NCBI GenBank assembly: GCA_046153685.1
Contig: JBJXGH010000180.1
Span: 14,604 to 78,603 of the forward strand
DNA from: Alphaproteobacteria bacterium
Lineage (GTDB): Bacteria > Pseudomonadota > Alphaproteobacteria > CADEGL01
Length of the DNA: 64,000 nt
Direction of reading: 5' to 3'
Shown in pieces: positions 1 to 64,000 of the stretch. Position 1 is the stretch's first letter, and the number at the start of each line of letters is the position of its first letter. Both the position numbers and the translations under genes were made by a program. Below the pieces are notes generated by a model. That model made no database searches and was not told the origin of the DNA. It saw only the letters and a program-made list of their open reading frames with translations.

Positions 1-537
1 ACATCGACGGCATCGGGTCGCGGCGCGTAATGGGCCCGGTAATCCTCGCCGACGGCGTCCGACACCGCCACCATGCGGTCTGCGCGCGCCATTCGCGCGC
101 ACAACGCCCGATAAATCGGCCAGCCCTGGCGCACCTTGTCGAAGAACTCGTGCAGGGTCACGACGCTCGGGCACGCTAGGCCCCGGGGCGGCGGCGCATG
201 ATCGAGCAGATGCAGCACATCGAGCGGCGGCAGCTTCATGCCGAGTTCCGTTTCGGCGAATTGCACGAGCGTCAGGTATTTCCATCGCCGGTCGAGCGGC
301 GGACATAGCCCGCGCCAGCCCACGGCCGCGATTTCGTGGCGCGGCGCCGCGCGGACCAATTCCTCGACCGGGCGCGGCAAGGGTCCATGATCGACGAGCG
401 CGATCAACACGGCGTCGTCCGCAACGCGCGCAAGGCCGCGCCACAAGCTCTCGCAGACCATGCCCACGCCGCCCAAGGCGCCTTCGGGCGAGTTCCGGTA
501 GGCGCGTTGCAGCCAACGCAGATCAAGACCGATACGC
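1..537 (-). CDS. Glycosyltransferase family 4 (GT1-fold), N-terminal part; C-terminus lies beyond the window start
   Basis: Minus-strand translation from ATG 537..535 reads MRIGLDLRWLQRAYRNSPEGALGGVG..., a GT4-type N-terminal domain. It ends 4 bp before the flippase stop, so it looks operonic. Confidence 0.55.
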
Positions 538-540
538 ATC

Positions 541-1827
541 CTAACTCCGCCAGGCGCGCACGGCGTTCTGGACTTGCCGCCAATCCTCGGCGCGGGGTGT
601 CATCAAGGACACGAATGCGACGCCGTAGATTTTGCGCGCGCGCCAGGCCGCCGTGGCGGCACCGGCGCTCTGTGCGGCCACGAAGGACCAGGCTGCGCCG
701 CGTATCCCGAAAATCGGGACTAGCGCCGCCAATGCCAGAACGCTCACGACAACGGTCACGGATTCGATGCGCCCGATCGCGAGCGTCCGGTCATAGGCCT
801 TGGCTCCTTGAACCAAGAGTTGTTTCAGGCCATAGGGCACCGCGCCAAGGGCCAGAATCCGCACAACGGGAACGGCGTCGAGGAAAGCTAGACCGTACAA
901 GCTCTCGATGAGCAACGGCGCGAGCAAAGCCAGCGTTACCGCGATGATCGAGACGACGACGGCGGTCACGCGCAGAAAGCGTCCGAAGACCGCGGCGCGC
1001 GCGGCCGCGTCGGTTTCCGCCGCGACACGCGGCAAGGCGACCGCACCCAGCAAGCCGATTACGCCGCTGGCGGCTCCGGCAAGGCTGGCGCCGACGACAT
1101 AAAAGCCGAAACTGGCTTCGCTTTCCCATTGCGAAATCAACACCTGGTCGAGCCTTTCGCCCATCACCAGCAATGTGCTGCCGCCCGCGATGGGCAGGCC
1201 ATAGGCGAGGAAACGGCGCATAAGTGCGCGATCAGGCCGACAGCCGAACCAGCCCTCGCGCCCGACCAGCGCGGCCAACAGGCAATAGGTGAGCACGGCG
1301 CCGACCAGAGAGGCCAAGGCGAGAAACTCGACGGAAACCGCGCCGAACGCCCAGACGGCCAAGACGCAACCGAGATACAACAGAGCCGCGAAGACCCGCA
1401 TGGCGTTCCAGATCACGAAGCGCTGGCTGCCCTGAAACATCCCATTGGCGAATGTGGCGAGCATGATCGTCGGCACGATCAGGACGTAGAGATAACTCGT
1501 CTCGACGACTTCCGCGCGGAAATGGCCGTTGAAGAGCCAAACGAGAATCCCCGCCAGGGTCATCAACGGCAAGGAAATCGCAAGGCCGAGCGCTTGACCG
1601 GTGGCGAAGATTCTTGGCATCGGCGCGCCGCGCGCCGCCGCCGCTTGCACGATGGCATCGACCACGAGCGCGCCGCCAAGCGAGGCGAGAAGCTGCGGCC
1701 ATAACAAAATTGCGGCCAACTCGCCGCGCCCCACGGGCCCCAGCAGGCGCGCGGCCAGAATTCCCGTGATCAGGTTCGCGGCGGCGAGCAGCACGAAAGC
1801 TATGGCGGAAACAGCCAAATTTTTCAT
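541..1827 (-). CDS. Wzx-like polysaccharide/O-antigen flippase (MOP superfamily membrane protein)
   Basis: About 12 predicted TM helices starting MKNLAVSAIAFVLLAAANLITGILAARLLGP (polysaccharide biosynthesis protein family). Start re-anchored to ATG 1827, whose ATGA overlaps the upstream GT9 stop. Confidence 0.75.
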   Translation of the reverse strand: MKNLAVSAIAFVLLAAANLITGILAARLLGPVGRGELAAILLWPQLLASLGGALVVDAIVQAAAARGAPMPRIFATGQALGLAISLPLMTLAGILVWLFNGHFRAEVVETSYLYVLIVPTIMLATFANGMFQGSQRFVIWNAMRVFAALLYLGCVLAVWAFGAVSVEFLALASLVGAVLTYCLLAALVGREGWFGCRPDRALMRRFLAYGLPIAGGSTLLVMGERLDQVLISQWESEASFGFYVVGASLAGAASGVIGLLGAVALPRVAAETDAAARAAVFGRFLRVTAVVVSIIAVTLALLAPLLIESLYGLAFLDAVPVVRILALGAVPYGLKQLLVQGAKAYDRTLAIGRIESVTVVVSVLALAALVPIFGIRGAAWSFVAAQSAGAATAAWRARKIYGVAFVSLMTPRAEDWRQVQNAVRAWRS

Positions 1828-2900
1828 TGTGTCCGACCTGCCTCGGAACGCTCGACCGTGTCTAGGCGCGCGCGCGCGGCGGCGATCACGCCGTCGGGCG
1901 AAATGCCCTTCAAACATTCCTTGTCGCGCTCGACGCATACCGAGAGCTCGCATCCGAAACAATCGGTCTTGTTGTAGAACACCACATGGCCCGCGCCGTG
2001 CGGGAACCAGACTCCCGGCTTGTTGCGCGCGCTGAAAACGGCGACGGTCGGCGTGCCGACCGCGGCCGCGAGGTGCATGGGTCCGCTGTCATGGCCGAGA
2101 TATAACTTCGCGCCCTCGCGCACGAGAGCGCTCACTCTGGGTCTGGTAACGCCGGTGAGGTCGAGCACCGGCCCCGGCCAGGAGGACGCGACGGCGCGCG
2201 CGCGTTCGCCTTCGTCCGCCGAACCGATCAAAGCCAATCCCCAGCCTGGGCGCGCCAGGCCTCGAATGGTGCGAGTCCAATTCTCCGCGCCCCAGTCCTT
2301 GGCGTCGATCTTGGTCCCCACGCCGATCGCGAGATAACGCCCGGCTCCTGGCCAGGAGCCGAGCGCGCGGCAGGCGTCCGCCCGTTCCTCGCCATTGAAG
2401 CGCAAATCCCAGTTCTCGCGCCGGTCGAGGGCCGCATCGCCCAAAGGCGCCAGACAGCGCGCCAAACGCGCGGTTTCGCTTTCCCAACGCCCCTCCTTGG
2501 GCAGAAAGCGCGGTTCCGCCAAATCCTCGCTGGTGGGCGCGCCGATGATTTTCGGAATGGCGCAAGCGCGGAAGAAGGCGATATCGCGCCACGTAGCCGC
2601 ACGCCCGCGCGCCTCCGTCAGATAGACGAGCGCGGCGGGCGCGAAGGCGCGGATTTCGCGGCGCAGAGCGTAGAGCGCCGCGGCGCCGCGCGTGCCTTGG
2701 GGGTATCGGATATGGCCGTGGACAAGACCGCTCGCGCCTAGCACGTCCAAGACCGGCGTGGCTTTGGCCGCAACCGGAACATTGGTCAGAACGCGGCGCT
2801 CGGCATCGGGAAAGGCGCGGGCGACAAGATGAAAGCACGGCAGCGATACAACGGTATCGCCGAGGCTACCCATGCGGAAGATGAGGATACGCCGGACCAT
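1824..2900 (-). CDS. Glycosyltransferase family 9 (ADP-heptose:LPS heptosyltransferase-like)
   Basis: MVRRILIFRMGSLGDTVVSLP N-terminus and a C-terminal GHDSGPMHLAAAVGTPTVAVF motif are typical of RfaF/RfaC-type heptosyltransferases. Confidence 0.8.
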   Translation of the reverse strand: MVRRILIFRMGSLGDTVVSLPCFHLVARAFPDAERRVLTNVPVAAKATPVLDVLGASGLVHGHIRYPQGTRGAAALYALRREIRAFAPAALVYLTEARGRAATWRDIAFFRACAIPKIIGAPTSEDLAEPRFLPKEGRWESETARLARCLAPLGDAALDRRENWDLRFNGEERADACRALGSWPGAGRYLAIGVGTKIDAKDWGAENWTRTIRGLARPGWGLALIGSADEGERARAVASSWPGPVLDLTGVTRPRVSALVREGAKLYLGHDSGPMHLAAAVGTPTVAVFSARNKPGVWFPHGAGHVVFYNKTDCFGCELSVCVERDKECLKGISPDGVIAAARARLDTVERSEAGRTQ

Positions 2901-2907
2901 GGCGGGG

Positions 2908-4686
2908 TCAGACGCCGAACGAGCGGTGAACCAGCCGCGCCCAGCCGCGCAAGCCCCGCTCGCCGGAAAAATCTCCGCCCTCGCCCGCGAGCCACTCGCG
3001 CACCGGCGCCACGAAACCAGTTTTTTTCCTGCCGGCGATCTCGGCGGGAAGGGGGCGCGGCAAGGCCTCGATCATCTGCTTCTTACCGGGCGGATGGCGT
3101 CCCGCGATGGCGGGCGCCAAGCCCCAAAGCAGATGGGTGTCCACGAAGGGCACGCGAATCTCGACGCCGTGCGCCATCCCCGCCCAATCCGCATCGCGCA
3201 GCAAGCGGTCGCGCATGTACATGGCGAGCTCAAGCGCCGTGACCTTCTGCCGCGCGCGCGGCAGCGGCGATTCGATCTCCTTCAGCCGCATGATCGGATC
3301 CAGCGCCTTCCAGCCCTCGCGCACCAGATCGGGGTCGAGCAGGTCCGGCAATTCCCACGGCATGAACAATCCACGGCGCAACAGATAAGCGCCCGCATAG
3401 CTGCCGCCGTATTCGAGCAATCCGGCATATTTGGGCGAACTCATGTGGCGGAGTAAGGGCGCGCTCATGGCGCGAAAGCCGTGACCCAAAGCGGGGCAGG
3501 CGGCGATGGGGCGCAACCGGCGAACCGCCTTGGGGATTTGCGTGAAGCTCGGATAACCCGCGAACAGCTCGTCGCCGCCCAAGCCCGACAAGGCGACTTT
3601 GAGTCCGGCTTGCCTCGCCGCGCGCGCGACGAAATAGACGTTCACGCCATCGGTCGTAGGCTGATCCATGGCGGCAAACAGCGCGTCGCGCGCGGCCGCG
3701 AAATCCTGGCGCGCGATATGCGCTTCGTGATGCCGGGCGCCGAAGGCGCGCGCGACGCGTGCGGCCAGGGGCGCCTCGTCCGCGGGCGTGCCGCGGAATG
3801 CGTCGAAGCCCAGCGTCACGGTGCGCAAATCCGCGCCGCGTTCCTCGGCGGCAAGCGATGTCAGCGCGCCCGAATCGAGGCCGGCGGAAAGAAACACCCC
3901 GACCGGCGTGTCGGCGACGAAATGATGTTTCACGCTATCGGCCAGAATTGCGCCTAGGCGTTCGCGGTCGAGAGGCGCTGCCGGGCGGTCGAGCGTAGCG
4001 GTCAGGTCGAAGAAGGCGCGCGGCGTCCCGACGCCGTTCGAATCCGCCCACATTGTATGGCCCGCCGGCAGGGCCGCGATATCGCGGTGGAGCGTGTGCG
4101 GATCGGGCACGTGGCCCCACAGAAAGAATCCCACATGGCCCGCGGCCGAGGCGCCGTTGCCCGCGCGCCCGCCCGCGCGCAGCGCCTTCACCTGCGAGGC
4201 AACGCGCAGCGTCGCGCCGTCATCGGAATAATACAGCGGCTTGATCCCGAAGGGATCGCGCGCGAGCAACATGCCGCGCCGGCGCGCGTCCCAAATAGCG
4301 AAGGCGTACATGCCGCGCAGATGGCGCACGCAATCGGCGCCGTCGCGCTCGTACAGATGCAGCAGAACCTCGGTATCCGACTGGGTGACCAGAACGCGGC
4401 CTTGCGCTGCGAGCTCCGCGCGCAAGGCACGGAAATTATAAATCTCGCCATTGAAGGTGATTACGGCAGCGCCGTTCGCCAGGGCCATGGGCTGATGGCC
4501 ACCCAGCGACAGGTCGATGATCGCGAGACGGCGGTGACCGAACGCGACGCGGCCGTCCCCGGACGTCCAGATGCCGCGATCATCCGGTCCGCGCACGGCC
4601 ATGGCGTCGGTAATCCGGTCGAGCTCTCGCCCATCCACCGGACCCGCCGCGCCGCCATGGGCGAATAGGGCGGCGATCCCGCACAT
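2908..4686 (-). CDS. asnB: Asparagine synthase (glutamine-hydrolysing), AsnB/WbpS-like amidotransferase
   Basis: N-terminal nucleophile MCGIAALF (class II glutamine amidotransferase). The ...SGGLDS... PP-loop-type ATP-binding motif of the synthase domain follows. Start re-anchored to the internal MCGIA (TAATG overlap with the upstream gene). Confidence 0.85.
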   Translation of the reverse strand: MCGIAALFAHGGAAGPVDGRELDRITDAMAVRGPDDRGIWTSGDGRVAFGHRRLAIIDLSLGGHQPMALANGAAVITFNGEIYNFRALRAELAAQGRVLVTQSDTEVLLHLYERDGADCVRHLRGMYAFAIWDARRRGMLLARDPFGIKPLYYSDDGATLRVASQVKALRAGGRAGNGASAAGHVGFFLWGHVPDPHTLHRDIAALPAGHTMWADSNGVGTPRAFFDLTATLDRPAAPLDRERLGAILADSVKHHFVADTPVGVFLSAGLDSGALTSLAAEERGADLRTVTLGFDAFRGTPADEAPLAARVARAFGARHHEAHIARQDFAAARDALFAAMDQPTTDGVNVYFVARAARQAGLKVALSGLGGDELFAGYPSFTQIPKAVRRLRPIAACPALGHGFRAMSAPLLRHMSSPKYAGLLEYGGSYAGAYLLRRGLFMPWELPDLLDPDLVREGWKALDPIMRLKEIESPLPRARQKVTALELAMYMRDRLLRDADWAGMAHGVEIRVPFVDTHLLWGLAPAIAGRHPPGKKQMIEALPRPLPAEIAGRKKTGFVAPVREWLAGEGGDFSGERGLRGWARLVHRSFGV

Positions 4687-5423
4687 TATTTGACGGCCAC
4701 GGCCAGGAAGTTTTGGCTGAAAATGACATTGCCATCGAGATCGCCGGTTTCCACCGCGCGGTACAGGCGCAAAATCGTCCGAAAGAAATGCCAAAGTATC
4801 CAGCGCACGGCGCTTTTCGCGCCATGAGGAATCGGACGATCCTCGAAACATTCGACGCGCGCAAAACCCGAGGCGGTCAGCAATTGACCGATCGAGGCGC
4901 GGGTGAAGGCGATTTCATGGGTGAAGTCGCCGTATTGCGAGGCGCCCGAAAACGGTCCCTCGGCATTGCAGGTGTGCACGATGAAACGTCCGCCGGGCTT
5001 GAGTGTGCGCAGAACCCGATCGACGAAGACCACGATCTCGTCCTTGGTGAAGTGTTCGATGACGTCGAAGGCGATGATCGCGTCATAGGCGCGCTCGGGC
5101 GCGTTTGCCAACGCCTCCAGGACATCCCCCTCGCGCACGCCGACGATGCCCAGCTTGGCGGCGAGGGCGACCTGTTCGGGCGAGCGGTCGATGCCGGAGA
5201 TGTTCGTAAAGCCGAGGCCTCGCGCGAAATGGATGAGCGCGCCCGGACCGCAGCCGAGCTCGAGGATCGCGGCATTGCGCGCGGGCGGAAAATGGCGGCG
5301 CACGAGGCGCTCGAGATAGGGGCGGCGGGGCTCGAAATCGGCAAGCGTCGACCGGCCCGCTAAATCGCGGTGGCTTCGGACATAGGCCGCATAGATGCGC
5401 GCCCGGTAATTCTCTTGGCTCAT
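4686..5423 (-). CDS. Class I SAM-dependent methyltransferase
   Basis: ILELGCGPGALIHFARGLG (motif I) ... DAIIAFDVIEHF (motif II/III). Confidence 0.75.
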   Translation of the reverse strand: MSQENYRARIYAAYVRSHRDLAGRSTLADFEPRRPYLERLVRRHFPPARNAAILELGCGPGALIHFARGLGFTNISGIDRSPEQVALAAKLGIVGVREGDVLEALANAPERAYDAIIAFDVIEHFTKDEIVVFVDRVLRTLKPGGRFIVHTCNAEGPFSGASQYGDFTHEIAFTRASIGQLLTASGFARVECFEDRPIPHGAKSAVRWILWHFFRTILRLYRAVETGDLDGNVIFSQNFLAVAVK

Positions 5424-5575
5424 GGCGTCTCTCGGCCCTTTCGACGCAACCCACGTGCCATCGCAAGATTAGGCGGGGGAAGCGATTTTGTCACGATGTT
5501 TCAATAGTTTGCCTGAGATGGGGTGGTCTCCAAGGGGGTCCTGGGCCGGGGGGTGCGGGGCTGGTATGAAGGGGG

Positions 5576-6739
5576 ATGCGAATTCTACACGCGATTTCAA
5601 GCCTGGCGCCCGAGCTCGGCGGCCCGTCCAAGGCCTGTATCGAAATGGCGCGTGCGGTCGCGGCGCGCGGCCATGAGGTCGAGATCTATACGACCGACTG
5701 GGGTCTTGAGGGCAAGGTTTGCGCGGATGGCCGGGCGGTCGAGGACGGCGGCGTCGCCGTGCGCTCCTTCGCCGTGCACGCCCCGCGCTTCTGGAAAACC
5801 TCCCTGCCGATGTGCGCCGCGCTGCGGCGGGAAATCGCCACGTTCGACGTCGTCCATCTGCATTCGCTCTATCTGTTCCATGATTGGGCGGTACCGGCGT
5901 TATGCCGTCGCGGGGGCGTGCCTTATATCGTGCGGCCTCACGGCACGCTCGACCCCTATATTCGCCGGCGGCACCGCTGGCGGAAGGCGCTGGTGGAGGT
6001 TCTGTACCAGAATCGCGCCCTGCGGCACGCGGCGGCGATTCACTATACGACCGCGGAGGAAATGCGCTTGGCGACGCCGCACGCCCATGGTGCGCGGGGC
6101 GTGGTGGTGCCGAACGGCTTCGACCTCGACCAATTCGACCACATGCCGGACGGCAGCGGCTTCCGCGCGCGCTACCCCGAAACCGCTGGTCGGCGCATCG
6201 TCTTGTTCCTCGGACGGCTGCACGAGAAAAAAGGCCTCGACCTTCTGATCCCGGCCTTTGCGCGCACTTTGGCCGCGCGCCCCGATTTGCACTTGATCGT
6301 GGGCGGGCCCGATGACGGCATGGCGGCGGAACTTGGGCGCTGGGTCGCGCGCGAAGGCATCGCGGACCGGGTCAGCGCGATCGGCATGCTCGCGGGCGAG
6401 GACAAGAGGATGGCGCTCGCCGCCGCCGAGCTGTTCGTGTTGCCGTCCTATAGCGAGAATTTCGGCATCGCGGTGCTTGAAGCGATGGCGGCGGGTTTGC
6501 CGGTCCTGATTTCGGACCAGGTCAATCTGTGGCGCGAAGTCACCGATGCTTCGGCCGGCATCGTCGTCGCATGTCGCGCGGACGCGGTCGAGGCGGGCCT
6601 TGCGCGTCTGCTCGATGATCCTGACATGGCGCGGCACATGGGCCGGGCGGGTGCCGCGCTCGCGCGCGAGAAATTCGCTTGGCCGCTCGTGGCGGCGGCG
6701 CTTGAGGCGCTCTATGTTTCGGTGCGCGCAAGCAAATAA
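5576..6739 (+). CDS. Glycosyltransferase family 4
   Basis: MRILHAISSLAPELGGPSK N-terminus and a C-terminal ...SYSENFGIAVLEAMAAGLPVLISD (E-X7-E motif region); GGGGG SD-like tract upstream. Confidence 0.8.
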   Translation: MRILHAISSLAPELGGPSKACIEMARAVAARGHEVEIYTTDWGLEGKVCADGRAVEDGGVAVRSFAVHAPRFWKTSLPMCAALRREIATFDVVHLHSLYLFHDWAVPALCRRGGVPYIVRPHGTLDPYIRRRHRWRKALVEVLYQNRALRHAAAIHYTTAEEMRLATPHAHGARGVVVPNGFDLDQFDHMPDGSGFRARYPETAGRRIVLFLGRLHEKKGLDLLIPAFARTLAARPDLHLIVGGPDDGMAAELGRWVAREGIADRVSAIGMLAGEDKRMALAAAELFVLPSYSENFGIAVLEAMAAGLPVLISDQVNLWREVTDASAGIVVACRADAVEAGLARLLDDPDMARHMGRAGAALAREKFAWPLVAAALEALYVSVRASK

Positions 6740-8463
6740 TCGCCGAGCGCGAGGACGTCCATATTGGTGCGCAGGAAGCAGTCGAGCGCTTGCTCGGGCG
6801 TGCAGACGACCGGCTCGTTCTCGTTGAACGAAGTGTTCAGCACCATGGGTATGCCGGTCTCCGCGGCGAAGCTCGAAATCAGCCGGTGATAGCGCGGATT
6901 GGCCGCGCGCGTGACGGTTTGCAGCCGGCCCGAGCCGTCGACATGGCAGACGGCGGGAATGCGCTCGCGTTTCTCTGGCCGAATCTGGAAGACTTGCATC
7001 ATGAACGGCACGTCGTCGTCGGTCTCGAACCACGACGGCGCTTCCTCGCGCAATACCGAAGGCGCGAAGGGTCGGAAGGATTCGCGCCGCTTGATCTTGC
7101 GATTGAGGACGTCCTTCATGTCCGAACGGCGAGGGTCGGCGAGGATCGAGCGGTTGCCGAGCGCGCGCGGCCCCCATTCCATCCGCCCCTGGAACCAGCC
7201 GATGATCTTGCCGTCGGCGATGGCGCGCGCCACGCGCGCACAGAGCACGCCCTCGTCGCTTACGCGCTCGGGGCGGCAGCCGGATGCCTCGACTTCGCGC
7301 GCTCGCCCCGCCAGCGCCACGCGCACGGCTTCATCGTCGTATTCCGGTCCCCAATGGGCATGATCCATGACGAAGCGTCGAACGCCGCCCGTGCGCCGCC
7401 AGGTCTCGAACGCCGCCCCGACGGCGCCGCCCGCATCGCCCGCGGCCGCCTGGACATAGCAGTGTCGATACGGGGTTTGGCCGTACAATCTGCCATTGGC
7501 CACCGAATTGAAGCCGCAGCCGCCCGCGAGCGCGATATTGTCCGTGCCGTGGCGGCCGTGCAGGGCGCGGTAAAGCGTGAACACCGCTTCCTCGAACATG
7601 GCTTGGGCCGAACGCGCGATGTCGCGATGGCGATCCTCGAGCGGCGCATCCGGCGGCCGCGCGGGTCCAAGCAATTCCTCAAGCGCCGGCGTGAACAATC
7701 GGCCGCCGAATGGCGCGCCTCCAGACCACTCGTAACTCACTTTCTCGATGTGGTGCCGGAAATAACGTAAGTCCAATGCAAACGTGCCGTCGCGCGCCAC
7801 GCGCACGATGCGCCGCATGTCCTCGTGCCGTGCAGGCACGCCATAGGGCGCGAGGCCCATGACCTTGTATTCGTCGCCGTAATGCGGAAAGCCTAGATAC
7901 TGGGTGATCGCCTGATAAAAGATGCCGAGCGAGTGCGGAAACATCACCCCGCCCTCGACGCTCAGGGTCTGGCCTTGTCCCAAACCCCACGCGGCCGACG
8001 AGAAATCGCCGAAGCCGTCGATGGAGACGATGCTCGCGCGTTCGAAGGGCGAGACGAGGAAAGCCGAGGCCAGATGGCAAAGATGGTGCTCGATGTGATG
8101 CACCGTTCCGGAGAATGCCGCGTCCGGAAAGGCGCTGGCGAGTTCGGTTTCGATGCCCTGCCATTTTCGCGCATTGCGCAACCGCGCGGCCACGAGGCCG
8201 AGGCTCGGTCGGCGCAGGAGGGCATAGGCGATCTTGCGTCCGAGCCGGGCGCGCGGATCGCGGTTGATTGCAACATGGGTCAGGTCCTTGAGCGCGATGC
8301 CGCCCGCATCCAGGCAATAGGCGATGGCCTGGGCGGGAAAGCCCGCCCAATGCTTGATGCGCCGGAAGCGCTCTTCCTCGGCGGCCGCGACCAGCACTCC
8401 GTCGGTGACGAGGCAGGCCGAGGAATCGCCGTGATAGGCGTTGATGCCGAGGATGTGGACCAC
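6712..8463 (-). CDS. Carbamoyltransferase, NodU/CmcH family (sugar O-carbamoyltransferase)
   Basis: MVHILGINAYHGDSSACLV... HHLCHLASAF... matches the NodU/CmcH family. Its 3' end overlaps the convergent GT4 gene by 28 bp. Confidence 0.85.
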   Translation of the reverse strand: MVHILGINAYHGDSSACLVTDGVLVAAAEEERFRRIKHWAGFPAQAIAYCLDAGGIALKDLTHVAINRDPRARLGRKIAYALLRRPSLGLVAARLRNARKWQGIETELASAFPDAAFSGTVHHIEHHLCHLASAFLVSPFERASIVSIDGFGDFSSAAWGLGQGQTLSVEGGVMFPHSLGIFYQAITQYLGFPHYGDEYKVMGLAPYGVPARHEDMRRIVRVARDGTFALDLRYFRHHIEKVSYEWSGGAPFGGRLFTPALEELLGPARPPDAPLEDRHRDIARSAQAMFEEAVFTLYRALHGRHGTDNIALAGGCGFNSVANGRLYGQTPYRHCYVQAAAGDAGGAVGAAFETWRRTGGVRRFVMDHAHWGPEYDDEAVRVALAGRAREVEASGCRPERVSDEGVLCARVARAIADGKIIGWFQGRMEWGPRALGNRSILADPRRSDMKDVLNRKIKRRESFRPFAPSVLREEAPSWFETDDDVPFMMQVFQIRPEKRERIPAVCHVDGSGRLQTVTRAANPRYHRLISSFAAETGIPMVLNTSFNENEPVVCTPEQALDCFLRTNMDVLALGDYLLARTET

Positions 8464-8466
8464 GGC

Positions 8467-9243
8467 TCAATCGCCGCGCGCGAGTTCGCGGTCGATCAGA
8501 TAGAGCTTCAAGATGAACTCCGCCGCCGTGCGCTGGAAGCAATAGTGCAGGCCCGCGCGACCATCGAGGATGAGGCCGCGCACGAGCAACGCGTAGAAAA
8601 ACGTCACGAACGGCATGACATAGGTGCAGCGGCGCAGCCGGTCGGCCAGGCCCAATTCGCCGAACGCGGCATCGGCGAGCTTCGCCGCTTCGAGGCCCAT
8701 ATAGCGGTTTTGCGAGGCGACCCAATGGGCCAGCGGCTTGCGGTCGTCGTGCAGGATGGGATGGCGCAAATCGGCGACGGCGCCGTCGATTGCGACCTCG
8801 TCGGTATGGCCGTCCTGATGGAAGCGGCCGCGCGCGCGGCGAAAGAGTCGCGGGCGCGGCGGGTACAGCGTCGCGCGCAGCCGGCGGCCATGGACGCAAT
8901 ACACAAAGCGCGTGCGGTATGCGGCGATGTCGGGCCTAGGCGCCAACGCGCCGATTTCCGCCACCAGGCCCTCGGTCAGCACGTAATCGGCATCGAGCCG
9001 CATCATCCACTCGGTGCGGATGCCGGTTTCGGCCTGCCCGAAGGTCCATTGATTGGCGTGGTTGTCGAAAGGCCGGACAAAGACGCGCACATTGGAATAG
9101 CGCCGGGCGATGGCGAGCGTGTCGTCGGTGCTCGCGCTATCGACTACGACGATGTCGGGCGCCCAGGTCAGGCGATCGAGCGTGCGGCCGATATTCGGCG
9201 CCTCGTTATAGGTCAGAATGACCGGGGTGATCTGATCGTGCAC
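8467..9243 (-). CDS. Glycosyltransferase family 2
   Basis: ITPVILTYNEAPNIGRTLDRL...VVVDSASTDDT...RLDADY (GT2 DXD region). The listed ORF extends upstream through Arg-rich junk; start set at GTG 9243 (VHDQITPV) and remains uncertain. Confidence 0.65.
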   Translation of the reverse strand: MHDQITPVILTYNEAPNIGRTLDRLTWAPDIVVVDSASTDDTLAIARRYSNVRVFVRPFDNHANQWTFGQAETGIRTEWMMRLDADYVLTEGLVAEIGALAPRPDIAAYRTRFVYCVHGRRLRATLYPPRPRLFRRARGRFHQDGHTDEVAIDGAVADLRHPILHDDRKPLAHWVASQNRYMGLEAAKLADAAFGELGLADRLRRCTYVMPFVTFFYALLVRGLILDGRAGLHYCFQRTAAEFILKLYLIDRELARGD

Positions 9244-9434
9244 CGCGCAACTCCCGCGCGGGCCCTGATCGTGCCGCGCGCCCCAAGAGTAGGTGCGCGC
9301 CGCCTGTTCCCGCAAGCGCACTCGCGCGCCTCGCCGCCGACCGCCCCGCCGCCGACCATTTGGCCATCGATCATCGCGCCATAGCCGCCGCCGTGCCGCG
9401 CGGCTAAGGTGGCGCGGCTTCAAGGATAGCGACG

Positions 9435-10622
9435 GTGCGTCTGCTCATTCACGATTTCGCGGGGCATCCCTTCGCGGTGCAGCTCAGCCGGGCGCTCGCG
9501 CGCCGCGGCCATACGGTCCTGCATGTCTATGCCTCGGCCAATCCGACACCCAAGGGCGCGCTCGAGCTGAAGCCGGACGACCCCGCAGGCCTCGCCATGG
9601 AAGGTCTTGGCGTCGAAGGCCGCGGCGCCTATGCGCGCGATAATTTTTTCGGCCGCTATCGTTACGAACGCGCCTATGGCCGTGCCCTGGCCGCGCGCGT
9701 GCGCCTCTGGCGGCCCGAGGCGGTGGTGCTCTGCAATACCCCGCTCGATGTGCTGGCTCCCGCTTGCCGTGCCGGGCGCGAGGTCGGCGCGCGCACCGTA
9801 TTGTGGATGCAGGATTTGCTGGGTCTGGCGGCGTTTCGCATCCTCAGCCGCCGCCTGCCGATCCTCGGCGCGGCCATCGGCTGGTACCACATCCGGCGCG
9901 AACGCCGCCTGGCGCGCTCGGCCGATGCCGTGATCGCGATCACCGGGGATTTCGTGCCGGTCCTTGCCGGATGGGGCGTGCCGCGCGCGCGTATCGCGGT
10001 CATCGCCAATTGGGGGCCGCTCGGCGAAATCGCGCCGGGCCCGCGCGACAATGACTGGGCGCGCGCGCACGCCTTGGGCGCGCGGCCGGTGTTTCTCTAC
10101 ACCGGCATGATGGGCATGAAGCACGACCCTGGCCTGATCCTCGATCTTGCCCGGCATTTCGGCGCGCGCGCCGATATTGTCGTCGTGTCCGAGGGCCGCG
10201 GCGCCAATATTCTGCGCGCCGCCGCCGCAACGGAGGGTCTTGGAAATCTGCTGATCCTGCCCTTCCAGCCCTATGACAGGCTCGGCGAGGTCTTGGCTGC
10301 GGGCGATGTCATGCTGGCGGTGCTCGAGGCCGAGGCGGGCGCCTTCGCCGTGCCGTCCAAGGTCCTGGGGTATTTCTGCGCGGGCCGTCCGGTGCTGGCC
10401 GCAATCCCGATGGAAAATCTTGCCGCTCGGCTCATCGTCGAAGCCGGGGCGGGCGTGGTCGTGGCGCCGGGCGACCGGGATTCCTGGCTGACGCAAGCCG
10501 AGCGCCTTTTTGCGGATGCGCCCGCGCGCGCGCGCATGGCGCAAGCGGCACGCGCCCATGCCGAGGCGGCGTTCGATATCGAGGCGATTGCAGCGCGGTT
10601 CGAGGGCGTGCTCGGAGCCTAA
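9435..10622 (+). CDS. Glycosyltransferase family 4
   Basis: MRLLIHDFAGHPFAVQLSRALARRGHTV N-terminus; GT-B fold with a C-terminal nucleotide-sugar-binding region. Confidence 0.8.
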   Translation: MRLLIHDFAGHPFAVQLSRALARRGHTVLHVYASANPTPKGALELKPDDPAGLAMEGLGVEGRGAYARDNFFGRYRYERAYGRALAARVRLWRPEAVVLCNTPLDVLAPACRAGREVGARTVLWMQDLLGLAAFRILSRRLPILGAAIGWYHIRRERRLARSADAVIAITGDFVPVLAGWGVPRARIAVIANWGPLGEIAPGPRDNDWARAHALGARPVFLYTGMMGMKHDPGLILDLARHFGARADIVVVSEGRGANILRAAAATEGLGNLLILPFQPYDRLGEVLAAGDVMLAVLEAEAGAFAVPSKVLGYFCAGRPVLAAIPMENLAARLIVEAGAGVVVAPGDRDSWLTQAERLFADAPARARMAQAARAHAEAAFDIEAIAARFEGVLGA

Positions 10623-10720
10623 GCGTCGCGCCGGGGACTTTGGCCGGGCGGGCGAATCCGATATACCAAAGACATGAACGACGAACGCATACCCCACGCG
10701 GACAAGACAGGAGACGGGCG

Positions 10721-12184
10721 ATGACGCGGCGCTCGGATCTTGCGGCGCTGATCGAACGCCTGGGAGGCGTCGGCGTGCTGTGCGTCGGCGATGTCATGCT
10801 CGACCGTTATGTTTACGGCAAGGTCGAACGCATTTCGCCTGAAGCGCCCATCCCCGTTCTGCTGGTCGAGCGCGAGACCGCCATGCTGGGCGGCGCCGGC
10901 AACGTGGTGCGCAATCTGGTGGCGATCGGCGCGCACCCGACCTTCGTCTCGGTCGTCGGCAACGACCCGGCCGGGCGCGAGGTGAGCGGCCTCATCGCCG
11001 CGATCGACGGGGTCGAGCCCTATCTCAATGTCGAGCGAGGCCGCGTCACCACGATCAAGTCGCGCTACGTCGCCTTGAACCAGCAATTGCTGCGCGCGGA
11101 CCGCGAAACCGTGACGCCGATCGCGGTCTCGGTCGCCGATGATCTCCGCCGCATTGCCGAAAATGCGCTTCGCGAGATTTCGGCGGTGGTGCTATCGGAC
11201 TATGGCAAAGGCGTGCTGACCGCTGATTTGACGCGCGCCGTGATCGAGGCCGCGCGCGCGGTGGACAAACCCGTCATCGTCGATCCCAAGGGCAAGGATT
11301 TCGGCCGCTATCGCGGGGCGACGATTCTCACGCCCAATCGCGCCGAACTCGCCGAGGCCACGGGACGCGCGCTCAACGACGAGGCGGAAATCGTCGAGGC
11401 CGCGCGCGCGCTGGTGCGTGACTTCGCGCTGGGTGCGGTTCTGGTCACGCGCGGCGGCGACGGCATGACCCTGGTCGAGGGAGACAGCGCGCCCTTGCAC
11501 CTTGCCGCCGAGGCGCGTGAAGTGTTCGACGTGTCGGGGGCGGGCGATACGGTCGTGGCGATCCTCGCCGCTGCCATGGCGGCGGGCCTGGAGCTGGCCG
11601 ATGCCGCGCGTCTTGCGAATACGGCGGCCGGCATCGTCGTCGGCAAGATCGGCACGGCGGTGGCATCCGGCGCCGAAATCTACGGCGCGCTGCACGACCA
11701 GGATTTGCGTGCCGGCGAGGGCAAGTTTGCCGCCCATGCCGCGGCTCTTGCGCGCGTCGCGTCCTGGAGGGCCGAGGGCAACAAGATCGGCTTCACCAAT
11801 GGCGTGTTCGATCTGCTCCATCCCGGCCATGTCTCGCTTCTGACCCAGGCCAAGGCCGCGTGCGACAAATTGGTGGTCGGCTTGAACGGCGACGCTTCGG
11901 TTGCGCGCCTCAAGGGCCCGACGCGACCAATTCAGAACGAAGCGGCGCGCGCCGCCGTGCTCGCCTCGCTCGAATCGGTCGATCTCGTGGTGGTGTTTGG
12001 CGACGACACGCCGGAGACATTGATCGAGGAGATCCGCCCCGACGTGCTGGTCAAGGGCGCGGACTATCGCATGGATCAAGTTGTCGGCGCCGAGATCGTC
12101 GCCAAGCATGGCGGCAGGGTCGTGCTCGCTGAACTCGTGGCCGGACACAGTACGACCAATACCATCGCGAAAATGACGAAATGA
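10721..12184 (+). CDS. hldE: Bifunctional D-beta-D-heptose 7-phosphate kinase / D-beta-D-heptose 1-phosphate adenylyltransferase
   Basis: N-terminal ribokinase-like domain (GVLCVGDVMLDRYVYGKVERISPEAPIPV) and C-terminal cytidylyltransferase domain (GFTNGVFDLLHPGHVSLL). Start re-anchored to ATG 10721 (MTRRSDL), which has a GGAGACGG SD. Confidence 0.85.
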   Translation: MTRRSDLAALIERLGGVGVLCVGDVMLDRYVYGKVERISPEAPIPVLLVERETAMLGGAGNVVRNLVAIGAHPTFVSVVGNDPAGREVSGLIAAIDGVEPYLNVERGRVTTIKSRYVALNQQLLRADRETVTPIAVSVADDLRRIAENALREISAVVLSDYGKGVLTADLTRAVIEAARAVDKPVIVDPKGKDFGRYRGATILTPNRAELAEATGRALNDEAEIVEAARALVRDFALGAVLVTRGGDGMTLVEGDSAPLHLAAEAREVFDVSGAGDTVVAILAAAMAAGLELADAARLANTAAGIVVGKIGTAVASGAEIYGALHDQDLRAGEGKFAAHAAALARVASWRAEGNKIGFTNGVFDLLHPGHVSLLTQAKAACDKLVVGLNGDASVARLKGPTRPIQNEAARAAVLASLESVDLVVVFGDDTPETLIEEIRPDVLVKGADYRMDQVVGAEIVAKHGGRVVLAELVAGHSTTNTIAKMTK

Positions 12185-12206
12185 TCTGCCGCGAAGCGGC
12201 GGGTCG

Positions 12207-13709
12207 TCAGTCGGTATCGGCGCTGCCGTAAATCGTGCCCTCGAGCACGAAGCGTCCGAGTTCCGGCTGCATGCGGCGCTTCAGGGCGAATTCCTCGTCC
12301 ACGCCGAAATACGCGCGCGCCACCTCGCGCCGCTTGGCAATGAGCGCGCCACGGGCGGCCAAATAGGCCTCGCGCGGCTCTCCCGGCGCGCTATGACCCT
12401 CGACGAGAACCAGACGCCGCGCCGCGCCAGGCGCGCAATCGCCGTTCAACAGATACAAGCTCACGCAGGCAGGGCCGAAATTTCTCAGGTTCCAATACGC
12501 CACGGGGTCGGACAGGATCACGACATCGTCCGCGCCCGTATTGGCGGCGACGAAGGCGCGGATTTCCTCGAACGGCACCGCGGTGTTGCGCTTGAACGGC
12601 GTATCGTTGCCCCTGAGATTGGCAAGCGCGCCGAATGCGGTCACGAGCGCGACCGCGGCGAGCGCCGTCCGCGCGGCGCGGCGCGCGAGGAAATGATGGG
12701 CGAACAGGACCGAAAGCACGAGCGCGAGATAGGCGAAGGAGCGCGGCTTGGCGAAGCCGAGCGCGACCATGGCCACGAGGGCGGCGAATTGGAACGCGAG
12801 TACCCGTGTTTGACGGTCGCGCAGGCCGCGCGCGAGCACAAACGCCGCGAAGGCACCCAGCGGAACGAGCGCGATGGATTGCACGATGCCGAGGCTGTGG
12901 CCGCCGAGAAATCCGATCGCCGTTATCGCCGCCGCGGCGACGGGCCGGCTGCCCGCGAATTGCGAGGCCATGTAGTCCGTGGGCGCGCCCTGGAGGCCAC
13001 CTGCAAGGGTCACAAGACCGGGCAAGGCGAACGCCAAGCACAGCGCGCCCTGGCCGATTTCCCGGCGCCACCGAAACCGGCCGGACAATATCCGGTCGGC
13101 CGTCAGCAGCGGATAGACGAATACGCCGAGGAAATTGACCGAAACGAGCACGCCCGCCGCGGCGGACGACACGATGGCCGCGCGCCCGGCCGCGCGTTCG
13201 CGCACGTGAAAATACAGCGTCGCCATGAACACCAAGCCGTACATCGGGTACCAGCGGATCGCATCGCCCTGGCTCACCAGAAGCGGCGTGGTCGCCAGAA
13301 AGAGGAGGGCGATCAGGCGCTCGGCGGATGAAACGCCCGCATAACCTTGGCCGGACACATCGAGGCGCAGCAGAAGACGGTGGGCGATCGCCACCGCGCC
13401 CATGCTCATGGCCAGCGACAGCGCGCGCAGGCCCGCTTCGCCCGCGCCGGATACGTGCAGCAAATAGAAGGCGAGATAGGACAGCGGCGGATGGACGTCG
13501 TAGGCGCTGGCGAAGGCCTTGAGCAGCGCGAGCGCGCCCGTCACCTTCTCAAGCAGGTCGAGCGTGTAAATTTCGTCGTCGAAGGCCGGCCGAAACACCC
13601 GCCCGCCGAGCAGGGCGATCGCCGCGTGGGCGCAGGCGGCGAACGCGGTTTCGCCCCAGAAACCGCGCGCGCCCCGTGCGGCCGCGTCCGTTGCATCGTC
13701 CACTCTCAT
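12207..13709 (-). CDS. GT-C superfamily membrane glycosyltransferase (GT39/GT83, ArnT/PMT-like); candidate polyprenyl-phospho-pentose-dependent transferase
   Basis: Multi-TM protein; MRVDDATDAAARG...FDDEIYTLDLLEKV...DVHPPLSYLAFYLL is typical of PMT/ArnT-type lipid-linked-sugar transferases. Only the C-terminal 501 codons of the listed 947-aa ORF are coding. Start ATG 13709 has an ATGA overlap with the DprE2-like stop. Confidence 0.65.
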   Translation of the reverse strand: MRVDDATDAAARGARGFWGETAFAACAHAAIALLGGRVFRPAFDDEIYTLDLLEKVTGALALLKAFASAYDVHPPLSYLAFYLLHVSGAGEAGLRALSLAMSMGAVAIAHRLLLRLDVSGQGYAGVSSAERLIALLFLATTPLLVSQGDAIRWYPMYGLVFMATLYFHVRERAAGRAAIVSSAAAGVLVSVNFLGVFVYPLLTADRILSGRFRWRREIGQGALCLAFALPGLVTLAGGLQGAPTDYMASQFAGSRPVAAAAITAIGFLGGHSLGIVQSIALVPLGAFAAFVLARGLRDRQTRVLAFQFAALVAMVALGFAKPRSFAYLALVLSVLFAHHFLARRAARTALAAVALVTAFGALANLRGNDTPFKRNTAVPFEEIRAFVAANTGADDVVILSDPVAYWNLRNFGPACVSLYLLNGDCAPGAARRLVLVEGHSAPGEPREAYLAARGALIAKRREVARAYFGVDEEFALKRRMQPELGRFVLEGTIYGSADTD

Positions 13710-14446
13710 AGTTTTATCCGTTTGAAGACCGCTTCCGGAACCGCGCGTATGGCCAGCATGATCCAGAACCAGAAGCACGGCACATAGATCACGTCCTTGC
13801 GCCGCTCGATCGCGCGCAGAATAGCGGGGGCGAGGTTTTCCGGCTTGGCCCAAAGCGGTCCCTTGGAAAAATGCGCGGTCATGGGCGTATCGACGAATCC
13901 GGGCTTGATCGTGACCACCGCCACGCCGGCGCCGTGCAGGCGTTGGCGCAACCCGCCGAGAAAAACGCCGAGCGCCGCCTTGGCCGCGCCGTACACGTAA
14001 TTGCTGGCCCGGCCCCGATCGCCCGCGACCGAGGTAATGACCGCTATGCACCCGGCGCGCCTTGCCTCGAACCGCGAAGCCAGCGGCGTCAGAAGTGCGA
14101 TGGTGGACGACGCATTGATCGCGAGTTCGGCCAATGTGCGCTCGGCCGATTCTTCGCATTCGCGTTGATCGGGCAAGGTTCCGTGGGCGATGAAGGCAAG
14201 GTCCAGGCCGCCCAGTGCCGCCTCGGCGCGCGCGATCATCGCGCCGTGCGCCGCGATATCGTTCACATCCATGGTTTCGTGGCCGACGAAGCCGGCGCCT
14301 CGAATACGCAAATCCGCGGCAATGACATCGAGTTGCCGAGCATTCCGGCCGACGAGATAAAGCGAGTCGCCTTTCGCCGCCATGAGGCGCAGCACCGCGC
14401 CCGCGATCGCGGATGTCGCGCCGAAGACCAGAACGCGTCTCATCAT
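13706..14446 (-). CDS. Short-chain dehydrogenase/reductase, DprE2-like (decaprenylphospho-2-keto-pentose reductase homologue)
   Basis: MMRRVLVFGATSAIAGAVLRL (Rossmann), ...NYVYGAAKAALGVF (YxxxK), and a C-terminal tail VPCFWFWIMLAIRAVPEAVFKRIKL resembling mycobacterial DprE2 (...[22 protein letters not shown]). Confidence 0.75.
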   Translation of the reverse strand: MMRRVLVFGATSAIAGAVLRLMAAKGDSLYLVGRNARQLDVIAADLRIRGAGFVGHETMDVNDIAAHGAMIARAEAALGGLDLAFIAHGTLPDQRECEESAERTLAELAINASSTIALLTPLASRFEARRAGCIAVITSVAGDRGRASNYVYGAAKAALGVFLGGLRQRLHGAGVAVVTIKPGFVDTPMTAHFSKGPLWAKPENLAPAILRAIERRKDVIYVPCFWFWIMLAIRAVPEAVFKRIKL

Positions 14447-15744
14447 TGCGCCCCCTCGGTCGTGCGGCGCCAGAAATCGGAGGAGATGGCGGGATCGGCG
14501 CGCCGTGCCAATTCGCGCCATCCGGGATAGCTCTGCCGGAAGAAATCGCCCGCCATGCGCGCATCCTTCGCCGGATAGAGCCGCCCGCCAGCTTCACGCA
14601 CGATGACGTCCAGTCGATCGAACAGGGTCCGCGATCGTGCGCCGCGATTGGGGAAGTCCAAAGCGAGAGTCGGACCCGCCATGGGAAAGGACAACAGTCC
14701 CGGCGAGGACAGATCGCCGAACATCTTGAGCACACCGAGCGCGCAACACTCCCCCGAGCGGGCAACCTCTTCGAGGACGGCACGCACCGCCTCCTGCCCG
14801 ACGCTCGCCGGGAGGGCGCATTGGTACTGGAAGAACCCGGCTGGGCCGTAGAGCCGGTTCCAATCCGGCAGGCCGTCGAGGGGGTAGAAAAATCCGTCGT
14901 AATGGCGCCGCGTGGTCGTGCGTCGGGCGTGGCGTGCGCGCACGACGGCGTGGAAGGCGCGCAGCGCCGGGCGGCGCACCAGATTGAACGGCGCCGTCGC
15001 GTAGAGACGCAGCCCTCGCGCCCGCAGGCGGCCGTCTTCGCCAGGAACATGGTTGGCGCGCGAAAACACGCCGGGTGCGCCCGGGGTCATGGCGTCGATC
15101 CACGCCACGGTGTGTTCGTGGCTGGCGTCGGACGCGCGCGATAGGGCGAAGAACTCGCCGAGCGAGCCGAAGGGAATGGTCTCGACCTCGAGCCAAGGGC
15201 CTGGAATCCGGCGCAATTGCAGCTCGATCCAGACGATGGCACCTGTCAGGCCCAGCCCGCCGATGGTTGCCGCGAACAATTCGGGATTCTCGTCGGGTGC
15301 GCAGATCATACGCTCGCCGTCCGCGCGCGCGAGCTCGAACCGGCGCACGTGCCGACCGAACGTGCCCGCGACATGGTGATTCTTGCCGTGGACATCGTTG
15401 GCAAGGGCGCCGCCGAGCGTCACTTCCTTGGTGCCTGGCGTCACGGGCGGAAACCAGCGGCGCGGCACGGCGATCGCCAGAAGCGCGGCCAAGCGCATGC
15501 CCGCCTCGCAGCGCACGACGCCCGTTGCGTCATCGAAGGCGATGAAGTGATCGAGCGCCGCCATGTCCCAAAGCCCGCCATCCGCGTTCAGGCCGACATC
15601 GCCGTAACTTCGCCCGGCGCCGCGCGGCAAGTACCGGGAAATCCCGGCTGCCACGGGCAAGGGCGCCTCGCGGTTCAGCGGGCGCAGGACCTCGTGTTCG
15701 GCGTGTGTCACCCGGCCCCAGGTCGTGGCGACCTCGCGCATCAA
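14443..15744 (-). CDS. FAD-linked oxidase, DprE1-like (decaprenylphosphoryl-beta-D-ribose 2'-oxidase homologue)
   Basis: Strong colinear similarity to M. tuberculosis DprE1: GRSYGDVGLNADGG, PGTKEVTLGGALANDVHGKNHHVAGTFGRHV, NRLYGPAGFFQYQ, GRLYPAKDARM. The benzothiazinone-target Cys position appears to be replaced (..PTLALDFP..). Confidence 0.8.
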   Translation of the reverse strand: MMREVATTWGRVTHAEHEVLRPLNREAPLPVAAGISRYLPRGAGRSYGDVGLNADGGLWDMAALDHFIAFDDATGVVRCEAGMRLAALLAIAVPRRWFPPVTPGTKEVTLGGALANDVHGKNHHVAGTFGRHVRRFELARADGERMICAPDENPELFAATIGGLGLTGAIVWIELQLRRIPGPWLEVETIPFGSLGEFFALSRASDASHEHTVAWIDAMTPGAPGVFSRANHVPGEDGRLRARGLRLYATAPFNLVRRPALRAFHAVVRARHARRTTTRRHYDGFFYPLDGLPDWNRLYGPAGFFQYQCALPASVGQEAVRAVLEEVARSGECCALGVLKMFGDLSSPGLLSFPMAGPTLALDFPNRGARSRTLFDRLDVIVREAGGRLYPAKDARMAGDFFRQSYPGWRELARRADPAISSDFWRRTTEGAQ

Positions 15745-15747
15745 TCT

Positions 15748-17160
15748 TCAGACGGCAAGCAGCACGACCGCGCCCGAGACGCCGAGCACGACCAAGCTGA
15801 TCCAATCGCGCGCGGCGAACACGATCGGATCGTCGTGCATCGCGCCGCGATGGGCCTTCAGCCACATGCGACTGATCCAATAGAGCACCAGTACGCACAG
15901 CGCCCAAATCGCCTCGGGCAGGCGATACAATGCCTTGACCTCGGGCGAGTTGATGTAGAGAGCGAGGACCAGTACCGCGATAAAACCCGCCGAGATGCCG
16001 AGAGTTTGCAGGATCGCCAAATCCTGCACGAAATATCCCCGACTCGTCGCGTGCGATCGGCTCTCGCGGCCCAGCGCGTCGAGCTCGCCGTAGCGCTTGA
16101 GCGCCGCCAAGCTCAAGAACAGAAACATCGAGAACAGCAGAAGCCAGAACGACAGCGGCACGGCCGCGGCCACGGCGCCGGCGACGATGCGCACGGTATA
16201 AAGTCCCGCGAGGGTGAAGATGTCCACGAGCACGTAATGCTTGAAGACGAGGGAATAGGCGAGGGTTGCGGTGTAATAGGCGGCGAGGGCAAGTCCAAAC
16301 GCCTGGGGCAGAATCGCGCACAGCGCCGCCGCGCCCGCGAGCAGCAACGGCGCCAGGGCGAGTCCGAGTCCAAGGGACAAGGCCCCCGAGGCGAAGGGGC
16401 GATGGCGTTTGCGCGGGTGCGCGCGGTCGGCGGCGAGATCGAGCAGATCGTTCACGATGTAAACCGACGAGGCGCAAAGCCCGAAGGCGAGGAACGCGAT
16501 GAATGTTTGACCGAGTGCCTCGCCGTCCACGGCGCGGTGCGCCGCCAGCAGGGGAACGAAGATCAGCACGTTCTTGACCCATTGATAGACACGCGCGGCA
16601 GCGAAGATCGCGCGCCCATTGGCGCCTCGGCGCACGACAAGGCGCTCGATTTCGGCGATGCCGGCGGCCTTGCGGGCAAGGCTTTCCGTGCCGAAGACGA
16701 GCGCGCGCCGCGCGTGCCGCCAGACCGGCAAATCGGCGGCGCAATCGCCCGCGTAGTCGAAGCCCTTATCGCCGAAACGCTCGACGAGGCGGCGGGCTTT
16801 GGCTTCGCCCTTCAGGTTCTCGCCGCCCGTGCTCGAAATCGTGCCGTCGAACAGGCCGAGATGGCGCGCGATGGCTTCGGCGGTTCTTTCGTCCGCGGCC
16901 GTGACCAGCCATGTCGGCCGGCCCGCCGCTCGTGCCGCGCGCACGAGTTCAAGCACCGCTTCGTCATAGGGCAGGCTCGCTGGATTCAGATCCGCCCGCC
17001 GCGCAATCTCGGCCTTGAATGCGGCGCGGCCGCGTGCGAGCCATAGCGGCAGGCGCGCCAAATCCTGCGGCCGGCGCTTGACGAGCGCCAAGACCCCTTC
17101 GATCAAGCTGTCTGTGCGAATAAGCGTGCGATCGAGATCGACGCACAGGGCAATGGTCAT
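15748..17160 (-). CDS. Fusion protein: N-terminal HAD-like phosphatase domain + C-terminal UbiA-family prenyltransferase (phosphoribosyl-polyprenyl-phosphate synthase-like, Rv3806c homologue)
   Basis: N-terminus MTIALCVDLDRTLIRTDSL (HAD DxDxT motif). The C-terminal 280 aa are multi-TM with NDLLDLAADRAHPRKRHRPFASG (UbiA Asp-rich motif). Start taken at ATG 17160. Confidence 0.75.
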   Translation of the reverse strand: MTIALCVDLDRTLIRTDSLIEGVLALVKRRPQDLARLPLWLARGRAAFKAEIARRADLNPASLPYDEAVLELVRAARAAGRPTWLVTAADERTAEAIARHLGLFDGTISSTGGENLKGEAKARRLVERFGDKGFDYAGDCAADLPVWRHARRALVFGTESLARKAAGIAEIERLVVRRGANGRAIFAAARVYQWVKNVLIFVPLLAAHRAVDGEALGQTFIAFLAFGLCASSVYIVNDLLDLAADRAHPRKRHRPFASGALSLGLGLALAPLLLAGAAALCAILPQAFGLALAAYYTATLAYSLVFKHYVLVDIFTLAGLYTVRIVAGAVAAAVPLSFWLLLFSMFLFLSLAALKRYGELDALGRESRSHATSRGYFVQDLAILQTLGISAGFIAVLVLALYINSPEVKALYRLPEAIWALCVLVLYWISRMWLKAHRGAMHDDPIVFAARDWISLVVLGVSGAVVLLAV

Positions 17161-17235
17161 CGCGGCGCCCGCGGATGGCATGCCATGGCGGAGGCCAGGC
17201 TGGTCCTGGGCGCGAGAATCACGAACTCATTCCTT

Positions 17236-17290
17236 TTAGTCCTGGCCTTTTGGCCCCGGCCCTTTGGTCCTGGCCTTTTGGTCCTGGCCA
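17236..17290. repeat. Short tandem repeat, about 4 copies of a 14-bp unit (TTTTGGTCCTGGCC)
   Basis: tttagtcctggcc ttttggccccggcc ctttggtcctggcc ttttggtcctggcc read directly in the intergenic region upstream of the UbiA-fusion operon. Confidence 0.6.
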
Positions 17291-17502
17291 CCATCGCCTG
17301 GAGCCCATGGCGCCGCGCCCGATCCATTCACATGTGCCCCGCATCTCCCGCACCCATCATGACCATCCTATAGGGTTGGAACAAATCGGGTCCACCCATG
17401 GTCGGCTCGGCCGTTATGGCCTGGTAGTTGCAGCAATTGGGCCGAACCTTGTGATAATCTTCTTGGCGTCCGGGGAAGATTCGCCAGCGAGAGGGGATGG
17501 AT

Positions 17503-17712
17503 ATGGCACAAGACGCTGATCGGCAACAAGAGTTGGGGTCGGTTGTGGATCTTCAACGCCGCCGCGCTCTGGCGCGCCTGGGCCTTGCAATCGGCGCGGC
17601 CTATGTCGCGCCTGTCATTTTGCATCTCGAGCGCGAAGCCAAGGCCATGGCGCCGAAGTCGCCGTGTCCGCCGCCCGGTACCGTCCCTTGTCCTTCAGGT
17701 TGCAGGTGCTAG
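17503..17712 (+). CDS. Candidate small Cys-rich peptide (69 aa): RR-containing hydrophobic N-region and C-terminal CPPPGTVPCPSGCRC
   Basis: Strong SD (GAGAGGGGA) 7 nt before ATG 17503. Translation MAQDADRQQELGSVVDLQRRRALARLGLAIGAAYVAPV...SPCPPPGTVPCPSGCRC. Codon third positions are less GC-rich than in neighbouring genes, so coding status is uncertain. Confidence 0.3.
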   Translation: MAQDADRQQELGSVVDLQRRRALARLGLAIGAAYVAPVILHLEREAKAMAPKSPCPPPGTVPCPSGCRC

Positions 17713-18039
17713 GCCCGGACGGCTGAATCGCGCTTTTTGTCCCGCCTGGCTCGCGACTTCCTTGTTTTAAATCCCGGTCTTGAATCTCGGGCGCGCCCGA
17801 TCGGCGCGCCGCGATCTCTGTTCCGTCGTCTTCCCGCTGCCGCGAGAACGGCGACGCCTAGATTTCCTGTGCGATAAACCGGCTTGCCGGCGACGATCGT
17901 CGCCCGCACAAGCAGCGCGCCCATGATGGCTGTTTGTGGCCGGCGCTCCACAATCAGCAATCATGGCCATCGGCAGATGACGCGGCTTGCGCGCCGCGTT
18001 ATGTAGGGCCTTCGCCCGTTCGAGGGCAGGGGGGACCGC

Positions 18040-19182
18040 ATGAGTTATCCGGACTGGGACACGATCCGCAATTCGACCTTCGTGCGCCATCGCTATTTCC
18101 CGCGACTGGCCGAGGAAACACCGTCATTCATGGGCCTGCCAATCGCGAGCACGCCCGAGGAGCTCAAGGGCGCGGACGCCGTCATCATCGGCGCGCCCTA
18201 TGCGGTGGGCTGGGGCTCGCAATACGCGGGCGTCGATAAGAGCCAATGGCTGGCCTCGCCGCAACGCGTGCGCCAGCAATCGATCCGCTATGGCTCAGGC
18301 TATATCCAGGATTTCAACCTCAACGTCTTCGAGCATCTGAAGGTGGTCGATTTCGGCGACGCCAATATCCCGCCCGAGGCGAACGACCAGCCGACGGTCG
18401 CGAACGTCCTGCGCGCGCAGGCGGCGGTCGAGGAAAAGGTCAACCAGGCCCTCGATGCCGGCGCCATTCCCATCGTCATCGGCCAGAACAGCCCGTGCGG
18501 CTCGTACGCCATCGGCAAGCCCATCGCCGAACGCACCAAGGGCAAGGTCGGCTGCATCTCGCTCGACACCCATTGGGACGCGGCACGCCTCGACAACGCG
18601 ACGCGCGATCCGCGCATCGCCGGCAGCGGCAGCTGGAAGCACAAGCTGTACGAGCACTTCCCGAACTACGATCCGAAAAATCTCGTCGAGATCGGCGAGC
18701 GCGGCATGCTGGAGAATCAAAACATCGTGCGCTGGTGGCTCGACCACGGCGCGAAATTTTATCCCATGTGGCGCGTGCGCACCGAACTCGGCATCGAGGG
18801 CCTGGTCAAGGAATTGCGCCACGCCTACGAGGGCACCAAGAACGTCTACGTCCATTTCGACATGGACGTGCTCGGCGGCGCGGGCCCCACATCCGGCGAC
18901 ATCCTGGGCGAACTCGCCGAACCCATCGGCATGACCGATTACGAGGTCATTCGCATCGCCCACGAAATCGGCAAGCGCGGCCTGGCCGGGTTCTCGTTCA
19001 TCTGCATCCCGCCCGGCTCGGCGGTGATCTATCGCACGATCGTCTATGTCATCATGTACATGCTCGCCGGTATCGCGGTATCGCGCATCGGCGCGGACAA
19101 ATCGGGCGCGGACAAATCGGGCGCGGGCAAGGCGGGGGCCGGAAAGGCGGCGGGCAAGGCCAAAGCCAAGGCGCGGCGCTAG
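18040..19182 (+). CDS. Arginase/agmatinase/formiminoglutamase-fold (ureohydrolase family) protein with Lys/Ala-rich C-terminal tail
   Basis: Ureohydrolase-family layout (IIGAPYAVGWG..., SLDTHWDA, VHFDMDVLGG). The canonical GGDHS motif reads GQNSPCGS and the third Asp of DxDxxDP appears to be Gly. C-terminus GADKSGADKSGAGKAGAGKAAGKAKAKARR is encoded by a direct DNA repeat. Confidence 0.65.
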   Translation: MSYPDWDTIRNSTFVRHRYFPRLAEETPSFMGLPIASTPEELKGADAVIIGAPYAVGWGSQYAGVDKSQWLASPQRVRQQSIRYGSGYIQDFNLNVFEHLKVVDFGDANIPPEANDQPTVANVLRAQAAVEEKVNQALDAGAIPIVIGQNSPCGSYAIGKPIAERTKGKVGCISLDTHWDAARLDNATRDPRIAGSGSWKHKLYEHFPNYDPKNLVEIGERGMLENQNIVRWWLDHGAKFYPMWRVRTELGIEGLVKELRHAYEGTKNVYVHFDMDVLGGAGPTSGDILGELAEPIGMTDYEVIRIAHEIGKRGLAGFSFICIPPGSAVIYRTIVYVIMYMLAGIAVSRIGADKSGADKSGAGKAGAGKAAGKAKAKARR

Positions 19183-19197
19183 GCGGCAATCGCTGCC

Positions 19198-20121
19198 GTG
19201 CCGGCGCGCGCTGTACCGCTCGGCCTCACCGGCTATCTCGCGGCGGCGGGTTTCGAGGCCGCGCTTGAGCACGAATTGGGCGTGGTCGAATGGCGCCACG
19301 GGCGGCTTTTGTTTGCGCCCGGGCCCGCGCGTGCTTCGGCATGGGCCGAGAATATCTGGCACGATCCGATCGCGCTCGCGGTCGAATCCATCGGCGAGGC
19401 GGCCAAGGCCTTGCGCGCCATCCAGCGCAATTGGTCGTGCTACGTCCCGCATTTTCATCGCCGCGCGGCGCTCATCGCCCAAAAATTGCCGAAGGTCTCC
19501 GCCAAGCCCCTGGTGTTTCCGGCACCGGCACCCGCCGCGCCGCTCGGCGCTTGGACCTTGCGCGACCCGCGAACCGTGATCGCCGCCGCGCGCACCTCCA
19601 GCCCCTTTCCGAACGGCGCGGCGGAATTCGTCGCGGATAAATCAGGCCCGCCCAACCGGGCCTATCTCAAGCTGTGGGAGGCGTTTACCGTGGCCGGGCG
19701 ATGGCCGCGCCCGGGCGAACGCTGCCTCGATCTCGGAGCTTCGCCCGGCGGTTGGACCTGGGTTTTGGCCAAGCTCGGCGCGCGGGTGATCGCGGTCGAC
19801 AAGGCACCGCTCGCGCCGCGCGTCGCCGCCATGGCGGGGGTGGAAATGCGCCGGATAAGCGCCTTCGCGCTCGACCCGGCCGAAATCGGACCCGTCGATT
19901 GGCTGTGTTCGGATATCGCGTGTTATCCCGAACGCCTCCATCGCTTGCTAAGCGCATGGATCGCGGCGGGGACGTGCCGCAATATCGTGGCGACCGTCAA
20001 GTTTCAGGGCGAAACCGATTTTGCCGCCCAGGCGCGCCTTGCCGCCTTGCCCGGCGCGCGCCTCGTCCACCTTCATCACAACAAGCACGAATTGACATTC
20101 CTGCGCCTGGCACCGGAATGA
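19198..20121 (+). CDS. rlmM: RlmM-like 23S rRNA (cytidine 2'-O)-methyltransferase (FtsJ-fold MTase with N-terminal THUMP-like domain)
   Basis: NRAYLKLWEAF...LDLGASPGGWTWVL...WLCSDIACYPERL aligns with E. coli RlmM (SRSTLKLEEAF...VDLGACPGGWTYQL...WMVCDMVEKP). Confidence 0.6.
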   Translation: MPARAVPLGLTGYLAAAGFEAALEHELGVVEWRHGRLLFAPGPARASAWAENIWHDPIALAVESIGEAAKALRAIQRNWSCYVPHFHRRAALIAQKLPKVSAKPLVFPAPAPAAPLGAWTLRDPRTVIAAARTSSPFPNGAAEFVADKSGPPNRAYLKLWEAFTVAGRWPRPGERCLDLGASPGGWTWVLAKLGARVIAVDKAPLAPRVAAMAGVEMRRISAFALDPAEIGPVDWLCSDIACYPERLHRLLSAWIAAGTCRNIVATVKFQGETDFAAQARLAALPGARLVHLHHNKHELTFLRLAPE

Positions 20122-20204
20122 TCCGCCGATACCCGCCGTCATCGGCGCGGCGAGTCGCGAATCTCTTGCCCGCGATCGGCGGCTCGATGCGGCCGCTCCG
20201 CGCC

Positions 20205-20810
20205 CTAGACGAGGCCTTCGGCCAGCAGCGCGTCGCGCACGCCCGGGCGCGCGCCGAGGCGCTCCACATAGGCCGCGAGCACGGGCCATTTGCCGAGATC
20301 GATATTCGTGTACTTGGTCCAGCCGAGAATGGTGAACAGATAGGCGTCCGCGACGGTGAAGAGATCGCCCGCGAGGAATTGCCTGCCCTCGAGCGCTTTC
20401 GACAGATGGTCGAGGCGTACGCCGAGCGCACCCTTCGCCGCCGTCTTCGTGTCTTCGGAGCTCTGCGAATTCCACAGCGGGTCGAACCCCTTGTGCACTT
20501 CGCTCGCGATGTAGTTCAGCCATTCGAGCACGCGCCAGCGCGCCAGCGTGCCGTGCGCCGGCATCAGCTTCGCCTCCGGCTTGCGGTCGGCGATGTATTG
20601 CAGCACCACCGCCACCTCGGTCAGGATCTGACCGTCGTCCATCTCGATGGCGGGTACGCCGCCCTTGGCGTTGATCGCCCGGTAATCGGCGCCCGCCCCT
20701 GTCTTCTTGGTCTTGAGATCGACCGTCACCGCGTCGAATGCCAGGCCGGCTTCCTTGAGCGCGATATGCGGGGCGAGCGAGCACGCGCCCGGGGAATAAT
20801 AGAGTTTCAT
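20205..20810 (-). CDS. gstA: Glutathione S-transferase, beta class (GstA-like)
   Basis: MKLYYSPGACSLAPHIALKEAGL...WLNYIASEVHKGF...TVADAYLFTILGW aligns nearly colinearly with E. coli GstA. Confidence 0.85.
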   Translation of the reverse strand: MKLYYSPGACSLAPHIALKEAGLAFDAVTVDLKTKKTGAGADYRAINAKGGVPAIEMDDGQILTEVAVVLQYIADRKPEAKLMPAHGTLARWRVLEWLNYIASEVHKGFDPLWNSQSSEDTKTAAKGALGVRLDHLSKALEGRQFLAGDLFTVADAYLFTILGWTKYTNIDLGKWPVLAAYVERLGARPGVRDALLAEGLV

Positions 20811-20977
20811 GGAGATCTCCTTTCGAGGGGGCGGGGGATGGCATCGCCGATGAATGGGTTTGCGCCCCGGGCGGCGTCCGGCTCCGAATCTGCGTGAGGC
20901 GCGATGTCCGGGCCGGCATCTCCGTCCGACATGGCGCCGCCGCGCCTAGCGATGCGATCGTTTCTCCGCACGCGAAG

Positions 20978-22087
20978 CTATTTTACCTCGTACAGCGGCC
21001 GGCCGAGCACCTTCATGATCGGCTCGACGCCCAGGCCCGGCACGGGCAGCGAGGCCGCTTCGCCGTTCTTCGGGAAAGGCGCGCCCGTCGCCGTGCGGAA
21101 CGCGAGCTTCACGTTCGCCAGCGTGACTGAAAAGCGCAGCGCCTCGGGCGTGGAATGGGCAAGCGCCGCGACGGCCGCGGCCGTGATATCGGTGCAGGCG
21201 GTATCCTCGATGGTGGTGGCGATGCCGTTGGCGTTGGCGACGTCGCGGATGAGACGCGCGCGCGACAGGCCGCCGAATTTCGACAGCTTGATGTTGATCG
21301 CATCCATCGCGCCATCGGCGATGCCGCGCTGCAACGCGCTCAGGGAATCGATCGATTCGTCGAGCACGAATGGCCGCGCCGTGCGCTGGCGAATGGTCAG
21401 ATTTTCCTCGTAGCTCTGGCAGGGCTGCTCGATCACGACATCGAGATCACGCACGGCATCGACGACGCGCGCCGCCTCGTGCGGCAGCCAGCCGCCATTG
21501 GCGTCCGCGACCAAGCGGTCGCCGGGCTTCACCGCCTTGGCGGTCGCGCGGATGCGCGCGATGTCGAGATCGGGTTCGCCGCCGACCTTGAGCTGGAAGG
21601 TGCGGTAGCCCTGGGCGCGGAATCCCTTGATAAGCCGCGCCATGGCGGCGGGCGTGTCCTTGGTGATCGAGCGATAGAGCTTGATCGTTTTGCCGAACCG
21701 GCCACCGAGCAAAATGGCGACCGGCAATCCCGCCTTGCGCCCGAGGATGTCCCAGCACGCGATGTCGATCGCGGTTTTCACGTAAGGGTGGCCCTTGAGC
21801 GCGAGGTCCATCTCGCCATTGATGCGTGCGAGTTCGGTTGCGTCGAGGCCGAGAAGGCGGGGTGCTATTTCCTTGATGCCGGTGCGCGCGCCCGCGGTGT
21901 ACGAGGGCAAGTAATTATTGCCGAGCGGCGTGACCTCGCCCCAGCCGACGAGACCGTCCTTGGTCTCGACGCGCGCGATCGTGGTGTCGAAGGCGTCGAG
22001 CGCGCGCCCCCCCGACATGGTGTAGACGCCTTCCTTGATCGGCACTTGGACGGCATAGACGGAAATCTTGGTGATCGCGCTGGTCAT
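20978..22087 (-). CDS. Enolase-superfamily enzyme (mandelate racemase/muconate lactonizing family; possible proline-derivative epimerase/dehydratase)
   Basis: MTSAITKISVYAVQVPIKEG... QLKVGG (KxK), ...VADANGGW (metal Asp), ...DESIDS. Only the last 369 codons of the listed 564-aa ORF are coding; start at ATG 22087. Confidence 0.75.
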   Translation of the reverse strand: MTSAITKISVYAVQVPIKEGVYTMSGGRALDAFDTTIARVETKDGLVGWGEVTPLGNNYLPSYTAGARTGIKEIAPRLLGLDATELARINGEMDLALKGHPYVKTAIDIACWDILGRKAGLPVAILLGGRFGKTIKLYRSITKDTPAAMARLIKGFRAQGYRTFQLKVGGEPDLDIARIRATAKAVKPGDRLVADANGGWLPHEAARVVDAVRDLDVVIEQPCQSYEENLTIRQRTARPFVLDESIDSLSALQRGIADGAMDAINIKLSKFGGLSRARLIRDVANANGIATTIEDTACTDITAAAVAALAHSTPEALRFSVTLANVKLAFRTATGAPFPKNGEAASLPVPGLGVEPIMKVLGRPLYEVK

Positions 22088-22141
22088 GGGGCACCTACCC
22101 TTTCGGGGTTTTGGCTGTTTCGTCCGCGCCGCGCGCGTATC

Positions 22142-23404
22142 ATGCTTGCGCGACGAGAGGGGGCTGCATTGGCGCATCGCATCGAGGACATCGTCAAGGG
22201 CGGGTTGTGCATTGGCTGCGGGCTGTGCGCAAGCCTGGCCGGGCCGGCGCGCGTCGAGATGCGCTGGACGCAAGCGGGCCGGCTGCGCCCCGTGGTCAAG
22301 GCGGCGCTCGACACGGCGACCCTCGATCTCATCAACACCACCTGTCCGGCTCTCGGAACCGACGGCATGGACGCGGCGATGGCGGGGTCCGGCGCCGATT
22401 TCGATCCCGTATTCGGCTATGCCCAGGCGGGCTGGATCGGTTGGGCGAACGATCCGGAGATTCGCTTTCGTGCGGCGACGGGCGGCGCGCTCACCGCGCT
22501 TGCCGTGCATCTGCTCGAAACCCGGGCGGTCGAATTCGTCGTCCATGTGCGTTCGCCCGACGAGGCGCCCGTGCGCAACCTGCCCCATGTCAGCCGCAAC
22601 CGCGCCGAGGTCTTGGCCGGCATGGGCTCGCGCTATTCCCCGGTGGCGCCCCTGCTTCATCTCGACGAACATCTCGCTGCCGGTCGGCCATTTGCCATCA
22701 TTGCCAAGCCCTGCGACGTGGCGGCGGTGCGCCGTCTCGCCAAGCGCGACCCGCGCGTCGATGAATGCGTCAAATACCTTATGTCGATCTCCTGCGGCGG
22801 CGCGCCGACGCTCGATATGACGTGGCGTCTGATGAAGCCCTTTCCCATAGCCGAGGCCGATCTATCGCTCTTTCGCTTTCGCGGCCACGGCAATCCCGGC
22901 CGAATCCGCATGGAAACCAAGAGCGGCCGCGCCTACGAGCGCGCCTATAACGACGCCTGGGGCGACAAGGATCTTTGGCACCTCAATTTCCGCTGCAAGG
23001 TGTGCATGGATCCGGTGGGCGAGCAGGCCGATATCATCGCCTATGATGTCTGGCCGGGCGGCTCGCCCACGGGCGAGGATGCGGGCATCAACGGCATCAC
23101 CGCGCGCACCTTGCGCGGCCGCGCCTTGGTCGAGGGCGCGATCGCCGCCGGCGCGCTCGTCGTCCAACGCTCCGTCGGCCTCGAAATCCTCGCCGACACC
23201 CAGCCCCACCAGACCTGGAAGAAGATGGGCATGCTCGGCCGCCAATGGGGGCTCGCGCTCACGGGGCGGATCGCGCCGCGCTTTCCGGGCTTGCGCGTCT
23301 TTCGCATGGCGCGCGCGGCGGGGTTGCGCCACGTGCTTAAGAACATGTTCGGCACGATGCGCCGGGCGCGCGCGGGCGGGGTGGACGAGCCGCCTGCGGG
23401 TTGA
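22142..23404 (+). CDS. Coenzyme F420 hydrogenase/dehydrogenase beta-subunit-like (FrhB/FdhB family) Fe-S flavoprotein
   Basis: N-terminal GGLCIGCGLCASL (4Fe-4S ferredoxin-like Cys motif) followed by an FrhB-type domain. Start at ATG 22142 inside the listed 749-aa ORF; divergent from the enolase-superfamily gene across a 54-bp spacer. Confidence 0.6.
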   Translation: MLARREGAALAHRIEDIVKGGLCIGCGLCASLAGPARVEMRWTQAGRLRPVVKAALDTATLDLINTTCPALGTDGMDAAMAGSGADFDPVFGYAQAGWIGWANDPEIRFRAATGGALTALAVHLLETRAVEFVVHVRSPDEAPVRNLPHVSRNRAEVLAGMGSRYSPVAPLLHLDEHLAAGRPFAIIAKPCDVAAVRRLAKRDPRVDECVKYLMSISCGGAPTLDMTWRLMKPFPIAEADLSLFRFRGHGNPGRIRMETKSGRAYERAYNDAWGDKDLWHLNFRCKVCMDPVGEQADIIAYDVWPGGSPTGEDAGINGITARTLRGRALVEGAIAAGALVVQRSVGLEILADTQPHQTWKKMGMLGRQWGLALTGRIAPRFPGLRVFRMARAAGLRHVLKNMFGTMRRARAGGVDEPPAG

Positions 23405-23407
23405 GGC

Positions 23408-24772
23408 TTAGGTCGCGAGCCCCATGCGCCGACGAATGGCGCGCGCGGCCAATTGGCCCGAGCGCACGGCGGCGTCCGTCGAGGGGTACTCGATCCAGTC
23501 GCCCGCGAAGAAGATATTGCCGAACGGGCGCGCAAGCGCATCTTGGCGGCCAAGACGTCCGGGCGCCCAGAACGGATAGCCGTGCGGGATGCGGCGAATC
23601 CAAGTCTCGTCGATAAGGCCCTGGAGCGCCGGGAAAACCGCGTGGACATCGTCGAGGAACAGGCGACGAATCTCGTCGTCGGAGGCCGAAAGAAGTGCTG
23701 CGGCGCGGTCCCCGCCCGCGTACATCATCAGCGTGCCACCCGGAGTGCGCGCAACTCCGGGCACGCGCAGCGGATTAACCGTGTTGAAGATCATCGCGAG
23801 CGTGCGGCCGCCGAGCGCGACCGCGTACAGATCGTCATGCGCCATGGGGCCGGGCTCGCGCGTCGTCGCGGCCATGACGACATAGGGGCCGTAGCGCACA
23901 TGGCCGAGCGCCTCGGCCTTGTCCGCGGGCAAATCCGCGATGACCTCCCGCGCGGCGATGGCGGTCGCGGCGAACACGCAAAAGCGCGCGCGCAAACTAT
24001 GCGGTTCGCCGTGGCGCTCGAACGTGATCTCGACGCCATCTTCGCGCGCGGCCACGCGGCGCACGCGCGCGCCGGTCGTCACGCAACCGCCCACGCGTTC
24101 GGCCAGGCACCGCGCGATCTCGCCGAGCCCGCCCTCGACGGTCATGACGTATCGCCGCTTGCTCACCCATAGACTGCCGATCGCGTTCGCGCCGAAATGG
24201 CCGGACAATTGCCCAGGCTCGGCCGAGAGTCGGTTCGCGGCGGTGCGGTAAAGCGCGGCCACTTCGGGGTGGGCGCTGCCGACGATGTCGGCGAAGCTTT
24301 TGCGGTCGAGCGCCGCGTCGCCCTCGACGGTTGGATATTCACCCGCGAATTCGCGATTGCCGTGGGTCATGTCGGGGGTTGCGGCGGCGGCCCGCAAGGC
24401 CGCGCGGCGCAGGCGCAAGCCCGTGCGAACGAGCGAAAGACGCGCGCGCGGTGACAGCGCCAGGCGAAAGGGCGCGAACTCGGGCCTGCCGCCGCGCACC
24501 AATCGTTTGCCCGTGAACATGGCCATGGTATCGCCGGGAATGGGCGCCAGGCGCAGCCCGAATTCCTGGGCGAGCTTGCCCATCGGCGAATCGGGCCCGC
24601 CCAGGATATGGGCGCCCACGCTCAGCCAATACGGCTGGCGGCGCTGGCTGAAGACGCGCCCGCCAATGCGCTCGTCGGCTTCGAGCAGGACGACGTCGCG
24701 GTCCCTGAGGGCGTCGGTGGCGGCCAGGCCCGCAAGACCTCCGCCGATGACGACGATCTCGCAGCTTTTCAC
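23408..24772 (-). CDS. FAD-dependent oxidoreductase (amine-oxidase/protoporphyrinogen-oxidase-like fold)
   Basis: VKSCEIVVIGGGLAGLAATDAL...LLEADERIGGR (dinucleotide-binding GxGxxG + amine-oxidase motif). GTG start 24772 has a GGGAGG SD 7 nt upstream and sits 14 bp below the upstream gene stop. Confidence 0.65.
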   Translation of the reverse strand: MKSCEIVVIGGGLAGLAATDALRDRDVVLLEADERIGGRVFSQRRQPYWLSVGAHILGGPDSPMGKLAQEFGLRLAPIPGDTMAMFTGKRLVRGGRPEFAPFRLALSPRARLSLVRTGLRLRRAALRAAAATPDMTHGNREFAGEYPTVEGDAALDRKSFADIVGSAHPEVAALYRTAANRLSAEPGQLSGHFGANAIGSLWVSKRRYVMTVEGGLGEIARCLAERVGGCVTTGARVRRVAAREDGVEITFERHGEPHSLRARFCVFAATAIAAREVIADLPADKAEALGHVRYGPYVVMAATTREPGPMAHDDLYAVALGGRTLAMIFNTVNPLRVPGVARTPGGTLMMYAGGDRAAALLSASDDEIRRLFLDDVHAVFPALQGLIDETWIRRIPHGYPFWAPGRLGRQDALARPFGNIFFAGDWIEYPSTDAAVRSGQLAARAIRRRMGLAT

Positions 24773-24786
24773 CGTGCCCCTCCCGC

Positions 24787-26385
24787 TCAGGCCGCGCGGC
24801 GTTTCAAATCGCGGATCACGCGCTTGGCCGCGTTGTGGCCGGGCGCGCCGGACACGCCGCCGCCCGGATGCGCGCCCGAGCCGCACAGATACAGGCCCGC
24901 CACCGGCGTGGCGTAGCGCGCCGCGCGCGGATGGGGGCGAAGGCTGAAGATCTGATCGAGATCGTGGCGGCCGTGGAAGATATCGCCCTCGGTCAGGCCG
25001 AAGACGCGCTCGAGATCGAGGGGCGAGAGCACCTGGCGGCCGACAACGAGAGCGGACAATCCCGGCATGTGTGCTTCGACGGCGGCGAGAATCGAATCGG
25101 CGACCTGTTCCTTGATCGCATCCCAGCTGCGCCCACCGGACAGATGGTAGGGGTAGTATTTGCACAGCAAGGACATGACGTGATGGCCCGGCGGCGCGAG
25201 ATCGGGATCGAGCGCCGAGGCAAGCTGCATGTTGATGTAGGGGCGTTCGGGCATCTCGCCGAGGCGCGCGGCCTGATAGCACCGCTCGACCGTTTCCGGA
25301 TCGGCGATCATGGTGATGGCGCAGCCCAGCGCGAAATCGCTATCCGACGCCGACAGACCCACGATTGTCGGCGCGCCCTTGAGCGCGAGATTCATGCGCA
25401 GCGAGGCGTGACCCATGCGCAGCCGCTCGATGTGATCGGCGAATTCGGGGTCGAGATGCTCGCGGCCCACGAAGCCGAGAAAGGTGCGCTTGGGGTCGGT
25501 GTTGGCCAGAACGACGCGCGCGGGAATTTCCTCGCCTGATTCGAGACGCACCCCGACCGCGCGGCCTCTGTCCATGACAATGCGCGAAACCGGCGCGGCC
25601 GTGCGGATCTCCACGCCTTGCTCGCGACAAAATGCCGCCATGGCCTGGGTGATGGCGCCCATGCCGCCCTTGGGTATGCCCCATTTGTAGCGCACGCCGT
25701 CGAGCTCGCCGAGCACGTTGAGGAAATAGGGCACGGCGGAGCCGGGTTGATGCAGGCTCGAAAAATTGCTCGATACGCAATGGACCGCGTAAATCGTCTT
25801 CATCACCGGGCTTTCGAACCAGCGCGAGAAGAAGTCGTGGGCGCTCATGGTGAAGGCCTGCGTCAGGAACAGCCGGTCCTCGAGCGCGAGCTTGCGCAAT
25901 TTGTTCACGGTGCCGAGGCTCGAGAAAATCGCCTCCCAGCCGCCCGCCAGATCCGGCGGCGGACGCAGCCATTGGTCGCGAATGATGTCGCCCACGCGCA
26001 GGAGCTGCGCGCGCAGACGCTTGGCCGCATCGTAATCGCGATTCGAGAATTGCCCGATCGTCGCCTGGTCGCGCGCCTCCTCGCCGGTGAACAGAATCGC
26101 GCGGCCGTCGTTCATGAGTTCGAGCGAACCCCGATAGGGGGTCGTGCGCAGGCCATGGCGCTTCAATTCGAGATCGCGGATGACCTCGCCGCGCAGGATT
26201 CCCATGGTGTAGGAGGCGATCGAGTTGCGGTAGCCCGGATGGAATTCCTCGGTCACGGCGGCGCCGCCGACCACCGCCCGGCGTTCGAGCACCAAGGTCT
26301 TGACCCCGGCCTTGCCGAGATAGCCGGCCGCGGTCAGCCCGTTATGGCCGCCGCCGATGACGATCGCGTCGTAAGTGCCGACCAT
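24787..26385 (-). CDS. Phytoene-desaturase-family (CrtI-like) NAD(P)/FAD-dependent oxidoreductase
   Basis: MVGTYDAIVIGGGHNGLTAAGYLGKAGVKTLVLERRAVVGGAA at the N-terminus. C-terminal ...LYLCGSGAHPGGGVSGAPGHNAAKRV is the characteristic CrtI-family tail. Confidence 0.7.
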   Translation of the reverse strand: MVGTYDAIVIGGGHNGLTAAGYLGKAGVKTLVLERRAVVGGAAVTEEFHPGYRNSIASYTMGILRGEVIRDLELKRHGLRTTPYRGSLELMNDGRAILFTGEEARDQATIGQFSNRDYDAAKRLRAQLLRVGDIIRDQWLRPPPDLAGGWEAIFSSLGTVNKLRKLALEDRLFLTQAFTMSAHDFFSRWFESPVMKTIYAVHCVSSNFSSLHQPGSAVPYFLNVLGELDGVRYKWGIPKGGMGAITQAMAAFCREQGVEIRTAAPVSRIVMDRGRAVGVRLESGEEIPARVVLANTDPKRTFLGFVGREHLDPEFADHIERLRMGHASLRMNLALKGAPTIVGLSASDSDFALGCAITMIADPETVERCYQAARLGEMPERPYINMQLASALDPDLAPPGHHVMSLLCKYYPYHLSGGRSWDAIKEQVADSILAAVEAHMPGLSALVVGRQVLSPLDLERVFGLTEGDIFHGRHDLDQIFSLRPHPRAARYATPVAGLYLCGSGAHPGGGVSGAPGHNAAKRVIRDLKRRAA

Positions 26386-26746
26386 TTGCATCCCCCCGAT
26401 ATTGTTTGATGGCTTAGCGCGGCCCGCTCCAGCTGTCATCCCCGGCATCCATTGGCTGGCCGATCGCCGGAAATATCGTTCGAAGGCGGCGCGAGGCGGG
26501 GGCTCTACATGGGCTTGGCTGGGAATCCAAACCTCAATCCCTAGGGCTGGGTGAAGGTTTGGACGATATATTTTGTATTCTGGCCCAGATATCGAATTGC
26601 GCCCCCGGAATCAGGGATAAGTCATAAATGATTGTTTCTACACAATTATTTACATTGACCCTGCTGGCGATATCGGGGGATTTCCCGTATAAGGAAAGAC
26701 ACATGAAGCGGCGCGGCGATGGTCTGCCGCCGAGCTATGAACGGCT

Positions 26747-27892
26747 ATGAAATCCGAACGCCTGATCGAAATGCTCAAGGTCCGTGCCAAGCCTGCGCTC
26801 GCCCTTGCGGTGCTGGCGGCGGGCGCGCTCGGCTATTGGCAATTCATCGGCTTCGGTCCCAAGGCCGCGAAGGAAGGCGGCGAGCGCGGGCCTGCGCCCG
26901 TCCTTGTCGCCGAAGCCGCGCGTCAAGATATGGCGGTGACCGCGGAGACGATCGGCAGCGTGCAGGCGTTCACCTCCGTCGCGATCAAGTCGCAGGTTGA
27001 CGGCCAAGTGACCGGCGTGCATTTCCGCGAAGGCCAGATGGTGAAGAAGGGCGAATTGCTTTTCTCCATCGACCGTCGGCCCTTCGAGGCGGCGCTGCGT
27101 CAGGCCGAGGCCAATCTCGCGCGCGACAGCGCGATGTGGGAGAAGGCCAAGCTCGATCTCGCGCGCTACCAGGAACTGGTCACTCGCGGCGTGGTGGCGA
27201 AACAGCAATTCGAAACCGCGCGGGCCAGCGCCGACAGCGCGGGCGCGACCGTCAAGGCCGACGAAGCCGCGGCGGAACGCGCGCGGCTCGAACTCGCCTA
27301 TGCCCAGATCCGTGCGCCCGTTCAGGGACGCACCGGCAATGTGCTGATCCAGCAAGGCAATGTGGTCAAGGCCAATGACGATAATCCGCTGGTTGTGATC
27401 AATCAGGTGCAGCCGATCTTCGTGGCGTTCTCGGTGCCCGAGCGCCTGATGCCGGGGATTAAAAGCCGCATGACCAAGGGTGGGCTTGCGGCGCAGGCGA
27501 CGGCACAAGGCGATAGCGGCGCGCCGCTCGTGGGCCGCGTCGAATTCATGAACAATTCCGTCGATGCCTCCACCGGCATGATCCAGCTCAAGGCCGTTTT
27601 CGAGAACGTCAACGAACGTCTGACGCCGGGCCAATCGGTCAACGTGCTGTTGACGCTCGGCACCATGTCCGAGGCCGTGACCGTGCCGTCTTCGGCCGTG
27701 CTCAACGGCCCCAAGGGCGCGTATGTCTATGTCGTCAAGGACGACATGACCGTCGAGCACCGCTTGGTTTCGGCCAGCGTCGCGCGCGAGGGCAAGACGG
27801 TCATCGATAAGGGCGTGGATGCGGGCGAAAAGGTCGTGACCGAGGGCCAGTTGCGCCTGTTCCCCGGCGCCAAGATCAAGTTGCCGTCGTGA
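26747..27892 (+). CDS. Efflux RND transporter periplasmic adaptor (membrane fusion protein, HlyD family)
   Basis: Signal/TM then a coiled-coil (LRQAEANLARDSAMWEKAKLDLARYQELV) and beta-barrel/MP domains; immediately upstream of the RND permease. Confidence 0.85.
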   Translation: MKSERLIEMLKVRAKPALALAVLAAGALGYWQFIGFGPKAAKEGGERGPAPVLVAEAARQDMAVTAETIGSVQAFTSVAIKSQVDGQVTGVHFREGQMVKKGELLFSIDRRPFEAALRQAEANLARDSAMWEKAKLDLARYQELVTRGVVAKQQFETARASADSAGATVKADEAAAERARLELAYAQIRAPVQGRTGNVLIQQGNVVKANDDNPLVVINQVQPIFVAFSVPERLMPGIKSRMTKGGLAAQATAQGDSGAPLVGRVEFMNNSVDASTGMIQLKAVFENVNERLTPGQSVNVLLTLGTMSEAVTVPSSAVLNGPKGAYVYVVKDDMTVEHRLVSASVAREGKTVIDKGVDAGEKVVTEGQLRLFPGAKIKLPS

Positions 27893-27929
27893 GCGGGCGC
27901 GGATCGTCGGAAACGCGCGGGATGATGCG

Positions 27930-30900
27930 ATGACCCTGCCCGAGCTGTCCATCCGTCGGCCGGTGATGACGACGCTGCTCATGGCGGCACTTTTGCTGTT
28001 CGGCGCCTTTGCCTATCGCGGATTATCGGTCAGCGAACTGCCAAACGTCGATTTCCCGACCATTCAGGTGTCCGCGCGCCTTCCGGGCGCGGCGCCCGAA
28101 ACCATGGCATCCTCGGTCGCCCAACCGCTCGAGGCGCAGTTCTCGCGCATACCGGGCGTCGAGACGATGAGTTCGACCAGCGCCCTTGGTCTGACCCAGA
28201 TCACGCTGACTTTCGCGCTCAACCGGGATATCGACGGCGCGGCGCAGGACGTGCAGACGGCGATCTCGTCCGCCGCCCGGTCCTTGCCGCAGGAAATGCC
28301 CTACCCGCCGTCCTTCCGAAAGGTCAATCCGGCGGACTTCGCCGTTCTTCTTTTGGCGATGCAGTCTTCCACCCTGCCGCTTTCGACTGTCAATGCCTAT
28401 GCCGAGTCCATCCTGGCCCAGCGCGTATCGACCATAGCCGGCGTGGCGCAGGTCACGGTCTTTGGCTCGCAAAAATACGCCGTGCGCGTCCAGGTCGATC
28501 CCAACGCCATCGCGGCGCGCGGCATCGGTGTCGATGAGGTGATCGACGGCATCAAGCGCGCGAACCAGAACCAGGCGACCGGCACGCTCGACGGCCCCAA
28601 CCAGACGGTGACGATCCGCTCGACGGGTCAGTTGACCAATGCCGAGCAGTACAACCGGCAGATCGTGGTGTGGCGCAACGGCAATCCCGTTCGCGTGCAG
28701 GATATTGGCCAGGCGGTGGACGCGGTCGAGAACGACAAGCTCGCGAGCTGGTACAACGCCGAACGCGGCATCGTGCTTGGCATCTATCGCCAGCCGGGGT
28801 CGAACACGGTGGAAACCGTCGAGGCAATCAAGAAAATCTTGCCGCAGTTCGGCCAATCGCTTCCTGCCGCGATCAGCTTGGACATTCTCTACGACCGCAC
28901 GCAGACGATCCGCAACGCCATCCACGATGTGCAGTTCACTCTCGGCCTCGCCGCGGCGCTCGTCGTCATGGTCATCTTCGTGTTCTTGCGCAACGTATCC
29001 GCGACGATCATCCCGTCACTCGCGCTGCCGATCTCGGTCATCGGCACTTTCGCGGTGATGTGGTATTTCGGCTACTCGCTGAACAATCTCACGCTCATGG
29101 CGCTTACTTTGTCCGTCGGCTTCGTGGTCGACGACGCGATCGTCATGCTCGAAAACATCGTCCGCCACATGGAGAAGGGCAAATCCGCGTTCCGTGCCGC
29201 GGTCGAGGGCGCGCGCGAAGTCGGCTTCACGATCATCGCCATGACGGTATCGCTAGCCGTCGTGTTCGTGCCGTTGATCTTCATGGGTGGGATTCTCGGG
29301 CGGCTGCTGCACGAATTCGCCGTCACGATTTGCGCCGCGATCGTCGTTTCGGGCATCGTGTCGCTCACGCTCACGCCCATGCTGTGCAGCCGCTTCGTGC
29401 GCCCCGATCATGGGCCGGCTTCGTCGCGCGGCCGGCTGTTCCGTGCGTCCGAGCGTGCCTTCGCGGCTCTCAATCGCGGCTATGAACGCTCGCTCGATTG
29501 GTGCCTGAAGCACCACCGGCTCACCTTCGCGGCGTTTTTGGCCACGGTTGCGGGGACAGTCATGCTGTTCTCGGTCGTGCCCAAGGATCTGCTTCCCAGC
29601 GAGGATTCGAACCAGCTCATCGGCTATACCGAGGGCGCGCAGGACGCGTCGTTCGAGGCCATGGTGCGCAATCAGCAAATCGTCAAGGACATCCTTCTCA
29701 AGGATCCGAACGTCGATGGGCTCATGTCATCGGTCGGCACGGGCGGCTCGCGCGCGACAGGCAATTCGGGGTTTTTATTCTTGCGCCTGAAGCCTCGCGC
29801 CGAGCGCGAGCTTTCGGCCGAGCAATTGGTTCACATGTTCCGAAAAAAAACCGCGGCCGTGCCGGGCATCCGGGTGTACTTCCAGAATCCGCCGCCCATT
29901 CGCATCGGCGGGATGTTCACCAAGGCCCAGTATCAATACACGTTGCAGGACATCGATCTCGAGACGCTCTACAAATCGGCCGGCACCATGCAGTCCGCGA
30001 TGTTGAAGCTCGACATCCTGCGCGACGTGACGACCGACATGTACCTGACCAGCCCCAATCTGGTGGTCAATATCGACCGCGATCGCGCGGCCGCGCTGGG
30101 CATTTCGGTCGAGCAGATTCAGACGGCGCTCGGCTCGGCGTTCGGCGCGCAGCAGATCTCGACGATTTACACGCCCTTCGAGCAGTACCAGGTCATCGTC
30201 GAGCTCAAGGATGAATTCCAGCGCGATTCATCCGCGCTCGGCAAGCTCTACATCCGCGCCACATCCGGCGCGCTCGTGCCCTTGCTCGCGCTCGCCGAAA
30301 TGAAACCGGCCATCGGACCGCTGACCGTGAATCATCTGGGCCAGCTGCCCTCGGTCACCATTTCCTTCAATTTGGCGTCAGGGCAATCACTCGGCACCGC
30401 GATCGCGGCGATCAAGGCCATCGAGCGCGACACGCGCCTGCCTTTGACGACGGCCACGGGCTTTCAGGGCGCGGCGAAGGCATTCGAGGCGTCGTTCAGG
30501 GGCATGGGCCTGCTCGTGGTCATGGCCCTGCTCGCCGTTTATATCGTGCTCGGCATTCTCTACGAAAGTTTCGTCCATCCGCTCACGATTCTCTCTGGCT
30601 TGCCCTCGGCCAGTCTTGGGGCCCTACTTACGCTCTACCTTTTCAACGTACCGCTCAGTCTCTATGCCTTCGTCGGCATCATCATGCTGATCGGTATCGC
30701 CAAGAAGAACGCGATCATGATGATCGACTTCGCGTTGATGTCCCAGCGCGACCATGCCCAAAGCCCGGCCGCCGCGATACGCGAGGCATGTCTGGTGCGT
30801 TTCCGGCCGATCATGATGACGACGATGGCGGCGCTCATGGGCGCCATTCCGATTGCGATCGGGCTCGGGACGGGTGCTGAATCGCGCCGGCCGCTCGGAT

Positions 30901-31118
30901 TGACGGTGGTGGGCGGATTGGTTCTGTCCCAGGTGCTGACGCTCTATCTCACGCCGGTGATCTATATCTATCTCGACCGCATCCAGAGCCTTGCGCTATT
31001 TCGCCGCTTGGCCATTTCCCCAGAGGGCGAGACACCTATTGCCGACAGCACCGCCGTGGTCATCGCGCCCGAGCCCGGGGCCGCACGCCTGCGCCGCGTC
31101 GGCGGCGCCGACGATTGA
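27930..31118 (+). CDS. Efflux RND transporter permease (HAE1, AcrB/MdtB/C-like), 1062 aa
   Basis: MTLPELSIRRPVMTTLLMAALLLFGAFAYRGLSVSELPNVDFPTIQVSARLPGAAPETMASSV... is the canonical AcrB-family N-terminus; 12 TM helices and two large periplasmic loops. Confidence 0.9.
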   Translation: MTLPELSIRRPVMTTLLMAALLLFGAFAYRGLSVSELPNVDFPTIQVSARLPGAAPETMASSVAQPLEAQFSRIPGVETMSSTSALGLTQITLTFALNRDIDGAAQDVQTAISSAARSLPQEMPYPPSFRKVNPADFAVLLLAMQSSTLPLSTVNAYAESILAQRVSTIAGVAQVTVFGSQKYAVRVQVDPNAIAARGIGVDEVIDGIKRANQNQATGTLDGPNQTVTIRSTGQLTNAEQYNRQIVVWRNGNPVRVQDIGQAVDAVENDKLASWYNAERGIVLGIYRQPGSNTVETVEAIKKILPQFGQSLPAAISLDILYDRTQTIRNAIHDVQFTLGLAAALVVMVIFVFLRNVSATIIPSLALPISVIGTFAVMWYFGYSLNNLTLMALTLSVGFVVDDAIVMLENIVRHMEKGKSAFRAAVEGAREVGFTIIAMTVSLAVVFVPLIFMGGILGRLLHEFAVTICAAIVVSGIVSLTLTPMLCSRFVRPDHGPASSRGRLFRASERAFAALNRGYERSLDWCLKHHRLTFAAFLATVAGTVMLFSVVPKDLLPSEDSNQLIGYTEGAQDASFEAMVRNQQIVKDILLKDPNVDGLMSSVGTGGSRATGNSGFLFLRLKPRAERELSAEQLVHMFRKKTAAVPGIRVYFQNPPPIRIGGMFTKAQYQYTLQDIDLETLYKSAGTMQSAMLKLDILRDVTTDMYLTSPNLVVNIDRDRAAALGISVEQIQTALGSAFGAQQISTIYTPFEQYQVIVELKDEFQRDSSALGKLYIRATSGALVPLLALAEMKPAIGPLTVNHLGQLPSVTISFNLASGQSLGTAIAAIKAIERDTRLPLTTATGFQGAAKAFEASFRGMGLLVVMALLAVYIVLGILYESFVHPLTILSGLPSASLGALLTLYLFNVPLSLYAFVGIIMLIGIAKKNAIMMIDFALMSQRDHAQSPAAAIREACLVRFRPIMMTTMAALMGAIPIAIGLGTGAESRRPLGLTVVGGLVLSQVLTLYLTPVIYIYLDRIQSLALFRRLAISPEGETPIADSTAVVIAPEPGAARLRRVGGADD

Positions 31119-31615
31119 GGATGCGCGCGGCCGCACGGCTCGTGCGCGCGGCGCTGGTTTTTTCCACGCTGTTTTGGCTGGGCGGTTGCTACGAACTCGC
31201 CGAATCGGCGATCGATTTGCGCGACGCGCGCGAATTGCCGTGGATCGAGGGCGAGTGGGTTTTTGGCGGGCGGCGGGTTTTTGTTTTTGCCGGCGATAGC
31301 GCCAAGGAGTACCGCTACCGCGAAATCACCGGCACCAACATCGCCACGGGGACCCTCCGCGCCGTCCCCTTGGGGGCCGAGTTGTTTTTGGTTCAAGCGC
31401 GCGAGGACAGCGGCACGATCGTCGCGTTATTCTACCGCTTGCGCCCGGACGGCGGCGCCGACGAGCTTGAGCCCAATGACCGGGTGGCCGAATTGGCGCG
31501 GCGCTTCGGCGTTTCGATCGGCGACGATATCGATCCGGTCCTATCGGGCTCGAGGGGCGATGTGCGCGCTTTTCTTCTGGCCCATACTTGGGAGCATTTT
31601 CACCGGCCGCGCTGA
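31115..31615 (+). CDS. Small putative lipoprotein (166 aa) translationally coupled to the RND permease
   Basis: ATGA overlap with the RND stop. N-terminus MRMRAAARLVRAALVFSTLFWLGGCYE is a signal peptide plus L-G-G-C lipobox. No recognisable family. Confidence 0.5.
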   Translation: MRMRAAARLVRAALVFSTLFWLGGCYELAESAIDLRDARELPWIEGEWVFGGRRVFVFAGDSAKEYRYREITGTNIATGTLRAVPLGAELFLVQAREDSGTIVALFYRLRPDGGADELEPNDRVAELARRFGVSIGDDIDPVLSGSRGDVRAFLLAHTWEHFHRPR

Positions 31616-31630
31616 AGTCGCGCGCGGCCC

Positions 31631-32422
31631 TCAGGGCGCGGGGAAGAACGCGGCGCTGCGCCCCGTGGCGGCATAGGCCGCAAGACCGAGCCATTCGCGC
31701 AAACCCGCGCCGAACAGGGCAAGGGAATGACCGATATGGGGGTGGATTCCAAACTCGACGCGCCTGCCGTAGCGATAGACCTCGGGATAGGGCACGACCT
31801 CCCAGCCCGCCTGGCGGAAGACGCCGACCGAACGCGGCACATGCATGGCCTGGGTGATCAGAAGCCAGACTTCTCCCGGCTTGGGCCGCGCGAGTTCCTT
31901 GGCGAAGGCGACATTCTCGTGGGTGTTGCGCGATTTGCCTTCGAGGACGACGCGGCTGGCATCGAAGCCTTGCTGTTCGAAGAACAGGCGCAAGGTTTCG
32001 GCCTCGCTCGCCTTGGGGTCGAGGATATCGCCCGAGCCGCCCGCGAAGATAAGTTTTGCTTCGGGAAAGCGCCGCGCCAGCCACATAAAACTCGTAACCG
32101 TGTTGGCCGCGCCGTTGAGCGCGGGCGTGCCGTATTCGCGCGTCATCGACGGAACTTGGGCACCACCCAACAAGACGATGCCGTCCACGCGCGCGGGCAA
32201 GGGGTCGGGGCGGGCAAAGCGCTGTTCGAGCGGCTGAATGAGGAGCTGCGGCAGGGGCAGAAGCGCGAGGGCGAGAATGAACGAGGCGACCGTGATGAAG
32301 ATTCGCCGCGCCGTCCGCACCCTGCCAAGAAGCAATAGAAGCGTCGCCAAGCATACCGCGACGGCCAGCACATTGGTCGGCTCGACCAGCCACCACAAGA
32401 TCTTGGATGCAAAGAAGAACAT
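31631..32422 (-). CDS. YdcF/DUF218 family protein
   Basis: MFFFASKILWWLVEPTNVLAVAVCL...IVLLGGA...HVPRSVGVF is typical of DUF218. Start re-anchored to ATG 32422; the listed ORF's first 97 codons are Arg-rich junk. Confidence 0.65.
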   Translation of the reverse strand: MFFFASKILWWLVEPTNVLAVAVCLATLLLLLGRVRTARRIFITVASFILALALLPLPQLLIQPLEQRFARPDPLPARVDGIVLLGGAQVPSMTREYGTPALNGAANTVTSFMWLARRFPEAKLIFAGGSGDILDPKASEAETLRLFFEQQGFDASRVVLEGKSRNTHENVAFAKELARPKPGEVWLLITQAMHVPRSVGVFRQAGWEVVPYPEVYRYGRRVEFGIHPHIGHSLALFGAGLREWLGLAAYAATGRSAAFFPAP

Positions 32423-32441
32423 GGCGCGGTGCGAGCCTTCG

Positions 32442-34493
32442 TCAAAAGTCCTTTGCCAGGCGCAAGGAATCGTAGATCGCCGCGTGGATATTGCGCGAGG
32501 CGACCGCATCGCCGACGCGGAACAACGCGAATGTTCCCGCGGGATTCTTTGCCAGCACCCGGGCCTGGCCTTCGGCAAGTCCGCGCAAATCGATTTCGCC
32601 GCGATTGCTCGAACGCTCCTTGAGCGCGAAGTATAGCTCCGCGCGCGGCAAGGTTCCGTGCTCGGCGACCACCTGATCGACCAAGCGCTCCTCCTCGGCC
32701 AAGGTGTATTCATTGCGCAGCACCGCCAGCAAACGATTGCCCTCGCGGCTCACGCGCACAAGACGCACATTCGGTGTCATCACCACGTCGCGCTTGTAGA
32801 GTTCGCGAAAATGCACGGGAAAATTCGTCCCGCCCACCTCGATGCCGAGATAGCGCTCGGGCGTCGCGACCTCGACCCGAGCGCCGCGCGCGGCGAGAAA
32901 TTCCGCAACCGATGGACCCGCGTGCCCGCCTTGATCGTCGAATACCAAAATCGATTCGGCGGGTTGCGCCCGGCCGCCGAGTACGTCCCAGGTTGAAACC
33001 GCCAGTTCCCGGCCCTCGAACGCGCCCTTGTTCGGCGCGCCGCCGGTGGCGATCACGACCACGTCCGGCGATTCGGCTAGAACGCGCTCGGCGTTCGCTT
33101 GCGTGCCCAGGTGCAATTCGACGCCGAGCTTGCGCACCTGGCCATCGAGCCAGCGATTGATGCCCGATAGGCCCTCTCGCCACGTCGCCTTCGCGGCGAG
33201 ATTGAGCTGTCCGCCGGTTACGCCGTCTGCCTCGAACAACACCACCCGATGGCCGCGCATCGCCGATACGCGCGCGGCCTCGAGCCCCGCCACGCCCGCG
33301 CCCGCGACCACCACGGTCTTGCGCCCGACGGCCTTGGGCACGACATGGGGCATGGTTTGTTCGCGCCCGGTCGCCGGGTTCTGGATGCACAGCGCATCGC
33401 CGCCGACATAGATGCGGTCGATGCAATAATTGGCGCCGACGCATTGGCGGATATCGTCCTCGCGGCCCTCGACCATCTTGCGCACGAAGTGCGGATCGGC
33501 GATGTGCGCGCGGGTCATTGCCACCATGTCGAGATGGCCCTCGGCGACGGCGCGCGCGGCGGTGGCGGGGTCGGGAATGCGTCCGGCATGGAAGACCGGC
33601 AGATCGATCGCCGCCTTGATCGCGCTGGCGAGGTGCAGATAGGGCGCGACCGGAAACGACATGTTGACCGTGCTCATGGAGCTCGAACGCCAATCGCGTG
33701 GTTGGCTGGTCATCACGCTCAGATAATCGATATAGCCCGAGCGCGCGAGCCGGCGTGCGATCTCGACGCATTCATCCGGCGCCAAGCCATCGGCGATGAG
33801 TTCGTCGGAGGTGATGCGCACGCCGAGAATGAAGTCCCGCCCCACCTGGGCGCGCACATCCTCAAGACATTCAAAACCGAAGCGCATGCGATTTTCGAGG
33901 CTGCCGCCGTATCGGTCGGCGCGGGTATTGGCCGAGGGTGACCAGAATTGGAGCATCAGATGGCCGCCCGCATAAAGCAGTTCGACGCCGTCGATGCCAC
34001 CGTCCTTCACGCGCCGTGCCGCCTGGCCGAAGTCGGCGCGAATGCGATCGAAGTCCCAGTCCTCCATTTCCTTCGGGAACGGCCGATGCTCGGGTTCGCG
34101 GATGGCGGACGGCGCCACGGGTGCCAGCCAATGGCCTCGGTCCCAGCGCGTGCGGCGGCCTGAATGCGAGATCTGACAGAAGGTCGCCGCGCCGTGCCGG
34201 TGGATGCGTTCGGCCATGCGCCTCAAATACGGCACCACCGAATCGTCCGCGACCGAAAGCTGGCCAAAGGTCGGCGGACATTCGATCGCGACCGTCGAGG
34301 AGCCGCCAAAGATCGTGAGGCCCAGCCCGCCCTTGGCCTTTTCCTCGTGATAGGCCTGATAACGCTCGCCTGGCATGCCGGCCTCGCCATAGGCGGGCGA
34401 GTGCGCCGTGCTCATGACCCGGTTGCGAATCGTCAAGCCCTTGATGACGAGCGGCTTGAGCAAGGCGTCGATTTGGCCCATATTGGGTTCCAC
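32442..34493 (-). CDS. Two-domain flavoenzyme: N-terminal Old-Yellow-Enzyme-like FMN TIM barrel + C-terminal FAD/NAD(P)-binding domain (2,4-dienoyl-CoA reductase / N-methylamine demethylase-like)
   Basis: LTIRNRVMSTAHSP...GGLGLTIFGG...GVELLYAGGHLMLQFWSPSANTRADRYGGSLENRMRF (OYE core), then VVAGAGVAGLEAARV (GxGxxG). Confidence 0.8.
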   Translation of the reverse strand: MEPNMGQIDALLKPLVIKGLTIRNRVMSTAHSPAYGEAGMPGERYQAYHEEKAKGGLGLTIFGGSSTVAIECPPTFGQLSVADDSVVPYLRRMAERIHRHGAATFCQISHSGRRTRWDRGHWLAPVAPSAIREPEHRPFPKEMEDWDFDRIRADFGQAARRVKDGGIDGVELLYAGGHLMLQFWSPSANTRADRYGGSLENRMRFGFECLEDVRAQVGRDFILGVRITSDELIADGLAPDECVEIARRLARSGYIDYLSVMTSQPRDWRSSSMSTVNMSFPVAPYLHLASAIKAAIDLPVFHAGRIPDPATAARAVAEGHLDMVAMTRAHIADPHFVRKMVEGREDDIRQCVGANYCIDRIYVGGDALCIQNPATGREQTMPHVVPKAVGRKTVVVAGAGVAGLEAARVSAMRGHRVVLFEADGVTGGQLNLAAKATWREGLSGINRWLDGQVRKLGVELHLGTQANAERVLAESPDVVVIATGGAPNKGAFEGRELAVSTWDVLGGRAQPAESILVFDDQGGHAGPSVAEFLAARGARVEVATPERYLGIEVGGTNFPVHFRELYKRDVVMTPNVRLVRVSREGNRLLAVLRNEYTLAEEERLVDQVVAEHGTLPRAELYFALKERSSNRGEIDLRGLAEGQARVLAKNPAGTFALFRVGDAVASRNIHAAIYDSLRLAKDF

Positions 34494-34612
34494 CTTTGTG
34501 CTTTGCCGTCCGGCGTTCTTGCCTAAGGGTGGATCGACCGGCGGGCGGACCGAACTGCATATACCGCCCGTTCGGATTTTGCGCCACGCCCGGCGCTATC
34601 GGGGGAAATGCG

Positions 34613-36166
34613 ATGCGCAAGACGTTGCCCGAACTCGACGGCCAAAGCTTCGACGTGTTGATCGTCGGCGGCGGCATCAGCGGCGCGAGCGCGGCGCAGC
34701 ACCTCGCCTCTGCCGGCTACTCGGTCCTTCTGGCGGAGAAGGGTGATCTCGCTTCGGCGGCGACCAGCCGGTCGAGCCGCATTCTCCATTGCGGCCTGCG
34801 CTATCTCGCGCCGAGCCGCACGATCTTCGAATTTCTCTGGCACCCGCGCAAATTCGCGACCGCCCTCGGCACCGCGCGGCGCTCGGTGCGGGCGCGGGCG
34901 CATTTTCTTGCCGAATCGCCCGAGCGCTTGCGGCCGTTGCGCCTCCACATTCCCGTTTACCGCGATGCGGCCTACAAGGGATGGCAAGTCGATCTCGGCG
35001 CACGGCTATTGGAGGCGATGAATCCGTCGCCGGTGAAGCTCGGCTATCGGCGAATGGCGGCGGCGGAAGCGCGCGCTCTGCCGCTGGTCGGCTGGCTGCG
35101 CGATCCCGAACGCATCGACAGCGTGGCGGTATTCGACGACCACCAATTCCATTGGCCCGAGCGGCTGTGCATCGACGCCGCGCTCGACGCCGAGCGCCTG
35201 GGCGCCGAGATTCGCAACTACACCGCCGTCACCAAGATCGCGCGCACCACGGGCGGGGCGTGGGCGCTCGATCTCGAGGACGCACAGGCGCCCGGCATGC
35301 GCGCCCGCGTCGAGGGCGCGTTCCTGCTCAACACCGCGGGCGCATGGGTGGACCGCATGAACGAGATGGCCGCGCCCGCCGCCAAGCCCGCGCGCAAGAT
35401 CGTCGCGGTCAAGGGCGTGCACATCGCCGTGCGCTTGCCGTCCGAATGCCGCGGCTATGCGGTTGCGGGCTGGAATCGCGAGGGCGAGCATATCTTCTGC
35501 ATGCCGTGGAACGATCTGCATTACATCGGGCCGACCGAAACCGTGTACGACGGCGATATCGGCGATGTCCGCCCCGAGGAAGCGGACATTCGCTTCCTTC
35601 TCGACGAGATCAACCACCTGCTGCCGGCGGCGAACTTGAAGCGCGCCGATGTCGCGTTGAGCTGGGCGGGCGCGCGGGCCATCACCCACGATGCCAAGCG
35701 CCCCAAGGGAAGGCGCATGCCGTTCGGCGTGGTTTACGACTTGGCCGACGAAGGCGTGCCCAATGCGGCGACGATCAGCTGGGCGACCATCATGTTCCAC
35801 CGCCAATCCGCCGCCGAGATCGCGGGGATCGTCGCGCGCCGCCTGCGGCCGTCCGGCGCGCCCCGGCCCTTGTCCCATGCCGCGAGGCGCTTTCCCGAAA
35901 ACCAGAATTCCCCGCCGCTGCTGGCATCCGACGCCGAGGTGAAACTCTCGGACTTGCGGCACGCCGCGGCGAACGAACGCCCCGCGCATCTCGTCGATGT
36001 GCTGTTCCGGCGCACGGGACTTTCTTGGCGCACGCCCGTAAACGATGACGGCGCGCGCCGCGCGGCGGAAGCGATCGCCGATATTCTGGGATGGGACGAG
36101 GCGCGGATCGCCGATGAGGTCGCGCTCTACGGCGAATACGTGCGCCGCTTTCACCTCCAGACCTAG
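34613..36166 (+). CDS. FAD-dependent glycerol-3-phosphate dehydrogenase/oxidase-like oxidoreductase (GlpD family)
   Basis: MRKTLPELDGQSFDVLIVGGGISGASAAQHLASAGYSVLLAEKGDLASAATSRSSRILHCGLRYL is the DAO/GlpD N-terminus. Start at ATG 34613 after a GGGGGAAA SD. Confidence 0.7.
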   Translation: MRKTLPELDGQSFDVLIVGGGISGASAAQHLASAGYSVLLAEKGDLASAATSRSSRILHCGLRYLAPSRTIFEFLWHPRKFATALGTARRSVRARAHFLAESPERLRPLRLHIPVYRDAAYKGWQVDLGARLLEAMNPSPVKLGYRRMAAAEARALPLVGWLRDPERIDSVAVFDDHQFHWPERLCIDAALDAERLGAEIRNYTAVTKIARTTGGAWALDLEDAQAPGMRARVEGAFLLNTAGAWVDRMNEMAAPAAKPARKIVAVKGVHIAVRLPSECRGYAVAGWNREGEHIFCMPWNDLHYIGPTETVYDGDIGDVRPEEADIRFLLDEINHLLPAANLKRADVALSWAGARAITHDAKRPKGRRMPFGVVYDLADEGVPNAATISWATIMFHRQSAAEIAGIVARRLRPSGAPRPLSHAARRFPENQNSPPLLASDAEVKLSDLRHAAANERPAHLVDVLFRRTGLSWRTPVNDDGARRAAEAIADILGWDEARIADEVALYGEYVRRFHLQT

Positions 36167-36170
36167 GCGC

Positions 36171-37424
36171 TCAGCGCAGTGGCGGATCGGGGTTCCAGCC
36201 CAGGACCGCCAACATGACCAAAAAGCCGGAGATATAGGCGAGCGGCACATGCCAGCCCGCGCGCAGCCAGCGCACGACCGAGCGCGCCTCGATGAATTGA
36301 CTGGCAAGGGCAATGCCGGCGGAAGAGCCGAACCAGATCATCGAGCCGCCATAACCCACGGCATAGGCGAGGAAGCCCCAATCATAGCCGCCCTGTTCGA
36401 GCGCGAGTTTGGTGAGGGGAATGTTGTCGAACACCGACGACACGAAACCCAAGCCGAGCGCGGTTTGCCACGAGGCGTCGGGCAGGTGTTGGACCGGCAT
36501 CATCGAGGCAATGGTCACGAGCGATAGCAGGAAGACCGCGCCCTTGAAGGTCTCGGGCAATGCCTGCCAATCGGGCCGGCGCAAGGGGGCGGTGACGAGG
36601 ATCGCAGCCCAGACGGCAAGGCCGATCACGGGCAGGGCATCCAACATCGCGGGCGCGCGAAGATTTGCCGCGACATTGGCGCCGACGGCGCAGACGAGGA
36701 TGAGCGCCACGATGGCGAGGCGCACCCAATCGATGCGCGCGCCGGGAATCGCGTCTTTCACGATCGGCGCGTGGGCGTGCTGCTGGCGCGCGGCGAAATA
36801 CCCGGAGACGGCGAGGGCGACCGTCGCGGCGACAAAGGCCTCGATCACCGAGAGCGGACTTACCCCGGAAATCCACATCATGGTGGTGGTCGTGTCGCCG
36901 ACCACGCTGCCCGCGCCGCCGGCGTTCGCCGCGGCGACGATGGCGGCGAGGTAGCCGATGTGCACGCGATCACGGAACACGGTCTTGGCGATCATCCCGC
37001 CGATCAGCGCGCTGGCGATATTGTCGAGCAAGGCCGAAAGCACGAACACGATGGCGAGTAGGGCAAATCCGCCCGTCCAGTCATCGGGAAGCACGGCGGG
37101 CATGGCCTCCGGCACGCCGCTTTTCTCGAAATGGCGCGACAGCAGCGCAAAGCCCATGAGCAGGCAGAACAGATTCGCCAAAATGACCCATTCGTGGATC
37201 ATGTGATCGAGTAGCCCGCCAAATCCGGGGCCGCCGGAAAATCCGGTGAAGACGAGTTTGTAGGCCACGACCGCGCCGAGCCCCGACAGCGCCAACGCCA
37301 GGGTATGGCGGTGGAAGAACGCGATGCCGGCGAGCGTCGCCGCGAACAGGATGAAGTCGACCGGGACGGGGCCGATCATCACGGGTTGAATGTCGGGAAG
37401 TTCCATCGTGGCTGCCGACGTCAT
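36171..37424 (-). CDS. Ion-transporter superfamily permease (ArsB/NhaD/citrate-transporter-like)
   Basis: 417-aa polytopic membrane protein with an internal two-fold repeat, Gly-rich helices and ...DNIASALIGGMIAK... Confidence 0.6.
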   Translation of the reverse strand: MTSAATMELPDIQPVMIGPVPVDFILFAATLAGIAFFHRHTLALALSGLGAVVAYKLVFTGFSGGPGFGGLLDHMIHEWVILANLFCLLMGFALLSRHFEKSGVPEAMPAVLPDDWTGGFALLAIVFVLSALLDNIASALIGGMIAKTVFRDRVHIGYLAAIVAAANAGGAGSVVGDTTTTMMWISGVSPLSVIEAFVAATVALAVSGYFAARQQHAHAPIVKDAIPGARIDWVRLAIVALILVCAVGANVAANLRAPAMLDALPVIGLAVWAAILVTAPLRRPDWQALPETFKGAVFLLSLVTIASMMPVQHLPDASWQTALGLGFVSSVFDNIPLTKLALEQGGYDWGFLAYAVGYGGSMIWFGSSAGIALASQFIEARSVVRWLRAGWHVPLAYISGFLVMLAVLGWNPDPPLR

Positions 37425-37543
37425 GGGCCCTCTAAGCGGCGGGTGAGGCCGACGCGCGCGCTGTCCTTGCCTGCGTGCCCGCGATTTGCATCGCGAACCG
37501 GCCGGGTGGAATCAGCAAGGCCGGATGCGGAAAATTGCGCACT

Positions 37544-38392
37544 CTAGGCGCGCCAGACCACGGGGAACAATTCGCTGTCGAGCGCGTCGCCGGGTTTCAG
37601 CGCATGGCCGGTGAAGCTGGGCGAGGTGCCCTCGGGCCGTTCGATATAGCGGACATCCTCGCCCGCGAATCGAAAGGTGGTGGCGCGCAAAGCCCTGCCC
37701 GTGGATTTGTTGCCGGGCGCGCCGTGCAGGGCGTAGCCGTGAAAGACGATGCAATCGCCCGGCTCCATCGCCCAGCGCAGAACATTCTCCGCCTCGGGCC
37801 CGGTTTCGAGATCGGGAATGTCCTTGGCGTCGGGTCGGTCGGGGGCCGCGAAATGCGCCGATTTGCCGCCGTCGCGGAAGCTCAGGCGCTTGAAGCGGCC
37901 CATGCGGTGCGAACCGCGATAGAAGGACAGCACGCTATCGAGCGGTGCCTCGTCGAGCGGCAGCCACACGCTTGCCACGGTGTCGCCCTCGACCGGCCAA
38001 TAGGGCATGTCCTGGTGCCAGGGCGTCGGTTGATCGAGGCCGGGTGTGCGATAGAACACGCCGTCCCAGAGAAGATTTATCTTGCGCGACCGCGTAAAGC
38101 GCGCCGCCATTTCCGCGGCGCCCGATTCCCAGATGAAACGCCGGAACGCCGCGATGCGCGGCCAGCTGTACGAGACATTGAAGAACACGTTCGCCTGACC
38201 CGGACCGCCCGCATACCAATGGGTGTCGGCGGCGGGATCGCTGCGCGATTGCTCCGCTCCCTCGCGCAATTCCGCGATCCAATCGGCGTCGAACGCGCCG
38301 CGCAAGCATACCGCGCCGTCGCGCCAGTACGCGGCGATGTCTTCATCCGTCGCCAGCCGCGCGGGCGAAAGCGGTCGCGCCGCCATGTTCAT
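37544..38392 (-). CDS. Phytanoyl-CoA dioxygenase (PhyH) family Fe(II)/2-oxoglutarate oxygenase
   Basis: ...TPWHQDMPYWP... (HxD) ... IVFHGYALHGAPGN (distal His) is the PhyH fold; ectoine-hydroxylase-type enzymes belong here. Confidence 0.75.
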   Translation of the reverse strand: MNMAARPLSPARLATDEDIAAYWRDGAVCLRGAFDADWIAELREGAEQSRSDPAADTHWYAGGPGQANVFFNVSYSWPRIAAFRRFIWESGAAEMAARFTRSRKINLLWDGVFYRTPGLDQPTPWHQDMPYWPVEGDTVASVWLPLDEAPLDSVLSFYRGSHRMGRFKRLSFRDGGKSAHFAAPDRPDAKDIPDLETGPEAENVLRWAMEPGDCIVFHGYALHGAPGNKSTGRALRATTFRFAGEDVRYIERPEGTSPSFTGHALKPGDALDSELFPVVWRA

Positions 38393-38520
38393 GCCGCTTC
38401 TCCCCGAAGGCCTGTCGATCAGGCGACCGAATTATAGGGCCGAAACCGGACCGCCGCGAGAGCGCGCGTCGCGCCGCCTTGCCGGGGCGAGAGGGCGGAT
38501 CGTTATCGTGCGGTTCCCGC

Positions 38521-38571
38521 GTCGCGTCACCCCCAGTCGCGTCACCCCCAGTCGCGTCACCCCGAGTCGCG
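38521..38571. repeat. Tandem repeat, 3 copies of a 15-bp unit (GTCGCGTCACCCCCA)
   Basis: gtcgcgtcaccccca gtcgcgtcaccccca gtcgcgtcaccccga read directly, in the divergent promoter region between the PhyH gene and the double-EctC gene. Confidence 0.6.
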
Positions 38572-38629
38572 CGGGATCGCACGGTGCGTCATAATCCCTG
38601 TCTTGGCGCAGGGGATGGGGGGAAACGAT

Positions 38630-39457
38630 ATGTTCATTCGCACGCTCGACGGGCTTCGGGCCGAGGGCCGGATCAAATCCCTGGTTGGCGACACCACGCG
38701 CTCGGCGCGCTTTCTGGTGGCCGCGGACGGCTTGGGCTTTTCCTACAACGACAACCGGGTTGCCAAGGGTTCGGACACGAATCTTTGGTACAAGAATCAC
38801 TGGGAAGCCAATTACATCGTCGCGGGCGGCGCCGAGGTCACGGACTATGCCACCGGCCAGGTTCATGCGCTGGGGCCCGGCGATCTTTACACCGTCGGTC
38901 CGAACGACCGGCACCGCTTCCGCGTGACCGAGGATGAACACCATGTGAGCGTGTTCTGCCCGCCCTTGCGCGGCGACGAACGCCATGACGCAGATGGCGG
39001 GTACGAGGGCCACGCGCCCGGACCCAAGACCGCGCGGCGCATGTTCGTCAAACGCGGCGCGGAGATGCGTGCCGCCGGCCAGGAACTGATCTTCGCGGAC
39101 GGCAAGGACCGGACGCTGCGGATGTTGACCCAGGCGGACGATCTCGGCTTCGGCTTCTCCGACGTGCACTTCACCGCCGGCGCCGATACCGTGATCTGGT
39201 TCAAGCACCATTGGGAGGCGAACCACATCCTCTCCGGCACGCTCGAGGTCACCGAATTGACCACGGGCAAGGTGCACCGGGTGGAGCCGGGCATGGCTTA
39301 TAATGTCGGGCCCAAGGACCGCCACCGCCTGCACGCGCTTAGCGACGTGCACCTCATCAGCATTTTCTGCCCGGCCTTGCGCGGCGACGAAACCCATGAC
39401 GCGGACGGCTCGCTCTCGCCGAGCGGCCCCGTGCCGCCCGGCCCGAAGGGTGGCTGA
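38630..39457 (+). CDS. Tandem double EctC-like (ectoine-synthase-fold) cupin protein
   Basis: Two consecutive about 130-aa modules. Each matches EctC: MFIRTLDGL...WYKNHWEANYIVAGGAEV...VFCPPLRGDERHDADG and MFVKRGAEM...WFKHHWEANHILSGTLEV...IFCPALRGDETHDADG, against EctC's HYKHHFEAVYCIEGEGEV...VFTPGLTGNEVHREDG. Confidence 0.7.
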   Translation: MFIRTLDGLRAEGRIKSLVGDTTRSARFLVAADGLGFSYNDNRVAKGSDTNLWYKNHWEANYIVAGGAEVTDYATGQVHALGPGDLYTVGPNDRHRFRVTEDEHHVSVFCPPLRGDERHDADGGYEGHAPGPKTARRMFVKRGAEMRAAGQELIFADGKDRTLRMLTQADDLGFGFSDVHFTAGADTVIWFKHHWEANHILSGTLEVTELTTGKVHRVEPGMAYNVGPKDRHRLHALSDVHLISIFCPALRGDETHDADGSLSPSGPVPPGPKGG

Positions 39458-39610
39458 AGAACCGGCCTCGCGGGGATTTGCGCTGGGTTACGGGTCGGGC
39501 GTGATCGAGGATCGGGCGCGGGTGCGCATCATTGGCCAGCGGCGCGCAAGCCGCGATTGGAATTTCGCAATCATCGAGAAATAAGGAAAAGAGAAAAGAA
39601 AGGAACTCCC

Positions 39611-39913
39611 ATGTTCGCACGCATCAATCGCTTCGAGGTCGCCGACAACAAGGAGGCCGAACTGACCGCTGCGTACCGCAAGACCATCGAGGTGGTGAAA
39701 GCCGAGCCCGGCTTTCTTGAAGCCGTACTGATGATCGAGCCAGGGACCCAACAGGCCGTGTCGGTCACGTTCTGGGACACGAAGGAAAACATGGAACGCA
39801 CGGGCAAGGCGGGCCAGGGCTCCATGCTCGAAAAAATCCTGCCCATCGTGCGGCCATTCCAAAAGGCCCCGCCTGTGCACAAGCACTACGAGGTCAAGTT
39901 GCGGATGAAGTAG
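39611..39913 (+). CDS. Antibiotic-biosynthesis-monooxygenase (ABM/Dabb) domain protein
   Basis: MFARINRFEVADNKEAELTAAYRKTIEVVKAEPGFLEAVLMIEP...SVTFWDTKENMERT is a ferredoxin-like ABM fold. Purine-rich SD (AAGGAAAAGAGAAAAGAAAGGAA) upstream of ATG 39611. Confidence 0.6.
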   Translation: MFARINRFEVADNKEAELTAAYRKTIEVVKAEPGFLEAVLMIEPGTQQAVSVTFWDTKENMERTGKAGQGSMLEKILPIVRPFQKAPPVHKHYEVKLRMK

Positions 39914-40265
39914 GGCTAGGGCGCGGGGTCGGGGCGGCGGAACCGGCCAGGCGTGTCCCCGACCGCCGCCGCTTGCAGCCAGGCGGGGCGATTGCGACGC
40001 CGTCCGGTCACGCAGCGCGATCGGTAATCTGCCACCGGTTCGCGCCAAGCACGACATTCCGGCGATGCAAAGGGATGCCACGCCCGGTCGGGGGATCCGG
40101 TCGCGCGCTTTGCGCGCCGATCATCCCATTGCGCCGCCGTCCGGACAGGCGCGAACGCGGAACGGATTGTGCCGATCATTGGATGAAAGTTGGCGATCGG
40201 ATTGGCGTTCGGGCGCTGGTCACGGCCGTTGTTCTTCCATTGCTTGAGGGTATATTGCCGCGGCC

Positions 40266-40886
40266 ATGTTCAAGCGGTCAATCTGGCAGAGGCGCGGCAG
40301 GTGTTGCTTCGCACTCTTCGGCCTCCTGCCGTTCATCCTCTGGAGCGCTCCCGCTTCCGCCCATCCCCATATCTGGATTGATGCTTCGGCGACCTTCATC
40401 TTTGCCCAGGGCAGACTCACCGCGCTGCGCATGGAATGGGCCTTCGATCCCTTGTTCAGCGATTTCTTGCGCCAGAAATTCGATCCCAAGCGCACAGGGA
40501 AATTCGACGAGGCGACGCTGAACCAGATGAAGGTCGATCTCAACGGCGCGCGGGAGGACGGCTATTTCATCCATCTGCGCCTTGGCGATGCGCCCCAGAA
40601 GATCGATCGGCTCGCCGATTTCGCGGCGTCCTACCGCGACAAGCAGATAGTCTATCGTTTCGTCGTGCCGCTGGCCGCGCCGGCCGATCCCGTCGCCACG
40701 CCGGTGACGCTCAAGCTCTACGATTCGTCGTTCTATGTGGACGTTGGGCTGGACAAGTCCGACCCCGTTCGCTTCGAAGGCGAACGGCCGGGGTGCGTGT
40801 TCGATATCCGCGAGGACAAGGCGAATCCGATCTATTTCGGCCTCGTCTTTCCTCAGCGCATCGAGCTCAAGTGCAAGAAGACATGA
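40266..40886 (+). CDS. DUF1007 family periplasmic protein (COG3683-like; partner of RcnA/NicO-type metal transporters)
   Basis: Signal peptide then HPHIWIDASATFIF...LKLYDSSFYVD, characteristic of DUF1007. Translationally coupled (ATGA) to the downstream permease. Confidence 0.65.
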   Translation: MFKRSIWQRRGRCCFALFGLLPFILWSAPASAHPHIWIDASATFIFAQGRLTALRMEWAFDPLFSDFLRQKFDPKRTGKFDEATLNQMKVDLNGAREDGYFIHLRLGDAPQKIDRLADFAASYRDKQIVYRFVVPLAAPADPVATPVTLKLYDSSFYVDVGLDKSDPVRFEGERPGCVFDIREDKANPIYFGLVFPQRIELKCKKT

Positions 40887-41683
40887 GCCTGCCCCTTCTA
40901 TCTGTCGCGGACGGAGGGCTATTGTCCTGGCTCGTCCGTTCCGCCATCGCCTTCCAGCGCGTCGCCAATGAGGAGATCGCGGCGCGCATGGGCGCCGTCG
41001 CCGATGGCGGGTCGGCCTCGGCCCTGCTCACGGCAATAGGTCTCGGATTGCTCTACGGCGCGATCCACGCCGCCGGGCCTGGGCACGGCAAGCTGGTGGT
41101 CGTCAGCTATTTTCTTGCCGAGCGGGCGGCCATCTGGCGCGGACTCCTCATGGGCGCGCAGATCGCATTTTTCCATGTCGTCTCCGCGGTCATCGTGGTC
41201 GGGCTCGCCGACGTCCTCATGCGCCAAAGCTTCGGTCGTCCGCCGGAGGAGATCGCGGGCGTCCGCATCGCCAGCTACGTCGCCATCATCTCCATAGGCC
41301 TCGCCCTTCTCGTTCGCGCGACCCTGCGCCTGCGTCACCGCCATGATCATGGCTGCCATCACGGCCATTCCCATGGCGGTCAAGGGCTGCTGGCGCTGGC
41401 CGTGGGCATGGTGCCCTGCACCGGCGCGGTGCTGGTGATGCTTTACGCCTTGGCGAACGGGATCGTCCTGGCGGGCATGCTAGTGACCATCGCCATCGGC
41501 ATTGGCATGGCGGTGAGCATGGGCCTCATGGGGATCGCCGCCGTGGTGGCGCGCGCGGCCGCAAGCCGTTGGATCGAGCGCGGGGGCCGGCCCGTCTGGG
41601 GGAGCGTCATCGAGATCGCCGGCGCCCTGGCCGTCACGGCTCTGGGCGCTTTTTTGCTCGCAGGGACGATTCTTTCTCGGTAG
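40884..41683 (+). CDS. Nickel/cobalt transporter-like permease (RcnA/NicO, COG2215) with His-rich loop
   Basis: ...AIHAAGPGHGKLVVVSYF... (NicO signature) and a His-rich loop RLRHRHDHGCHHGHSHGG. Start at ATG about 40884 inside the listed out-of-frame ORF. Confidence 0.7.
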
Positions 41684-41743
41684 GTCAGGTCTTTCTCGGT
41701 AGGTCGGCCCCTCGGTAGGTCGGACCTTTCTCGGTAGGTCGGG
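41670..41743. repeat. Tandem repeat, about 4 copies of an 18-19-bp unit (TTTCTCGGTAGGTCGG)
   Basis: ctttctcggtaggtcag gtctttctcggtaggtcgg cccctcggtaggtcgg acctttctcggtaggtcgg, starting in the last codons of the RcnA-like gene. Confidence 0.6.
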
Positions 41744-41864
41744 CGAAAAAGCACGCGGGGGGGAAAACTCCAGCCTCGATCGCGGCGCCTCTTTTGCGAC
41801 AATCGGGCTTGGAAAAACCGAGATACCGGAGGCACTAGGCCGGCCTACTACGCGCGTTCCGGTC

Positions 41865-42030
41865 AATCGCGGCCTGCCTGTGCGACCGAAACGCCGCGAT
41901 CTTTGACCAGTCTAACCGCCTCGAGCTTGAACTCGCGGCTGAAGCTTCTTCTCTGCGCCATGATCGTCCTCCAGTTCCAGTGTGACACCTATCTTTGTGT
42001 CCACGGAACCCGGAGCAGCCCAACCAGCTT
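41865..42030 (-). mobile_element. IS3-family insertion-sequence remnant (left end + truncated orfA N-terminus)
   Basis: Minus-strand GGAGGACgatcATG followed by MAQRRSFSREFKLEAVRLVKDRGVSVAQAGRD*, the IS3-family OrfA N-terminal HTH, truncated by a stop. About 60 bp of upstream sequence is repeated at 43098-43165. Confidence 0.5.
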
Positions 42031-42049
42031 GACGCGGTTGCTCATGTCA

Positions 42050-42589
42050 TCAGCCAGTAGACGGGGCGGTGCAACTGGCTCCGTTGCCACCCACGGGAAC
42101 TGTATCCTCAGGTTCGCCGACCTCGAGAGGCTTCTCCACGAGTGTGCCGATGATGCTGCCAAGGGTCAGGTCGTCGACATGACCGAAGCGCTGAAATCGG
42201 TGGAAACCGTTGCGGTCGATCACCACGAGCGTTGGCGTCCCCTGCATGTTGTAGGCGGTCATCGTCACCGGCAGACGGCCATCCTGCCGGTCGATGCCGA
42301 TCGGGAAACTCAGGCGGTATTCATGAGCGAATGCGGTGAGGGCCGCGTGCGTACCTTGCACCTCGTGATGTTCGAAGACCGTGTGAAGACCGATCACCGC
42401 GACATGGTCGCTCGGGAACACTTGAGCGATGCGCTGCGCTTGCGGCAAGCCGTGCGAGACGCAGCCTGGGCAAAGCATCTGGAAGGCTTCGATGATGAGG
42501 ACGCGGCCTCGGAAGTCAGGAATGTCGAGGGACTTGTTGGCATTGAGCCATCCACTGGTCTGGAGTGGCGGCGCACGATGCGGGGTCAT
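42050..42589 (-). CDS. Thioredoxin-fold redoxin (CPGC active site; AhpC/TSA/TlpA-like)
   Basis: ...GRVLIIEAFQMLCPGCVSHGLPQ...GTPTLVVIDRNG is a thioredoxin fold with a CxxC motif. Confidence 0.65.
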   Translation of the reverse strand: MTPHRAPPLQTSGWLNANKSLDIPDFRGRVLIIEAFQMLCPGCVSHGLPQAQRIAQVFPSDHVAVIGLHTVFEHHEVQGTHAALTAFAHEYRLSFPIGIDRQDGRLPVTMTAYNMQGTPTLVVIDRNGFHRFQRFGHVDDLTLGSIIGTLVEKPLEVGEPEDTVPVGGNGASCTAPSTG

Positions 42590-43059
42590 GGTGGGCGGTT
42601 CCTTTTCGCCTGATGAAGGTCCGGGCTCCCCGAGGGAGGGCCAGGCTGGGTTCGGATCATGCCACCCGCTTCAACTGGACGGCTGGAAAATCGATCGGAA
42701 CGTCCAGTGCCGTGAAATCGCGCCCAATCGTGACCCCGCCCGCGAAGCCATATAACGCATTGCATTGATTGCAGGATAGTCGAATTCGGTGAAGTCGCGT
42801 TTCGCGTCCAACCGCGACGCCTCCCAGCCACTCGATCCGATTGTTCCATCAACGAATTGGCGCCATCTGGTGGTGGGATCACGATTGGGCGCGATTTTAT
42901 ACCTTGTCGATCCGCTTCAATGTGGCCGACGCCGCGCGCCTCGGATGCTTCGACCGGTCCGTCGGCGTAGGGCCAGTTCATCCTACGTCGTCAGCTGCGC
43001 GAACCAAACACCGCGATCACTACGCGGGTCGTCCGTATTTCACAACGGTGTCGCCGTGC

Positions 43060-43165
43060 CGGCCGTTACGGATTGGCAATCCTGTATTTCACTCGTCGTC
43101 CAGCCATGACCGTCTTCCAGCTCCAAAGTGACAGCTAGCTCGGTGTCCGTGGAACCCGCCTGCCC
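43060..43165 (-). mobile_element. Second, more degraded copy of the IS3-family left-end remnant
   Basis: gggttccacggacac...tgtcactttggagctggaagacggtcATGgctgg is about 75% identical to the 41951-42025 copy. The short ORF MAGRRVKYRIANP* has diverged from MAQRRSFSREFK. Confidence 0.4.
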
Positions 43166-43360
43166 GCTCCAGGCAATTTGGAGCAATTAGGGCTCTGTTG
43201 TATAAGTAAATAGGTAATTTTTGGGAACCGTTCGGGCATAAGCGGGTCATAACGCCAGACCGTTTCCGGGGCAGTCGCACCTCTTTCCCCCTTTTCTTTT
43301 TGGAGACGGCCAATTTCGAACGCCACGCATGCCTCGCTAGGACGCGGCATCGCGATCACG

Positions 43361-44191
43361 ATGCTCGCGTGGTCGATCTTTCCGTCGCTCGATGCGATCT
43401 CAAAGTTCCTTGCCGACGGCTATAATGTTTACTTCGTGCTGTGGGCCCGGTTCGCCGCCCAGCTCCTGGTCGGCGTGTTGATCGTGCTGCCGCGCGGCTT
43501 GATCGGCACGGCCCGAACGCCCTTTCTGAGCCAGCAGCTGCTTCGCTCCGGCGGCTTCACCGCCCACACCGTCATATTCATCCTGGGCATCCTCACTTTG
43601 CCGCTGGCCGAGGGCAGCGCCCTGCTTTTCACGGGGCCAATCATGCTGGCCGCGCTTTCGGTGCCTCTCCTGAACGAGCGGGTGGACCGCGCCACCTGGA
43701 TCGCCGTGCTGGCCGGCTTCGCCGGTGCCATGGTCGTGATTCGCCCCGGCCTCGACTTCGCCAATTGGGGCGCCCTGCTGGTGCTGCTATCGACGCTCTG
43801 CTTCGTGCTTTACCAGATCGCCACGCGCTCGCTGGCGCAGCGCGAGAATCCCTACACGACTCTTCTTTACACGCCGGCGGTCGGCGCGGTCGCCCTGGGC
43901 CTGTGCTTGCCCTGGACCTGGTCGGCGCCCAGCATGCATGACGCCGCGTTGATGGGGCTGATGGGCCTGGTTGGCGCGGTGGGCCATTTGATGCTGATCA
44001 AGGCTTATGAAAACGCAGGCGCTGCCCAGCTCGCGCCCTACAGCTACGTGCATATCCTTTCGGCGGCTCTGCTGGGATATGCCGTCTTCGGCGACGTGCC
44101 AGATCTGTGGGCCGCGGCCGGTGCCGCGATCATCGCAGTTAGCGGGCTGTGGCTGGCCTGGCGCAAGGGCGTCACGGGCCGAGTCGCCTAG
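43361..44191 (+). CDS. DMT-superfamily (EamA-like) transporter
   Basis: 10-TM EamA-type architecture with two repeats (...LFTGPIMLAALSVPLLNERV..., ...GLMGLVGAVGHLMLIKAYE...). No in-frame start exists upstream before a stop, so the N-terminus may be slightly truncated by the adjacent IS remnant. Confidence 0.65.
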   Translation: MLAWSIFPSLDAISKFLADGYNVYFVLWARFAAQLLVGVLIVLPRGLIGTARTPFLSQQLLRSGGFTAHTVIFILGILTLPLAEGSALLFTGPIMLAALSVPLLNERVDRATWIAVLAGFAGAMVVIRPGLDFANWGALLVLLSTLCFVLYQIATRSLAQRENPYTTLLYTPAVGAVALGLCLPWTWSAPSMHDAALMGLMGLVGAVGHLMLIKAYENAGAAQLAPYSYVHILSAALLGYAVFGDVPDLWAAAGAAIIAVSGLWLAWRKGVTGRVA

Positions 44192-44580
44192 CTGATCCGG
44201 CGCCCGAATCGACGTGACCGAAGCGGCGTATTGTCGCCGGCGCCGGGAGTATGGCGCGCTAAAGGTTGCGCGGGCGTCGCGGATGAAGGTGCTGGCGGAA
44301 AAAACTCGCGGCTTCACAAGTCGGTATCGAACTTGACGCTGGGCGCACCAATCCTGAAATGAAGTGATTGACGAAAAGTTCAAAACTCCTCGCGGCGCCG
44401 TGCGTGGCGTATGATCGGCAGGCACCGTTCGACCCAGCGCAATCCCGCCCGGCCACGATTCGGCTAGCAACGCTTGTACGAGGTATTGAAGAAGCTCTTC
44501 GTCGTTCTCCAAGTATTGGTCACGGATTGCTCGCCGAAATACGGTGCCGCTGCTTGCGTTCTCGGAACATAAAACCACCA

Positions 44581-44680
44581 TGCGCTGTCGATGGCGCAAC
44601 AACCAAGTCGAGAATTCGCATCAGTTGACCCGGCGAAGAGAACGCAAGATGCAAGAATTCAAGAGCCCGGGCTCTGACCG
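44581..44680 (+). mobile_element. Possible IS6-family transposase C-terminal fragment
   Basis: Translation RCRWRNNQVENSHQLTRRRERKMQEFKSPGS resembles the conserved IS6-family transposase C-terminal motif (LNNRAENSHQPTRRRE..M..FKS). Low-GC surroundings; no intact transposase present. Confidence 0.35.
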
Positions 44681-44766
44681 ACCCCCACCGAGTGTAAAAT
44701 CGCCACTCAGGGAGTCATTATTGAAAGTGATTTTACAAGGGGGCGTTCCAACGGTAATTTTTCCGC

Positions 44767-45666
44767 ATGAGTTATTGCGTCTTCATGCATCGGGCGGACT
44801 CGATTTACGACGACAGCCCCGCCGAGCGATACCAGTTCCCTAAGCAGTATCTGAGCCGGGCAAACGGCAGCATTGGAGATTGGGTCGTATATCTTGAGCC
44901 TTCACGAATACCTGGCACGCGCGGTTATTTTGCGATCGCGCGGGTGCAGCAGATCATTCCCGATCCCAAAGCTCCCAGCATGTATCTGGCGCTCATTGAG
45001 CCTGGTTCCTATCTCGATTTCGCGCGCCCCGTGCCATTCAATGAAAGGGATGGTCCGATTGAGCGAGGGTTGCTGAACACGCACGGCAATCTTTCGGGGC
45101 GCGTACAAGCAGCAGTGCGCCCAATCTCTCCGCAAGACTTCAACCGGATCATTGAACGCGGAATCGATGATCAGGAACCATTGCTCCCGCGCGTCGCAGA
45201 TTCGGAATCAGTTACGGGCTTCGAAGACGGTCAAACGCCGTATATCCTCGAACAACCCAGAGACAGGGTTCGGTTCCTGACATCGCGCGTTGTGCGCGAT
45301 CGTGTTTTTCGCAAGATTGTCCTTCGCGCCTATGACGAGCGTTGCGCGATTAGTGGCCTGAAGATCGTTAATGGTGGCGGTAGAGCGGAGGTCGATGCCG
45401 CACATATCCAACCAGTGCAGCACAAAGGCCCTGACATCCTCCATAACGGCATCGCCTTGTCGGGTACAGCGCATTGGATGTTTGATCGTGGCCTCATAAG
45501 CCTTTCGGACGATCTTGAGATTCTCATTTCCCGTCAGACCAACGATGTCGCCAGCGTGCAATCTTTCATCAACAAGGGTGGCCGCGCCACGCCGCCGCTA
45601 CGTGTCGCGGATCGGCCGCATCCGCACTTTCTAAAGTGGCACCGCGACAACTGTTTCAAAAGTTGA
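44767..45666 (+). CDS. HNH_2 (COG3440-type) endonuclease with about 190-aa N-terminal domain; candidate modification-dependent (type IV) restriction enzyme
   Basis: C-terminal CAISGLKIVNGGGRAEVDAAHIQPVQHKGPDILHNGIALSGTAHWMFDRGLISL matches the HNH_2 pattern C.I.G...L.AAHI.P....D...NG..L....H..FD.GLI. N-terminal domain of unassigned family. Lies in the lower-GC island. Confidence 0.7.
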   Translation: MSYCVFMHRADSIYDDSPAERYQFPKQYLSRANGSIGDWVVYLEPSRIPGTRGYFAIARVQQIIPDPKAPSMYLALIEPGSYLDFARPVPFNERDGPIERGLLNTHGNLSGRVQAAVRPISPQDFNRIIERGIDDQEPLLPRVADSESVTGFEDGQTPYILEQPRDRVRFLTSRVVRDRVFRKIVLRAYDERCAISGLKIVNGGGRAEVDAAHIQPVQHKGPDILHNGIALSGTAHWMFDRGLISLSDDLEILISRQTNDVASVQSFINKGGRATPPLRVADRPHPHFLKWHRDNCFKS

Positions 45667-45857
45667 GTCTTCGGGAGAACGCCCGGCTCAAACGGCTGGA
45701 GGCAGATCTCTCGCTCGAGAAGCAGGCGCTCAAGGATATTGCCTCGGGAAGCTTGAAAGGCCCGAACGGCGTTGGCGGGCGGCGGATGAATTCGGCCTTG
45801 TAGATGCCGCCGATCATTCATGGGCGCGCCGCCGCTCTTCGTCTGACTAATTGGCAT

Positions 45858-46424
45858 TCAGATGTTGCGGCTATCGTAGGCCCAGTGCAGCAAGGCCTGT
45901 CGCTGGCGCGGTCTGCAAAAGGGATCGCCTGGTTCGCAGTTCTGTTTGATCTGCGCGATGTGTCGCCGGAACGCCTTCCAGCGCTTGATCTGGCGCTTGT
46001 CTTCCTGGGGCAGCCGCCGCCCCATGAAATAACGGCAGTACCACTGGAACCAGCCGCGCGGATCGTCGTCGTGAAGCCAACCGTTCCGACGCCACACCGA
46101 GAGAGGCTGGCTCGCATCGACACCGAAATAGTTGAGGGCGTCATTCCTGCCGGACAGCGACAGCTTGGCGTGCGTGAACCAGCTCGGGGGAAATTCCCTT
46201 CGGCAGTCAGTCAGGTACTTGCCGCCGAAAACACCGAGCGTCAGCATGTCCTTGGGTGTGAGTTCAGGGCGGAATTCCGGGTCGAAATTGCGCCCGAGCG
46301 GTTCCGTCAGGATGTAACGGTATCCCCGCTGCATCGTGTCGTTGACGATCACGCGCCTGACTCGATATCGCTTGGAGCTTTCCGCTCGATCCTGCGAATT
46401 CGATCTATCCATGACCGCGAACAC
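45858..46424 (-). CDS. Hypothetical protein (188 aa, basic, Trp/Arg-rich)
   Basis: Complete ORF convergent with the HNH gene; ...TLGVFGGKYLTD...WFQWYCRYFMGRRLPQEDKRQIKRWKAFRRHI. No family recognised by eye. Confidence 0.4.
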   Translation of the reverse strand: MFAVMDRSNSQDRAESSKRYRVRRVIVNDTMQRGYRYILTEPLGRNFDPEFRPELTPKDMLTLGVFGGKYLTDCRREFPPSWFTHAKLSLSGRNDALNYFGVDASQPLSVWRRNGWLHDDDPRGWFQWYCRYFMGRRLPQEDKRQIKRWKAFRRHIAQIKQNCEPGDPFCRPRQRQALLHWAYDSRNI

Positions 46425-46534
46425 TCGTTGCGTTGCGACTTGATCTGACGCGCATCGCGAGCCGGATAACGGGGCTCATTCTCAGACCCGTTTCCCGCCC
46501 AGGCGGTAAACCCGTGCCGCATCCAGCCGGTACG

Positions 46535-46594
46535 CCATGGCCCCCGTTGCCATGGTCCCCGTTGCCATGGTCCCCGTTGCCATGGTCCCCGTTG
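46535..46594. repeat. Perfect tandem repeat, 4 copies of a 15-bp unit (CCATGGTCCCCGTTG)
   Basis: ccatggcccccgttg ccatggtccccgttg x3, read directly. It encodes (QRGPW)4 in the minus frame of a doubtful 158-aa ORF. Confidence 0.7.
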
Positions 46595-46712
46595 AATGAG
46601 CTTGGCCGCTAGGATGCCGGATTCGAGCGTCTTACCCAAGCCAGTTGGACCCGCAATCAAAATACGCCGCCTTGGCTGCCTGAGCGCATGCGGTGCCGGG
46701 CCCAACCGGCGC

Positions 46713-46900
46713 TGACCTGCGCCCGCAGGACTCCTCCGGATTTGAGTAGAGTCCGTCGAGCAGGGAAAAGGGACGATGAAGGCGGGCCGGTTTGCGAAAG
46801 AGCACATCATCGCGATCTTTCGCAAGTAAGAGGCGGGAGCGAATGCGGCGGATGTGTCCGGTCTGCAGGGGATCAGCGGGGCGGCGTTTGATCCGAGCCT
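46713..46900 (+). mobile_element. IS3-family (IS407-group-like) left end with frameshifted orfA remnant
   Basis: TGACCTGCGCCC... terminal-IR-like start at 46713. ATG 46776 encodes MKAGRFAKEHIIAIFRK* then a shifted-frame EAGANAADVSGLQGISGAAFDPS (compare IS407-group OrfA ...EEQIIGFLKQAEAGMAVKDLCRKHGFSDATFY). It abuts a truncated ABC-ATPase gene. Confidence 0.45.
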
Positions 46901-46956
46901 CGACTTTCATCCCAATCAGCGCGTCTGTCGCTGGCGGACAAGGTGGTTGGCATGGG

Positions 46957-47280
46957 TCAATGCGATTCCTCGCGCGCGCCCAACGCTTGCTTGGCGGGAA
47001 CTCGATCGGCGTGTGCGATTGGGCCGTCAATGACGATGCGCAAGCCGCCATGCTGGGAATCGGTCAAGGGGCGCGCGGCGATCCGGAACACCCTTGCAAT
47101 GGCCTCGGCGGTGAAGACGGCGGATGGCGGCCCTGCCGCGGCTATCCGGCCGTTGAGGGCGATGACGGTCGTCGCGTATCGCGCGGCAAGGTCGATATCG
47201 TGCAAGACCGCCACGACCAACGCGTCCGAGTGGGCGAGTGAGACGCAGTGCGCCATGAGGTTGTGCTGAATCAGCCCGGC
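46957..47280 (-). pseudogene. Truncated ABC-transporter ATP-binding protein (FecE/HmuV-like), C-terminal fragment only
   Basis: ...LIQHNLMAHCVSLAHSDALVVAVLHDIDLAARYATTVIALNGRIAAAGPP... matches the H-loop/C-terminal region of iron-siderophore/haem ABC ATPases. Walker A/B, signature and start are missing; an in-frame stop sits at about 47280. Confidence 0.5.
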
Positions 47281-47331
47281 ATAGAGGATTTAGTCGCCTC
47301 CAGCGTCCGATCCGATGGGCGATCCGTCTCC

Positions 47332-48482
47332 TCAGTTGAGGCCGGAGAGCACCTTGAGTCCCCAACTGCCGCCAGCCGTCAGGATCACCACGAGCCAAGG
47401 CGGAATCTTCCGAAAAACCAAAAGCGCGAACGCGGCCAGCGCGAGGGCAAAATCGCCGGGCGAGAGAATGCCGCTCGTCCAAACCGGATTGTATAGCGCG
47501 GCGAGCAGAATCCCGACCACGGCGGCATTGATGCCGAGCAACGCCTTCTGGACGAGACGCGATTGGCGCACGGTGTCCCAGAATGGCAGCGCCCCCACGA
47601 TCAGTAAGAAGGACGGCGCGTAAATCGCGGTCAGACAGATCAAAGCGCCGAGCCATCCATTCGGCGCCGGTCCCATCACGGTGCCGAGATAGGCCGCGAA
47701 GGTGAACAACGGGCCCGGAACGGCCTGCGCCGCGCCGTAGCCGGCGAGAAAGGCGTCGTTCGACACCCATCCAGGCGGCACGACCGCGGACTGAAGCAGA
47801 GGCAGCACGACATGGCCGCCGCCGAAGACCAGGGCGCCCGAGCGGTAGAAGTTGTCGATGAGCGCCAGAGTCTGCGAGGGATAGGCGGAAGCGAGTATCG
47901 GCCGGCCGATCAGCAGCGCGAAGTACAGCGCCAGCGCCGTAAGGGCAACGCACTTACCGACTTCAATGCCCAGCGTGACCTGGCGCGAATTCATTTCGGC
48001 GCGCAGAAATGCGATCCCCATCAACCCGCCGGCGATGATGACGGCGATCTGGGCGAACGGCGTCGGCGCGGCGAGCACCGCGCCCGCGCCATTCCCCAGA
48101 CCGCCAGGGCAACGACCGCGACAGCGACCACCTTCAGGCCGTGCAGCACGGCGCCGGGAATCGCGTCGTGAAAAGCCGCCATGCCGTAGCCGAAGGCCAG
48201 GAGGGAGAGCGCCTATGGCATGGAGAAGGCGAACCAGGCGGCGAACGCTCCCGGCAGCCCCGCCTTGGCAAGCCCGATTCCGATCCCGACCTGGCTCGAT
48301 GCCGGCCCGGGAAGGAACTGGCACAACGCGACCAAGTCGGAGTAAGCGCGACCGTCGATCCAGCGGCGGCGCTTCACGAAGGCGTCGCGAAAATATCCGA
48401 GATGTGCGACCGGCCCGCCGAACGAGGTGAAGCCGAGCTGGAGGAAGGCGAGGAAGACGGCCGCGACCGGCTCGCGCTGCAT
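47332..48482 (-). pseudogene. chrA: Chromate transporter ChrA, disrupted (in-frame stop plus frameshift)
   Basis: N-terminal half ...FLAFLQLGFTSFGGPVAHLGYFRDAFVKRRRWIDGRAYSDLVALCQFLPGPASSQVGIGIGL... ends at an in-frame TAG (48213-48215), followed directly by ChrA-like ALSLLAFGYGMAAFHDAIPGAV... A frame change near 48060 leads into the C-terminal half. Confidence 0.6.
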
Positions 48483-48774
48483 CTGCCGATCCGGCTTGGC
48501 GGCCTCGTCCGCATCGCGCATCGGACTTGGCCCCACCCGATTTATCGATTCATGATTCGAACCTCGACCTTTCGCGCGGCGGGGTCAAGCGCGGCGAAAC
48601 CGGTGCGGCGCCTCCCGCCGTCCATAACGGTTCATTTTCTCGACGCAAGCGACGAAGCTCGACCGCGTAACCATGTCGGCGCCGCGCGCGCCGCAACACG
48701 GAAGGCCAGATCCGAATTGCGCGCCAAGCGCTCCAATCCCCCGGCCTGTGCGATGGCTCTTCAAGCCTTCCGCC

Positions 48775-49872
48775 ATGCTTCGAATGTTTCCGTGCGCGCC
48801 ACCCTTGCGGACTTATCCGAAGGAGCGCACAATTTTCGGGCTCTGGAACGGCGATCGAGTGGTAACGCAGGTGACGGATTCGGTTCTTGCCGGTAAAGTG
48901 AACACCGGCGGGTGGGCTCCTCCGGAAGGAGTCGTCTCGCCGCCGCTGTTCGTATGGCCGCCCAGGCCGGTGGCCCTTCTGCGATGGCTGTTCAGCGTGC
49001 CGGGCTATCTGTTCCCGTGGAACGTGTTCTACATCGGCACCGCGCTTCTCGTGTGGATGTTCCTTATCCCCGAGATGGCGGCGATGAAGACTTTAGAATT
49101 CGGCTGGATCGCGCGTCTTTTCGCCATCAACGCGGCCTTGGTCTTCGTCTTCACCAGCGCATGGCATGTGCGGCTTTACACCCAGCGCGCACAGGACGTC
49201 ACGTTCAAGTTCGACGAGCAGTGGCCCAAATCGAACTCGTCCTTTCTCTTCGGCAATCAGCACTTCGATAACATGATCTGGACGATGCTGAGCGCCGTTC
49301 CGGTGATGACGGCCTATCTGGCGGTCATTCTGTGGGCGATGGCGAACGGCTTTGTGCCTTATGTGGAATGGGCCGACCAGCCGATCTATCTCGGCCTCGT
49401 CATGCTGGCTACGCAAGTGTTCCGCGACGTGCATTTCTACTGCATTCACCGGCTGATCCACTGGCCGCCGCTCTATCGCTGGATACACAGCCTTCATCAT
49501 AAGAACTCGAACCCCGGTCCGTGGTCGGGGCTGGCGATGCACCCGGTCGAGCACGTCCTGTATTTTTCCAGCCTGCTGATCCACTGGGTGGTGCCGTCCC
49601 ATCCGCTGCTGGTCCTTTATCACATGGTGGCTTCCGCCTTTGGGCCGTCGCGGGACCATTGCGGCTTTTCCTCGGTGGTGATCGGCGGCAAGGCGCGAAT
49701 CCCCGCGGCCTCGTACATGCATTATCTGCATCACCGATATTTCGAGGTGAACTACGGCGACAGCATCACGCCGATCGATCGGTGGTTTGGTACGTGGCAC
49801 GATGGCTCGCGCGTCGCGCACGCGGCGATGAAGCGGCGCATGATCAGGAATAAAACGCGCGGTGCCGCCTGA
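48775..49872 (+). CDS. Fatty-acid-hydroxylase superfamily membrane protein (sterol-desaturase family; di-iron His-box enzyme)
   Basis: His boxes HRLIHW...HSLHHK...HYLHHRY in a multi-TM protein. Start uncertain (ATG 48775 chosen; the listed ORF begins at 48673). Confidence 0.65.
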   Translation: MLRMFPCAPPLRTYPKERTIFGLWNGDRVVTQVTDSVLAGKVNTGGWAPPEGVVSPPLFVWPPRPVALLRWLFSVPGYLFPWNVFYIGTALLVWMFLIPEMAAMKTLEFGWIARLFAINAALVFVFTSAWHVRLYTQRAQDVTFKFDEQWPKSNSSFLFGNQHFDNMIWTMLSAVPVMTAYLAVILWAMANGFVPYVEWADQPIYLGLVMLATQVFRDVHFYCIHRLIHWPPLYRWIHSLHHKNSNPGPWSGLAMHPVEHVLYFSSLLIHWVVPSHPLLVLYHMVASAFGPSRDHCGFSSVVIGGKARIPAASYMHYLHHRYFEVNYGDSITPIDRWFGTWHDGSRVAHAAMKRRMIRNKTRGAA

Positions 49873-50144
49873 CGCGCCGCATGACTCTTGATGCCGATAT
49901 CCCAGATCATGCGCGCCCGCCCAAGCGATGCCCAAGAGCCGATCCCAACGGAGGGCGCTGTCTTGGATGCGGCGATGGAGCGCGGCGACGACGAGACGCG
50001 GAGGGCCGGGGAAGATTTTCATCGGCTTCGGCCCTGATGGTTTGGAAGCTGGTCTTTCCATGATTTGGCCACGCCGGTGCGGCGGGGCACTCGCCCGGGC
50101 CTTGCGCTATGATATGTGCCGCGCGGAAAAGACGAGAGGTCAGA

Positions 50145-51080
50145 ATGCTCGACAATCCCATCCCCTGGCCGAACGGCGCGCGCTGCGCGGTCGCGATCAC
50201 GTGGGACGTCGATTGCGATAGTGGGCTCAACTATTACAATCCCGAACGCGCGGACAATCTTGTCGCGTCCCAATCCCAGGTCCGCTACGACGCGGCGGTC
50301 GCGGTGCCGAGGCTGGTGAAGTTGCTAAAGCGCCTCGAGATGCGCCAGACCTTCTTCGTGCCCGGCTGGTGCATCGAGAAATTCCCGGCCAGCATGGACT
50401 CGCTCATCGCGGGTGGCCACGAACTGGCGCTCCATGGCTATCTGCACGAACGGCCGAACGAATTGTCGCCGGAGGAAGAACTTCGCGTCCTGCGCTTCGG
50501 CGTCGAGGCGTTCCGGCGCCATACCGGCGCGCGGCCGCGCGGCTGGCGCGCGCCCAGTTTCGCGTTCTCGAAGCACTCGCTCGGCTATCTCATCGCCGAG
50601 GGCTTTACCTACGATTCCTCGCTGATGGGCGACGATGTGCCCTATGTGCTTCGGCACGAGACCGGCAGTTTGTTGGAGCTGCCGACCGAATGGTGCCTCG
50701 ACGACTGGCCGCATTACGTCCACAACCGAGATTTCCGCCACCAGATGCCGATTTCGCCGCCCAGCCGGGCCATCGAGGTGTTTCGGGCCGAGTTCGACGC
50801 GGCGTGGAAGCACGGCGCGCTTTGGGTCAGTGTCTGGCACCCCTTCGTCAGTGGGCGGCTGTCCCGGCTCGAGGCCGTCATCGGCCTCATCGAATACATG
50901 CAGTCCAAGGGGAATGTGTGGTTCGCAACCCTGGGCGAAATCGCCGACCACGTGAAAGCCCTCGCCGATGGCGGACGGTGGATGCCGCGCGTGGACAATC
51001 TGCCCTACTACACGAGCCCGATCCCGGAAATAGCCAAACCGGCGATCGTCGCGTCCGCGCCGCGCAAACGCGGCACTTAA
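50145..51080 (+). CDS. Polysaccharide deacetylase (NodB-homology, CE4) family protein
   Basis: ...CAVAITWDVDCDSG...TFFVPGW...HGYLHE... contains the NodB motifs (TxDxD, H-x-x-H). Start at ATG 50145 with a GAGAGG SD. Confidence 0.75.
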   Translation: MLDNPIPWPNGARCAVAITWDVDCDSGLNYYNPERADNLVASQSQVRYDAAVAVPRLVKLLKRLEMRQTFFVPGWCIEKFPASMDSLIAGGHELALHGYLHERPNELSPEEELRVLRFGVEAFRRHTGARPRGWRAPSFAFSKHSLGYLIAEGFTYDSSLMGDDVPYVLRHETGSLLELPTEWCLDDWPHYVHNRDFRHQMPISPPSRAIEVFRAEFDAAWKHGALWVSVWHPFVSGRLSRLEAVIGLIEYMQSKGNVWFATLGEIADHVKALADGGRWMPRVDNLPYYTSPIPEIAKPAIVASAPRKRGT

Positions 51081-51134
51081 GCCGCCACCGGCGGGGCGAT
51101 CGAGGGCCGCGATCGGCCATGGGGAGGGGAAGAC

Positions 51135-51962
51135 ATGCCGAAGATGTTGTCGCCGGCGGCCGTAAGCCAATTCCATGACCACGGCTATCTCTCGCCGGTG
51201 GCCGCATTGTCGCCCGACGAGGTCGCGCGCAACCGGCTTTCCCTCGCTTCGTTCGAAGCGCGCGAGGGCGGCAAGCTCGCGGGTGCCGCGCGAAACAAGT
51301 CGCACCTGTTCCTGCGCTGGCTCTACGACCTTGCCCGTCATCCCAAGATCCTCGACGCCGTCGAGGATCTGATCGGGCCGGACATCCTGCTGTATCACGC
51401 CCAATGGTTCATCAAGGAGCCGCACACCCCGCACTTCGTCTCGCTCCACCAGGATTCGGCCTATTGGTCCCTGGCCTCGCCGCAGGGCTTGTCGGCCTGG
51501 ATTGCTTTCGAGGATTGCGACGCCGAGAACGGCTGCATGCGCGTGATTCCGGATACCCATCGCGACGCCCTGGCGCACGTGGACAGGCAGGCGCCCGACA
51601 ATCTGTTGTGGCGTGGCCAGACGGTGGCAGCGGAGATCGACGAAGCGAGGGCGGTGGAGATGCCGCTTCGGGCCGGCGAAATGTCTCTGCACCATGCGCG
51701 CATCGTCCATGGCTCGGGGCCCAATCGCTCGCCGCGCCGGCGCATCGGCTATTCCCTGCGCTATATCCCGACCTCGATCGCGCGCAACGGGCCGCGCGAC
51801 AGCGCCATGCTCGTGCGCGGGGTCGATCGCTACCATCATTTCGACTTGGAACCCGCGCCCGGCGCTGATTACGAGCCGACGGCCGTGGCGCTTCATGCCG
51901 AGATCAACCGGCGCTTCATGGAGCACTACACCGCCGCCACGCCCGAGAGGGCGGCGCAATAG
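51135..51962 (+). CDS. Phytanoyl-CoA dioxygenase (PhyH) family Fe(II)/2OG oxygenase (second copy in window)
   Basis: ...FVSLHQDSAYW... (HxD) ... LHHARIVHGSGPN (distal His). Tight spacing to flanking genes suggests an operon. Confidence 0.75.
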   Translation: MPKMLSPAAVSQFHDHGYLSPVAALSPDEVARNRLSLASFEAREGGKLAGAARNKSHLFLRWLYDLARHPKILDAVEDLIGPDILLYHAQWFIKEPHTPHFVSLHQDSAYWSLASPQGLSAWIAFEDCDAENGCMRVIPDTHRDALAHVDRQAPDNLLWRGQTVAAEIDEARAVEMPLRAGEMSLHHARIVHGSGPNRSPRRRIGYSLRYIPTSIARNGPRDSAMLVRGVDRYHHFDLEPAPGADYEPTAVALHAEINRRFMEHYTAATPERAAQ

Positions 51963-51981
51963 GCAATTCAAGAGAACGGCG

Positions 51982-52788
51982 ATGATGCGCGCGTGGCAAT
52001 CGAAGGCAGAGGCGGAGCTCGGCGCCGCAACCCTGCAAGCGCTGTTCGACAACCGGATCCCGGCCATCCGGATCAAGGACTTTGCGACCGAGGAGGAGTG
52101 CCGGCGCTTTGCCGCCGCTGTCACGGAGGCCGAACAACATCCCATCGTCTTCGCCTCGAAGGACGGCGAGGCGCTGTCGAAACCTAAGATCGGTTATATC
52201 GGCATCTTCCAGCATTTTTACCGGCACAGGGACAAAAGCGCCTATTTCGCCGATGTGGCGGCGGCGCAAGCGCGGCTGCGCGAAATTTTCGCGCGCTCGT
52301 TCGACCCCATCGCGCGCATGCAAGACTTGTTGCGCGTATACGCCCAGGCTTCCGTCGCGATCGCGGACGAGGGCGAAGGCTACGGGTGCTATTATGCCGG
52401 CATCGTCCGCGCAATGACGGTTGGCGCCGATCTCCATTGCGACTACCACCCCTATTATGCGCGCCCCTACCGGATCGGCCGGATCGATGCCCAGATTGGC
52501 TGGAACATTTACGCTTCTGGCCGGGGGGGCGGGGGCGAGCTCGTGGTCTACAACAATCCCTGGACGCCCCAGGTTAGGGGCGATGAAATCCCCGAGAGCT
52601 TTCCCCTGCCGCGCAGCTCGACCGAGGGCGCGGAACGATTCGTGATCGAGATCAGGGCGGGCGATGTCGTCCTGTTCAACACCCGCAATCCGCACGAAAT
52701 CCTGCCCTCCAAGGGTGACGAGCCGCGCATCTCGCTCGGCACCTTTCTCGGCCGTTTGCCGGAAGGCAATCTGTTGATGTGGTCCTAG
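51982..52788 (+). CDS. Putative 2-His-1-carboxylate (2OG/Fe(II)-oxygenase-like) protein
   Basis: ...GADLHCDYHPYY... (HxD) ... VLFNTRNPHEILPS (distal His) ... RISLGTFLG. Start at ATG 51982 inside a longer listed ORF. Family assignment tentative. Confidence 0.45.
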   Translation: MMRAWQSKAEAELGAATLQALFDNRIPAIRIKDFATEEECRRFAAAVTEAEQHPIVFASKDGEALSKPKIGYIGIFQHFYRHRDKSAYFADVAAAQARLREIFARSFDPIARMQDLLRVYAQASVAIADEGEGYGCYYAGIVRAMTVGADLHCDYHPYYARPYRIGRIDAQIGWNIYASGRGGGGELVVYNNPWTPQVRGDEIPESFPLPRSSTEGAERFVIEIRAGDVVLFNTRNPHEILPSKGDEPRISLGTFLGRLPEGNLLMWS

Positions 52789-52922
52789 AGCGGAGGGAAT
52801 TGCCGGGCGAGGGCTGCGCCCGGGGCCATCGCGCGGACCCGAAAGGCGGACTCAGAAAAATTGGGCCACGATCCAGGCCGTCCGCCCTTTTCGCGCCCGG
52901 TCCGATGCCCTAGATATCGTGC

Positions 52923-53513
52923 ATGACTCAATCCGGTTCCGAATCGCCCGTGTCCAAACCCCCCATGTCCAAGCCCAAGGCCCAATTGCGGCCCTTGCCG
53001 CGCCTGATCTTCGCGTCCCGCTGGTTGCAACTGCCGCTCTATCTGGGTCTGATTGTCGCGCAATGCGTCTATGTCGTGCTGTTCCTCAAGGAGTTGCTGC
53101 ACCTCGTGACGCACAGCTTCTCGTTCAGCGAGCAGCAGATCATGCTGGTCGTGCTCGGCCTCATCGACGTCGTGATGATCTCGAATCTTCTGATCATGGT
53201 GATCGTGGGCGGCTATGAAACCTTCGTCTCGCGGCTTGAGCTCGAAAACCACCCCGATCAGCCGGAATGGCTGAGCCATGTGAACGCCAGTGTCCTCAAG
53301 ATCAAGCTGGCCATGGCGATCGTCGGCATTTCCTCCATCCACCTGCTGCGCACCTTCATCGAGGCGGGCAATCTCGGCAGCGATCGCACGATCTATACCG
53401 AGAACGGCGTCATGTGGCAGGCGATTATTCACGCCCTGTTCATTGCCTCCGCGCTCGGCATCGCGATGGTGGATAGAATCGGCCAAGCCCCGGGCGATAG
53501 CCGGTATCGGTGA
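52923..53513 (+). CDS. YqhA/UPF0114 family membrane protein
   Basis: ...[20 protein letters not shown]...[13 protein letters not shown]... is typical of the UPF0114 (YqhA) family. Confidence 0.6.
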
Positions 53514-53547
53514 GGCGCGGCCGAGGCGGGGCGCAGGACCCGGCGCG

Positions 53548-53856
53548 TCACATCTTGGGCGGACGGGTTTCGCGGGCCCGCATGACATAGCCAGTGAAGC
53601 TCGGGCGCTGCTTCTGATAGGGCGCCACCAGCGCGATCGCCGTTTCGATGAAATCGCCCTTGGCGGTTGCGTCCGCGTCTTCCTTGGTTTCCCACAGCGT
53701 GATCGACAGCGCCGAACCGGTGCCGGGCTCGATGTACAGCGTGCCCTCGCGGAAGCCCTTTTGCACCGTGAACGGGGCGAGGGCCTTCTTGTAGGCGGCG
53801 GTCAACTCGCTCTCCTTGCCTTCGACCACGTCGAAACGGCCGATGCGTGCGTACAT
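53548..53856 (-). CDS. ABM-domain monooxygenase-like protein (paralogue of 39611..39913)
   Basis: MYARIGRFDVVEGKESELTAAYKK...ALSITLWETKEDADAT parallels MFARINRFEVADNKEAELTAAYRK...AVSVTFWDTKENMERT. Confidence 0.6.
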   Translation of the reverse strand: MYARIGRFDVVEGKESELTAAYKKALAPFTVQKGFREGTLYIEPGTGSALSITLWETKEDADATAKGDFIETAIALVAPYQKQRPSFTGYVMRARETRPPKM

Positions 53857-53921
53857 GAACGTTCTCCCTTGGATGGACCGCGACGCGCCCCGATTTGGGT
53901 GCGTTCACGGTCGCTCGATTG

Positions 53922-55580
53922 TCATGGCGCGTTCTCGCGCAACAGATTGCGCCCGCAAAGATAACCCCAGGTCAAATGGGGTCCCAGCGTCGTGCCGACG
54001 GCGACGCCCGCGGTGCCAAAGAAATTGGCCATCAACGAGCCCGCGCAATACAGCCCGGCTATGATCGTGCCATCCGCGCGCAGGGCCTGGCCACGATCGT
54101 TCGTCCGCGGTCCGCCCTTGGTGCCGAGAATGCCGAGATAATAGGGCGTGGCGTAGAACGGCGGGGTTTCGATCGCGCCGCGCGTCTTGGACCACGGCGC
54201 CGGGCCGGCGCCGGTCGGGGGATCGTGGCGGCCGAAATCCTCGTCTAAGCCCGCTCGCGCGAAGCGATTGAAGCGCGCGAGCGTGGCGACGAGGGCGTCG
54301 GGATCGACATCGATCGTGCGCGCCAAGGCGGCGGGCGAGCGTGCCTTGCGCACCTTGCCCGGAATCCAATTCGCCATCCGGACCGCGAATGCGTTTTGCC
54401 GCGCAAAGCGCGCGTCGAAGATTCGCCAGGCGGGGGCGTGGCGCGACGCGCCCGATTGCGGGTCGCGCGCGGCCATGGCCAGGGCGATGGCGTTGCGGTC
54501 GGATTCGCCGACGAAGCGCTGGCCGTGGCGATCCACCAGGATGCAATGGGGAAAATCGAGCAGGCTCACGGGAATGGCGTGGTGACGACCTTCGTATTCG
54601 ACGGTCGATACCGGATAGATGGTCGCCTGATCCATGCGGGCGAATGCGGCGCCCGCGCTCGCCGCCATGCGGTGGCCATCGCCGGTATTGGTGCTCGGGC
54701 TGCCGAGCAGAAGCCAATCGGTGGGAAAGTATTTTCCGAGCAGGGCGCGATCCCATTCGTAGCCGCCCGTCGCGAGCACGACGCCCAGGCGCGCGCGAAT
54801 GCGCTTGCGTTCGCCCCCGATTGTCGCGCATAGGCCGAGCACGCGCCCCGAGCCTGCATCGCCGGCACTCGTCGCGTCGGAAATGAGTTCTTCCGCCGCC
54901 GCATTCACCTCGATTTCGCAGCCGTGTTCGAGGCAACCCCCGACCAGGCCCACGACCAGCGCCGCGCCTACGCCGACCTTCCGCCTTGCCAAGCGATGGA
55001 GCAGGCGGGGCGCCATGAGGATGGCCGTGCGCGCGGGATGGCGCATCAAGGGGCCGAGAATGATTTCGTCGAAGGTGAAGATTTGCGGCCGGATGGATTT
55101 GCGGATTCGGTCGCGCCAAGGGCCGAGCGTATTGCGGCTGATGAGCTCGGGGCTCAGCAGCCGTCCGAAGGCCTTGCCGCCCGGCGCGCGCGGATCGAGA
55201 TCGGGTAGATCGATGAGCGAGAAGCGCAACGCGGTATGGCGCTCGACGAATTTTAGCATCTCCGGCGCTTGGGTGACGAAGCTCCGCCAGCGCGCCTCCT
55301 CGTCCTTCGCCCAAGATGCGGGCATCATGGCGCGGATATAGGCGAGCGCCTCCTCGGGCGTGTCGGGATGGCCCGCGGCGATCATGCGATGATTGGCCGG
55401 AATCCAGGTGCCGCCGCCCGACATCGCGGTCGTGCCGCCGAGCACGCCGGCCTTCTCCAGGATGAGAACCCGCGCCCCGCCGATCGCGGCGCTCAGCGCC
55501 GCGGACAGGCCGGCGGCGCCCGAACCGACGACGACGACATCGGTCTCGATATCCCAATCGCGCGCAGAAGCCATCGCCAT
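53922..55580 (-). CDS. FAD-binding dehydrogenase (3-ketosteroid-delta1-dehydrogenase / fumarate-reductase-flavoprotein-like)
   Basis: DVVVVGSGAAGLSAALSAAIGGARVLILEKAGVLGGTTAMSGGGTW at the N-terminus and a C-terminal ...GLYCAGS... FAD-binding_2 signature. Confidence 0.75.
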   Translation of the reverse strand: MAMASARDWDIETDVVVVGSGAAGLSAALSAAIGGARVLILEKAGVLGGTTAMSGGGTWIPANHRMIAAGHPDTPEEALAYIRAMMPASWAKDEEARWRSFVTQAPEMLKFVERHTALRFSLIDLPDLDPRAPGGKAFGRLLSPELISRNTLGPWRDRIRKSIRPQIFTFDEIILGPLMRHPARTAILMAPRLLHRLARRKVGVGAALVVGLVGGCLEHGCEIEVNAAAEELISDATSAGDAGSGRVLGLCATIGGERKRIRARLGVVLATGGYEWDRALLGKYFPTDWLLLGSPSTNTGDGHRMAASAGAAFARMDQATIYPVSTVEYEGRHHAIPVSLLDFPHCILVDRHGQRFVGESDRNAIALAMAARDPQSGASRHAPAWRIFDARFARQNAFAVRMANWIPGKVRKARSPAALARTIDVDPDALVATLARFNRFARAGLDEDFGRHDPPTGAGPAPWSKTRGAIETPPFYATPYYLGILGTKGGPRTNDRGQALRADGTIIAGLYCAGSLMANFFGTAGVAVGTTLGPHLTWGYLCGRNLLRENAP

Positions 55581-55764
55581 TCACCCTTCCCGCCAGCCGA
55601 CGATGCACGGGACGGACAGCGTCGCACGATCGCGCGGTCATCCGCCACGCTTCCCTTCCCCTGAGACCGGGCCGAACGCCACGCCGCCCCGATGGCGATC
55701 GCGCGCTTCCCCTTAACGGGGCATTGCGCCATCCTGGTGCGGCAAGTGGAAAGTCGCGCGCCAT

Positions 55765-56827
55765 CATGAATCGAAGCGACGAGGATTTGGCCCAAACGCG
55801 GCGGCGCTGCGCGCTCGCGACGCGGCTCTGGGATCGCATGTTTTCCGCCCTGACCTGCATCGCCTATCGCGCGCACGGCGAGGAGGGCATGCGGTCTCTG
55901 TGGTTCGCGATGCTATCGAACCACCAGGGCGGGCATTATCGCGACGGCCTGAAGCTTCTTGGCATCGACAAGGATCCGCCCGCGATCGCCGCCGCGAAAT
56001 ACCACTATCTTTCGAATCAAATCGGCGAGCGCCGGATGGCCTATATCGAGGAATCGCCGAAGAAGGTGTGGATTCGGTACATGGCGCCCGTGTGGATGTA
56101 CGACGGCGTATCCCTTTTGGCCTTGCCTCGGAGTTCGCGCCGCATGGTGCTCACGGTATGGCACCCGCGGAACGGACCGATGATGGGCTGCGCGCGTCTA
56201 GGCTATGTCGCGACCAAGTTCATCACCGAAGGCGAGCCCTACGACGAAGGCTATTTCATCGAGCACGACCGCGATCTGGCTCCGGCGGAAACGCTGAAAT
56301 TCGAAACCGCGCGCCATACGCCCGAATTCGATCCCGCCAAGGCGCCGAAGCTTGATCCTGCGGCATGGCCCGAGGCGCGAGTCTTGAAGGCGCGGCGGAA
56401 TTTCGCCGGCGGATACGTGACGACGGCGATCGAGGTATTGACGTCCGCCTACGGCGAGGGCGCGACGGCCGCGCTGGTGGCGGAGGCCATGGACGGCCTT
56501 GCCGTGCAATACGTCCACGAATTGCGCGACATGGCCGGCATTGCGGGTACGGGGGCCGGGGCGATTGCCGCGCTGTTCGCGGCCTTGCTTGAAGCCTGTT
56601 ATCAGGAGTTTTCGGTGGAAAGCGCGAGCGCAGCCCATCATCGGATCGTCCTGAAAACCTTCCGCCCGTTTTCCGGCACGGTGTCCGAGGCCCTGCGGGC
56701 GGCATTCTTCCGCTTCCCGTTCATGGCCACGCGCGTGCTCGATGGCCGGATATCGGCATCCCGCCAAGCCGGGGCGGACGGCACGGAGATTTGGGATTTC
56801 AAGGACGCCGGGCGCTGGCTCTGGTAG
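55765..56827 (+). CDS. Hypothetical protein (about 354 aa)
   Basis: Complete ORF with genome-typical codon bias. No family recognised by eye. Start chosen at ATG 55765 (MNRSDEDL). Confidence 0.4.
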
Positions 56828-56855
56828 CAGGCCGGGGGGGCGCCAAGCGCGATCC

Positions 56856-58436
56856 ATGAACGCAATTCCCGACGACACCACGATTCGACAAAGCCTCGAA
56901 AGCCAGGCGCGCGCGACTCCGAACCGAGTCTATTTGCGGTTCGAGGAATCCGAGTTCACCGTTTTGGCGTTCGATCGGCGGGTCAATCGCCTTGCGAACG
57001 CCTTGGCCGATTTGGGCCTTCGGCCCGGCGACCGCGTGGCGGTCATGCTCGGCAATCACCCCGACCATGTCGCGACGTTTCTTGCCGGCGCGAAACTTGG
57101 CTTGGTGCAGGTTCCGGTGAACGTCCATCTGCGCGGCGCGAGTCTCGAATACCTTCTCGCGCACGCCGCGCCGCGGGCCGCGATCGCGGATTTTTCGTTC
57201 GCCGATGTTCTCGTGCCCGCCTTGACCCGGGCCCGGTGCGACATTGTCTTGTGGCGCGAAGGGCTGGGCGTCGTTCCCGGCGCGGCCGGACATCGCTTCG
57301 AGGACGCGCTGGCCGCAGGCGCGGAGGCCGCCCCGCCATTCGCGCCCCGATCCCAGGACACCCTGGCCATTTGCTACACCTCGGGTACGACCGGCCCGCC
57401 CAAGGGCGTGACGGTCACCGACAAGATGTGCCGGGCGGCCGCGGCGGGTGCCGCCACGGCGGCGGATTTTCAACCGGGCGACGTTCAATTCCTGTGGGCG
57501 CCGTTGTTTCACATCGGCGGCATTCAAACCCTCATCGCGGCCGTCCAGAACGACATCACCCTTGCCCTGGCGGAGCGATTCAGCGCGTCGCGGTTTTGGC
57601 ATCAGGTCCGCAAATACCGGGCGACGAAGATCCACTATGTCGGCGGGGTGGTGGGGATTCTGCTGAAGCAGCCGCCGCGCGACGACGACGCGCAAAGCGG
57701 TGCGAAAATCGCCTGGGGCGGCGGCGCGCCCGCGAATCTGTGGCGGCCGTTCATGGACCGGTTCAAACTGCGAATCCATGAAATCTACGGCATGACCGAA
57801 TGTTCGAGCATCAGCCACGTGAACAGCGAGGGCCTCGTCGGCTCGGTTGGCAAGGTGCTGCCGTACTTCGAGGCGCGCATCCTGGGCGAGGACGCAAGGC
57901 CCTTGGCGTTCGGTGAGATCGGAGAGATCGCGTTGCGCGCGCGCGTGCCGGGTTTGATCACGAAGGAATATTTCCGCGATCCCGAGGCCTCGGCCCAGGC
58001 GCTTAGGGACGGCTGGTTGCACACGGGCGATCTTGGCAGCGTCGATGGCGACGGATTCTTCCGCTATCTCGGCCGGCGCAAGGACAGCATCCGGCGTCGC
58101 GGCGAAAATGTGTCCGCCTGGGAGGTCGAGCGCGTGTTGCAGACCCATCCGGCGGTCGAGGAATGCGCGGTGATCGGCGTGGACGCCGAGATCGGCGATC
58201 AGGATATTTTGGCGTTCGTGAAGCCGGTGGCCGGGCAGGCTCCCGAACCCCTCGACCTTATCCGCCATTGCGAAAGCGCGCTCGCGTACTTCCAGATCCC
58301 CCGTTATCTCGCTTTCGTTGCCGAATTCCCGAAGACGCCGACCCATCGCATTCGCAAGGACGCGTTGCCCCGGACATTGGACGGGTGCTGGGATCTGGAT
58401 CGCTCGGGGTACACATTGCGGCGATCGGAGCGGTGA
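56856..58436 (+). CDS. AMP-dependent synthetase/ligase (acyl-CoA synthetase family)
   Basis: ...ICYTSGTTGPPKGV (AMP-binding motif I), ...GEIGEIALRAR..., ...WLHTGDLGSVDGDGFFRYLGRRKDSIRRRGENV (motifs II/III). Confidence 0.8.
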   Translation: MNAIPDDTTIRQSLESQARATPNRVYLRFEESEFTVLAFDRRVNRLANALADLGLRPGDRVAVMLGNHPDHVATFLAGAKLGLVQVPVNVHLRGASLEYLLAHAAPRAAIADFSFADVLVPALTRARCDIVLWREGLGVVPGAAGHRFEDALAAGAEAAPPFAPRSQDTLAICYTSGTTGPPKGVTVTDKMCRAAAAGAATAADFQPGDVQFLWAPLFHIGGIQTLIAAVQNDITLALAERFSASRFWHQVRKYRATKIHYVGGVVGILLKQPPRDDDAQSGAKIAWGGGAPANLWRPFMDRFKLRIHEIYGMTECSSISHVNSEGLVGSVGKVLPYFEARILGEDARPLAFGEIGEIALRARVPGLITKEYFRDPEASAQALRDGWLHTGDLGSVDGDGFFRYLGRRKDSIRRRGENVSAWEVERVLQTHPAVEECAVIGVDAEIGDQDILAFVKPVAGQAPEPLDLIRHCESALAYFQIPRYLAFVAEFPKTPTHRIRKDALPRTLDGCWDLDRSGYTLRRSER

Positions 58437-58464
58437 CGTTCGGCGTCGCCGACGCCCGTGCCTG

Positions 58465-59286
58465 TCAGGCGGGACCCGGCGGCACGGGCCCGCTCGGCGG
58501 CAGCGAGCCGTCCGCGTCGTGCCGCTCATCGCCCCTCAAGGGCGGACAGAAGATGCTCAACAGGTGCACCGCGCTGCGCGCGCGAATCTTGTGCCGGTCT
58601 TTGGGTCCCACGCAGTAGATCATGTCCGGTTCGAGAGTCCAGATCTTGCCCGTGGCCAAATCCTCGACCTCGAGCGTGCCGGACAGAACGTGGTTCGCCT
58701 CCCAATGGTGCTTGTACCACAGCACGGATTCGGCCCCCGCCTTCACGCGCACGTCCGAGAGGGTAAAGCCCACGCCATCATCCTGGGTCAGCATGCGGAT
58801 TACCTTCGAATTGCCGGTAACGCTGGTTTTCTCGTAACCAGCCGCGCGCAATTCGTCGATCGTCTTCACGAACATGCGTCCATCGGTTCTTGCGATTGGC
58901 CCGCTCGGCTCGAAGGCGCCGTCGGCGTCGTGCCGTTCGTCGCCGCGAAGGGCGGGGTGGAAGACGCTGACGTGATGCTCGGCCCCGGGCGTGTGCAACA
59001 CATGGTGGTCATTGGGCCCCACGACATAGAGGGAGCCCGGCGCGAGCGTCCAGCTCCGACCGCCGGACAGCTCGGTCAATTCGGCCTTGCCCTCGACGAT
59101 GTAGTTCGCTTCCCAGTGGTTCTTGTACCAGATGGTCGCGGTCGAGCCGGCGTCGCAGCGTGCATCGCTGTAGGAGAATCCCACTCCGTCCGCGGCGACT
59201 AGAAACCGCGCGGCGTGCGTGGTGCCATTCACGAGGGACAGCGTGCGACAGAGGGCCGCGACGTCTGCGAGCGTGCGGACGAACAT
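58465..59286 (-). CDS. Tandem double EctC-like cupin protein, second paralogue
   Basis: MFVRTLADV...WYKNHWEANYIVEGKAEL...VFHPALRGDERHDADG then MFVKTIDEL...WYKHHWEANHVLSGTLEV...IFCPPLRGDERHDADG. About 60-65% identical to the 38630..39457 protein by eye. Confidence 0.7.
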   Translation of the reverse strand: MFVRTLADVAALCRTLSLVNGTTHAARFLVAADGVGFSYSDARCDAGSTATIWYKNHWEANYIVEGKAELTELSGGRSWTLAPGSLYVVGPNDHHVLHTPGAEHHVSVFHPALRGDERHDADGAFEPSGPIARTDGRMFVKTIDELRAAGYEKTSVTGNSKVIRMLTQDDGVGFTLSDVRVKAGAESVLWYKHHWEANHVLSGTLEVEDLATGKIWTLEPDMIYCVGPKDRHKIRARSAVHLLSIFCPPLRGDERHDADGSLPPSGPVPPGPA

Positions 59287-59379
59287 GGCGTGACCTCCGA
59301 ACCGCCGCGATGAATTCGCGTGCCGCGAGATTAAGCGAGGACGCGCGTCCGCGCCAGATGGCGGGCGGAGGCGCGCCGT

Positions 59380-60096
59380 TCAACGCAGGGCGTCGTATTC
59401 GCCGTGCGCCTTCAGCTTGGTGATGTTTTCAATGTGAACCACCCGGCCGCGCGTCTGCACGCCGAACGGCTTCAGCGCAGCGAACGCCCGCGAAAGCGTT
59501 TCCGGCGTCATGCCAAGGCGCGCCGCCAGAAGGCGCCGCTCCTCGCCGAGCCGCACAACCGCCGCGCCGGCGCGCATGTCGGCCATGCCGAGAAGGTGTG
59601 AAGCCAGGCGCTGGGTGGAATTGCGCAGCTTCAGATCCTTGATCTGAATCACGAGACCCCGCCAATGGCGCGCCAGGGTTTCGCCGACGGCGATGGCGAG
59701 TTTATGATCACGCGACACTGCGCGGCGGAATTCATCGGCCGGAATCAGAACGATGCGCGCCTCGACGGTCACGCGGCCATCGAGCAGATAGGGCCGCTTT
59801 AGCAACGCGGCGGGCGCCAGGACCGCCTCGCCCGCGCCGAAAACCTCGACCACGGTCGGTTCGTGCCCTGGGTTTTGCGCAAACAGCCCGACACGCCCGC
59901 CGAGAATGACATGAAGAAATTCCGCATCCGTGCCCTGTTCGAACAAGACCGCGCCGCGCGGCAGGGTCTGCACGAAGGCGGCGCGCGCGAGTCGCTCGGC
60001 CTCAGGCGAACCTCGAAACAGCGCGGATCGCTTCAGGGCTTCCAAATCGGTCGGTCGCACGACGATCCCCGTTCCACCACAATTGATGCCGATCAA
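59380..60096 (-). CDS. Crp/Fnr-family transcriptional regulator (Dnr/NnrR-like; no FNR-type N-terminal Cys cluster)
   Basis: cNMP-binding-like domain (...ALFRGSPEAERLARAAFVQTLPRGAVLFEQGTDAEF...) and C-terminal HTH (RRLLAARLGMTPETLSRAFAALK). The listed ATG overlaps a perfect FNR box, so the true start may be a few codons downstream. Confidence 0.7.
   Translation of the reverse strand: MIGINCGGTGIVVRPTDLEALKRSALFRGSPEAERLARAAFVQTLPRGAVLFEQGTDAEFLHVILGGRVGLFAQNPGHEPTVVEVFGAGEAVLAPAALLKRPYLLDGRVTVEARIVLIPADEFRRAVSRDHKLAIAVGETLARHWRGLVIQIKDLKLRNSTQRLASHLLGMADMRAGAAVVRLGEERRLLAARLGMTPETLSRAFAALKPFGVQTRGRVVHIENITKLKAHGEYDALR
60083..60096. promoter_or_regulatory. Perfect FNR/Dnr-type box TTGAT-N4-ATCAA
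   Basis: TTGATgccgATCAA read directly at 60083-60096, between (and overlapping the annotated start of) the Crp/Fnr regulator gene and narK1. Confidence 0.55.
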
Positions 60097-60175
60097 GTCT
60101 ATTCTTGCGCTCGGTCATGTGTCTACTTGAGCGATTCGGGGTAATGCGCTCCTTCTCGCGCCAACTCCCAGCGCG

Positions 60176-60189
60176 CTTGATCTATCTCA
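60176..60189. promoter_or_regulatory. Second FNR-like box (one mismatch): TTGATctatCTCAA
   Basis: Read directly, 60-130 bp upstream of the candidate narK1 start codons. Confidence 0.4.
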
Positions 60190-60247
60190 ACTGCCACCTT
60201 CGCCGCCGCGGCGACTATCGCTCTGTCGCGGATGGGCCGCGTGTTCG

Positions 60248-61618
60248 TTGGTGGGGGACGGCGTGAAGGGCGGCGGGAACACAAGCGGGCGGACGACGGC
60301 CCTGACGATGAGCACGGTGGCTTTCACCGCGTGCTTTGCGGTTTGGACGATCTTTTCGATCATCGGCGTCCAGATCAAAAAGGATTTGGGCCTCAGCGAT
60401 ACCCAGTTCGGTCTGTTGGTTGGAACCCCCATCCTGACGGGTTCTCTCATCCGCCTGGTGCTAGGCATTTGGACCGACCAATATGGCGGCCGCATCGTTT
60501 ACGTCATTGTCATGGTCTCGGCGGCGATCGCGACTTGGCTTTTGTCCTATGCCGATGACTACGAGACCTTTCTGATCGCGGCCCTTGGCGTCGGCATCGC
60601 GGGCGGCGCCTTCGCGGTTGGCATCGCCTATGTCTCGCGCTGGTATCCGAAGGAGCGCCAAGGCACGGCGCTCGGTATATTCGGCATGGGCAATGTGGGC
60701 GCGGCGGTCACCAAATTCGCCGCCCCCTTCGTCATGGTGGCCTTCGGCTGGCAGGCGGTGGCGCAGATCTGGTCCGTGGCGCTGGCCGTCATGGCGGTCA
60801 TATTCTTTTTCTCGACCAAGGACGATCCGGCCCTGGCCGAGCGCCGCCGCCTCGGTGCCAAGCCCGTGCCCTTCGCCGCTCAACTCGCGCCGCTGCGCAA
60901 TCTCCAGGTCTGGCGATTCTCGCTCTATTACTTCTTCGTCTTCGGCGGCTTCGTCGCCTTGGCGCTCTGGCTGCCGCGCTATTATGTCGGAGTTTACGGC
61001 CTCGACATCATGTCGGCCGGAATGCTCGGCGCGGCCTACTCGATTCCGGGCAGTTTGTTTCGCGCGACGGGCGGCGTGCTGTCCGATAAGTACGGCGCGC
61101 GCCGGGTCATGTACTGGACATTCATCGCTTCGGTCATTTGCACCTTCCTGTTGTCCTATCCCGCGACCGAATACACCGTTGCCGGCATCAAGGGGCCGAT
61201 TCACTTCACGATCGCCATCGGCTTCGTGCCGTTCACGATCCTCACCTTCATTCTCGGCTTCTTCATGTCCCTCGGCAAAGCCGCGGTTTACAAGCACATT
61301 CCGATTTATTACCCCGGCCATGTCGGCTCGGTCGGCGGCATCGTCGGGCTTATTGGCGGCCTGGGCGGATTCGTGCTGCCAATCGCCTTCGGTGCGATGA
61401 ACGACTTCATCGGCATCTGGACGAGCTGTTTCATGTTGCTGTTCCTCGTCGTTGCGGTCTCGCTGCTGTGGATGCATGTGGCGATCGTGCACATGGAACG
61501 CGCGCGCGCGCCCGAACTGCGCGGTCCGAAGGACTTTCCGGAAATCGACATGCTCGGCCCGGTTCTGCCCGCCCGCGACGGCGAGATGCGGCGGAACAAG
61601 GCCGGCATGGTCACATGA
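60248..61618 (+). CDS. narK: Nitrate/nitrite transporter, MFS NNP family (NarK1-type)
   Basis: ...TMSTVAFTACFAVWTIFSIIGVQIKKDLGLSDTQFGLLVGTPILTGSLIRL... is the NarK-family N-terminus; 12 TM. The start could also be the internal MSTVAF (60308). Confidence 0.8.
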   Translation: MVGDGVKGGGNTSGRTTALTMSTVAFTACFAVWTIFSIIGVQIKKDLGLSDTQFGLLVGTPILTGSLIRLVLGIWTDQYGGRIVYVIVMVSAAIATWLLSYADDYETFLIAALGVGIAGGAFAVGIAYVSRWYPKERQGTALGIFGMGNVGAAVTKFAAPFVMVAFGWQAVAQIWSVALAVMAVIFFFSTKDDPALAERRRLGAKPVPFAAQLAPLRNLQVWRFSLYYFFVFGGFVALALWLPRYYVGVYGLDIMSAGMLGAAYSIPGSLFRATGGVLSDKYGARRVMYWTFIASVICTFLLSYPATEYTVAGIKGPIHFTIAIGFVPFTILTFILGFFMSLGKAAVYKHIPIYYPGHVGSVGGIVGLIGGLGGFVLPIAFGAMNDFIGIWTSCFMLLFLVVAVSLLWMHVAIVHMERARAPELRGPKDFPEIDMLGPVLPARDGEMRRNKAGMVT

Positions 61619-61643
61619 CGGCTAGGAAGGCGGAATCACGGCC

Positions 61644-62996
61644 ATGAGCAAACCAAATCCCAATTCCGCGCCCGGCGGCACGTGGCTATCGGAATGGAAT
61701 CCCGAGGACGCGGCATTCTGGGAGCGCACGGGACGCGCCCGGGCCTGGCGCACGCTCGCCATCACCACGGCCAATCTCATCATGGCCTTCATAGTCTGGT
61801 TCATGGTCAGCGCGCTCGTCGTGCGCCTGCCGGCGGTCGGCTTCAAGATGACGACGACGCAACTGTTCTGGCTGGCCGCCATGCCGGGTCTCGCGGGCGG
61901 CTCGTTGCGCATCGTCCACACTTTCATGGTGCCGTTGTTCGGCACGCGCCACGTGATCAGCATGGCAACTCTGTCCCTAATCGTGCCTGTGGTCGGCTGG
62001 TTCTATGCCGTGCAGGATCCGGAGACGCCGTATTGGATGCTCATGGGGCTCGCCTTCCTGGCGGGCCTTGGCGGCGGAAATTTCTCGTCCTTCATGCCCT
62101 CGACCAGCCTGTTTTTCCCCAAGCGCCTTCAGGGCACTGCGCTCGCCATCCAGGCGGGTATCGGAAATTTCGGCGTGAGCGTGGTGCAGTTCGTTACGCC
62201 CTGGATCGTCAGCTTTGCGCTGTTGGGCACGCTCGCGGGCGAAGCGCAGATCTACACCAAGGGCGCGGTGTCGAAGCCCATCTGGCTGCAAAACGCCGCG
62301 CTCATCTATTTGCCCTTCATCGTGGTGTTCGGCGTGCTCGCCTGGGCGGGGCTCAGAAGCGTGCCGGTGCGCGCGAATTTCCGCGCGCAGCTCGACATCT
62401 TCGGCGAGAAGCATACTTGGATCATGACCTCGCTCTATCTCATGACCTTCGGTTCGTTTTCGGGCTTCTCCGCGACCTTCCCCCTGCTCATCAAGCAGAT
62501 TTTCGGCAAGCTCGAAGGTGCGCCCGATCCCTTGGCCTTTGCCTTTCTCGGCCCGCTCGTGGGCTCGGCCGTGCGCGTGATCGCCGGCCCGGCCGCCGAT
62601 CGCTGGGGAGGCGCCATGATCACCCAAATCTCGGGTATCGGCCTCGTCGCCTGCGCCCTTGCGGTCACCTTTCATACCGCACCCGAATCGATGGCGGAAT
62701 TTCCCGTCTTTGTCGCCATCATGCTCGGCCTGTTCTTCTTCGCCGGCATCGGCAACGCCTCGACCTTCAAGCAGATGCCGATGATCTTCCCGCCGCGCCA
62801 GGCGGGCGGGGTAATCGGCTGGACGGGCGCAATCGCGGCCTTCGGGCCGCTCCTCTTCGGGGCCTTCCTTGGCTGGGCCTTCGCCGCCACGAACTCGCCG
62901 AACGTCTTCTTCCATGGTTTGGCGGTGTTCTACGCGCTCAATGTCGTCCTCAATTGGTTTTTCTACGCCCGCAGGGGCGCGCCCAAGCCGTGCTGA
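61644..62996 (+). CDS. narK: Nitrate/nitrite antiporter, MFS NNP family (NarK2-type)
   Basis: Colinear with E. coli NarK: WNPEDAAFWERTGRARAWRTLAITTANLIMAFIVWFMVSALVVRLPAVGFKMTTTQLFWLAAMPGLAGGSLR, against WRPEDPAFWQQRGQRIASRNLWISVPCLLLAFCVWMLFSAVAVNLPKVGFNFTTDQLF... Confidence 0.85.
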   Translation: MSKPNPNSAPGGTWLSEWNPEDAAFWERTGRARAWRTLAITTANLIMAFIVWFMVSALVVRLPAVGFKMTTTQLFWLAAMPGLAGGSLRIVHTFMVPLFGTRHVISMATLSLIVPVVGWFYAVQDPETPYWMLMGLAFLAGLGGGNFSSFMPSTSLFFPKRLQGTALAIQAGIGNFGVSVVQFVTPWIVSFALLGTLAGEAQIYTKGAVSKPIWLQNAALIYLPFIVVFGVLAWAGLRSVPVRANFRAQLDIFGEKHTWIMTSLYLMTFGSFSGFSATFPLLIKQIFGKLEGAPDPLAFAFLGPLVGSAVRVIAGPAADRWGGAMITQISGIGLVACALAVTFHTAPESMAEFPVFVAIMLGLFFFAGIGNASTFKQMPMIFPPRQAGGVIGWTGAIAAFGPLLFGAFLGWAFAATNSPNVFFHGLAVFYALNVVLNWFFYARRGAPKPC

Positions 62997-63012
62997 TCCA
63001 GCGGAGATCCTT

Positions 63013-64000
63013 ATGAGCCATTTTCTCGACCGCCTGCAATTCTTCCGCCGGAACGTAGAAGCGTTCTCGCACGGCCACGGCACGGTGACGAACGAGTCGC
63101 GCGACTGGGAGGATTCCTACCGTCAGCGTTGGGCGCACGACAAAATCGTGCGCTCGACCCACGGCGTAAACTGCACGGGATCGTGCTCGTGGAAGATCTA
63201 CGTGAAGGGCGGAATCGTCACCTGGGAAACTCAGCAGACCGATTACCCGCGCACGCGACCCGATTTACCCAATCACGAGCCGCGCGGCTGTGCGCGCGGC
63301 GCCAGCTATTCCTGGTATCTCTACAGCGCCAATCGGCTGAAATACCCGATGATTCGCGGTCGATTGCTGCGTGCCTGGCGCGCCGCCAAGGCCAAGCACG
63401 GCGATCCTGTCCTGGCCTGGCGCGCCATCGTGGACGATCCGGTGGCCGCGCGCGAATACAAGAGCGTGCGCGGGCAGGGTGGTTTCGCGCGCGCGAGTTG
63501 GGAGGAAGCCGAGGAAATCATTGCCGCGGCCAATATCCACACGGTCAAGACGCATGGTCCGGACCGCGTCATCGGCTTTTCGCCGATCCCGGCCATGTCG
63601 ATGGTCTCCTATGCGGCGGGTGCACGCTATCTGTCGCTACTCGGCGGCGCGTGCCTGAGCTTCTACGACTGGTACTGCGATCTGCCTCCATCCTCGCCGC
63701 AGACCTGGGGCGAGCAAACGGACGTGCCCGAAAGCGCCGATTGGTACAACTCGACCTTTCTCATGCTGTGGGGTTCGAATGTGCCGCAGACGCGCACGCC
63801 CGACGCGCACTTCCTCACCGAGGTTCGTTACAAGGGCGCGAAAGCCGTCGTCGTCACGCCCGATTACAGCGAGGCCTCGAAATTCGCCGATCTGTGGCTT
63901 GCGCCCAAGCAAGGCACCGACGCCGCGCTCGCCATGGCCATGGGCCACGTCATCCTCACGGAATGGCACCGCGACGGCAAAAGCAAATATTTCAACGACT
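63013..64000 (+). CDS. narG: Respiratory nitrate reductase alpha subunit NarG, N-terminal 329 codons (continues beyond window end)
   Basis: Translation from ATG 63013 (GGAG SD) reads MSHFLDRLQFFRRNVEAFSHGHGTVTNESRDWEDSYRQRWAHDKIVRSTHGVNCTGSCSWKIYVKGGIVTWETQQTDYPRTRPDLPNHEPRGCARGASYSWYLYS..., the canonical NarG N-terminus with the H-x3-C-x3-C Fe-S motif. It is absent from the ORF track because no stop falls inside the window. Confidence 0.9.
   Translation, partial: MSHFLDRLQFFRRNVEAFSHGHGTVTNESRDWEDSYRQRWAHDKIVRSTHGVNCTGSCSWKIYVKGGIVTWETQQTDYPRTRPDLPNHEPRGCARGASYSWYLYSANRLKYPMIRGRLLRAWRAAKAKHGDPVLAWRAIVDDPVAAREYKSVRGQGGFARASWEEAEEIIAAANIHTVKTHGPDRVIGFSPIPAMSMVSYAAGARYLSLLGGACLSFYDWYCDLPPSSPQTWGEQTDVPESADWYNSTFLMLWGSNVPQTRTPDAHFLTEVRYKGAKAVVVTPDYSEASKFADLWLAPKQGTDAALAMAMGHVILTEWHRDGKSKYFND

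Follow-up and report, generated by a model that had tools for sequence, protein, structure and literature searches.

A 299-aa open reading frame starting with ATG and lying within a 64-kb stretch of alphaproteobacterial DNA (the window) encodes an HNH_2-type nuclease joined to an N-terminal half of unrecognized sequence, and raises the question of what this half senses and what the nuclease is for. The initial annotation regarded the protein as a candidate type IV (modification-dependent) restriction enzyme with a possible new specificity module. In databases, thousands of proteins of this kind carry no label beyond "HNH endonuclease" or "putative restriction endonuclease" and no annotation of their N-terminal half. 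The reading reached here, held at a probability of about 0.6, is that a solitary gene encodes, on one polypeptide chain, a PUA-HNH restriction endonuclease of type IV, with a presumed dependence on modified DNA and a presumed role in defence. It is best read as a member of a new, uncharacterised clade within the known PUA(EVE)-HNH type IV enzymes.

The gene and its nuclease half

The N-terminus of the encoded protein (MSYCVFMHR...) coincides in the alignment with the start of its homologues, whose full-length members are 291–300 aa long and 69–83% identical. At the 159 positions conserved in at least 90% of the family, the window copy carries five substitutions, all of them conservative, compared with a family median of four, and every residue invariant in an alignment of 56 sequences is kept. 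The gene is intact, as judged by its family length, its N-terminus, its invariant residues and the lack of surplus substitutions (Table 1). Around the gene, a signal scan revealed nothing resembling a sigma-70 promoter, and terminator-like hairpins were located only inside or upstream of the ORF, with none at its end.

Table 1. Positions of the gene and of its protein features within the window
Feature	Coordinates	Strand	Basis
EVE-like-HNH protein, complete ORF, 299 aa + stop	44767..45666	+	ORF list, homologues
aa 1-135, beta-rich EVE-like (PUA superfamily) domain, putative modified-base sensor	44767..45171	+	
aa 136-165, variable inter-domain linker, probably disordered	45172..45261	+	pLDDT 26-41, low identity, indels
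aa 166-254, linker helix + HNH (beta-beta-alpha-Me) core	45262..45528	+	Pfam, phmmer, hhalign
Pfam HNH_2 match, aa 193-246	45343-45504	+	Pfam
Catalytic or metal-binding H213	45403-45405	+	invariant; aligned to VcaM4I H224
Catalytic or metal-binding N227	45445-45447	+	invariant in 56 sequences
Catalytic or metal-binding H236	45472-45474	+	invariant in 56 sequences
Catalytic or metal-binding D240	45484-45486	+	invariant; aligned to VcaM4I D254
aa 255-299, conserved C-terminal tail (…RPHPHFLKWHRDNCFKS)	45529..45663	+	hhalign, NCBIfam NF045808

The description of the protein in the initial annotation as an intact HNH_2 nuclease was upheld, with the Pfam HNH_2 model (PF13391) scoring 35.6 bits (E = 8.5e-9; cutoff 21 bits), the catalytic residues present and the length that of the family. 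The PADLOC model 'HNH' (PDLC04132) also matched, over aa 166–298. The HNH_2 motif had been assigned to the C-terminal 60 aa; the motif itself is as described, but it occupies aa 193–254, ahead of a conserved tail of 45 aa. The possibility that catalytic positions might prove to be substituted on proper alignment was also addressed, and no substitution was found, with H213, N227, H236 and D240 present and invariant among the 56 homologues.

A phmmer search against all PDB sequences returned two matches only, the SRA-HNH enzyme TagI (6ghs), which was the best match (E = 9.7e-6, aa 164–254), and the EVE-HNH enzyme VcaM4I (6yex; E = 5.7e-5). The VcaM4I group was assembled by a search with the VcaM4I segment from the 6yex phmmer alignment, and includes a protein 88% identical to this segment with its residue numbering preserved (P0390); the catalytic residues of VcaM4I were taken from PMC7897488. 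Alignment of the full-length family profile to this group with hhalign gave a probability of 98.2% (E = 4e-14) for residues 2–299 against 8–308, with confident columns extending from the linker helix (~aa 165) across the HNH core to a common C-terminal tail. In this alignment H213 is paired with the catalytic H224 of VcaM4I and D240 with D254, and the position of VcaM4I D250 is taken by the canonical histidine, H236. The tail aligns with VcaM4I-group residues ~265–308 at high per-column confidence, and is common to the window protein, the VcaM4I group and the phosphorothioated-DNA (PT-DNA) restriction family. The NCBIfam model of the latter (NF045808, phosphorothioated-DNA-binding restriction endonuclease) matched only aa 168–298, corresponding to model positions 152–284 alone and reaching the C-terminal end of the protein, with 100.4 bits against a cutoff of 180. 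Taken at the level of sequence, the alignments indicate that the linker helix, HNH core and tail are homologous to those of VcaM4I, and the catalytic half to that of TagI as well.

The N-terminal domain, the linker and the target base

The N-terminal domain had been described as unassigned, and for its sequence this is correct. No model in Pfam, NCBIfam, PADLOC or PHROGs matched aa 1–165, and a family profile of the domain matched no PDB sequence at E ≤ 10. An exhaustive HMMER search with aa 1–165 yielded 719 representative clusters. The full-length clusters among the 150 listed were mostly ~295–313 aa, indicating the same two-domain architecture, and a more distant member, P0246, with ~41% identity in the N-terminal domain, led to a second large clade. 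A first AlphaFold model of the full-length protein was calculated from a shallow alignment in which all sequences exceeded 69% identity. It gave a pLDDT of 56.5, with a β-rich N-terminal part of moderate confidence and an HNH half of low confidence, and was not used in fold searching. A domain-only model from an alignment of both clades reached a pLDDT of 84.6 for the N-terminal domain. The domain spans ~135 aa and is followed by a variable linker of ~30 aa, instead of the ~190 aa allotted to it at first. In the full-length model the linker has a pLDDT of 26–41, and it contains indels in two family alignments.

The predicted structure of the N-terminal domain matches EVE-type domains of the PUA superfamily. 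EVE domains were the top structural neighbours in the fold search. Among the readers of restriction enzymes, the N-terminal domain of Staphylothermus McrB reached 9.9 and the VcaM4I chain 9.6; the values were ~8.3–9.3 for YTH, 8.8 for ASCH and only 4.1–4.7 for SRA domains. Foldseek returned the same families, with TM-scores of 0.54–0.63 for the EVE entries. Stand-alone EVE proteins and THYN1 share 8–15% identity with the window domain. On the basis of the model, the domain is a sequence-divergent EVE-like domain that belongs to the EVE/YTH/ASCH branch of the PUA superfamily, lies closest to EVE and has a fold that is not new. The earlier suggestions that it is unlike known readers and might be a new specificity module are contradicted by the structure prediction and by the two independent fold searches; the concern that it might turn out not to be a DNA-binding module was likewise not borne out, the predicted fold being that of an EVE-like reader.

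Pfam EVE (PF01878; cutoff 23 bits) did not match the window protein at E ≤ 1 and grazed four of 24 divergent relatives at 13–14 bits, these sub-threshold matches being in the correct register (aa 31–93 against model positions 38–100). That the threshold was missed says little, because the VcaM4I-group proteins are themselves annotated in Pfam only as HNH_2, with no EVE. The profile of the N-terminal domain showed no significant similarity to the N-terminal domain of the VcaM4I group (hhalign probability 0.2, 13% identity), and given this result and the lack of a PDB sequence match, the sensor is considered a clade separate from the TspA15I/VcaM4I group proper. Residues invariant in the domain throughout the family include Y14, D16, Y22, F24, Y28, Y42, P45, Y54, F55, E99 and R118, a set rich in aromatics and acids, as would be expected of a base-binding pocket. 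In VcaM4I the flipped base is held in a hydrophobic pocket (P24, W82, Y130; also E15 and Q128), with E15 and Q10/T11 at its Watson-Crick edge, and the sole hhalign alignment to this region is of near-zero confidence. Two low-confidence registers pair YDDSP with YMWSP of VcaM4I or, by eye, Y22-x-F24-P25 with Y20-x-W22-x-P24.

Constraint was compared across the three parts of the protein. Identity within the two clades is 73% and 70% for the sensor, 80% and 77% for the nuclease, and 43% and 30% for the linker; between the clades it is 38% for the sensor and 59% for the nuclease. Judged by these values, purifying selection on the sensor almost equals that on the nuclease, and the linker varies freely.

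In Alphaproteobacteria, the genome's own GANTC sites are N6-adenine-methylated by CcrM. Modified cytosine, either 5mC or 5hmC, is by analogy the favoured target base, both because the nearest characterised enzymes read modified cytosine and because CcrM methylation would make a context-free reader of 6mA self-toxic. The characterised enzymes TspA15I, VcaM4I and CmeDI prefer 5hmC or 5mC (PMC7897488).

It is possible, if rather unlikely, that the same architecture and type IV logic serve a sensor that reads something other than 5mC/5hmC, which would constitute a new specificity class. The base read might be N4-methylcytosine, a hypermodified base of phages, or N6-methyladenine outside CcrM sites, for example at Dam GATC. 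The sensor belongs to a sequence family separate from the EVE domain of VcaM4I, which reads 5mC/5hmC, and it has diverged more between the clades than the nuclease has. A PUA-HNH enzyme of a different clade, ScoA3V, shows 6mA-stimulated nicking. Furthermore, two family variants with an extra N-terminal extension match the DpnI_C winged helix, a 6mA sensor, although these matches are weak and below threshold (17 against 23 bits) and found no support among PDB sequences. Set against such a specificity are the self-toxicity expected, on general knowledge, of a context-free 6mA reader, and the identity of the top structural neighbours, EVE domains that include the 5mC/5hmC reader VcaM4I and THYN1, the latter crystallised with 5mC-containing DNA in which the 5mC is in an irrelevant position (PMC7897488). 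If true, this alternative would describe a type IV specificity class tuned to coexist with the CcrM methylome and directed, for example, at incoming gammaproteobacterial or phage DNA, and the consistently non-host codon composition of the gene might reflect selection for low expression of a toxic nuclease. A sensor of 5mC or 5hmC is nevertheless preferred.

Surroundings, spread and the case for an accessory gene

The gene had been placed in a low-GC decayed island, and this was confirmed. GC at 44–46 kb is 0.575–0.58 compared with ~0.65–0.69 elsewhere in the window, and the GC3 of the HNH gene is 0.60 compared with ~0.8 in its neighbours. A fragment of an IS6/IS240-type transposase is located ~100 bp upstream, and a helicase-like fragment and a split chromate-transporter gene are located downstream. 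The patch around the gene is degraded, IS-scarred and of lower GC. The HNH gene is not its only intact accessory gene, as had been claimed, given that a second ORF of 188 aa (45858–46424, minus strand) also looks intact. This ORF was considered as a partner of the HNH gene and rejected, as it never co-occurs with HNH homologues. No DNA methyltransferase was found within ~4 kb of the HNH gene in the window (Pfam, neighbouring ORFs), no tRNA in the 64-kb window and no repeats flanking the gene.

The neighbourhoods of homologues are varied. When all ORFs of 81 loci were clustered, no neighbour family reached more than 14 of these loci once antisense shadow ORFs were set aside. In a Pfam census of the 147 nearest neighbours of ~80 loci, the highest count was eight (guaA, RibD_C), with six for Fic and three each for HipA and PIN, and no DNA methyltransferase family was among the 25 commonest families listed for these neighbours. 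No methyltransferase was found next to the HNH gene in the individually inspected loci either, including two annotated plasmids. The gene is always solitary. For fusions of PUA domains with nucleases, Lutz et al. (2019, PMC6765204) count such occurrence without a methyltransferase in favour of a dependence on modification. With an HNH half homologous to TagI and VcaM4I, a reader-type domain and no neighbouring methyltransferase, the initial proposal of a candidate type IV enzyme was a reasonable one.

The family comprises more than 7,000 sequences, with more than 7,000 matches per clade query, and a species-level genome scan confirmed at least 525 encoding stretches, which places the clade in at least 525 species, essentially all of them alphaproteobacterial. 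The 80 loci kept from the scan are almost all alphaproteobacterial (63–78% identity), and carriers include Methylobacterium, Bradyrhizobium, Mesorhizobium, Sinorhizobium/Ensifer and Rhizobium, as well as Xanthobacter, Ancylobacter, Tistlia, Thalassobaculum and Sphingomonas. The length of the protein is constant at ~300 aa. Plasmids of Sinorhizobium, Rhizobium and Agrobacterium, many of them conjugative, carry 44 full-length copies. A phage origin was rejected, with a full-length homologue in none of 50,697 phage records and only generic PUA-like matches in BFVD. At the DNA level, the window is homologous to the other loci only within the ORF (44755–45673, ~70% identity). Of 89 loci, 63 have a gene with GC more than two points below the locus value, and only four a gene with higher GC. 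Given the plasmid carriage, the low GC and the homology that ends at the ORF, the gene is of accessory character, with the traits of an old, horizontally moving gene of Alphaproteobacteria.

Conservation is one point against a type IV enzyme, since 63–83% identity and a constant length over many genera are more conservative than is typical of arms-race defence genes. The same unusual conservation would suit a nuclease or nickase that acts regardless of modification, or an enzyme of housekeeping or repair, with a PUA-like domain that simply binds DNA or modified RNA. In several genomes the gene has housekeeping genes around it and no mobile element close by, and RecQ is adjacent or near in two contexts, although the Pfam census showed the RecQ association not to be general. 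Among the predicted EVE-HNH and PUA-fusion proteins assayed by Lutz et al. (PMC6765204), several showed activity that was inconclusive or did not depend on modification, and prokaryotic EVE domains are often associated with RNA modification (PMC7641849). Conversely, the distribution is patchy, contexts vary even within genera and there is no conserved neighbour. The plasmid carriage, the foreign composition and the limits of homology are all accessory traits, and the catalytic module recurs in the type IV enzymes TagI, VcaM4I, SprMcrA-like proteins and HhiV4I. A role independent of modification, or in housekeeping, is accordingly judged doubtful, and the type IV reading is retained.

A selfish homing-type HNH endonuclease gene spreading on its own would share the single-gene organisation, the homology that stops at the ORF boundaries, the GC below that of the host and the varied insertion contexts. 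However, no intron, intein or conserved target-gene context is present, and a reader domain joined to an HNH_2/McrA-like module is not of the homing-endonuclease type. Flanking repeats are also lacking, and the inter-locus nucleotide identity of only ~70% gives no sign of recent self-propagation, making this explanation very improbable. Least probable is an N-terminal module unrelated to known modified-base readers, which is in keeping with the failure of every sequence-profile library to assign aa 1–165 but is refuted at the fold level by the EVE-like predicted structure.

Proposed mechanism and comparison with known systems

For the preferred type IV enzyme, the following mechanism is proposed. 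The EVE-like domain (aa 1–135) would scan DNA and presumably flip a modified base into a putative conserved pocket with many aromatic and acidic residues, and binding of the modified base would license the C-terminal HNH ββα-metal nuclease to cut nearby. H213 would act as the general base, and N227, H236 and D240 would stabilise the fold and bind the metal ion. On the model of VcaM4I (PMC7897488), the protein is probably a dimer whose nuclease is probably auto-inhibited by the linker helix until modified DNA binds. A methyltransferase partner would not be needed because the host's own DNA would be free of the target modification.

The EVE-like reader half places the whole clade among the PUA-HNH type IV restriction enzymes, and the literature search found no paper describing a member of the alphaproteobacterial clade. 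Strains of Rhizobium, Agrobacterium, Bradyrhizobium and Methylobacterium can be harder to transform with plasmids derived from E. coli (Dam+/Dcm+) when modified DNA is restricted, and the new sensor sequence family may hold a modification specificity of use in epigenetic mapping. No new principle is involved, and the gene is a fairly ordinary one of the defence type.

Among known systems, the stand-alone EVE proteins (PH1033, 1wmm; Rpa0253, 2gbs; PSPTO5229, 2eve; human THYN1, 5j3e) are single-domain proteins with no nuclease. The SprMcrA/ScoMcrA SBD-HNH enzymes (NF045808) are alike in the HNH core and tail, but a phosphorothioate-sensing enzyme of this type was rejected, as the model scored 100.4 of the required 180 bits over the C-terminal half only and the N-terminal domain is predicted to be a β-rich PUA fold and not a sulfur-binding domain. 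The PUA-wH-HNH enzymes HhiV4I (HHPV4I) and HtuIII, which are 6mA-dependent, also begin with a PUA-superfamily domain, and the HNH half of the HHPV4 enzyme is 32.5% identical to that of the window protein. However, they are 375–496 aa long and contain a winged helix, whereas the window protein has 299 aa, no winged-helix match in Pfam and, between the sensor and the nuclease helix, a poorly conserved linker of ~30 aa instead; membership of this group was rejected. Modification sensing in PUA-wH-HNH enzymes is not performed by the PUA domain (PMC11037411). The SRA-HNH enzymes TagI and ScoA3IV (6ghs) follow the same logic, an N-terminal PUA-superfamily reader with a C-terminal HNH nuclease, but the low SRA values in the fold search exclude the window protein from this group too.

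The closest counterpart is the VcaM4I/TspA15I/CmeDI EVE-HNH group (6yex, 6yjb, 6ykf, 6ymg; Lutz et al. 2019, Pastor et al. 2021), which has the same order of parts, namely an N-terminal EVE-fold sensor, a linker helix, an HNH_2-type nuclease and a conserved C-terminal tail. Its members are of near-equal length (309 aa compared with 299 aa here) and are also solitary, without a methyltransferase. They differ from the window protein in the sequence of the sensor, which hhalign could not relate to the one described here, and at the metal-ligand position, D250 in VcaM4I and the canonical H236 here. They also differ in origin, the characterised enzymes being from Thioalkalivibrio, Vibrio and a compost metagenome (possibly Aeromonas) and the clade of the window protein being alphaproteobacterial.

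Mobile-element traces and apparently decayed genes around the HNH gene

The HNH gene (44767-45666 of the window, plus strand) begins about 100 bp downstream of the end of a short transposase fragment of the IS6/IS240 DDE type, whose match (E = 9e-4) falls under the Pfam threshold. An intact IS6 transposase lies near the HNH homologue carried on an Agrobacterium vitis plasmid (L092). Further upstream in the window, an inverted repeat is located in apparently non-coding DNA and could be either the remnant of a small mobile element or a regulatory hairpin.

On the other side of the gene, the helicase-like P-loop fragment looks like a decayed gene and contains a tandem repeat that translates to four consecutive copies of PWQRG. 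The chromate transporter beyond it is divided between two ORFs, both of which match Pfam Chromate_transp, and is probably a frameshifted pseudogene.

Features in the window and in two loci carrying HNH homologues
Feature	Position	Strand	Details
Inverted repeat, 26 nt	arms 42715-42740 and 42872-42897		92% complementary; 131 nt between arms
IS6/IS240-type DDE transposase fragment	44574-44666	+	within ORF 44544-44843
188-aa ORF	45858-46424	-	intact; GC3 0.76
Helicase-like P-loop fragment	46349-46825	-	weak ResIII/T2SSE matches
Tandem repeat in helicase-like fragment	46534-46594		15-bp unit x 4.1
Chromate transporter in two pieces	47332-48536	-	ORFs of 330 and 107 aa that overlap
RecQ helicase gene	L008, 7078-8802		directly downstream of HNH homologue
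RecQ helicase gene	L005 (Roseibium), 1535-3364		2.6 kb upstream of HNH homologue, opposite strand

Candidate partner genes

The 188-aa ORF had no match in Pfam, NCBIfam, PADLOC or PHROGs. Hypothetical proteins with 60-70% identity to it are encoded on plasmids of Sinorhizobium, Rhizobium and Mesorhizobium, 50 plasmids in all. In no case does it adjoin an HNH homologue, and it was therefore rejected as a partner of the HNH gene. The proximity of RecQ to HNH homologues is probably coincidence, given that RecQ was absent from the 25 commonest families in the 147-neighbour census of these homologues.

Base composition and domain variants of the HNH family

When loci L001-L090 were set beside the window gene at 44767-45666, the GC of the family gene was more than 0.02 below that of its host locus in 63 of 89 loci. 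The median GC3 of the family genes was 0.635, compared with about 0.79 for the host loci. Family copies share only about 70% DNA identity and their homology ends at the ORF ends. The low GC could be due to continual plasmid-borne transfer, or to selection favouring poor codons where the encoded nuclease is toxic.

Two family proteins encoded outside the window, P0163 and P0179, possess an additional N-terminal extension of about 90 aa. The extension weakly matches DpnI_C, at a sub-threshold 17 bits (cutoff 23), and searching PDB sequences did not back up this match. The DpnI_C winged helix is a known 6mA sensor, and P0163 and P0179 may represent a three-domain wH-EVE-HNH variant.
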